Below, piece by piece: positions 1 through 64,000 of a stretch of 64,000 nucleotides of DNA. This stretch comes from Macrostomum lignano (taxonomy: Eukaryota), in contig NIVC01001856.1 of NCBI GenBank assembly GCA_002269645.1, forward strand, positions 124,001 to 188,000, given 5' to 3'. Position 1 is the first letter of the stretch; each line of letters begins with the position of its first letter. A program made the position numbers and the translations under genes. The notes beneath the pieces were generated by a model that was not told the DNA's origin, did not search any database, and was given only the letters and a program-made list of their open reading frames with translations.

Positions 1-226
<226 letters not shown>

Positions 227-1412
227 CTCCCTAGTGACTGTCTGCCTGTATTTGAAAGTCCTGCCACTTTTCCAATGATTATTTTACAAGAACTAACACT
301 TGCTTGGACAAAAAGCTCACATGAACTTTTCGTCTCCATGCCAATTCAGAGGTGGCAGCGCATTGAGCTTGATCTCATTAAATCTATTTGGCTCGATCGC
401 CCTAGTCTAGGCTTCCCACCCTGCCAACCTTCAATTCGTTTTAATCTCGGATTTCAGCGGCAGAGGGAAGCGCACATTTTAATCTCTTTTTATATAAAAA
501 ATATTCTAACAGTTTGGCAGATTTTTCCTGCCGAAATCTATTTTTTTAGGCAAATACGCTGCAGAAACGGACAGAGTTCAGAATGCATTCGGTGAAGGTA
601 GGAGCCTGTTAAAATCAATGTCCCATATTGGTTAGCTGACTGTGTGCAGCAGGAGAGAAGGAGCCGCGGTACGGTAAGGCATGGGAGCGACAGTCAGCTG
701 CGGCCATGGAGTACGGAACTTGAAATCTGGCTGGGGGGATTGCCTGGTTGCCACGCGTAACTGCGTGCTGCGCTACCCCCTGAGGAAGAGGCACAACTCT
801 TTCCTTCCGCTCTCCCTCTCTCCCTCTCCCTCTCTTTCCCGTTTTTAACGGCCAGCAAATTGGGAAGCGGCAGTTCAGTGATAGGGCCAGCCAGCTAGAG
901 GTAAAAAATGTTAAATCAACTGCGCAAGAATCATATGGTTCCGTATTTCGCTGTGGCAAACCTCTCGACTCGCCTGTCCGCCTCGCTTCACGCTTCAGCC
1001 TCCTTGACTTCGGGCAGCTGCACTGATCTGGCCTGAGGCAGGCTGGGCGCCGCTCTCCCTCAACTCCCTCGATTCCTCCCACCCACCCCCTTCTGCAACA
1101 CACACACACGCACGCACACACACTAGCTAAGCCGAATCCCAAAAGTCACAGATCCCACCCACTTTTCCGCGGACACTTTGCCTACTTACACACGTTTCTA
1201 TCCTCGGGGACTTCGGCTCCTCTCTCGCATTCAGCGCCACATAGCAGCAGTTTCATTCCATCGCTTCCCCAGCAGGACTTGCTTAGGAAAATTTGAAGCT
1301 GCTGCTGGACGGACGTCCGATGCTCTTCGAGCGATGCGGAGCGCTCCTTCAGTAGGGCAGCCTCGCTTGTTCTAGAATAGTAGAGCAGCCAGAAAAAGGC
1401 CAACCGGCTTCG

Positions 1413-4400
1413 ATGACGAACGCGTCGGCAGTCGTTTTTGGGTGCGCCATCATCAGCTCTCTGCTGCTGCTGCTCCGACCAGCTTCCGGTGAAATTCGTA
1501 AGTCTGGGATCCCCCCCCCCCGAAAACAAAACCAGCACCTTTCTGAGCCTTCCCGACTTAACAAAAGTCGTCAAGCACTTGAGAGGCTGAATCGGGGACC
1601 TTTGAAAGAATGAAAGACTTTTGATACGGTGAGGGACTTTTGGTACGGACCTTCGACAGCTACAGTGAAGAACCTTCGGGGATTTTGTTGCGATGCAAAA
1701 AATGGGAACTTTACTTCTAAAATTTTCGTTAGGGCTCTTTGTCCCTTCAGTTCGAGGTGAATGTGCATTTTTAATATCCCATACGTTTCTACGCAACCCA
1801 GCCACCATCGGCGATGACGAAGTGAAGCTGGTGAACCTGCTGTTCGAGCACAAAGGCTACAACAGGCTGATCAGGCCAGTGGCCGATTTGAACCAAACTG
1901 TGCAGGTGGACTTTGGACTGGCGATGGTGCAGCTCATCAATGTGGTTCGTGTGGGCCTGTGTTTATGCAGATTTCATGTAGCTTTTTGTAGCTCGTGCGT
2001 GTAGGAACTGGTTGACTAGGTCTGACGTGGCTTTGACGATCATTTCATGTAGGGTTGATGCATGTAGGGTTGATGCAGGTAGGGTTGATGCAGGTAGGGT
2101 TGATGCAGGTAGGGTTGATGCAGGTAGGGTTGATGCAGGTAGGGTTGATGCAGGTAGGGTTGATGCAGGTAGGGTTGATGCAGGTAGGGTTGATGCAGGT
2201 AGGGTTGATGCATGTAGGGTTGATGCAGGTAGGGTTGATGCAGGTAGGGTTGATGCAGGTAGGATTGATGCAGGTAGGATTGATGCAGGTAGGGTTGATA
2301 CAGGTAGGGTTGATACAGGTAGGGTTGATGCAGGTAGGGTTGATACAGGTAGGGTTGATGCAGGTAGGGTTGATGCAGGTAGGGTTGATGCAGGTAGGGT
2401 TGATGCAGGTAGGGTTGATGCAGGTAGGGTTGATACAGGTAGGGTTGATGCAGGTAGGGTTGATGCAGGTAGGGTTGATGCAGGTAGGGTTGATACAGGT
2501 AGGGTTGATGCAGGTAGGGTTGATGCAGGTAGGGTTGATGCAGGTAGGGTTGATGCAGGTAGGGTTGATACAGGTAGGGTTGATGCAGGTAGGGTTGATG
2601 CAGGTAGGATTGATGCAGGTAGGGTTGATACAGGTAGGGTTGATGCAGGCACAGATACTATAAACACTAGATAGGCCACTCAGGCTAATTTTCTGGGCAA
2701 GTTTTTTATTCTACTTTCTGCTTAGTAGCAATGAAAGGAAGCAACAGTATTATTTGCTAAGTTAGACAAATCGAGCGACTGTTCTTGAGACATCGTTTGC
2801 TATAAGATCGTCATAGACAACTAACTTGTTTTGGGCAGTAAGGGTGTACATTAAGACGCGACAGTGTACAATTCCGCTTATCTTTTAAGTTTTAAAGTGG
2901 ATGAAGGGGTAGTCTGAAATGGGGTTGATATCGGTTTCGTATAAGGCAGGGTGAGAGGATCGATAATTTAGGCGCACTGGTGGTGGGATAGAAAACCAAG
3001 GACTGCACATAGCTAGCCTGGGTTAGGGGTGGGGTTTGAGAGGTTGGGGGTTAGAAATTTTGGGGCTGGCGAATCGTGTTTAAATACAAGCTTATATTGA
3101 TAAACAGGAAAAGAGTCAAGAGTTAATGAAAGTACTAGCTTTTCTATCTCGTAGAAATGTCATTTGATTCGAACCACTGCTGTGCTCCCACTTGCACGAG
3201 CTCTGTGCTATCACCACCCGAGAAAGGAAATCCGGTGCGAATGCATAGATTTCCGAAAGATGAAACTGTGGCGAAGCGCTGGCAGCAGCTATTGGAGCTG
3301 GATATTGACCTCCAAACAATATGGTCACGGGGCCTACGTGTATGCAGCTTGCACTTTACGGACGAGGCCTACAACTGCCCTAAAAAGCGCCACGAACAAG
3401 ACACCCGTCTTCGCTGGGACGCAATCCCACACCGAGAGCTGGTGCTGCCTCGGCTCGTTCGAATAGACCAACTACCCTCTGTGCAAAGAACTGATGATGA
3501 AGCTGACAACATGTACCCTCCAGTGCTGGAGCCAATTAGCGATCTGCCCGCAGCCGAGCCTGCGACCTGCCTGCTGCCAGTGCAGTGGCAGAGCAACAGT
3601 CGGCTACCAGATGCTGCACCGAGAATAGCTGTTGCTGCTGAGAGCTCTCACCTCTGCAGCCGATTCCAAGCACGAGAGGCAACGATAAAGCGACTGCAGC
3701 GGCGATCCCGAAAGCGACAAGCGATGATCAAACGGCTGCAACAGCAACTCTCGATGGCCAAGGCAAGTGCAGCGCAGTCGTGCATTCGTGGTCGACTGGG
3801 CTCTCGCAGTCGGGGGGTGCGCTGGTCGAAGGATGTCATCAACAGATCATTGCAGCTGCACCACAAGAGCCCTGCTGCTTATCGGCTGTTACGAAACCAC
3901 TGGGGATTGGCTCTGCCATCGAATACATCCTTGAAGAGGCGCATTCGCCAGTTTTTTCCATCTGTTGGGCCGTGTCGCTTGACACTTCAGTTGTTAAGCA
4001 GCCAGCTGAATGCTGGCCCTGAACAAAGACGACTGGCGACCCTGTGCTTCGACGGCATAAGCTTGTCACCCAGCGTGCGGTACGACTCGAACGCTGACAG
4101 AGTAGTCGGCTTCGACGACCGGACAGTCGGGGCACTGAGGGAGTGTACCAGCAGGCAGCAGCAGCAGGAGCAGCAGCTGAAGCCAGTGAACGAGGCAGTA
4201 GTCGCCGTGCTGCGAGGTGTTGCGCAGGACTGGAAGCAGCCGATCGCCCAATATCCCGTGAGCCACACTCTCGGACAGTCCGGGTTCAAGGCCGCCATCG
4301 CCGAGTGCTTGCGCGCCAGTCACGAGGCCGGAGTTCGGGTTGTTGCTCTAGTTGCCGACCAGGAATCAACGCAGTGGGCTCATCTGAGCAGGCAGGCAAG

Positions 4401-7400
4401 CGCGGCAGCACCGTTCTTACAGCATCCGGTTACACAGGCCCCTGTGTACGTGATGATTGACGTGCCACATTGCCTGAAGAACACCCGTAATGCCCTAATG
4501 AAAAATGACATTGAGTTTGACGGCCAGAAGCTCGCGAAATGGCATCACCTACTCAGCTTCTACGAGGTCGACTGCAGCCGATCGCTACGACTTGCAGTTC
4601 GTTTGAGCGATGCTCACTTTAACCTACAGCTGGGACAGAAGATGCGGGTCTCTCTCGCAGCGCAGATTTTTAGCCGTTCCGTCGCCAGCGGCATCAAGAC
4701 ACTCGTACACCACCAAGTGATGAAGGCTGACGCCCTGCAGACCGCCGAGTTCGCTGAGAGATTGAATGACGCGTTCGATCTGCTGAACTCATCACACTCC
4801 TTCGTCAAAGGCACAAAGCAGCCGATTCGTCGTGAGTCGTTGGTGGACCAAATGGAGCAGCTGCGAAAAGTGGAGAATTTTGTGAAAAGCTGGCGCTTCC
4901 TTCCGCACACCGGCAGAGCTGCGAAGGCGACCATGAATTTCAAGGAGGGCTGGCTGTTGTCAATTTCTGCGATTCGCTGCTTGTCCGCTCAGTTAATTCA
5001 GAACGAAGGCTTCGAGTACGTCTTCACGCGACGGTTCTCGCAGGATCATGTTGAGGTGAGCTTCGCATCAGCTGTGCATATTATGTGTTGCTCGTATTTT
5101 TCGGTTCTTCGAGATTCTTTATGATTAGCTAATTTAGCTTCTTGAAATTTCACTTTTTCAAAAACGCAATTTTACTCCTCGGAAAGGCAGTAAATGTAAA
5201 TCATACTTTCAGAGTGCACCGAGTAGTACAATTTTAGCAAAGTGAAACGCCATCCCTTTTCAGAATCTCTTCAGCATCCTTAGAGGGCGCAACGGGTTCA
5301 ATGAAAAACCCGAACTGTCAGCTTTCATTGGCGCCCTGAGATCAGTAGCGGCTGGTGGGCTCTCTAAGCCGGATTCATCGGCTAGGAACTGTGAGGATGA
5401 CGGCTGCTCAGCTGCGATCTCAGCTTCCGGCGCATCAGCTTGCGCATCAGTAGGACGAGACGACAGCACTGCTGCAACCAGTGACTGGACACCGCCGAGT
5501 GAAGCCTCTGGCAGCAATTCAAACGAAGCAGCCATCCCGCTGCTGCACGAACCGATGGAAGGCCTGGCTACTGTCCAAGACGATGCAGTACTGAACGAGG
5601 CCACTGAATACGTAGCTGGTTACGTGCTGAAAAAGAGTGGCGTATTGGACTGCAGCAACTGCAGGGCGGAGCTGACAGTGTCAGATCCGTCTGGCTGTCA
5701 CATGCAGCACAAGCGTCTGCCCCACGCAGTCATCGGCCTCACGCATCCTTCACCTGCGGCTTTGGGCGAGTTCTGCAAGATGGAGGCTGCCTTCGTTGCG
5801 CAATCGCACAGTTTTATTGTGCAGCCGCAGGTAGCTAAACGATTGGCTGCTGTGTTCACAGCTGCTGCAGCAGTTGCACTGCCGGCTTGCAGCTCACACG
5901 CTGCACATGTGCAGCGTCAGGTATGCAGCACGTTTGCACAGCTGCGACTGCATCATTGGTGCCGCTGCGAGATGAGAAGCCTGCGAGCAGCGGCGAGCAG
6001 GAGCAGCACGCTGCGAAAGTTTCACAAACTGCGATGAGCTGATTAATTGATGAGAAATCATTCTATCTAGATAAACGAATATGGAGTATATAATAGCTTG
6101 TATTTGCTAAGTATAGTTAACAGCAATAATATGGCCGTCAATGCAATCTAAAGCATTCACACTATTGCTTTTTGTCGTAGAAAGTATAGTTAAAAGTTTA
6201 TTTTTGCTAATAATATCATAATACAATTGCTGCATTGTATTCATCTTGGTTTTTAATTTTTTAAATATAAAAAACGCTAAAATGTTTTATCACTACTAAG
6301 CAGAAAGTAGAATAAACTGTCGTGTTGTGAAAATTAGCCTGAGTGGCCTATCTAGTGTATATAGTATCTGTGGATGCAGGTAGGGTTGATGCAGGTAGGG
6401 TTGATGCAGGTAGGGTTGATACAGGTAGGGTTGATGCATGTAGGGTTGATGCAGGTAGGGTTGATACAGGTAGGGTTGATGCAGGTAGGGTTGATGCAGG
6501 TAGGGTTGATGCAGGTAGGGTTGATGCATGTAGGGTTGATGCAGGTAGGGTTGATGCAGGTAGGGTTGATGCAGGTAGGGTTGATGCAGGTAGGGTTGAT
6601 GCAGGTAGGGTTGATGCAGGTAGGGTTGATGCAGGTAGGATTGATGAAGAAAAGATTGGAGTAGGTTTTTGTTTTGAAGTAGGTCTGATGTGAAATGGAT
6701 TCAAATTAGATGCTTTTTAAATGAAGCAATGATTTGGTTTTGGTGCTCGAGCGTAGGTCTAATTTAAGTTAGCAAATTTCGATTTCTTCTCGTCGCCTCG
6801 CCATAACTCTTAGCTACTCTTAGCTACACTTTTTACAATTGCAGGAAGAGAAGGCCCAGATTCTGAAGAGTAACGTCTGGCTTAGAATGGTAAGGCATTG
6901 GGGGGCCGGGTGGCTGTAGCCCAGTGGTCCAGCGAGGCGCTCTGATGTGCCAGCGGCCCAGGCTCGATTCCAGGCTCGGCAGTCGCATTATTTGGGGCTG
7001 AATTGGAATCTCGGCTTGGCTCTGCTTGTGCAGTTAACTGTAATGCAGGCCAACCCCCAAGGCACAGTGATGCCTAACGATAAATGAAGTTTGGGCCGCT
7101 GTACACTCCTGTGTGAGTGTGTGCCTGTGCGTATGACTGCGTACGTATCCGCGCGCTTGTGTGCCTGCTCAGGGGAGTCGGCGGAATGGGCAGCAATGCC
7201 TCTCGCCGGTTGTGTGACAATTTCGCTTAAAGTGCTCACAGCCCCTGCCCCTAACTAAACTAACTAATGGTAAGACATTCAAGTCCATAACCAACTAACT
7301 TTCGATTTTGGTGAGAACATTTTTTGCTAAACTGACTGGCACGAGCCATCCTTAAAGTCGATTTGCAAAAACTGAAAGCATTCCCAGTATTTATAATTCA

Positions 7401-10400
7401 ATTTTTACTCTCTCAGATGTGGAACGACTATCAGCTGCGCTGGGATCCGGCAGACTTTGGCGGAATTCAAGTGATCAGACTCAACCCGGACAAGATATGG
7501 AGGCCGGATATTGTTCTGTATAATAAGTAAGAGCTATACGAGTATATCGTATGAAGAGCCAATATTACTAACTCATTTACGAGCCTATCAGCGATCTATA
7601 AGCTCTAATGAACCAAGCTAGCAGAAAATAGTAAAAATCATAGAAAATTTTTTTATAATCCACACTCAGTAATAGTCAAAACCGCTACCCTACCTGAGTG
7701 AGTGAGTTACGTCACTTGCCGGTTGAGGTGAGAAAGAAGTCGCCTCTCACGGTAGGGTGGCGGTTTTGACTGTTGCAGAGTGTATTTGTTAGAAAATACG
7801 CTTTAGAGATTAGTAAACTGAGCTAGTCTGTTTCCCGGGGGGCGGCTGTGGGTGCTGCTGCAACTTCTACATGGTAACAAACGCAGTTACGTTCATTCCA
7901 ATGAGTAAAAGTAAAAGTACAAGTACAAATACAAGTACAAGTATAAGTACAAGTACAAGTACAAATACAAGTACAAGTATAAGTACAAGTACAAGTACAA
8001 GTACAAGTACAAGTACAAGTTTAAGTGCAAGTACAAGTACAAGTACAAGTACAAGTACAAATACAAGTAAAATTACAAGTACAAGTACAAGTACAAGTAC
8101 AAGTACAAATACAAGTAAAATTACAAGTACAAGTACAAGTACAAGTACAAGTACAAGTACAAGTACAAGTACAACGATATCATATGTCTTCTTTGGTCGC
8201 TTTTAGAAAACTGAAAATATAGACCTTTTACTACGATTTTTGAGGGGTTACCGAGTTTTACACGTTGAAAACAAAGTATTGTATTTGTTGAGACTATGCC
8301 TTATGGGGGCTTATTGAATCGGTTCAACCCACGGGGGCCGTGGCACAGTGGTCACAAATTGGAATCTCGGCTTTCCTCTCCTCATGCAATTAACGCCCTT
8401 GAGGACCGACCCCCAAGGCGCAGTGATGCCTAACGATAAATGAAGTTAGGGTTGCTGTACACTCCTGTGTGAGTGTGTGCCTGTGCGTATGACTGCGTAC
8501 GTATCCGCGCGCTTGTGTGCCTGCTCAGGGGAGTCGGCGGAATCGGCAGTAATGCCTCTCGCCGTTTGTGTGACAATGTCGCTTGAAGTTCGCCAGGGTG
8601 CACACAACCACCTGTCTCTGATAAATAACATCATATTGATAGACACGTTCACCCCGCATGTGGCAGCGCCGACGGCCGCTACGAGGTCTCCTGGGAGCCG
8701 AACGCGCTGATATTCAGCACCGGCACGGTGCTGTGGATCCCGCCGGCCATCTACCAGAGCTCCTGCACCATCCACGTCAGGTACTTTCCCTTCGACCAAC
8801 AGGAGTGCGAGATGAAGTTCGGCAGTTGGACTTTCGACGCAACGCAGGTAGAAAGAAACGTTTAGCTGTATTGAAAAATGAAAAAAGCATCAAGGGGAAA
8901 GAGATGAAACAGATTCTTCAGTTGCTAGGGCTGCCCAAGTGGCGGAGCGGTGTGAGTGATGACGCGCCCAGCAACAGGCGGGAAAGTGCAGGGACTTCCC
9001 TGTCCTGACCAGCTGCTGCCCGGCTGATCGATGGCAATCGAAAAGCGGCTGCAGGGATCGATTAGCGACAGTCGGGGCAGGCTTGGGACACTGCAGAGCA
9101 CAGCTCTCACGCGGCCGGCATGTTTGCTGAGAGGAATCGGAATGAGCAACCAAATTAGCGCGGAGTTGGGTATTCTTGAACTGTGCCGCTGGCCTCTGTG
9201 CGAGTCTTTTAATTGTGCCCAGCTGGAGATTTTAGACTCCTGGAGTGCCCCAAATTATGGGTTCTCTTCAAGCACCATAGTTTTGATGCGAAAGTGGCAT
9301 TGAGTCTGAGCTTAAATCCTAAGCTTAAGGCTTGAATCCCGGGAGCTCACAGATAGAGAGCACATGGACGACTTAAGTAAGGTGTCGAAGGGACGCAAGG
9401 GATTGAGCGCGCATTTTGAAACTGCTCCACGTGACACAAGCGCGAATTTCAACTGCTTGACTCTGGAGCAAGAGCGCATCTGAATGCAACTTGAGCTCGA
9501 GTGATTTATGGCGTGGATGTTTTATGGCTATCTTGATGATTTAGCCCCTCCCCTCAAGTGAGCGCAGTTCCAGTGAATACAGAATATTCTCGAGGCTACG
9601 GGTCTAACGTATGAGGCTAGATAGGAGGGTCGCTAGTCAGGCAGGTGATGTACATCTTTTGTAGTCCTAAATGTGCGATGAGTACCGACAATTGTCTGCG
9701 TGCTTCTGCTCGTGCGCGTTTATGTCGAGCGCTTTTTCAGCCCTCCCGCATCTAACACCCATCCATCCCATCCTTCAACAGGTAGTGCTCGGGCTGTACG
9801 AGAACTCTCGCGTTGTGGACCTGAACGACTATTGGCGCTCCGGCTCCTGGGACATCATCGACTGTCCGGGCAACATTAGCATCATCGAGAAGGCCGGCCA
9901 GCCGCCGCAGACGATGATCATCTACAAGCTGTCCATCCGGCGGAAGACCCTCTTCTACACAGTCAACCTCATCATTCCCTGCGTACTCATCTCTTTCCTC
10001 AGCGTGTGCGTATTCTACCTGCCGGCCGACGCTGGCGAGAAGATGACCCTGTGCATCTCCATCCTGCTGGCCCTGGTCGTGTTCCTGCTGCTGGTCAGCA
10101 AGATGCTGCCGCCGACCTCAATCTCGATCCCCTTGATATCCAAGTTCCTGCTGTTCACATTCATTATGAACATCTTCACCATCGTGTTCACCGTGATCAT
10201 CATCAACTGGAACTTCCGTACGCCGAGGACGCACAAGATGCCTCGCTGGGTGCGCGGCTTATTTCTGAAATTTCTGCCCAGGCTGCTGCTGATGAAGCGG
10301 CCGGAGCACATCGACCAGGAGGAGCGGCGCGAGCTCAGCATGGACAAGCTGGGCGAAGGCGGCGGCGGCGACGGCGGCTGCCGTCAAAGGCGACTCCGCG

Positions 10401-12023
10401 GCGGCATCAGCAGCGGTGCTGTCCGGGTCTGCGGCAATGGCGATGCAGCAATAACTGCGAGCAGCGCCGGCGATGAGGAAGTCTCTGACTCCGAGGAGGC
10501 TGAAGTCGAGCCGGATGGAGACAGCGAGGTAGAGACTGGTGAGACGCGGCGACGAGGGCGACGGCGAGGTCTAGCCGGGCTGGAGGTGACGCCGGAACTG
10601 CGCAGAGCCATCGCAGCCATCAACTTCATCTCTACGCACCTGCGCGTTGAGGACGAATACAAGAGGGTTCGTTTTTTTCCTACTGCTTCTTTTGTAGAAG
10701 AGGTCGAGGTTGAGTTGTGCTCAAATGTCTGGATCAGCCTTTTACTATCAGCTCCGTTTTTATTCGAAAGCAGAGCAGCTAAGCGGTAAACGCGTCCGAC
10801 CCTCGAGCAACGACCCCTGGTTCGAATCCGTGCGCGGTCACATTCATTTGGGGCAATTGTGCACGGAAATTGGCCTGGGGTTGTCGTACGATTCACAGCC
10901 ATGAGGGCCAATCCCCATAGAGTCGATTAGAAAGCCAGGGCCGCTGTGCACCCTGTGTGAGCGCGTGTATGAGTGCGTGCCTGCGTACAGCATTGGCGCG
11001 CTTGCATGTGCTCAGGACTCAGCGGAATGGGCTGAATTGCCTCGGTGTGTGAGATGATGTCGCCGAAAGAACATCCGTTTGAAATCACTTTTTGAAAAAT
11101 TATTTTTTATCTTTCGCATCTTGTCAGTTGTCAATTTTATTAACAGAATTGCTTCATTTTCAAACATTTTTTCATCAGTTTCCGTCATTTTCATAAATAT
11201 GCTTATCATTTACCATCTTTCATAATCTGATAATCACTAGCTACTGTATCTTTTACTTGCCTTATGGCTTTATTTGATCAATAATTACTAACTAGTAATC
11301 ATACATCTTTTTTCAATTTTTATTTACCATCGATTATTCATTCCTTATTATTTACGATTTATGAGTTGCGAAATGTGCATTATGATTTGTGATTTATGAG
11401 TTATGATTTATGATGTATGCTTTGTGCTTTTTGATTTGTGATTTGTGGGTTATGATTTGTGATTTATGAGTTATGATTTATGATCTATGCTTTGTGCTTT
11501 TTGATTTGTGATTTGTGGGTTATGATTTGTGATTTATGAGTTATGATTTATGATCTATGCTTTGTGCTTTTTGATTTGTGATTTGTGGGTTATGATTTGT
11601 GATTTATGAGTTATGATTTATAATCGATGCTTTGTGCTTTTTGATTTTTGATTTGTGATTTGTGGGTTATGCTTTGTGCTTTTTGATTAGTGGTCTGTGA
11701 TTTGGATCAATGATTTAGATTCATAATTTATGATTTGTGATTTGTATTTATGATTTTTGATTCATTATTTATGATGCATGCTTTATATTTAAAAATGTTA
11801 TGATTAATGATTTATTATTCAATCCGCGCTCCGAAACTGCCAGGTGCTGCAAGACTGGAAGTACGTGGCCTCGGTGATCGATCGCATTCAGCTGGTGATC
11901 TTCAGCTCGGTGACTCTGGTCGGCACAATCGCCATTCTGCTCAACGCGCCTTTCATACTGGAATTTGTCGACCAGGGCGCCATCATTGAGAAGCTGATAG
12001 CGGCGCAGAAGGCCGAGTCCTGA
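1413..12023 (+). CDS. Nicotinic acetylcholine receptor subunit, non-alpha (Cys-loop cation channel); exons 1413-1488, 1802-1944, 6845-6889, 7417-7526, 8667-8847, 9782-10666, 11844-12023
   Basis: Signal peptide [25 protein letters not shown]; YNRLIRPV; [14 protein letters not shown]; Cys-loop [24 protein letters not shown]; TM1-3 with [23 protein letters not shown]; TM4 [14 protein letters not shown]. All junctions GT..AG and in frame, including the 45- and 110-nt exons typical of nAChRs. No vicinal CC in loop C. Confidence 0.95.
2046..2649. repeat. 15-bp minisatellite (GTTGATGCAGGTAGG)n, left part, nAChR intron 2
   Basis: Tandem 15-mer; the same array resumes at 6373 after the P element. Confidence 0.97.
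2650..6372 (+). mobile_element. Full-length P-element/THAP9-type DNA transposon (3723 bp)
   Basis: ~80-bp imperfect TIRs (CACAGATACTATAAACACTAGATAGGCCACTCAGGCTAATTTTC... at 2650; reverse complement ends at 6372); 8-bp TSD GATGCAGG at 2642-2649 and 6373-6380; internal transposase. Confidence 0.95.
3157..6037 (+). CDS. P-element (THAP9-like) transposase, ~890 aa; exons 3157-5055 and 5264-6037
   Basis: N-terminal THAP zinc finger (CCAPTC...HRFP...W...RVCSLHF...AIP); [36 protein letters not shown]; splicing GTGAGC(5056)..TTTCAG(5263) gives SQDHVE|[13 protein letters not shown] and runs in frame into ORF 5555..6037 with no stop. Confidence 0.92.
6373..6646. repeat. 15-bp minisatellite, right part
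   Basis: Same unit as 2046-2649. Confidence 0.97.
6900..7265 (+). mobile_element. tRNA-derived SINE, full-length copy with 14-bp TSD
   Basis: A-box-like TAGCCCAGTGG, B-box-like GGCTCGATTCC; body shared with copies at ~8333 and ~51108; (ACTA)n tail; TSD AATGGTAAG(G/A)CATT at 6886-6899 and 7266-7279. Confidence 0.85.
7663..7782. mobile_element. Tc1/mariner-type MITE (~120 bp)
   Basis: ~32-bp imperfect TIR CACTC(A/T)G(T/C)AA(T/C)AGTCAAAACCGC(T/C)ACCCTACC; TA at the right flank; TIR resembles that of the Tc1 derivative at 21725. Confidence 0.7.
7915..8172. repeat. (AGTACA)n hexamer repeat, nAChR intron 4
   Basis: Tandem AGTACA with variants; source of the STST/QVQV ORFs. Confidence 0.95.
8333..8610 (+). 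mobile_element. SINE copy (head partly deleted)
   Basis: Near-identical to 7000-7230 (CCCCCAAGGC.CAGTGATGCCTAACGATAAATGAAGT...GCGCGCTTGTGTGCCTGCTCAGGGGAGTCGGCGGAAT). Confidence 0.85.
10770..11075 (+). mobile_element. Diverged SINE subfamily copy, nAChR intron 6
   Basis: B-box GGTTCGAATCC; 3' core GGGCCGCTGTGCACCCTGTGTGAG...GCGCGCTTGCATGTGCTCAGG...GCGGAATGGGC homologous to the other SINE copies. Confidence 0.7.
11380..11770. repeat. GATTT-rich degenerate repeat with ~70-bp higher-order period
   Basis: TATGATTTGT recurs at 11451, 11521 and 11591. Confidence 0.85.
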
Positions 12024-13482
12024 GTTAAGGTGTTAATTTAGGCCAAACGGCTGATCCATGCACTGTGAGTACAAGCCTAATTCAAGTTTCATTTGAAATG
12101 TGCACCAATTACCTCTGACACGCTTAAGCTGAGTAGTGCAGCTACCTATATTTAATTAGCTAGAAGTACTTTTTGCGGCTTAAAAAGCCTCTTGCACAAA
12201 TGTACATCATGTTTATAGCTATTTGCGCAAACAATTTGTACTCTTTGCACTAAATCAGTTGGTAGCGGGTACATATTGCTGGGCACCCAAACTTGCAATT
12301 TAAGGTCACAGAGTTTTGTCAAAGGCTGAGGGCCTAGCATAGCTCAAGAAGACGACTTTGACGCAAGGACTACTCAAGTACAAGGACGGGAAACAACGTT
12401 TCTTAGGAAAAGTTAGGGAGGCTGGTTTTCGCCGAAAAATACACTACGGAGATTTCATTTTCATTTTTTTCAGCACAAGTTTCATTTTGTTATTGCTTTC
12501 TATAAAAGGCAGACCCAATGTTCATCTTTTGATATGTTGTGCCTTTCTTATAGCTCTATTGATAATTTGATATTTATAAAACCAGTCTCCTTAACATTTT
12601 GTAAGAGACGTGCTTTGATAATGCTCATCAACTCGTTTATAATATAAATTACAAGTTTGGATGTCCAATCCTTGGCTCGCTGGTTTCTCGGTCAGAAACG
12701 TTGCGTGTTGTCTATGGCCAAAACCGAGTTAGCTTTATTATTAGCTAGGGTAAACTACTTGAAGTAGCTTAAACTCGAGTACATTAAAGAGTTAGGAAGC
12801 GGTCTCATGAAGTCTTCAAATTTTGCTGCGATTTTGTCCCTCAATAATTACTGTTTCGAATGCATTCTACTCCGCATGCAATTGTGCTCTAGCTGTCCTC
12901 AACTCCTCGCACAGCTAATTTGAGAATTGTTGCAATTGTTTTGCTGCATTTCTAAATATGCGAACTTTGTCCAAATCAAAATCTGATTCAAAAGTGCTAA
13001 AAACAGTGCGTTCAAAAATTTCAGATTATGTTTCTAATAATTTTATATTGTCATTAGCTTATTATATAGAATGCTGTTTCTGATAGCTCCGCAATAATAA
13101 GGGGTATCTTGTTTCCATGGCACCATATATTCGAACTAGGCTTGAAAAGTACACGTTAATGATTTGGAATCGCTATAAAACCTGGATTTTTCACCTGTTC
13201 AATTGTTGATAGAGACTTGTGCCCAGAATGTGTTGGCATTATATTGTTGAAAAATAAAAGTGCACAACAGAATTCGATCGGGTGCTCAATGTTGAAGCTC
13301 AAAGCACCTCGTAGATTATATTTGGTTCAGGTGAAACCGGTATACAGGATGTCTAATGCTGTCACCAATGAAGTCCACAATCTTTATGAATGATTCCCAG
13401 CAACCTTGACGGTATGACAGTTATAGCAATAATTTAAGGAATCATGCAGAAGTTTGTTTCTACAAAGAAGCAAACAAATGAC

Positions 13483-13612
13483 ACAGGGGATCACAGGGAA
13501 TCACAGGGGATCACAGGGGATCACAGGGGATCACAGGGGATCACAGGAGATCACAGGGGATCACAGGAAATCACAGGGTATCACAGGGGATCACAGGGGA
13601 TCACAGGGGATC
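13483..13612. repeat. 10-bp minisatellite (GGGGATCACA)n
   Basis: Tandem array just 3' of the MIOX stop. Confidence 0.93.
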
Positions 13613-13662
13613 ACATTAAGCCACAATAATTCACTGACAAGGTGAGCTTACACCCGAAAGTG

Positions 13663-15133
<1,471 letters not shown>

Positions 15134-16416
15134 TGGGGTAATTCTTAACAAAAGTTTGGCTTCTTAACAATAGAGAACAACTTGGCTCTGCTGTTAATTT
15201 ATATACACAGGTCGGTGAACAACATCAATAATGATAAAAGGCGACTGTCGGTACAAGATTAAACAAACCAGATTAAACCTGTTCTGGCGGCAACGGAATC
15301 GGCTGCATAACTGCAAATCCATGGCTGTAACTCCGTCACGTGTGGCGCGCACCTGCATGGAATTGATAAGATATTCCTGTGCTTACTGGCTTGCTTGCAT
15401 TGTGAGAAAATTCACAATGAGCGTTGATTTTATTAAAAAACATTGTATGGAACTTTTATCAGTTCCAGTGAGCTCAGTTTTAGAGATTTGCTCACAGCCG
15501 AACCGAAATGAGCTTGTTGAGTAGTTCCCGACGCCCCGAGGCTCGCGCTCTGATGGACTTTCTTCAGGCTAAGAACGAAGATTGATTGAATAATTTCAAT
15601 TGCATCCCCTAGTAGTACAATAAGTAGAAGTGGTGACCTTCCCCGAGACAATTTTGCTTTGAGTTTCTATCCGCCAAGTTTTGCGACAAATTTCTTGCTC
15701 GCAGCATTGGTTACCGTCCAGATCGTATACAACGTTTTTATTGGCAAGGTCGGATATTAGGCTCTCTCTTACTCACTGGTGCAGTGACTAGGTTACAGCC
15801 TGTCTGTCAACTTGCCTTTCATTTAGCATTAGAAACTGTCACAGAAAGTGCCACGTAAAAACGTTTCGGACTCTCGAGAAGCCAAATCCGCTGCATTATT
15901 TTTATGCGGTTCATTATACTATATATAGCTTTGTGCGTTCAATTTAAGATCGCGCTGAGTTGAAATAACAATTTAACTGACAGACAGATCGCAGGATGGA
16001 TCGAACAGCGATCAAAGATGAAACTCTCTAACATAAACAAAGGCAAAGTCTATGGTTCTCAAATTGAACGCTACTTTTCTTAAATTGAACGCAAAAACGG
16101 TTTTGGCCCACAGCAGCACCCCCATTTTTTACCATAGATATCTCTGCCAGCCGCCACTTGCAGCCAATGTGGCCATGCTCACTTCAAATTCTTAAATTGA
16201 GTGCAAATTTTATGAACTTGAACGCAAAAAGCTATATTGTTCCCTTTTGTCTATGGTTTCCGGCATTCATACTTGCGGTAACAATTTAATTGTTTGTCGG
16301 CTTTTTTCGATTGTTGCCGGATTTCAGACGAATGTATTTGGCTATCAAAACAAGGAACAACAATAGCAACACGGCGAAAGTGTTTCATAGTCACAAAAAG
16401 TTCTTAAGAACAAACC

Positions 16417-16700
16417 TCAGAAAAGCCTCAGATAATCGTTCAAAAATCGATCCGGAACACGCTCAAACTCCTGGCAGAGCCCCTTCTCGTTGAGGAACTG
16501 TCGGAACCTTGCCACGTGAAGCTTCCGTTGCGTCTCGGTCGATTTCGGCACTGAGTCACTCTCAAGTCGGTCCAACATTTCCAGATCTTCGCTACCTAGC
16601 TCAGGCAGCCCGTTGGAACTGGACGACGCATCCAGGTTGTCCATCTCCAGAACGTAGCGCGTGCTCGACTCTCGGGTGACAAAAGCCAACTCGTCCGTGG
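16417..16700 (-). mobile_element. Probable Crypton/DUF3504-type tyrosine-recombinase transposon fragment (N-terminal SAM-like part)
   Basis: SVPKSTETQRKLHVARFRQFLNEKG...EFERVPDRFLNDYLRLF resembles the N-terminal region of Crypton/KCTD1/ZMYM-type recombinases; stops afterwards, no catalytic domain seen. Confidence 0.5.
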
Positions 16701-18434
16701 AGAGTCCACATATTTCTCCGCCAGGAATGTTTGCGTAGCGAATCATAGCTAGTTTTCCTATTTGCACTCCGAATAGGAGAATTAATTCAAGCTCAAAATC
16801 AACTTGAGAATTAACTCATGGCAGCCAGGCTAGCTGTCTTCACTGTCCTTTAAATTTGCCATAAACGATTAATTATCTCTACAACCCTTTCATTTAGAGA
16901 GCAACTAAATTTGCCATAGACGATTGATTATCTCTACAACCCTTTCAAAGCGCATTCCGGCAACAATCGCATTTCATACTCAGCATCCGCACTATACATG
17001 TCTGGGCCATAGACAGGGGAAGTCAAAAGGGTACAATAATGACATGTACCGATTTTTTTCGGCAGCAATTGCTCTACTAAGCTTCAGCCGCTACGCGGCT
17101 TCAGCTTACGCAATTGCTGCCGAAAAAAATCGGTATATATCGTTACATTAATCGCTGTGCGCCCGAGGATTTGCCATTGACGCCCGCAAAGCATGGGCAT
17201 TACTGTTATTATAGTTAGACTAGGCGTGTTGAAACGGGGAGAAACGCACGGCATCTCGCCCGCTGCAATAATCTATGGCCAACTTCAATAAGTAAAAAAG
17301 CTCGTATGCATATAAGTATCTAGTTAATTTTTCTACAACTTAAAGTAAAGCTTAGTGCTGCTTAACAATTCTTAGTATCAGTTACTATTTTTTCAATTCG
17401 CAAAATAAGGAGTTTTGGCCATAGACAATTTTTGGATTTCATTATTTCTTTCTTTGTCTTGTGTGCCGGTGTGCTAATGTGCCCACACCCCCGCAAGGGG
17501 GCTCAGCGCCCCCTTGACCCCGCTTTCTTCTGACTTTGCCATAGACATTTTCAGCGGCCCGTGAAACCGACTGAATGCATTGGAGTAAATGGGATTTTAC
17601 CATAGACAGTCTCAGCGGCCCGTGAAACGCGGTTTCACGCCCGCTAACTATAACACTAATATGGATGGGCCGCATCGGGCAGAAACGAGCTAACACTCCT
17701 CGGCGCTATTGTGCCATAGACGCAGATCAAGGCTGCGAGAGAAGGAATGGAAGAGCGGGTGCAGGAGCTAAGTTTCAACCATGGACACTTCCATTTGATG
17801 AAAACGAAGCTTTTCACGCAGCACTGCAGTCTATAGAAACAAAAAAGTTGCAGCACAGTATAAAAGAGATTGAACCAGCAATTTTTCTGGCATTAAATTT
17901 AAGTTTTGACTTGAAATTTAGTTCGATTCATGCGAGCTTGACTGTAGTCCACGCTCGTATGGTTTTTATGGGATTGATTAAGTGCCTGCCGGGCAAAAGG
18001 TTATGGTGCAATTATACAATATCGATGCTTCTTTAGGTTCAACAATTAAATTACAGATTTGCCAGCTCGTACACCGAAAGATTAGTGCACTGGACATCTA
18101 GTCGGAGACATAGTGCGCATCTCTCTGCAAGATCAGTCAGTCCCTGTGGGTTTTACAATCCATCAGCTGGATCGCGATTCGCTAAAACACAGGCGCGAGA
18201 GAGCATATTAATGCGCTTTTAGCCTAACTTGTCAAATGTACACCGCCTACCAAACTCTGCGATTCTGTACAAGCTCTGCGCCCAAGTTCTGTCTGTCTGT
18301 ATCTCTCTCTCCCCCTATCCTTTCTTTGCTCAGTAATGCGTGACCCTGCAGATAGTAGGCAAAAATAGAGAGAAAGCGCGAATCGTCGGAGAAGCATTTG
18401 AAAGCCACCAGTAGAGCTGCCCAGAGTGCCCGAG

Positions 18435-19352
18435 ATGGAGCCAGTACTGGACGCCAGCGGCCAGCCCATCAGCGGCATCGTCCACACGCCGGATGCTGAG
18501 GGTGTCACGGTGAAGAATCGCCTATGGCGCGGCTACTACGTGTCGGACTTTCCCGAGGCCGAGGTGCGCATGGACAGACTGTGCGAGTTCAGCCCCAGGC
18601 CCGACGACGTGTTCATCTACGCTTATTTAAAGTGCGGCACCCACTGGCTGCACGAGATCTGTCACTTCCTGCTGACTGGCCAGGCCGAGGTCCGGCCGCA
18701 ACCCAAGGAGCTGGCCATGGTTGAGGCGGCCGACCTTGAGGATTTAGATAAGATCCCATCGCCTCGAGTGCTCAATTGTCACATGCGCTGCTCAATCCTG
18801 CCGCAGCGGCTGGTCGCTGGCAACAAAATTATCTACGTTGTGCGCAATCCCAAGGACACGGCCGCCTCGCTGTACCATCACGTGGCAGGCATAGACGACT
18901 ACGAGTACAAGGGCAGCTTCAAAGGGTTCCTGGGCCTGTTCGAGAACGGCACCATGGACGCTGGGTCTTGGTTCAGTCATACCCGAGACTTCCTGACCGC
19001 CATGGCCCGAGAAGGCGGCGGCAACATCCTCATGGTGGAGTTCGAGCGGCTGAAACGGGACCCGGAGTCTCAGATCCGGCGCATCGCCAGGTTCCTGCTC
19101 GACATAGACATCTCGGACAGTCTGCTGACCGCCATCTGCGAGAAGGTGTCCTTCAAGAGCATGCAGAAAGCGCGCAGCAACGATTTCAAAGAGTTCTTCA
19201 ACGAGCGGGCCAGCCAACACGGCTTCTACCGCAAGGGAGAGGTCGGCGATTGGAGGAACTACTTTGATGAGGAGTCCAGCCTCCGCATTGATCGTCTGTG
19301 CGCCGAGGCTCTGGCCGGCTTTGAGCACCTCTATCAGCCCATTTACGAGTGA
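18435..19352 (+). CDS. Cytosolic sulfotransferase (SULT family), single exon, 305 aa
   Basis: PRPDDVFIYAYLKCGTHWL (5'-PSB loop), PSPRVLNCH, YVVRNPKDTAASLYHH (3'-PB), GSWFSH, FYRKGEVGDWRNYF. Confidence 0.95.
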   Translation: MEPVLDASGQPISGIVHTPDAEGVTVKNRLWRGYYVSDFPEAEVRMDRLCEFSPRPDDVFIYAYLKCGTHWLHEICHFLLTGQAEVRPQPKELAMVEAADLEDLDKIPSPRVLNCHMRCSILPQRLVAGNKIIYVVRNPKDTAASLYHHVAGIDDYEYKGSFKGFLGLFENGTMDAGSWFSHTRDFLTAMAREGGGNILMVEFERLKRDPESQIRRIARFLLDIDISDSLLTAICEKVSFKSMQKARSNDFKEFFNERASQHGFYRKGEVGDWRNYFDEESSLRIDRLCAEALAGFEHLYQPIYE

Positions 19353-20351
19353 CAGAGGCTAATTTTATGAACACTAACTTCCCTTTGCTCGAATATTAGT
19401 AATAACAAAATAATTATTGAATCATTGAACGCATTAAAGAAATGCTTGTCTTAGAAATATCATCGCAAGGAATTAAATTTTTCTTCGGTACTATACTTCA
19501 GTCATTAAACAACATTTGTCTCTGCCTGTGCCAACTATTCTAAATAATTGATGGCAGCAAGCCACATGGGACTGGTCGAGTTGCCACTCATTACCTGGCA
19601 TCAGCTGAGAGTGCTCAAACTTCACGTCCAGCATGGCCGAGTAGGTAATTAATTTAGACAGACAATTCAGCCGTCATTGTTAAAACTCGCTTGCGCAGAA
19701 AAAAGGAAAAAATAAGAACTATTAACAAATTAAGCAAGGCCTAAACTTATCAATACCTGTTTGCTTTCGAACCACCTGCCAAGGCGGAGTTTTCCTTTTT
19801 CGTGGGACAATTTCTCAGTGAGATCCTTCGAGTCAGGCCGAGAGTTCATTTGCACTTTTATTTCCAAGCAAGCTGCAGTTGCGTGCGTTTCCTGGGAAGA
19901 GAAGAGGGAATAGATAAGGCTACAATTCGAAATAGCTACAACTTCTGTGAATACAAACCGTTGAGAACCGCTTAAGACTGGCTGACTGAATCATCTATGC
20001 TGTTGGTTTCTCCATAGCAACTATCGGCAGAACCTTCGTACGTAAAAATTATTGAATTGTATAACTATATATGAAATTCAAAACTAGGAAGATCTAATTT
20101 TATTTCTATATCGCAACTGCTCAACAGAACCACTTTTTATCAAGGGCTTCTTCTATAAGAGTTACAAAAGTAGAATTACAGTAAAAAGTTTATATAAACC
20201 TATTAGACAAAGAAATTCGCAACTTCCTAAAGTTTTGGCACTATAATACTTGGCTCCTAAAGCTATGCTATACAAAAAGAATGTTATTACTACTCAAATG
20301 TACTTCAAACTACAAAGCAAGTCTGTGTCTGTTTGTTAGTCTGCCACTGAA

Positions 20352-21128
20352 TCAGCGCTGCGCTTGCAGGTTGTCCCTGCACACTTCGTCCCAGTCAGGC
20401 CACACGGCCGCTTTCACCCTGTCAGCGTAGTCGCTCAGATTCCTGGCCCTCTCCATGATGAAGCTCTTGTGCGGGTAGTCAATGGGCAGGTAAAGAATCT
20501 GAGCCAGGTGAGCGAACGCGCTGGCGTCCACGGTGGACAGCTGGTCTCCCAGCATGTACTTCTTGTTGCCAAGTAGCACGGACAGAGCCAGGAGGTCGTC
20601 GCAGCCGATCTGGTAGATCTCCTCAGGCGAGTTCCTGCCGATCCCGTGCTCAGTCAGCCTGCGCTTCGACAGCGTAGGCATGAACGCAGTGAACATCTTC
20701 GCCTGCCAGGCGGGCAGGAACTCCATCAGCGCGATGGTCTCACGGATTCGCTCCACGTAGCGGTAGTAGGCGTAGGAGAAAACAGTCCGATTGTCCAGCA
20801 CCACGGAGATCACCCTGCCCAGGGCCTGCTGCTCAGCGTTGAGCTCGTCAGCTTTGTCGAATTCCTTAGTTAAGAACTGGATGACCAGGGTGGACTCGTT
20901 GTACTCCTTGCCGTTGTACTCAATGAAAGGAATCTGACCTTTGGAGCTGCTGTTCTCAAGCGCCCTGATGGTTTTGTGCGGAATCTGCTTGATGCGCAGC
21001 CAGGTCTCCAGTTTGAGCCCGAACGGGGACGCCGAGACGCAGGTCCGCAGGCTGGGAAAGTTGAACGCGTACACCATGCCTTCGTCGAAGTTTTCAACCT
21101 TCAATTTGCTCGAACTGCTGCCTCCCAT
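20352..21128 (-). CDS. Failed-axon-connections (FAX)/metaxin-like GST-fold protein, single exon, 258 aa
   Basis: SASPFGLKLETWLR, SSSKGQIPFIEYNG, ESTLVIQFL, HGIGRNSPEEIY, DLLALSVLLGNKKYMLGD.LSTVDASAFAHLAQILY; possible N-myristoylation MGGSSS. Confidence 0.9.
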   Translation of the reverse strand: MGGSSSSKLKVENFDEGMVYAFNFPSLRTCVSASPFGLKLETWLRIKQIPHKTIRALENSSSKGQIPFIEYNGKEYNESTLVIQFLTKEFDKADELNAEQQALGRVISVVLDNRTVFSYAYYRYVERIRETIALMEFLPAWQAKMFTAFMPTLSKRRLTEHGIGRNSPEEIYQIGCDDLLALSVLLGNKKYMLGDQLSTVDASAFAHLAQILYLPIDYPHKSFIMERARNLSDYADRVKAAVWPDWDEVCRDNLQAQR

Positions 21129-21724
21129 GCCTGTAGTTGATTGGAGATAATTTGCTGCTTAGACAATTCTACTGAGCGGTTTGGATTGTCAACTCTGCTT
21201 CAGTCTCTGCTCTTAGCCTTCTCTTTTTTTCTACCTCTGTCGCACTACCAGCCACTCTTGGGGCAGGCAAAAGCATTTAGTTCATAGAAAACTGTATAGC
21301 CAGGCAAATTCTAAAAAATCTATGCATTTCGTTTCACACCGCAAGGTCTGACCTCGTTTGAGAGTGCGCTAAGGCCTCGCTGATAGCATGTACACTAACG
21401 ATGAGAACAACATACTTACAATTGTCTGTCCCTAGCGTGAGAGACACCTGAGAGAATAATTTCGTTCTCACCGCAACAGATTAGGCCATAATTCGAGCCG
21501 TAAATTGTCTGATAAATTTCTTTTCAAATTTCTCAGGCTCATGTCTGGTTAAAGAGATAGTTGAGAACTTTTGCTCTACTTTGAATTGCATATTTACTGA
21601 TAATAAATGGATATCTTTTTCAAATATGATTACATCAAAAATTTTAGTTTATTTACGGGGAGGCAACAAAGAAAAAATGTTTGAATAAACAACGATTACA
21701 TGTAGCTTATGGCCTTCATGTATA

Positions 21725-22180
21725 TACTCAGCAACAGCTAAACCCCCCCCCCAACTCACGCTGTCACACGGGCACAAAAGTTAAGCAATGTCTTTAATTC
21801 TAGTCTCAGGATCGTGTGTAGGAACCACGAGCATGCAAAAGTGCCGTGACTCGTCGTGGCATCCTGATCACCAGCCGGTTGATGAACTCTTGGGGCAGCT
21901 GCTGCCAGGCATTCAGCACCGCCAGTCGCAACTGTTCAGCATTCTGTGGGGCATCCTGCTGAACTCTTCGCTTTACAAAGTCCCAGACATGCTCGATGGG
22001 GTTCATGTCTGGAGACTTTGAGTTGCGCCACCCCCTCCCCAAATCCCCCATGCCGCACTTTGCGCTCGCGTCTGGCAGCGGCAGCCTTCACACATTTCTG
22101 AGTTACCGATGGCATACAAAACTTTTGGGCCGTGTGACAGCGTGAGTTGGGGGGGGGGGGGGTTTAGCTGTTGCTGAGTA
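21725..22180 (-). mobile_element. Internally deleted Tc1/mariner element (~455 bp)
   Basis: ~50-bp TIRs TACTCAGCAACAGCTAAACCCCCCCCCCAACTCACGCTGTCACACGG, TA flanks; carries the transposase C-terminus SPDMNPIEHVWDFVKRRV...NAWQQLPQEFINRLV..MPRRV. Confidence 0.92.
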
Positions 22181-22960
22181 TAGTCACCTGTTTAAAGCAA
22201 AAAGTATTTTCCCTGAAAACTTGATATCTAGCCTATGAGACATCAGTACCCCCGTGAGCTTTTGGCATCAAAGCCTCTCTTTGAGCCGTGGCCTAACCCT
22301 GACTCTCCCATTGATGCTTGGCCTATCCACCAACAACTCCCAATTGACTGCTTCAATTTTCGTTTACGGAGCTTTATCCAGGCATGCTCCAGGTCACCTT
22401 CGCTCCAAAATATTCCCCCATCCTATTAGAACTCAGTACTGGTAGGTAACTTCTCCGAGTTGTTTAACACACTTTTGAGCGGCCATTATTTCACACTTTT
22501 AATTTGATTTGATTGGATGAGAGATGGGGTGGGTGAACTGATCGGTCACTTGGGCAGAGAGTATGATGTACATTGCTTACACTTGGCGAGGGACAGCTGA
22601 ATTGACAATCAGATAAGATAATTGGCGACTCCATAACTTAGTAATAAATTTATAATTAGCTTAATAAAATCCGAGCAGTATGGAGTCGCTGAATGGTGCA
22701 ATAATTACCGCTTGGACTTGTCATTGTGTCTGGATAAAAGTTCTTCGCAATGTCTATCCAACTCAGATTTACACGTACGTACGTAGTTGTACTCTACCGG
22801 GCAAAGAGTCGGCCTGACTTTATTGCGCAACCCAGCTGGTAAGGGTTGAGATAGAAATGAAAAGGGAGACCTAGTCTGCGATACAACTAGTGTCTTGAGT
22901 GACAGGTGCAGGACAACTACAGTACATCTGACTGAAGCCAGAGAGCCGACAAGCCGACAC

Positions 22961-25900
22961 ATGCCATCGAACTCGTTCCCGTTGATCCGCCTGCCGCGCT
23001 ACTGCCTGAACAACTGGCAGCTGGTGACCGCCGCCATCCTGCTGCTGTTGGCCAACATCGGCATGTCGATGTGGGCCTTCATTGAATGCAGCAACTTCGA
23101 CAAGCTGCTGCTGGCCGCCAAGATGACCGGCCGGCCGCTGAACCTGGACTGCAGCATCGTGTTGGTGTTTGTGCTGCGCAAGACTTTCTCAGCTTGCCGG
23201 CGATGGCGAATCAGCCGACTGCTGCCCATTGAGCAGAGCATTCGCTTGCACAGCCTCACCGGCTGCCTCATCTGCGTGCTCGGGCTGGCGCACTCGCTTG
23301 TGCACATCGTCCGCACCGGCCTGCTGCTGTCTAGCGGCGGCCTGGCCTGCTCACCGGTCGCCGCCTACCTGGGCACCTGTCTGCGCATTGGCTGGGTTGG
23401 CTGGGCGGCCTCGCCAACCGGAGTGGCCCTGCTTGTCATCAGCCTAATCATTGCAGCCACGGCTAATCCAGCGGTTCGGTCGCGACTGTTCAAGACATTT
23501 CAGTATGCTCACCTGCTCTACTATCCTTTTCTGGTGCTGTGCATTCTGCATGCCAGGTGAGTGCCTTGCAAATATCTTTTAGTAGCTAAGCAAGCTAAAA
23601 TATGCTACCAGCGATTTTCAAGAATGCATATTAAATAATTAACACTAAAAGTTACTAGTTCCTTAAAAAATAATGTCTACCTACCCAATCCAGTCTACTC
23701 AACCCTGTCTACTCAACTCAGTCTACTCAACCCAGTTTACTCAACCCTGTCTACTCAACCCAGTCTGCTCAACCCAGTCTACTCAACTCAGTCTACTCAA
23801 CCAGTCTACTCAAGCCTGTCTATTCAACCCAGTCTACTCAACCCTGTCTATTCAACCCAGTCTACTCAAGCCTGTCTACTCAACCCTGTCTACTCAAGCC
23901 TGTCTATTCAACCCAGTCTACTCAACCCTGTCTATTCAACCCTGTCTACTCAACCCTGTCTATTCAACCCAGTCTACTCAAGCCTGTCTACTCAACCAGT
24001 CTACTCAAGCCTGTCTATTCAACCCAGTCTACTCAAGCCTGTCTACTCAACCAGTCTACTCAAGCCTGTCTATTCAACCCAGTCTACTCAAGCCTGTCTA
24101 CTCAGCCCTGTCTACTCAACCCTGTCTATTCAACCCAGTCTACTCAACCCTGTCTATTCAACCCAGTCTACTCAAGCCTGTCTACTCAGCCCTGTCTACT
24201 CAACCCTGTCTATTCAACCCAGTCTACTCAACCCTGTCTATTCAACCCAGTCTACTCAAGCCTGTCTACTCAACCCTGTCTACTCAACCCTGTCTATTCA
24301 AACCAGTCCACTCAAGCCTGTCTACTCAACCAGTCTACTCAAGCCTGTCTACTCAACCCAGTCTACTCAACCCTGTCTATTCAACCCAGTCTACTCAAGC
24401 CTGTCTACTCAACCCTGTCTATTCAACCCTGTCTACTCAACCCTGTCTATTCAACCCAGTCTACTCAAGCCTGTCTACTCAACCAGTCTACTCAAGCCTG
24501 TCTATTCAACCCAGTCTACTCAACCCTGTCTATTCAACCCAGTCTACTCAACCCTGTCTACTCAACCCTGTCTACTCAACCCTGTCTATTCAACCCAGTC
24601 TACTCAAGCCTGTCTATTCAACCCAGTCTACTCAAGCCTGTCTACTCAACCCTGTCTACTCAACCCTGTCTATTCAACCCAGTATACTCAACCCTGTCTA
24701 TTCAAACCAGTCCACTCAACCCAGTCTACTCAACCCTGTCTATTCAACCCAGTATACTCAACCCTGTCTATTCAAACCAGTATACTCAACCCTGTCTATT
24801 CAACCCAGTATACTCAACCCAGTCTACTCAACCCTGTCTATTCAACCCAGTCTACTCAACCCTCCCTACCCAACCTTGTTTTCCTTGCACTGTCTATTCA
24901 ACACCCTGTCTGCCCTAGACCTCTCCCCGTCACTCCACAGATACTACTGGCTGTTCGCTCTGATCCCACTGAGCATGCTCCTGCTAGAGCAGCTGCTGGG
25001 AGCCCGGCCAGTCCACGAGCTCCTGCACGGCAAGTTCACTATCGAGGCCGTAAACTTTCATGCGCCCCGTCACGATGAGAGCACCCAAGTAGTGGAGCTG
25101 GTGATGCGAACGGAGCGCCGAGTCGCCTTCAGCCCGGGTGCCTACGTGTACATCAACCTGCCCGCGGTGTCCCACTTTGAGTTCCACCCGTTCACCATCA
25201 GCAGCCCGCCGGAGCGATGCGACGCAATCACAGTACACATCCAGGCCGTGGGCCCTTGGACAAGGCGACTGTACGACCACTTTCGAGCGATGGCGGAGGC
25301 CAAGCAGCCCGAAGCTGGGCGCGTCACTGTGGCGACTAAGCGACATCCGACTGCAGGCGAAGACTATGACTCGCTGGTGGTCTGCGAGAGAGTCTTTGTT
25401 GAAGGACCGTACGAGGTTCGAGATAAGATTATTTTTCTGATCTTATTCACAGAATGCCATTAAAACACCAGCCTTAACAACCCCTCTGAGACCCTGGCTG
25501 TGAATGTACACTGCATGCTCCCAATCAGCGTCAACCCCTCTGAGACCCTGGCTGTGAATGTACACTGCACGCTCCCAATAAACCTCATCAACCCCTCTGA
25601 GACCCTGGCTGTGAATGTACACTGCACGCTCCCAATCAACCTCAAAAACCCCTCTGAGACCCTGGCTGTGAATGTACACTGCACGCTCCCAATCAGCGTC
25701 AACCCCTCTGAGACCCTGGCTGTGAATGTACACTGCACGCTCCCAATCAGCGTCAACCCCTCTGAGACCCTGGCTGTGAATGTACACTGCACGCTCCCAA
25801 TCAACCTCAACAACCCCTCTGAGACCCTGGCTGTGAATGTACACTGCACGCTCCCAATCAACCTCAACAACCCCTCTGAGACCCTGGCTGTGAATGTACA

Positions 25901-27397
25901 CTGCACGCTCCCAATCAACCTCAACAACCCCTCTGAGACCCTGGCTGTGAATGTACACTGCACGCTCCCAATCAACCTCAAAAACCCCTCTGAGACCCTG
26001 GCTGTGAATGTACACTGCACGCTCCCAATCAACCTCAACAACCCCTCTGAGACCCTGGCTGTGAATGTACACTGCATGCTCCCAATCAACCTCAACAACC
26101 CCTCTGAGACCCTGGCTGTGAATGTACACTGCATGCTCCCAATCAACCTCAACAACCCCTCTGAGACCCTGGCTGTGAATGTACACTGCACGCTCCCAAT
26201 CAACCTCATCAACCCCTCTGAGACCCTGGCTGTGAATGTACACTGCACGCTCCCAATAAACCTCATCAACCCCTCTGAGACCCTGGCTGTGAATGTACAC
26301 TGCACGCTCCCAATCAACCTCAAAAACCCCTCTGAGACCCTGGCTGTGAATGTACACTGCACGCTCCCAATCAACCTCAACAACCCCTCTGAGACCCTGG
26401 CTGTGAATGTACACTGCATGCTCCCAATCAACCTCAACAACCCCTCTGAGACCCTGGCTGTGAATGTACACTGCATGCTCCCAATCAACCTCAACAACCC
26501 CTCTGAGACCCTGGCTGTGAATGTACACTGCACGCTCCCAATCAACCTCATCAACCCCTCTGAGACCCTGGCTGTGAATGTACACTGCACGCTCCCAATA
26601 AACCTCATCAACCCCTCTGAGACCCTGGCTGTGAATGTACACTGCACGCTCCCAATCAACCTCAAAAACCCCTCTGAGACCCTGGCTGTGAATGTACACT
26701 GCACGCTCCCAATCAACCTCAAAAACCCCTCTGAGACCCTGGCTGTGAATGTACACTGCACGCTCCCAATCAGCGTCAACCCCTCTGAGACCCTGGCTGT
26801 GAATGTACACTGCATGCTCCTAATCAACCTCAAAAACCCCTGAGACCCTGGCTGTGAATGTACACTGCATGCTCCTAATCAACCTCAACAACCCCTAAAA
26901 CCGCGGCCCACGTAAACCACTTTCGCAACCCAAAGGTGCACACGAAGCCGTCCTGGAGCCACAAGCACGTGATCATGGTGTCCGCCGGTATCGGAGTCAC
27001 CCCGTACGCCTCCATCCTGCGCAGCCTGGTGCACCGGCGCGCCGAACAGGACAGCCAGGTGCGCTGCCGGCGAGTTGACTTCGTGTGGGTTGCCCGCAGT
27101 CTCAACGGCTTTCGCTGGTTCGCCGACCTCCTGCAGGAGCTGGAGGCCGACAACGCTGACTGGCTGAAGATGCACCTGTTTCTGACCCGGGTCAAGCCAG
27201 ATTCGGCCACCCGCGAGCTCAATCTGAGTCACGTGACTTACAATCGGCCCGATTGGACCGAGCTACTCGGCAAGCTGTCTGACACCATGCCAGACTGCCG
27301 CTCCTGGGTGTACACCTGCGCCTCGCCTCTGCTGGCCGACTGCGTTGCCAACGCCTGCTGGAGCCTGCTGCTCCCGCATCGGACGCACAGCTTCTGA
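22961..27397 (+). CDS. NOX5: NOX5-like NADPH oxidase without EF-hands, ~510 aa; exons 22961-23556, 24941-25415, 26936-27397
   Basis: Heme His pairs H-x13-H (RLHSLTG..LAH) and H-x12-H (YAHLLY..ILH); GWVGWAASPTGVALL (NOX5 hallmark); FAD motif HPFTISS; EGPY; SAGIGVTPYASIL; DFVWVARS; splice phases consistent, total 1533 nt. Confidence 0.88.
23680..24915. repeat. 13/14-bp variant minisatellite (AACCCTGTCTACTC family), NOX intron 1
   Basis: Tandem variants AACCCTGTCTACTC / AACCCAGTCTACTC / AAGCCTGTCTACTC / ...TATTC. Confidence 0.95.
25465..26895. repeat. 57-bp (54-bp variant) minisatellite, NOX intron 2
   Basis: CCCTCTGAGACCCTGGCTGTGAATGTACACTGCACGCTCCCAATCAACCTCAACAAC repeated ~25 times. Confidence 0.97.
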
Positions 27398-27824
27398 TGA
27401 ACTTTCGGAGTTGGTTGCTAGGCAACGAAATAATCGCGTCTTATCTCCCTCTTACATTTAAAATCAATCGTATTGCAGTATTTTTATTCCAGAAAGTGTC
27501 TAAGCATACTTTTTAAAATCTACAATACGGTTGTTTTACTGAGAATACAGAAAAATTCTCAAAGGTACACACGGAGCATGACGACGCTCCGTACTACACT
27601 ACTCAGTAGCATCATAGAACGCAAAACATTTCGTATTGCAAAGAATGTTTGGCATGGCATTTTTAATCCTAGAATAAAAAATATATGTTAGCAACTTTCA
27701 TTCTGTTCCATTGATTTCATTTTGACAGTCGCAGATCGACCAGCTTTATCGTAGGCTTCGCTTACGAAATGCCAGTCAAATAAGCAAACCCAGTCAATTG
27801 ATTAATTCACTCCCTCTGATCAAT

Positions 27825-27920
27825 GTCCCCGGGTTCGAACCCGTGCGCGGCCACACGACTCACGATTCCCGCCCACGAGTGCCAACACCCCCAAGGCACA
27901 GAGTGTACACCCGGTGTGAG
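27825..27920 (+). mobile_element. Short SINE-related fragment
   Basis: GGTTCGAACCCGTGCGCGGCCACA matches the head of the 10770 copy; CCCCCAAGGCACAG and GTACAC...GTGTGAG match the SINE body. Confidence 0.55.
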
Positions 27921-28672
27921 CGAGAAAACAAAAAATCAAATCTGTTGAACCGCAAACAAATGCATATAATAACAATATAATATTAAATTGACAGGTGCGA
28001 CTACTCTAACTCGGTTATAATTACGATAATTAATTCTGCGCGCAAATCAAATCTGATCTTTTTCTTACTTAAGCTATTTCTCGGATGGAATTCGGCCGAG
28101 AGACGAACAACAGTCGGATTAAAACGATCGGTAAAACATAACGATACGACTGACACGGTACAGAGGATAGGGGATGGGGGTGCAGATAGTGAAGAAGCTG
28201 AACGAGCTGAGCCAGCATACAAGCTCCACTAACTCCATCCATAGTTGCTGGGGGGACGCCTGCAGATGAATATTACGTAGGCTCTCTCTCTCTCTTCCTC
28301 TCCGGTGTACAAAGCGCGCGCAAGCAGGCACACAACACAGCTACATAAGCACAATATGCACACATAGAATTGAATTAATACATAAAAATTACATCATACG
28401 ATCGTAGAGTTAGCACATCACTGTATACACCAAAGTGCAAACAAACTATAGGAAATCTTCTGTTTAGAGAAACAAAATAGAGAATATTAATGAAATTTCA
28501 ACAAAAATTAATATGACGGCGGAGGTGGCGAAGCTAAAACAGATCATCACAACAATTACATATCGAATAATAATTGGGGATGGTGCGGTCCTAATGCTTT
28601 TGCCTGCGAAGATATATGGGTTGCTGTACTCGTAGTTCAGTCTGCAAATTCTATTAGACAGTCTAAATCCAC

Positions 28673-29645
28673 TTCTCAGGGGTTATTGAGATGATTCTCA
28701 GGGGTAATTGAGATGATTCTCAGGGGTGATTGAGATGATTCTCAGGGGTAATTGAGATGATTCACAGGGGTGATTGAGATGATTCTCAGGGGTGATTGAG
28801 ATGATTCTCAGGGGTGATTGAGATGATTCTCAGGGGTAATTGAGATGATTCACAGGGGTGATTGAGATGATTCTCAGGGGTAATTGAGATGATTCACAGG
28901 GGTGATTGAGATGATTCTCAGGGGTGATTGAGATGATTATTAGGGATAATTGAGATAATTCTCAGGGGTGATTGAGATGATTCTCAGGAGTGATTGAGAT
29001 GATTATTAGGGGTAATTGAGATAATTCTCAGGGGTGATTGAGATGATTCTCAGGGGTGATTGAGATAATTCTCAGGGGTGATTGAGATGATTATTAGGGG
29101 TGATTGAGATGATTATCAGGGGTGATTGAGATGATTCTCAGGGGTGATTGAGATGATTATCAGGGGTGATTGAGATGATTCTCAGGAGTGATTGAGATGA
29201 TTATTAAGGGTGATTGAGATGATTCTCAGGGGTGATTGAGATGATTCTCAGGGGTAATTGAGATAATTCTCAGGGGTGATTGAGATGATTCTCAGGTGTG
29301 ATTGAGATGATTCTCAGGGGTAATTGAGATAATTCTCAGGGGTGATTGAGATGATTCTCAGGAGTGATTGAAATGATTCTCAGGTGTGATTGAGATGATT
29401 CTCAGGAGTGATTGAGATGATTCTCGGGGATAATTGAGATAATTCTAAGGGGTGATTGAGATGATTCTCAGGGGTAATTGAGATAATTCTCAGGGGTGAT
29501 TGAGATGATTCTCAGGAGTGATTGAAATGATTCTCAGGTGTGATTGAGATGATTCTCGGGAGTGATTGAGATGATTCTCAGGGATAATTGAGATAATTCT
29601 AAGGGGTGATTGAGATGATTCTCAGGAGTGATTGAGATGATTCTG
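28673..29645. repeat. 22-bp minisatellite (GATTGAGATGATTCTCAGGGGT)n
   Basis: Tandem array with point variants. Confidence 0.97.
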
Positions 29646-30341
29646 CCGACTGGCTAGGGAGGTTCTCAGGAGTGGTTCAGGAGATTCCCGAGGTGTCATG
29701 GCGTCAACCATAAATAACCAAACTGCCAGGCCTCATAAAAATTGTTAATCTCCCTTGAAATCGCAAAACAAATGTGAAGAAGCGCACGTTCCACAGCAGA
29801 AAAGTTAGAAGGCTGGATCAAGCAAATACGTAGAGGTGAACTAAGAGTTGCAGTGCTAGGGCCAGTGAGGGGCAGGAAAACAACCGCAAAAGGATCATAA
29901 ATGAAAATACAGGAGAGCCAATATATGCCGGAGAAATTGAGGACAGCCACTTACCAAAATAAGCACAACGGCAAGTAATAAAACAAAGCTTGAAAATGTA
30001 CGGACAAAGACTTTGTGGTGCGAATTTGCGTTGCATCAAAAATGAAAAACCAGATTAACTTTAATTTGCTTTAATTTTCTTGAAAGATAAGCATCGTTGA
30101 ACTTAGATCCGAGTCTGCTGCGGGTGCACGACGCTTAAAAGCATACGACTTACGAGCATATAGAAGAAACGGATGCACTGTGAACGGGCCGACTAAATTA
30201 AATAGAAAACAAACAATAGGTCTCTTGATTCGTTTTCAAATTTCCTGGCTAAGCTAAAAATCACCTTGCATACACAGCACAGGATGACGGTCAAGGGCAG
30301 AGAATATAATATACAACAGCTATAACCATCGGGGAGAAGGG

Positions 30342-31156
30342 GAGCTTGTGTGCAGGGGGCTTGTGTGCAGGGGGCTTGTGTGCAGGGGGCTTGTGTGCAG
30401 GGGGCTTGTGTGAAGGGAGCTTGTGTGCAGGGGGCTTGTGTGCAGGGGGCTTGTGTGAAGGGGGCTTGTGTGAAGGGAGCTTGTGTGCAGGGAGCTTGTA
30501 TGCAGGGAGCTTGTTTGCAGGGGGCTTGTGTGCAGGGGGCTTGTGTGCAGGGAGCTTGTTTGCAGGGGGCTTGTGTGCAGGGGGCTTGTGTGCAGGGAGC
30601 TTGTGTGCAGGGGGCTTGTGTGCAGGGGGCTTGTGTGCAGGGGGCTTGTGTGCAGGGGGCTTGTGTGCAGGGGGCTTGTGTGCAGGGAGCTTGTGTGCAG
30701 GGGGCTTGTGTGCAGGGGGCTTGTGTGAAGGGGGCTTGTGTGAAGGGAGCTTGTGTGCAGGGGGCTTGTGTGAAGGGGGCTTGTGTGAAGGGGGCTTGTG
30801 TGCAGGGGCTTGTGTGCAGGGGGCTTGTGTGCAGGGGGCTTGTGTGAAGGGGGCTTGTGTGAAGGGAGCTTGTGTGCAGGGAGCTTGTATGCAGGGAGCT
30901 TGTATGCAGGGAGCTTGTGTGCAGGGAGCTTGTATGCAGGGAGCTTGTGTGCAGGGAGCTTGTATGCAGGGAGCTTGTATGCAGGGAGCTTGTGTGCAGG
31001 GAGCTTGTGTGCAGGGAGCTTGTGTGCAGGGAGCTTGTGTGCAGGGAGCTTGTGTGCAGGGAGCTTGTATGCAGGGAGCTTGTGTGCAGGGAGCTTGTAT
31101 GCAGGGAGCTTGTGTGCAGGGAGCTTGTGTGCAGGGAGCTTGTGTGCAGGGAGCTT
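30342..31156. repeat. 15-bp minisatellite (GCTTGTGTGCAGGGG/GGGA)n
   Basis: Tandem array 3' of the Akt stop; source of the CAGGL/TQAP ORFs. Confidence 0.97.
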
Positions 31157-31281
31157 TGGTGCATAGGCTTGCTATTGTTGCAGATTCGGTCCAATCCATA
31201 TACAGTGGCGGCACACTGCGCGCCCTCTGTATTTCTGTATTAAAATAAAATATACAACTCCGTTAGTTCAGGTAGAGAGCC

Positions 31282-34200
31282 TCAGTGATCACCCATGCTA
31301 GTAGAGCTCATATAGGAGCTGAGCGAGGTGCGCGAGCCGTAGAAGCTGAACTTTTCAAAGTTCGGCCCGTCCGTTGGCCAACGAGTGCCGCTGGCGCTAA
31401 CGGGGCCGGGCGCCGCAGGCGGGGTGAGCTGCACCGGCTCGCGCAGGAACTCGTCCGGTATGTACCTGGTGTCGCAGGCGTCGCGAACTTCCGGTTTCCA
31501 CGGCGGTGGGATCTCCTTTTTAGTGAGCTTCACCCAGTCTATGCCGGCGAAGAACGGGTGCCGCATGACGTCTACGGCGTCCAGGGTGGAGCCGCCGAGC
31601 CGCCTGGAGGGCTCTTTGATGAGCAGACGGGCCAGGAAGTCCTGCGCCTGGCTGCTGAGATTGGCGGGAATTCTAACGCTGTCGTTCATGATTAGCTCGA
31701 ATAGGATCTCGTGATCGCGCGAGTAGAAGGGCAGCCGGCCGCACATCATCTCGTAGGAGACGACGCCGAGGCCCCACCAGTCCACGCTGCGGCCGTAGTC
31801 ATTCTCGTCTGCAGGAGGTTGACGCGCGGGAGTTAGTATCTCACCTGCTACTGGTGTGAGATCTAATTCGATTAGGGCTTGGGTGGGGTCTGAAGGAAGA
31901 TTCGGGTCGACCTCTCGTACTCAGTAGGTAATACTCAAGATAATTGAGATCTTATATTTATAAGACTGCCTGATCCTAGGTGAGATCTCATGGGAAGATG
32001 CAATGATCTGGGATGAGATCCCATGGAAGATGCAATGATCTGGGATGAGATCTCATGGGGAATGCAATGATCTGGGATGAGATCCCATGGAAGATGCAAT
32101 GATCTGGGATGAGATCTCATGGGAAGTTGCAATGATCTGGGATGAGATCCCATGGAAGATGCAATGATCTGGGATGAGATCTCATGGGAAGTTGCAATGA
32201 TCTGGGATGAAATCTCATGAGAGATGCAATGATCTGGGGTAAGATCCCATGGGAGAAGCAATGATCTTGGGTGAAATCCAATGGGAGATACAATAATCTG
32301 GGGTGAGATCCCATGGGAGATAAAATGATCTGGGGTGAGATCTCATGGGAGATAAAATGATCTGTGGTGAGATCTAAGAGGGAGATTTAATGATATAGAG
32401 AGACTTATAATTCACCAATCTTAAAAGCCGCATGAAAGGTCCTAAGTTTGCAAATCTAAAACAGATCGCAGAGGACAATCACCGAGAATCTCCGGAGCCA
32501 GGTACTCAGGCGTGCCGCAGAAGGTTTTAGTCATAACGCCGTACTGCATTTCCTCCTTGCATAGGCCGAAATCGGCAATGCGAATGTGGCCCATCTCGTC
32601 TAGGAGAAGATTCTCCAGCTTCAGATCTCTGTAGACAATGTTCATGTCGTGCAGGTAGCCAATAGCTGTGACAATCTCGGCTGCGTAGAAACGGGTTCGC
32701 TCCTCTGAGAATACGCGATCATGCAACAGGTGAAAGTACAGCTCGCCGCCGTTAACATACTCCATGACGAAGCAGAGCCGGTCCTCAGTTTGGAATGAAT
32801 ATTTTAGCTGGGTGAGGAACGGGTGCCGGCACGTCTGCAGGACTCGATTCTCCGTCATGGTGTGGATCACCTCGTCCTTCTGCAAGGCGGGTCCGGAGTG
32901 GAAAAGGGGTCGCGTATTGAGTACTTTAATATTAGACAGATAGGTCTCATGGGATGGAAATCATGTATATCAGTATGAGCTACAGATAGAACTCATGTAC
33001 CTCAGTATGAGCTACAGATAGAACTCATGTACCTCAGTATGAACTACAGATAAAACTCATGTGCCTCAGTATGAGCTACAGATAAAACTCATGTATCTCA
33101 GTATGAGCTACAGATAGAACTCATGTACCTCAGTATGAGCTACAGATAGAACTCATGTACCTCAGTATGAGCTACAGATAGAACTCATGTACCTCAGTAT
33201 GAGCTACAGATAAAACTCATGTACCTCAGTATGAGCTACAGATAAAACTCATGTGCCTCAGTATGAGCTACAGATAAAACTCATGTACCTCAGTATGAGC
33301 TACAGATAGAACTCATGTACCTCAGTATGAGCTACAGATAGAACTCATGTACCTCAGTATGAGCTACAGATAGAACTCATGTACCTCAGTATGAGCTACA
33401 GATAGAACTCATGTACCTCAGTATGAGCTACAGATAGAACTCATGTACCTCAGTATGAGCTACAAATAGAACTTCAGGGATACATAATGTACTTTTAACG
33501 CTTTGCAACAAGCCATTTTGCTCAGAAATTCTGCTCATTTGTTGCTCATTCAGCTTGAGAGCTTGCATTATTCTACATAAACGCGTCTCTCAAAACTGAT
33601 CCATGGAAATGATAAAAATGGCATTGCCACCAGCACAGGCCAGCAGATTCGCATTACAATGTGCGCACACAATACAATAAAACAACTCATCTTGGATGAT
33701 TGTACATTATTTGTCATCATCTATAGCGCCTGCATCCGGGTTGCTTTCAATCTCACTCACTCCCCTCCACTCTATCCTCTGCCCAAGTCACGTGTGGCGT
33801 ACAATGCGTCTCTGGACAATGCATGTCGTTTAGTAAGCTTTGTTTCAATCCATGGAATCCACCCATTAGTCTAAAAGTCTTGCTGTTTTATTTTCCAGGA
33901 AATTCAGATTCCGCAAAGTTTATCAAATGCGCTAAATTTCGCATTTAAGTTCAGAATCCCTGAAGTTCAGAATCCCTGAAGTTCAGAATCCCTGAAGTTC
34001 AGAATCCCTGAAGTTCAGAATCTCTAAAGTTCAGAATCCCTGAAGTTCAGAATCCCTGAAGTTCAGAATCTCTAAAGTTCAGAATCCCTGAAGTTCAGAA
34101 TCCCTAAATTTCAGAATCCCTGAAGTTCATAGAGCAATTGTTCTATACAATTAGATTCACTGAAAAGTACATAATAAAGACAATAAGCGGCACCAACCTC

Positions 34201-35300
34201 GATCAGCACACTTTTCTTCAGAATCTTGATGGCGAACAAATTGCTTGACGCCTTCTCCCGGCACAGCACCACCTTGCCGAAGGTGCCCATGCCCAGCACC
34301 TTCAGCATCTCGAAGTCCGACAGGCTAACCTTGTTCCTGGGTCTGCGCGAAATTCAACGGAAAGTGTAATGTAAAATTCAATGCAATTATAGAATCTCTA
34401 TAAACCTTTTGCCATAAAATTTTATCATAAAATTAATGCAACTAAAAATTCTCACAAGTTCATATCTAACAATGCCTTTATTAATAACTTGCTGACTCCC
34501 TCACAGCAAACTCCCTCACTGCAAGCTCCCTCACTGCATCTAGCTGACTCCCTCACTGCAAACTCCCTCACTGGCTATCTAGCAGCCCCAATCTACACGG
34601 GAACTCACAGTTCTGGCGGCTCCACAGCATCTGACGCGGTGCTAACAGTGGCCGGACACTCTCCAGACGACTTGTGCATATTAGTGACATTAACAATTGC
34701 GTTCACCCAGGCCTCGCGCTCGGCGTTAGTCTCAACGTAAAACATTCGATCAACAATATTGGTGCCCTGCAGGCCTCGAAGCAGAAATGTGAATGGCTTT
34801 GGCGTATCCATGAACAGAGCTTTGGAATTTTTAACAGTGAAATTGTTCAGCGGCTGTAGGTACTCTTTCTGAGTCTTTGGCTTCACTTTATAGCCAAAGA
34901 ATGTGCCATCCTGGTACAGTATGAAGTAGCGACGCCGCCAGTTTTTAATGTGCTCGCCGCGTTTCATGAGGTAGCCTTCCTTAATTAGCGACTTGGAGAT
35001 TGGAATGCGACTAGGCAGCGGCTCGTGCGGCATGCTGCAGGCCTGGCTAGGGGCTTCGTGAAACAGCTGCATGTGCTGGTTCATGTAGTTCAGGCTGGGC
35101 ACTTCGTTTGGCGGCGGCCTCTGACCGCCGAAGTACTGCGACACCAATGTCGACACCGAGTCCATTGGAGAGCAGTTCGCCTGCTCACCGCCGGGAGGAA
35201 GGTGCAGCTGCTGCTGGGCAGCTGACGGCTGCGGCGATTCGCCACAGTCAGGATTTTCAATTTCCATATCCATATCGCCGTCTTCGTTGCGCTGTTCCAT
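31282..35300 (-). CDS. AKT: RAC/Akt (PKB) Ser/Thr kinase, ~586 aa from ATG 35300; exons 35300-34609, 34342-34198, 32879-32483, 31808-31282
   Basis: PH domain [22 protein letters not shown]; LGMGTFGKV; AIKILKK; YRDLKLEN; DFGLCKE; [14 protein letters not shown] (T308 site); [14 protein letters not shown]; turn motif LTPP; hydrophobic motif FEKFSFY. All GT-AG and in frame; true start uncertain. Confidence 0.96.
31985..32390. repeat. 32/33-bp degenerate minisatellite, Akt intron 3
   Basis: GCAATGATCTGGGATGAGATC(C/T)CATGG(G)AAGAT tandem units. Confidence 0.93.
32965..33470. repeat. 32-bp minisatellite, Akt intron 2
   Basis: ATGAGCTACAGATAGAACTCATGTACCTCAGT tandem. Confidence 0.96.
33950..34125. 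repeat. 16-bp minisatellite, Akt intron 2
   Basis: AAGTTCAGAATCCCTG tandem. Confidence 0.95.
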
Positions 35301-36789
35301 GCTGGAAGTTACACGGCGCTTTAGTCGATTAGTAGAAGGGCTAAGCCCCAAGGCAGACACAGTGTGTGTACATCAGGGCCCGCTGTACATCTTGCGTGAG
35401 CATTCCTCAGGAAAAAACTCACAACGCTTAAGTATCAATTTTCATACAACCTGAAGCTGCATTACAAGTTTACCCAACTCTACTACAGCCGAAGTACTTT
35501 GCTCTGCTACAGGCATAGCTTTGATGTATTGTATTTTCTAATCTATCTAATCTATCTAATTTTAAACGCTTAAGAAAAACATTTCAAATAGTAACTCAGA
35601 GCAACTGTCACCTTAGCGCGTGCTTATAAAATATACTAATATTACCCAATATAGAAGCCTAGAAATGGTATAACTCACTGTCAGGCTTGAATATTTAATT
35701 TCGAGCAAAGACTACTCGGATTTGTTGACTGCCAGTCATCACGCCCCTTTGCCTGATAAAAAGCTTCCCCCTCAAGCCCTGACCTCTTCTTAGCTTTCTT
35801 ATCAAATCGGTGCAGCGCACCAATGCACAGCTAGTGCAAGCCTATGAAGGCATCGCACTCGCTGCAATAACAATCCTAACTTTACAAGCTAAGGACATTG
35901 TACCCTATGAAAGGCAGCGAAAAAAGGTAAACACAAACACAAAAGTTTGCTCTAGTTTTCCCGCAGACTGACTCGGCATTAGCCGCTAAAAAGGAAGTCG
36001 GACGGCGAGCTGACACAGCGATACAGTGTAGAGTTATCGAAGCCCTAGGCAGCATCCCCCCTAGCTTGCTGGCTAAAGAAGAGGAAATGAAAAGGAGGCA
36101 AGCAGCAGAGGCCAGTGACGCAAATAGAAACCTTTTTGAATGAAACCCTAACAAGGAAGCCGGGCCGGGAGCAGCGGAGTAGCAAAACGCGAGCTAGAGA
36201 GAAAAAGAAGGCAGAGCGGCGGATTCAAGTAGCACAGATTGAAGGAAGACAGATATATTAATAACGGTTTGCCTATGCAATACAGCCTACAACAGTAATA
36301 GCAATTATAAGGTAAAAACTAATGACAGGGAAGAATGTACTGATGGAGGGCCGCGGAAAATCCTAATGTTCATAATTAATGCAAAGCGTTTAGATTAATA
36401 TTTTTAAGCCCTAAGTCTCGCTCGCAGTTTAATGAATACAGAAACTGCATATGCAGATAGGGGTTTCTGAGTTCACAGCGAAGTGTAAACATAAGTGATT
36501 ACCCAAGCACTACTGACTGACTGGGTTAAAGCACGAAAACACCTAGGCTAAGAGATTGCAAACTAAGAAAGGTCCCGCACGTGACAGCTTGACTGAGCGC
36601 ATAAGCAGAAACTGCTATGCTTTGACCTTCAAAGCACATCGTTACATAATGAAGTCGTAACTGAAGCCTCAATCGATTTTCATGATTTAGCAGGCCACAG
36701 GTAACAAATAGCAGGTAAAGGCACCAAAGTAACAATATACTGACGCATTAACAAAACGGATTTTTTTCACACAAACACAACTAAAACTT

Positions 36790-37310
36790 ACTGCCTGAAT
36801 TCCGCACAAACACGAACTAAAACTGCCTCAATTCCGCACAAACACGAACTAAAACTGCCTCAATTCCGCACAAATACGAACTAAAACTGCCTCAATTCCG
36901 CACAAACACGAACTAAAACTGCCTCAATTCCGCACAAACACGAACTAAACCTGCCTCAATTCCGCACAAACACGAACTAAACCTGCCTCAATTCCGCACA
37001 AACACGAACTAAAGCTGCCTCAATTCCGCACAAACACGAACTAAAGCTGCCTCAATTCCGCACAAACACGAACTAAAACTGCCTCAATTCCGCACAAACA
37101 CGAACTAAACCTGCCTCAATTCCGCACAAACACGAACTAAACCTGCCTCAATTCCGCACAAACACGAACTAAAACTGCCTCAATTCCGCACAAACACGAA
37201 CTAAACCTGCCTCAATTCCGCACAAACACGAACTAAAACTGACTGAATTCCGCACACACACACGAACTAAACCTGCCTCAATTCCACACAAACACGAACT
37301 AAAACTGCCT
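36790..37310. repeat. 32-bp minisatellite upstream of Akt
   Basis: CACAAACACGAACTAAAACTGCCTCAATTCCG tandem. Confidence 0.96.
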
Positions 37311-39671
37311 AGATTCTGCCCAGTTCGCACACAATATCAGTCTATAAATTCTAGTAAAAAATTTTACGTCAATAAGGACATTGTCACAACTCACATACTG
37401 ACTATTGCAGGAAAGAGACGCGTCAGACAAAATTAGATGTAGCTATACTTGATGAATACACAGACAGACACGATATAATCCAAATCCAGCGGGGTGAATT
37501 CCGCGGGATTAAGCACGGGGAACACACATATATAGGCATATACGGGAGATAGAAACCGTATAAAACGGCACAAGGGAGGGGGGATTGACAGTTCTAAGCA
37601 TGGCTTTATGCAGAAATCCCAACAGCCAATGAGAATGAAAGGACACTTTGACATTAAATTCAAACTACTAGACTGGCTGATGTTTGAGCAGGCTGGGTGA
37701 GACAGAGTTCAGCCAGATGGATTTAGATGAGGAGAAAGCGAAAAAGAAAAGTAAAACTCTTCTCGTGCCCGCGCGCTGCAGCCGGGGTCAGAGAAATCCC
37801 CGAACAGCGCGGCGCCGCACTTTCTTGCCTCCTCCCCGAAAGAACAAGCTCGTTGGCCAATGAGCGATCAGGTGATTAGCTGTGATTAGCAGAATCTGAA
37901 TTCTGAGCATTCCGAGACTTGACTAGCCTCCTGTTTGCGTGCGAGTTGAGCACAACGAATGCAAAACCATCCGACCCTTCTCCCCAGAAGGAACAAGCTT
38001 AGCCGGCCTAAGTTGATTTACACTAGGCTCAGTGGAGATGAAGCCAGCTGAGCTCACTTCAGTAACAGAGGCTGAGCATTGTAATCAAAGCCGAAATAAT
38101 TTTGCAGATTTCAATAAGAGCAAGCTCTAATGATTCTGCAATGCAGAAACAGAAGAACCATGGCATACATGGGGGCACTCCATCGAATTGAGATAAATTT
38201 ACCTTTCATATTATTTTATATTTGATAATGGATTAAACCATACTTTAAACTTTGGCATCCTGAATTCCTACCCCAGATGCCTAATTGAAACTCTGTTTTT
38301 CCAAGCTGTGAACAGAGTCCACACACTCTGCAACTTTCATGGGTCAGAGAGGCTTAGGTAGAGAAGTGTGAAAAGTAGATATTCCAGCCATTTTCAATTG
38401 GGCATCCTGAATTAAGACCTAGGATGCCAAATAGAACTACAATTCTAATATCAAAAAACATAACAGATAAAAAACAATACTAATACTCACTACAATCTAA
38501 TTTTTCTTTGAAAGAAAGAGCAAAAAGCTCATCTAAATCATAAAAATATTGTCAACCTAATTTGATATCAAATGCCCCAAGCCTTGGCTTTAAGTTAAGA
38601 CTCCTCTGTTTGCTTTTTTTCAATAATCCAATGTGATAAGAAAACTGATGAATAAAGGGCAAAATATGAGTATATTATATATTTTTGCCTTTAACATCCC
38701 TTCTTAAATTCATTTAAATTATATTAATCAAGTATACTTTTACTTTTTATATATAACTGATAATATTCTTAGAGTAAAATCATACAGGGTATAAATTAAA
38801 TAGAAAGCCAAAAAGAGACAGAGCAGCCAGTTTCTTTATTGAGTTTAATAACTATTTACTATTTCTTCTTTAACTAATTAAATTTACTTTGAACCTTTTG
38901 GCAGTCTTTAAAATAGACTCATTTCCTTAGATTGAGAAAAGTCCAAGCATTAATAGAATTAGTAGCCATTTAGAAAAAGAAATATCCTAGCCTATTAATC
39001 TAAAGAAATTGTTTCAAGCAATACAAACCTCTTAGAACTATGACACTCTGATCTTAGGAATGCCCAAAGAGAAAGAAATCCCTTATAAGATAAACAGTGC
39101 TATACAATATAACTACTTAGGCTAGACTCATGCGCTAGGGGCCTACTCAATAGATAATCCATATGTTACCAATAAACAATGCATGCACTACCAGTAATGT
39201 ATATACATTGTGCATATTGTGATGGTGTCAAATTCTGTTTGTCCAATACTTTATGGATTATTTAAACTTAACATATAATAGATATGTGATTTTTCAATAT
39301 AATCTTAATTAATTAACCTGATCTATTCTAATCTAATCTAATCAATACTTGAGTTTGTTTTAATTGTATCTCAAAAGTGAACTATTTTGAAGCATAATTA
39401 TTGTCTCTTTTTACCCTCTACTCTGCTCTCTATGCAGGCACTAGCATTGTCTTGTGACCAATCATATGCTACAGTCTCTATTGCAAAAAACTCAATCTAT
39501 TACATGCTAGACTAAAGGCCCTTCATTATATTACACATTTAACAACTACAGAAGCCTGTCCCTTTCAACTGTAAATTGACTGTCAATTAAATAAAAATAA
39601 AAATATTCTTATATATTCTTAGCAAAAGCATACTTTATGACTATACTACTTTTCACCTTGTCACATTTTAA

Positions 39672-39723
39672 TGGAGGTCCCACCAAGACTCAAACTTGGG
39701 TTGCAGGATTCAAAGTCCTAAGT
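39672..39723 (-). pseudogene. 3' half of tRNA-Gln(UUG) with encoded CCA, hypermutated at CpG sites
   Basis: Minus strand ACTTAGGACTTTGAATCCTGCAACCCAAGTTTGAGTCTTGGTGGGACCT-CCA: anticodon arm AGGA-CTTTGAA-TCCT, T arm, acceptor 3' strand; T-loop TTC changed to TTT; 5' half absent. Confidence 0.8.
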
Positions 39724-51843: not shown

Positions 51844-52239
51844 ATCTGTAATTTGTTGCAAGCAAGTGCCGATTGATTTATTAGCAATAGAACAAATCGA
51901 CAGGAATAAGCGGCTGCCTAAAAATTTCTTTCATTTAAATTGACTACTCAAATTTTGAGGACACTGTAGATTTATAAAGATCTAACTCCAGCAAAAAAGC
52001 TAATTCTATACCTAAGGAATTTCTGAAATTCTAAATAGGAATTATCTGTGTTAGTTTAGGTTTCTCGGTTAAACACAAGCTAAGCTTCTGTAGTGCAAAA
52101 ACATATTTTTGCTTGCAAGGAATGAGCAAAGCTGTCTTTGAAAAAATCCAATATGGAGAGCTACTGAAATCGATTTTTTTAGCTTCCAAACGTTTTCTGC
52201 GCTCGATGCAAATGAAAATGTTATTGGAAACGAAGGGGA

Positions 52240-53045
52240 AGGGGTAAGCGGTGGGTGCAGAAGGATTGAGGGCGTGTGCAGTGGAATAGGTAAGTGGTGG
52301 GTGCTGAAGGATTGAGGGCGTGTGCAGTGGAATAGGTAAGCGGTGGGTGCTGAAGGATTGAGGGCATGTGCAGTGGAATAGGTAAGCGGTGGGTGCTGAA
52401 GGATTGAGGGCATGTGCAGTGGAATAGGTAAACGGTGGGTGCTGAAGGATTGGGGGCATGTGCAGTGGAATAGGTAAGCGGTGGTTGCTGAAGGATTGAG
52501 GGCATGTGCAGTGGAATAGGTAAGCGGTGGGTGCTGAAGGATTGAGGGCATGTGCAGTGGAATAGGTAAGCGGTGGGTGCTGAAGGATTGAGGGCATGTG
52601 CAGTGGAATAGGTAAGCGGTGGGTGCTGAAGGATTGAGGGCATGTGCAGTGGAATAGGTAAGCGGTGGGTGCTGAAGGATTGAGGGCATGTGCAGTGGAA
52701 TAGGTAAGTGGTGGGTGCTGAAGGATTGGAGGCGTGTGCAGTGGAATAGGTAAGTGGTGGTTGCTGAAGGATTGGAGGCGTGTGCAGTGGAATAGGTAAG
52801 TGGTGGTTGCTGAAGGATTGAGGGCGTGTGCAGTGGAATAGGTAAGTGGTGGGTGCTGAAGGATTGAGGGCATGTGCAGTGGAATAGGTAAGTGGTGGTT
52901 GCTGAAGGATTGAGGGCATGTGCAGTGGAATAGGTAAGTGGTGGTTGCTGAAGGATTGAGGGCATGTGCAGTGGAATAGGTAAGCGGTGGGTGCTGAAGG
53001 ATTGAGGGCATGTGCAGTGGAATAGGTAAGCGGTGGTTGCTGAAG
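52240..53045. repeat. 46-bp minisatellite, duplication unit 2
   Basis: GTGCTGAAGGATTGAGGGCATGTGCAGTGGAATAGGTAAGCGGTGG tandem; related to the 41-bp unit. Confidence 0.96.
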
Positions 53046-54674
53046 GATCAGGACTGGTACTCGTAAAAACTGCGTTTACCCGCATAACCAAAGAATGCAG
53101 AAGTCAAATGATGCTCAAACTGCTGTATGAAATGAAGTAGCAGGTGTAATGAACAAGCTGGGTAATTTCATGCTGCGCACAGTCATAATCTACAGAGAGG
53201 TAAGAACTTATATTTACGAGATTTACGTTTATTATTAGTGGTTGTTTGCCGACATCGGTTTGATTAAAACAAATGCTAAATGCGTACAATACAATAATGG
53301 AATTAAAACTGTATTCTATAAAAGTTGTAGCTAATGGCAAAACATATGTGAGCGAAGAACAATTACAATTTTCAATAACGGAATATAAAGATAGCAGTAG
53401 ACGATCAGAGATTCGGGTCCATTTCTTAGATGTCTATGGCCGAACCTCATAATTCGTAACAGATGAAAGTTTAATAAGTCATATTAAATAACAATAATAT
53501 TCTACAGCCATATTATAATTAATCAATATGCTGTACCAATAATAAATTAAGAATAAATAAATTAAAACGTTTTATTTTTTTATTAAAGATATAAGTCATT
53601 AAAATATTAGAGTATGAATCAGATCAAATTGTTTAATAATTTTGTAAATCACTGTAACAGTCGAGAAATTGAACTTAGAAAATTTACTATCAAATCTTAA
53701 TTCCATTTAGGTCCTTGTCAGTGCTAAAGAACGAATCAATTTGCACTGACTCGATAGTCTTTCTGACCATAGACAATCAGCAGGCGAATAGTAGGCTTTT
53801 ACATGCAGTAGCCTAAAATACATGTAAGGTTGGCGACGGTGAGGGTGAAAAAAACGACGCCGGCAATGGCGTACGGCGACATCAAAAGGCGACAGCAAGT
53901 AGAAATGCGGCGATGATATTGGTAACGATGATTAGTGGCAGCCATGGTGACAATAAACAATCAGGTATAGTGACAATGAATCGATGAAGTCAACGATTTT
54001 TCGAGGAACTGACGATTTGGCAGGTGGGGCAATTATAAATGATGTCTCGGTGAGACCTGCAAAAATATGAGGGAGTTCAGATATTTTATATGATATGAAC
54101 GATAGTGCTTGTGCTGAGCGTTAATTGCATCTAGCAATAAAAATGATAACAACCTTAACATTAAAGATGGTAGTTGTAGTATTTTTCCTGTTATTTTCAA
54201 TAACCCATCTGCGTATTTACTTATTATTTTCACTCTACAGTAGGTTTGCAATTCTTTGATATTAAATTTGTTTGTTTTTACCTTACACTTCCAACATTGC
54301 TTAATTAATTCGATAATGTTCAACAAATATTGATTCGCTTAGTTCGTCGTTTGCCCGCACCTATATAATAAAATCTTCGATTTGACGTTTTGCTCTGAAA
54401 TCTTCTTATTTTCGCTCTAGAACGTTCGATATTCTTTCGATAATTAGTATGCGCGCGCCTTTTTACTTTTAAGTAGTATCGTGTGCTTATCCTTCATTCG
54501 AGCTTGCCTTTTTCGGAGGAGGGGAGGTTGTGGACGTGGACGTGGATTGCATTTTTCTAATGTGACTTAGGATTACTTTTGGAATTAATATTTAAAAGCT
54601 ATATTTATTTTGACCTTATGTTTTTTTATTTTTATATTTACTGTATTATCTTATTTGGTTTATTTGGTTTATGA

Positions 54675-55765
54675 CGACGCGTGGGTCGACGTCAACCGGA
54701 GAGGCGGCTCAGCGTGCTTGGCTACGCCGACGACCTCGCCCTGCTGTCCTCAACTGTCGAGGGCGCCCAGCGACAACTGGACAAGCTAGTTGCTGTTGCG
54801 GCGAGTGTCGGCCTGGTGGTCAACACGCAGAAAACCGTCGTGCTCTGCGTGCCGGACGACATCGAAGCTGCGATTTTGTTCCGAGGCGCTGATGGACAGG
54901 CGACAGAGCTTCCGCGTCGTGCAGAGACATCCGGGCTGCCATCATGACCCTCTCTGGTCACGGCTGCTTCTCCAGGCACCAGTACCTGCAGGGCAACGCC
55001 ACCAACGCCACCTGTAGTTTCTGCAACTCAGGTGACGAAACCGCTGAGCATTTCGTCAGCATCTGTCCCGCGTTCACGCGGGCCAGACTCACTTACCTCG
55101 GGCCACACACATCTATTACTAAAGTGTGCAAACCCGAAAACTTTAATCAGCTCATGCGCTACCTTCGGGCCACCCGCAGGGCTGAACTCTCCTTTCCAGA
55201 GAGCACTATAGCTGCTGGCGACACTGGGGGACCTCCCTGGGCGGCGCCAACCCTCCGTCCATAGCGACGCGTCGGCCGTTCAGGGACTAGCGGAATGGGC
55301 GCCCGCGCCTTCCCGCTGTGTCCCCTCCGGGACAGCCCTGCAGTTAAGTCAAGTAAGTCAAGAGCTTCCGCGTTTTCAGCAGTTCGTCTACCTCGGCGGT
55401 CTGGTTCCCGGTGTCCGCGAGGATTTGCGGCGTCGCCGCGGGCTTGCCTGGGCTGCCTTTCGTTCTGTGATAGCGGTCCTGCAGTCCGAGGCCTTAGCTG
55501 ACCGCCAGAGGGTGGCGTTGTTCCAGGTGGTGGTCGAGACCGTCCTGCTGTACAACGCCGAGACATGGACGCTGACGGAGTCGCTCGAGCAACAAGTTGA
55601 CGCGGCGCACGCTGGCCTGCTGCGCGCCGCCTTCAAGATCGGCTACGAGCGAGTGACCAACGCGGCATTGTATCGCCGCGCCGGCCTGGTCCGTCCAAGC
55701 GACCTGCTGCGCCATCGACGACTCCAGCTGGCAGGCCACATCATCTGCGCCGAGTCGTACTGCCA
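54675..55765 (+). mobile_element. RTE-clade LINE fragment (RT C-terminal part), interrupted by a nested insertion
   Basis: LGYADDLALLS...VGLVVNTQKT...ELPR | FQQFVYLGG...RRRGLAWAAF...VETVLLYNAETWTLT...RRLQLAGHI. Confidence 0.88.
54918..55360 (+). mobile_element. 3' end of a second LINE (CCHC C-terminus) inserted into the RTE fragment
   Basis: TLSGHGCF...CSFCNSGDETAEHFVSICPAF; AAGT/AGTC-repeat tail; 13-bp TSD AGAGCTTCCGCGT at 54905-54917 and 55361-55373. Confidence 0.88.
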
Positions 55766-56682
55766 CACCTGACTGCCTCGCCGGCACACCTGACTGCTTT
55801 GCAGCCACACCTGACTGCCTCGCCGGCACACCTGACTGCTTCGCTGCCACACCTGACTGCCTCGCCGCCACACCTGACTGCCTCGCCGCCACACCTGACA
55901 GCTTCGATGCCCCTCCTGTTGCTGTCGACGGCCCTGCATCCAGTTCTCAATTATGCCTGAGTCCTATTCGTGTGCATTGTGCAGCAGGTATTTGGCGCAT
56001 TGCTGCAAACAACCATGAAGAACTCGATGATATCGCTTTCGAAGAACAACAAAGTTCTGTGAGTATTAATGAATTTAGTGCGTCTATATCTTATTCCCCC
56101 CTCTCTCTCTCCCCTGTCTGCCTCTTCGTCTGCCTCTTTCCCTTCCCTACTTGAATTTGTATTGTATGAATTCTTGTTCTAAATTCCTCCAGCCAGCCTC
56201 TATCCGTGGCTCACCTGACAACCCCGCTGTCTGCCGCGCTGCCCCACCTGACTGCCTCCCGGGCACACCTGACGACCTCGCTGCCACACCTGACTGCCGC
56301 GCTGCCACAGCTGACTGCCTCGCCGTCACACCTGATAGCTTCGATTCCCCACCTGTTGCTGTGGACGAGCCTGCATCCAGTTCCCACTTGAGACTGAGTC
56401 CTATTCGTATGCATCGTGTAGCAGGTATTTGGTGCATCGCTGCAAACAACCATGAAGAGCTCGGTGATATTGCTTGTGAAGAACAAGCCGGTGACAATGC
56501 TGGTGACCGCCAAGTTAATGATCAAAGCGGCTATCAACATGGTGAACAAACTGTCGAGTACTGCGGCGACCAAGCCGGCTACGAACCTGGCGACCATATC
56601 GGTGACAATTTGCATGACCAAGCCGACGAGCAAGCGTGTGAAAGATGTGTAGTTCATCCGGTTCGTCTTCGTCATGAAGCAG
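55763..56682 (+). other. Candidate pair of duplicated low-complexity exons (~55763-56058 and 56193-56682)
   Basis: ATPDCLA 21-bp repeats and the SFD.PPVAVD.PASSS...IAANNHEEL.DIA.EEQ block occur twice; GTGAGT donor 56059, polypyrimidine tract and CCAG acceptor 56192 join in phase 0; GTATGT donor 56683. Confidence 0.4.
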
Positions 56683-57794
56683 GTATGTGACGCATGTCTT
56701 CAACAGTGGATGGTTGCACGGGATCTGTGGTTGGCGCGCACTACAGGGTTGCGGAAGAGAATAATAACAAGAGGGACCAAAGGCCGAGTAGTAGGAAAAG
56801 CAGTGTCAGTGGTCAAAGCATGTTTCTTCGGAGTCGTTGCAGTCACGAAGGCAGTCTTCGGTCGGAGCGCGGTTGCAAGTTGGCTGTCGGAACCTTGTCT
56901 CGGGGAGCAGGCGCGCACTCGGCGTTTCGTCGATTGCCTGCTGGCTGACGCCGGCGCCCCGGATTCGGCCGGCGGCGTGGCGTTCATTCGCGACCTTGCC
57001 TTGAAGCGCGCCCTGAGACGCTAAATGCGTATTCTGTTGTTGTTGTTGTTATTGTTTATTAACTTTGTTTATCTATTTCCAGAAGTGTGGTCCATTCAAA
57101 CTTGTTTAGTTCTTTTTGCCATTTTCCGCGCTCTGAGTGTTACTTCTCCCGTAGGCTTGGCATCACCGTTAGTAATAGTGTCAGATTGTATCTTTGACAC
57201 GCGCAGCTAGTGGGCATTGCTATACTAAAACTACGCGCTCATACTATCTAATATTAAGGTTGTTTTCATTTTTATTGCTAGATGGAATTAACGCTCAGCA
57301 CGTGCACCATCGTTCATATCAACTAAAATATCTGAACTTCCTCACACACATTACCGATTCCGGAACCAGAATCGGTTCGGATCTTCCAAGAAAAAAGCAG
57401 TATTTATAACATAACTATTTAACTTTGTTGAATTTTTAAATACCAATTGACAGCCTCACTTTGCACAATTATTTAAATTTCTTCTTGGTTATTGCCATTC
57501 AATAATTAAAATATGTAATGTGCAGTACGGCATGCTAATTTTATTGACTGTTTGTTATTACTGCCCTCCCTTGACCCCGCAATGCAGTGCCATTGACAAA
57601 TATCATGTTCCAGGATTTATGGCAGTAGCTGCCCGCTAATCTGCGGGCAGTTTAACAACAGTTTCACATACGAGATATAATTAGGAAAAGCTTCGTTTTC
57701 ATCAAATGAAAGTGTCTATGATTACAGGGTATTAATATACTATTGAATATTTTATGCCAAATTTTATTGGAGACGAGAGGCGCTAAAGTACTGA

Positions 57795-59050
57795 GGGGAT
57801 GGGGAAGGGGTAAGCGGTGGGCTCTGAAGGATTGAGGGGATGGGGAAGGGGTAAGCGGTGGGCTCTGAAGGATTGAGGGGATGGGGAAGGGGTTCAAGCG
57901 GTGGGCTCTGAAGGATTGAGGGGATGGGGAAGGGGTTCAAGCGGTGGGCTCTGAAGGATTGAGGGGATGGGGAAGGGGTAAGCGGTGGGCTCTGAAGGAT
58001 TGACGGGATGGGGAAGGGGTAAGCGGTGGGCTCTGAAGGATTGAGGGGATGGGGAAGGGGTAAGCGGTGGGCTCTGAAGGATTGACGGGATGGGGAAGGG
58101 GTAAGCGGTGGGCTCTGAAGGATTGAGGGGATGGGGAAGGGGTTCAAGCGGTGGGCTCTGAAGGATTGAGGGGATGGGGAAGGGGTAAGCGGTGGGCTCT
58201 GAAGGATTGAGGGGATGGGGAAGGGGTTCAAGCGGTGGGCTCTGAAGGATTGAGGGGATGGGGAAGGGGTTCAAGCGGTGGGCTCTGAAGGATTGATGGG
58301 ATGGGGAAGGGGTAAGCGGTGGGCTCTGAAGGATTGAGGGGATGGGGAAGGGGTAAGCGGTGGGCTCTGAAGGATTGAGGGGATGGGGAAGGGGTTCAAG
58401 CCGTGGGCTCTGAAGGATTGACGGGATGGGGAAGGGGTAAGCGGTGGGCTCTGAAGGATTGAGGGGATGGGGAAGGGGTTCAAGCGGTGGGCTCTGAAGG
58501 ATTGAGGGGATGGGGAAGGGGTAAGCGGTGGGCTCTGAAGGATTGAGGGGATGGGGAAGGGGTTCAAGCGGTGGGCTCTGAAGGATTGAGGGGATGGGGA
58601 AGGGGTAAGCGGTGGGCTCTGAAGGATTGAGGGGATGGGGAAGGGGTTCAAGCCGTGGGCTCTGAAGGATTGAGAGGATGGGGAAGGGGTAAGCGGTGGG
58701 CTCTGAAGGATTGAGGGGATGTGAAAGGGGTTCAAGCGGTGGGCTCTGAAGGATTGAGGGGATGGGGAAGGGGTAAGCGGTGGGCTCTGAAGGATTGAGG
58801 GGATGGGGAAGGGGTAAGCGGTGGGCTCTGAAGGATTGAGGGGATGGAGAAGGGGTTCAAGCCGTGGGCTCTGAAGGATTGAGAGGATGGGGAAGGGGTT
58901 CAAGCGGTGGGCTCTGAAGGATTGAGAGGATGGGGAAGGGGTTCAAGCGGTGGGCTCTGAAGGATTGAGGGGATGGGGAAGGGGTTCAAGCGGTGGGCTC
59001 TGAAGGATTGAGAGGATGTGGAAGGGGTTCAAGCCGTGGTCTCTGAAGGA
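57795..59050. repeat. 41/43-bp minisatellite, duplication unit 3
   Basis: GGGGATGGGGAAGGGG(T/TTC)AAGCGGTGGGCTCTGAAGGATTGA tandem. Confidence 0.96.
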
Positions 59051-59913
59051 TCAGTACTGGTAAATATTTGTATACATCCAAAGAAGAATAACAAAGTCAA
59101 AAGATGCTCATTAATTTTTGCTCAAAAGAATTGTTGTACAATTGTATATTCATACGGACCTTAATATGAAATGCAGTTGCAGGTGTCATGAACAGCTGCG
59201 TTTCATGTTGTTCACAGTCATAATCTACATAGGAAAGAAATTCGTATACAGAACTTAAATACGACAGAAAATACGTTTTTTATTAGTGGCTACTTGCCAC
59301 TTCCTTTTGATTAAAACAATTCTAGATGCGTACGATACGAAAATTAAATGAAAGTTGCATTGAATAGAAGTTGTATTGACAAAAAATTACAATTTGCAAG
59401 GACAAAATGTAAAAATACGAGCGTAACAGCAATTTCTAAAATGTTTATGGCCGAACTTGATTATTTAAAACAAAAAATAAAATCACGAAAAAAACAATAA
59501 TAGTATATCATAATCAAATTACAATTCTTTACACTTTAGTATGCTATAATATATATTATGTACGTTGTCCGGACTCAACAGTTGTTTTTGGCCATAGACA
59601 TGATCAGTAGGCAAACAGGTTAGCTCAGACTAAATAGCTCGTACCTATAAAATATGATAGGTCAATACTGTTACGATCGTAATAAGCGTATTGATATTGG
59701 TCTAACTTTTGTAAAGCAGGATGAATGTACAAAATTTTATCTTGCATGCACTGCATTGTATTGTTCGGGCAGTATTACGACATGCTACTTTTATTGACTA
59801 TTTGCTTTTTAGTCTGACGTCGAAGACGTCGGATTGAACATTCCAATCATTTTAAGCTAATTTTCAACCTAATCTACCACGAATGAATCTGAGTGAGTGC
59901 AGCATGTCTCAAA

Positions 59914-60480
59914 TCAATTATGAATTGGATTGGCCACTGGCGGCATGGGGACCCCGGCCGACACGGAGGGCAGCGGGCCGCTATTGCCGCCGCTGTTCAC
60001 CACCACAGCGCCGGCCGCGTTGTCAAAGAACGCGAAGGCGAACGCCGAATTATTTCGACGACGTCTCGACGAACGTCGATACCGACGCTCCAGCGCTTCT
60101 TCCTCGCGAATTCGGCGCTGCTCAGTTGGCGACGGTTGCCGACCGCCGCCGATGGAGGCGAGCAGGCGGCCCAGTCGGTCGCTGCAGGCCTCGGCTGTGC
60201 GGCGGAGCGCCCGGCCAAACTGGTTTAAGCTGCCGCTGCCGCCTTCGCTGTCGACTTGACTCGATTTGTCGCTTTGACTCGACAGCGGCTGCTGGCCGGC
60301 CGCAATGGCCGAGTCGTCCTCTGGCGCGCCATTGTCCTCGCTTGTGTACACCAGCCGTCGGCGCGTCTGCGGGGTCCGGCGACGCCGGCGACGCCGTGGC
60401 AGACCGGTGTCCTCGTCCTCCACCTCAGCCGAGTCCGTCGCCGCCGGCTCATTGTTGACTTGATCGCTGCAAGCGTCCAT
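59914..60480 (-). CDS. Hypothetical low-complexity protein (188 aa from ATG 60480) with a BH3-like motif
   Basis: GC-rich open frame MDACSDQV...SLNQFGRALRRTAEACSDRL...NPIHN; Arg-rich tracts; no recognisable folded domain. Confidence 0.55.
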   Translation of the reverse strand: MDACSDQVNNEPAATDSAEVEDEDTGLPRRRRRRRTPQTRRRLVYTSEDNGAPEDDSAIAAGQQPLSSQSDKSSQVDSEGGSGSLNQFGRALRRTAEACSDRLGRLLASIGGGRQPSPTEQRRIREEEALERRYRRSSRRRRNNSAFAFAFFDNAAGAVVVNSGGNSGPLPSVSAGVPMPPVANPIHN

Positions 60481-60752
60481 GGCCTGCTGCTGATGCCGCT
60501 GCAGTGCCGCCTGCGATGCAAGTGGGGCCGCCGCCAGGGATTTTATGAGGATGGGGGACAACGCAAAAGCATTTTTAACCCATAACTGCAAGCACGCGCA
60601 CTGATTAAGGCTGGAGCAATCCCTCCACAAGCTCGCATGTGGATCTGGACAGCAGCTCAGCAGCTCCCATTGTACCCCAAACTGCCTGAGCTAAAAAACA
60701 CTACAGGCGGCCCGGCAGCAGTGCACGAAGGAAGGAAATAATGGACTAAACA

Positions 60753-60926
60753 ATGTTGCAGAAATTCACTGAAGCACGGACGAAAATGAACGGGGTACAC
60801 AGAGAGAGAGGCCTGTCAGCTGCCATAGCTGCATTCAGGCGAAAGCGAATCGGTGGCTTGAGGTGGGTGAGATTGCTGCTTCTGCTGCTGCTGTTTGCTG
60901 GCGAGCTTGCTGCAGAAGACTGCCAG
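60753..60926 (+). CDS. Probable first coding exon of a secreted/membrane protein (rest not located)
   Basis: ...LRWVRLLLLLLLFAGELAAEDCQ followed by the strong donor CAG|GTGAGT at 60926/60927; start could be 60753 or 60786. Confidence 0.5.
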
Positions 60927-61214
60927 GTGAGTAAAGGAGAGAGTTAGAGAGAAATGCCTCTTGGCTACTGGCTTTTGCAAATACCAATGGCGAAATGCAT
61001 CTTGAGGAGCGCATGTTGGCGGCATGTAAAGCGTGCTTAGAGGCGCTGTATTGAACTTTTAGTTTCCTACTATGAAACAATATCTGCTATGAAATACAGT
61101 CTGCCTGCCACCAATAAAGTTCTGCAGAAGCAGAATAATAACATAGTTTAATTTTCTTTGATGCTCATAACTCTAAAATTCAAAGATCTCTTGCAGTAGT
61201 TTTATTTAGCTAAC

Positions 61215-62950
61215 TGGCATTGGCTAAAAAAACTGGCACTGGCTCAAATGAACTGGCACTGGCTCAAATAAACTGGCACTGGCTAAAAAAACTGGCACTG
61301 GCTAAAAAAACTGGCACTGACTCAAATGAACTGGCACTGGCTAAAAAAACTGGCACTGGCTCAAATGAACTGGCACTGGCTCAAATGAACTGGCACTGGC
61401 TCAAATGAACTGGCACTGGCTCAAATGAACTGGCACTGGCTCAAATGAACTGGCACTGGCTCAAATGAACTGGCACTGGCTCAAATAAACTGGCACTAGC
61501 TCAAATGAACTGGCACTGGCTCAAATGAACTGGCACTGGCTCAAATGAACTGGCACTGGCTCAAATAAACTGGCACTGGCTCAAATGAACTGGCACTGGC
61601 TCAAATGAACTGGCACTGGCTCAAATGAACTGGCACTGGCTCAAATAAACTGGCACTGGCTCTAATGAACTGGCAATGGCTCAAATGAACTGGCACTGGC
61701 TCAAATAAACTGGCACTGGCTCAAATGAACTGGCACTGGCTCAAATGAACTGGCACTGGCTCAAATGAACTGGCAATGGCTCAAATGAACTGGCACTGGC
61801 TCAAATGAACTGGCACTGGCTCAAATGAACTGGCACTGGCTCAAATAAACTGGCACTGGCTCAAATGAACTGGCACTGGCTCAAATGAACTGGCACTGGC
61901 TCAAATGAACTGGCAATGGCTCAAATGAACTGGCACTGGCTCAAATGAACTGGCACTGGCTCAAATGAACTGGCACTGGCTCAAATGAACTGGCACTGGC
62001 TCAAATGAACTGGCACTGGCTCAAATGAACTGGCACTGGCTCAAATAAACTGGCACTAGCTCAAATGAACTGGCACTGGCTCAAATGAACTGGCACTGGC
62101 TAAACTGGCACTGGCTCAAATGAACTGGCACTGGCTCAAATGAACTGGCACTGGCTCAAATGAACTGGCACTGGCTCAAATAAACTGGCACTAGCTCAAA
62201 TGAACTGGCACTGGCTCAAATGAACTGGCACTGGCTCAAATGAACTGGCACTGGCTCAAATAAACTGGCACTGGCTCAAATGAACTGGCACTGGCTCAAA
62301 TAAACTGGCACTGGCTCTAATGAACTGGCACTGGCTCAAATAAACTGGCACTGGCTCAAATGAACTGGCACTGGCTAAACTGGCACTGGCTAAACTGGCA
62401 CTGGCTCAAATAAACTGGCACTGGCTCTAATGAACTGGCACTGGCTCAAATAAACTGGCACTGGCTCTAATGAACTGGCACTGGCTGAAATAAACTGGCA
62501 CTGGCTCAAATGAACTGGCACTGGCTAAACTGGCACTGGCTAAACTGGCACTGGCTCAAATGAACTGGCACTGGCTCAAATGAACTGGCACTGGCTCAAA
62601 TGAACTGGCACTGGCTCAAATGAACTGGCACTGGCTCAAATGAACTGGCACTGGCTCAAATAAACTGGCACTGGCTCAAATGAACTGGCACTGGCTCAAA
62701 TAAACTGGCACTGGCTCAAATGAACTGGCACTGGCTAAACTGGCACTGGCTAAACTGGCACTGGCTCAAATGAACTGGCACTGGCTCAAATGAACTGGCA
62801 CTGGCTCAAATAAACTGGCACTGGCTCAAATGAACTGGCACTGGCTCAAATAAACTGGCACTGGCTCAAATGAACTGGCACTGGCTCAAATAAACTGGCA
62901 CTGGCTCAAATGAACTGGCACTGGCTCAAATAAACTGGCACTGGCTCAAA
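61215..62950. repeat. 20-bp minisatellite (AACTGGCACTGGCTCAAATG)n
   Basis: ~85 tandem units with shorter variants. Confidence 0.98.
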
Positions 62951-64000
62951 TTTAGCCTACATAGTATGAGACATAAAACGGGCCCTCGAAAACAATGATG
63001 TGACCAGTATCCAGTGCTGAAGAACTTATACAGCCAGGTGTTATAAGCCATGGCATTGCTGCCTAAAGGGCACAATGGGAACAGACTGTAAAGAGCGACA
63101 ATATCTATGGGTTGCTGTTTTTTTTTACTTTGCGGCCACGCGCCCGGACTGTGAGCTGCAGCTGGGAGAGGCAGCCAAACAGCCAATTTCCTTTCCCATA
63201 TCCTCTCTCCCCTTCCCCGGCCCCAATTCCCTTCCCCAAGAGCAGCTGGGACGGGCCGGGCCTGCTGCACCTTCTGAATAATTGATTTCTCAGTCTGTTG
63301 TTCAATCCTTGTGCAGTGCAGCATTTGCTGAGGCCAAGCCTCAGGCTCCGGCTAGCAGATCGGCCCAGTTCTGACTCGTAATCCGATGGGACGGCGAGCG
63401 AGACAGGGCTATTATCGCTGCTTTCAGATGGCATCGCTCCGTCCTCCTCTACGCTCTTATCGCAGGTTAACAATAAATTAATACTAACCAGAGTAGCCCT
63501 GAATAATTAGTGCAAACTGGCTCGCAGCGCGGCTATTAGAGGACAATTTGACTGCAGCCCTCCTCGGAAGATCAGATAAAGCGGAACATTTTAATTCTTC
63601 AGTCCTGTCTCAATTGCATGAAAAGTTCTATAAACCAAGTCACGTTGCTATAGATAAAAGGAATTGGTTATTTGCGTATGTATAAATAGTTAAAGTTAAA
63701 AAAAAACTATTGTCGTTCTAATTCTACAATCTAAAATTGTCTTTTAAATAAAAGACAATCTACATAAAGATTAAGTAAAATGTATACAACAATTTCTTTT
63801 TAATAGAGTTTCTCAAAGTTCAGAATGTGTTGTTTTTATAAAATCTGATGATAACATCACATAAACAAAAACAACAGCTCCAATTTGGAGCCATAGAAAC
63901 ACTAAGCAATAAAAAAATATTGTTCTTTTTTAGTTCTGGTAAAGTTTAAATCTTGACTTCATAAACAATTGATTATATTTTAACTAGATTAAAAATAATT

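Follow-up and report, generated by a model that had tools for sequence, protein, structure and literature searches.

A 52-nt segment of the Macrostomum lignano genome reads, on its minus strand, as the CCA-tailed 3' part of a glutamine tRNA, and it raises the question of how so long a tRNA copy came to lie where an LTR retrotransposon would carry its primer-binding site (PBS), and why it has lost every CpG. The segment lies in a 64,000-nt stretch of this 764-Mb genome (contig NIVC01001856.1, 124001-188000), which we call the window and whose own numbering is used below. We consider it likely, with a probability of about 0.7, that the segment is part of the 5' remnant of a dead LTR retrotransposon whose 52-nt tRNA-Gln(CUG) PBS arose by overrun of m1A58, and that its CpGs were then lost through methylation in the chromosome.

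Identity of the tRNA copy

The 52-mer that the first-pass annotation had quoted from the minus strand lies at 39672-39723, and both the CCA (TGG on the plus strand) and the CA-ttttaa-TGG geometry that it described are present. The closest host genes are a tRNA-Gln(CUG) class with six loci, which is identical to this region at 43 of 49 bases; the chance expectation for a match of such quality within the window is 4e-15. Each of the six differences is a C>T or G>A change. Four of them fall in CpGs (G45>A, G51>A, C56>T and C63>T), one in a CpA (C27>T) and one in a CpT at the wobble base of the anticodon (C34>T), where positions follow standard tRNA numbering and G51, C63 and C56 correspond to gene indices 50, 62 and 55. 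The report that all four CpGs had been altered, by two G>A and two C>T changes, agrees with this comparison to the closest host gene, as do the pairing of the T-stem changes (G51>A with C63>T) and the loss of the invariant TTC through C56>T. The host Gln(CUG) genes do not already carry the altered A or T bases. As had also been stated, the changes are concentrated at CpG, affecting 4 of 8 CpG bases versus 2 of 41 others (Fisher p 0.004); the latter two are among the 21 other C/G bases, and 0 of 20 A/T bases has changed.

Two parts of the earlier description do not stand. It held that nothing else had changed, which overlooks the sixth difference, C34>T in the anticodon, and it named the UUG isoacceptor, whereas the closest host gene, separated by six deamination-type differences only, is Gln(CUG). 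Because this class is the closest and deamination-type changes suffice, the UUG anticodon is most likely a mutated one (C34>T). We rejected tRNA-Gln(UUG) as the source since the copy differs from the two UUG classes of the host at 8 and 9 bases, 3 and 4 of these differences not being of the deamination type; across the other four host Gln classes there are 7-9 differences each, of which 1-4 are not C>T or G>A. Judged by this comparison of host genes, the source tRNA is Gln(CUG), not UUG. As a separate observation, one tRNA-Gln(UUG) gene class with four loci (L076, L084, L085, L090) has a D-loop longer by one base and lacks a T-run immediately after the gene.

CCA is encoded in none of the 20 host tRNA-Gln genes. 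The proposal that the segment is a cDNA of mature tRNA holds for its first 18 nt, an ordinary PBS starting from CCA; for the 34-nt extension it does not carry over, as either RNA or a tRNA gene could have been the template. The CCA is uninformative on the origin of the extension because any PBS brings CCA. A pattern search of the genome returned 24 places, namely the 20 tRNA-Gln genes, two unrelated places, the window and the window's duplicate. No tRNA gene was detected at the 52-mer by ARAGORN (0 genes), and the Rfam tRNA score of 24.2 bits lies below the 29-bit cut-off. The 5' third of the tRNA is absent from the locus (20 differences within positions 1-23), so that with C56 altered as well there is no full cloverleaf with D-arm and intact T-loop. 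We rejected a full-length tRNA pseudogene, since the Rfam alignment at 39675-39743 takes two G from the adjoining repeat and positions 1-23 mismatch. In four sequencing runs, one of which may be the source of the assembled DNA, no allele keeping any CpG in the tRNA copy was found.

The copy lies behind an LTR

The placement proposed in the first-pass annotation, that of an extended PBS, is borne out: a 448-bp LTR ends 6 nt before the TGG (Table 1), and the tRNA copy follows directly behind it in PBS register.

Table 1. Features of the locus in window coordinates
Feature	Position	Strand	Basis
5' LTR of a relic LTR retrotransposon, 448 bp, TGTGA...TCACA, without CpG	39218..39665	+	family identity, ends, target duplications
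LTR-PBS spacer, 6 nt	39666..39671	+	5-nt version in the same-LTR elements L034 and L036
Canonical 18-nt PBS, complement of tRNA-Gln 76-59; one CpG change at 39685	39672..39689	+	13-mer count, host gene match
34-nt over-extension, complement of tRNA-Gln(CUG) 58 to 24; changes at 39692, 39697, 39702 (CpG), 39713 (anticodon C34) and 39720 (CpA)	39690..39723	+	host gene comparison
Short leader remnant, like the L071/L049 leader directly and the L036 leader inverted	39724..39741	+	alignment, post hoc
Unrelated repeat fragment (family A, long terminal inverted repeats) that cuts off the LTR element	39742..40101	+	family loci
CpG-depleted, AT-rich domain of several repeat relics, containing the tRNA copy	38185..44409		10 CpG in 6225 bp, GC 0.30
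Segment missing from C1497, the third copy of the region	39152..39763		comparison of copies

The window LTR is 71-82% identical to 24 other genome matches, among 26 listed, and its TG...CA ends are common to the family copies. Exact target duplications of 4 bp, the usual length in animal Gypsy elements, flank the family at six sites (L020, L024/25, L037, L038, L039, L042); L040 has one of 5 bp, L021 an imperfect one of 5 bp, and the rest have no clear duplication. The target duplication is known from the LTR family, the window copy having lost its 3' end. Two elements with the same LTR, L034 and L036, continue with TTTAA and then the same tRNA-Gln PBS. The first 13 nt of this PBS occur 137 times in the genome versus 4 times for a control, and among 30 of these hits that were examined, 28 are preceded by an LTR-like CA end. 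Five Gln-PBS elements with a pol frame were scanned, and all five have the order RT-RNaseH-integrase.

The window holds a single copy of the LTR, as a truncated relic in which no second LTR is found. Its nearest LTR relatives are all solo LTRs, and among the matches listed there was no sibling of the window LTR subfamily with an internal region. When the window LTR and the L020 LTR were used to look for full-length siblings, solo LTRs and two non-coding elements came up. L034's element is seen at L159 (C1233:69875-72114), where it measures 2.2 kb, has LTRs 99.3% alike and lacks a long frame; no ORF of at least 250 aa is present in the examined parts of the same-LTR elements L159 and L164. By these sequence features the window element is likely a non-autonomous Ty3/Gypsy element, a membership that rests on the LTR, the duplication length, the PBS and the shared leader, the window copy itself having no coding sequence. 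With the Gln-primed Ty3/Gypsy families of the same genome (L163, L166-L169) it shares the LTR-spacer-TGG geometry and the tRNA, and those families have 4-bp duplications and the RT-RNaseH-integrase order; it differs from them in its contiguous tRNA match, 52 nt versus 12-20 nt. Within the leader remnant, 39726-39737 matches the L036 leader as reverse complement at 11 of 12 positions with one gap, possibly a micro-inversion at the junction.

Length and uniqueness of the extension

Complementarity to the tRNA runs for 52 nt, 34 nt past the canonical 18, and does not stop at position 59, the canonical end. Searching for the part past the canonical PBS with at most three mismatches gave 22 hits, of which the window and its duplicate are the only clean extensions and the other 20 are tRNA genes; decayed copies with more than three mismatches or with indels escape this search. 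No other clean extended PBS copy appeared in the pattern searches of the assembly, including the sets of 22 and 31 hits, and within this assembly the clean 34-nt extension goes back to one event only. When 32 distinct leaders were compared, the 31 other than the window's had contiguous tRNA matches of 12-20 nt, those of the same-LTR elements L034 and L036 measuring 12-15 nt.

Related leaders carry traces of similarity over the same stretch. PBS-anchored alignment, applied to 16 leaders besides L198 and the window and giving uncorrected p values, found decayed in-register similarity past nt 18 in L034/L036/L198 (p 0.0045-0.006), in L046/L050 (p 0.006-0.0085) and in L049/L053/L071 (p 0.0015-0.01). 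The signal was weak in L044/L057 (p 0.024-0.028), and extension similarity was absent from L043, L062, L055, L051, L048, L064 and L056 in this alignment. An unanchored test gave p 0.01-0.045 for the first two leader groups and p 0.34-0.87 for the L071 group, and a duplex-energy test gave p <0.05 in one of ten leaders (L036). We regard the apparent tRNA-likeness of three related leader types as suggestive, not settled.

In another PBS family, 3 of 12 copies have T at nt 18, and the closest neighbour of each of the three has C there; a second column, nt 23, is equally variable. At the place of PBS nt 18, ten host tRNA-Gln genes have C and ten have T. The nt 18 pattern fits copying of the PBS from the primer in this genome, for which it is mild support. 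A large Gln-primed Gypsy family (L043, L045, L054, L067 and relatives) has the 3' half of its PBS tandemly repeated, with a unit of about 47 nt, within the first 150 nt behind the LTR, and its C/T variation at PBS nt 18 mirrors two host isodecoder classes.

CpG loss and its cause

The CpG observed/expected ratio (o/e) is 0.07 over the domain that contains the tRNA copy; it is 0.79-0.89 in the flanks and 0.69-1.11 at 30 PBS loci, and the kinase gene stretch next to the domain shows no depletion (0.79). In the window LTR it is 0.00. All 15 CpGs of the nearest relative, L020, are lost there, 14 of them as TG, CA or TA, and none has been gained; the two LTRs diverge by 18%, and 20 of the 375 sites compared are transversions. 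The same direction of change, at fewer sites, is seen in fragments of repeat families A, C and D. The first-pass annotation had taken the tRNA copy as a sign of fast mutation; no rate follows from six undated changes, and CpG loss of this kind spans 6.2 kb and several unrelated repeats. Over 13 insertion sites (duplicates merged), the LTR is depleted at four of the five with CpG-poor flanks and at none of the eight with normal flanks, although the rank correlation of LTR and flank o/e is not significant when taken by itself (rho 0.47, p 0.10). The exception among the CpG-poor flanks is L038 (C352), a young insertion with its CpGs intact in a CpG-poor flank, a natural test of ongoing decay. In L038 the L159 site is seen in another copy, occupied by a solo LTR.

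CpG decay by deamination of 5-methylcytosine is familiar from mosaic-methylated invertebrate genomes. The genome contains DNMT1-, DNMT2- and DNMT3-like exons, three copies of each, and the C>T change at this locus is led by CpG and strand-symmetric. The CpG loss is regional and is likely a post-insertion decay of the kind expected of ordinary 5-methylcytosine deamination, and the surrounding 6 kb or so were probably methylated in the germ line. Reviews describe, in the passages available, low 5mC and retained DNMT1 and DNMT3 in M. lignano and call the patterns of free-living flatworms unknown (PMC11292947, PMC9246332, PMC10658182). The locus resembles mosaic-methylated invertebrate genomes, as outlined in parts of two of these reviews (PMC11292947, PMC9246332), in its strand-symmetric loss of CpG to TpG and CpA and in its kilobase domains; it differs in that the domain is a patch of repeat relics and the neighbouring kinase gene stretch is spared.

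We also considered a special deamination, through cDNA editing or a RIP-like mechanism, in place of 5-methylcytosine. The non-CpG changes lean that way: C>T and G>A are elevated in the LTR (17/111 versus 9/264 for T>C and A>G), and repeat family C (40407-40816) has an excess of CpA>TpA, with 26/63 changed versus 10/56 at CpT plus CpC (p 0.009). Such a mechanism seems improbable to us all the same, since both strands and unrelated repeats are affected over 6 kb, CpG is hit most strongly (16/30 CpG versus 8/44 CpA cytosines changed in the LTR), the CpA excess is missing from the LTR (p 0.60), and relatives of DNMT1 and DNMT3 exist in the genome.

Origin of the long PBS

For the extension itself we infer a four-step origin. 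While it copied the tRNA that remained joined to the minus strand, reverse transcriptase would have passed A58 and continued to about position 24 in the D-stem, either on an under-modified primer or by read-through. The long 3' end would have completed plus-strand transfer by re-annealing on a leader already partly tRNA-like over the same stretch, with the outcome that this leader was replaced by a fresh tRNA copy. The copy would then have integrated and been cut 18 nt further on by a DNA-transposon-like repeat, with loss of the inside and the 3' LTR, and germ-line methylation of the 6-kb patch would have led to CpG loss on both strands. Plus-strand copying fits because the segment is antisense to the tRNA and starts at CCA, 6 nt past the LTR, as in 28 of 30 PBS hits. 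The tRNA copy also looks younger than the split of the LTRs, given its 43/49 match and its 20 unchanged A/T bases versus an LTR 18% off L020.

According to passages of two papers, plus-strand synthesis normally halts before m1A58, giving 18 nt (PMC13191261, PMC11251516). One of them reports, in the sections available, that HIV-1 reverse transcriptase fully copies unmodified tRNA, with minor products ending at 55, 54 and 37, which speaks for read-through (PMC13191261). Several observations count against it. The extension goes back to one event, and there is no misincorporation at A58 in the tRNA copy. In HIV-1 the product to position 37 is reported as non-productive for transfer (PMC13191261). 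The PBS of Ty1 and Ty3, as described in excerpts of PMC5371799, is not inherited from the tRNA, which counts against copying from the primer.

An alternative is that the 52-nt PBS was inherited as the normal state of a nearly extinct subfamily, in which read-through products always matched, the leader was refreshed at each cycle, and the related families have since decayed. Three leader types with in-register similarity ending near the same tRNA position would fit this, one of which (L071/L163) belongs to an element whose LTRs are identical and which has open frames, and the nearest LTR relatives, being solo LTRs, have no PBS to compare. We nevertheless think it unlikely, as neither the 22 nor the 31 hits contain a further clean copy and L034 and L036, with the same LTR, have a contiguous PBS of 12-15 nt. 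We are just as doubtful of an animal Gypsy lineage whose replication relies on a primer site some 52 nt long, its reverse transcriptase routinely passing m1A58 to the D-stem and its leader acting as a very long primer over-extension sequence that is rewritten from the tRNA, with the relic as the fresh state from which the living families have drifted. Lower still we place a lengthening of an ordinary PBS in the chromosome, where a 15-nt stretch identical to a tRNA gene would have primed repair synthesis or gene conversion and 34 bases been copied. Repair synthesis from a tRNA gene would yield identical letters and would account for the error-free copy of A58, and the place is a rearranged one, with another repeat cutting the leader 18 nt on. 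This route is made rather improbable by the end of the copy, which falls where the decayed extensions of related leaders end, and by the 5' part of the tRNA gene, which does not follow; 15 nt is also short for ectopic repair.

A tRNA retropseudogene of LINE origin, 5'-truncated and lying beside a solo LTR by chance, would explain the TTAAAA that follows CCA on the minus strand, which we take to resemble a LINE endonuclease site, and APE-type LINEs are present in the genome (L165). That the same LTR is followed by TTTAA and the same PBS in L034 and L036 comes close to refuting it, and no poly(A) follows the CCA, so that we give this reading hardly any weight. Overrun of m1A58 during plus-strand synthesis is the account that we prefer.

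Comparison with known systems

Muthuswami 2002 is said to be the original paper on the primer over-extension sequence (POS). On present sequence evidence we interpret the tRNA copy as a fossil variant of a known process, which would act like an over-long POS. The POS of lentiviruses and spumaviruses, as presented in parts of PMC13191261, is likewise a tRNA complement directly downstream of an 18-nt PBS that would permit over-extended plus-strand transfer; read-through there reaches about position 55, a few nt, whereas the window extension is 34 nt long and spans the T-arm and the anticodon arm as far as position 24. The same passages state that the short lentiviral POS rescues shorter over-extended products (PMC13191261). 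The window extension is one fossil copy in a retrotransposon, POS-like by its letters, and its family appears to show decayed similarity in three leader types. Far overruns of m1A58 in HIV-1 have been described as dead ends, and a copy that integrated after extending to position 24 would demonstrate that products of this kind are able to complete transposition, provided that the leader was already tRNA-like; this suggests an origin for extended primer-template pairing sites. As this is one dead copy, any function of the long PBS is putative.

Ty1 and Ty3, by the account in sections of PMC5371799, also have element RNA complementary to the T-arm and D-arm beyond the acceptor stem, in bipartite or extended primer pairing; theirs are short separate boxes, whereas the window has a collinear tRNA copy. 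Helenus/TRIMp3 (Kojima 2024, PMC10886601, from the portions available) resembles the window element as a non-autonomous LTR element with a tRNA-derived piece and, in animals, 4-bp duplications, but its tRNA-like part lies within the LTR and is not PBS-complementary, while the tRNA copy of the window is the PBS and lies outside the LTR. We rejected membership in Helenus/TRIMp3, as the sole Rfam tRNA match in 35000-45000 falls outside the LTR. In the literature outside subscription journals and Repbase entries, none of the papers listed was seen to describe an LTR retrotransposon with a collinear PBS of 50 nt, and the main text of PMC12801592 contains neither 'PBS' nor 'tRNA'.

Because tRNA genes hardly change, the tRNA copy can serve as a small neutral reference for local mutation, with 4 of 4 CpG sites, 2 of 21 other C/G and 0 of 20 A/T bases changed. 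A CpG-free patch of 6 kb with such sharp limits suggests that the germ line is methylated domain by domain, which would bear on free-living flatworms, a group whose patterns are called unknown in passages of a 2022 review (PMC9246332).

The surrounding locus and its copies

The LTR element is interrupted 18 nt past the tRNA copy by the family A repeat, whose match starts at 39742 in 7 of 11 family loci and at 39711-39752 in the others; inverted arms are present in L105-L107. The region occurs three times in the assembly, as the window, C2889 and C1497. Since C2889 is 99.8% identical to the window, it is not independent evidence. C1497 lacks about 612 bp that include the LTR, the PBS and the tip of family A. 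Its form is best explained as a deletion because the missing segment also takes the tip of family A, and for the same reason we rejected C1497 as the empty site before insertion. Joined and intact forms are both found in sequencing runs X1 and X15, which come from two studies. None of the splice joints listed, from contigs of runs presumed to be RNA, falls in 37400-45300, and none of the datasets listed as containing the region is on record as RNA.

The window is gene-dense and animal-like: of the 19 frames scanned, 9 matched Pfam families, among them THAP transposase, ligand-gated channel and PH-kinase. A CpG-rich, promoter-like stretch with a CCAAT box lies at 37700-38000, between the PH-kinase gene on the minus strand and the CpG-poor domain, and the border of this domain at about 38190 is sharp. 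Within the domain, 42462-42621 is a MITE-like hairpin repeat of very high depth in all four runs examined; its Rfam match to mir-3149 is weak (30.8 bits versus a cut-off of 100). Elsewhere in the window, a 661-aa open frame at 3139-5124 has THAP and TNP-like domains, as in a P-element-like transposase, and is flanked by inverted repeats at 2644-2736 and 6285-6378. Related minisatellite arrays with units of 41-46 bp occupy four separate places between 45405 and 59051.
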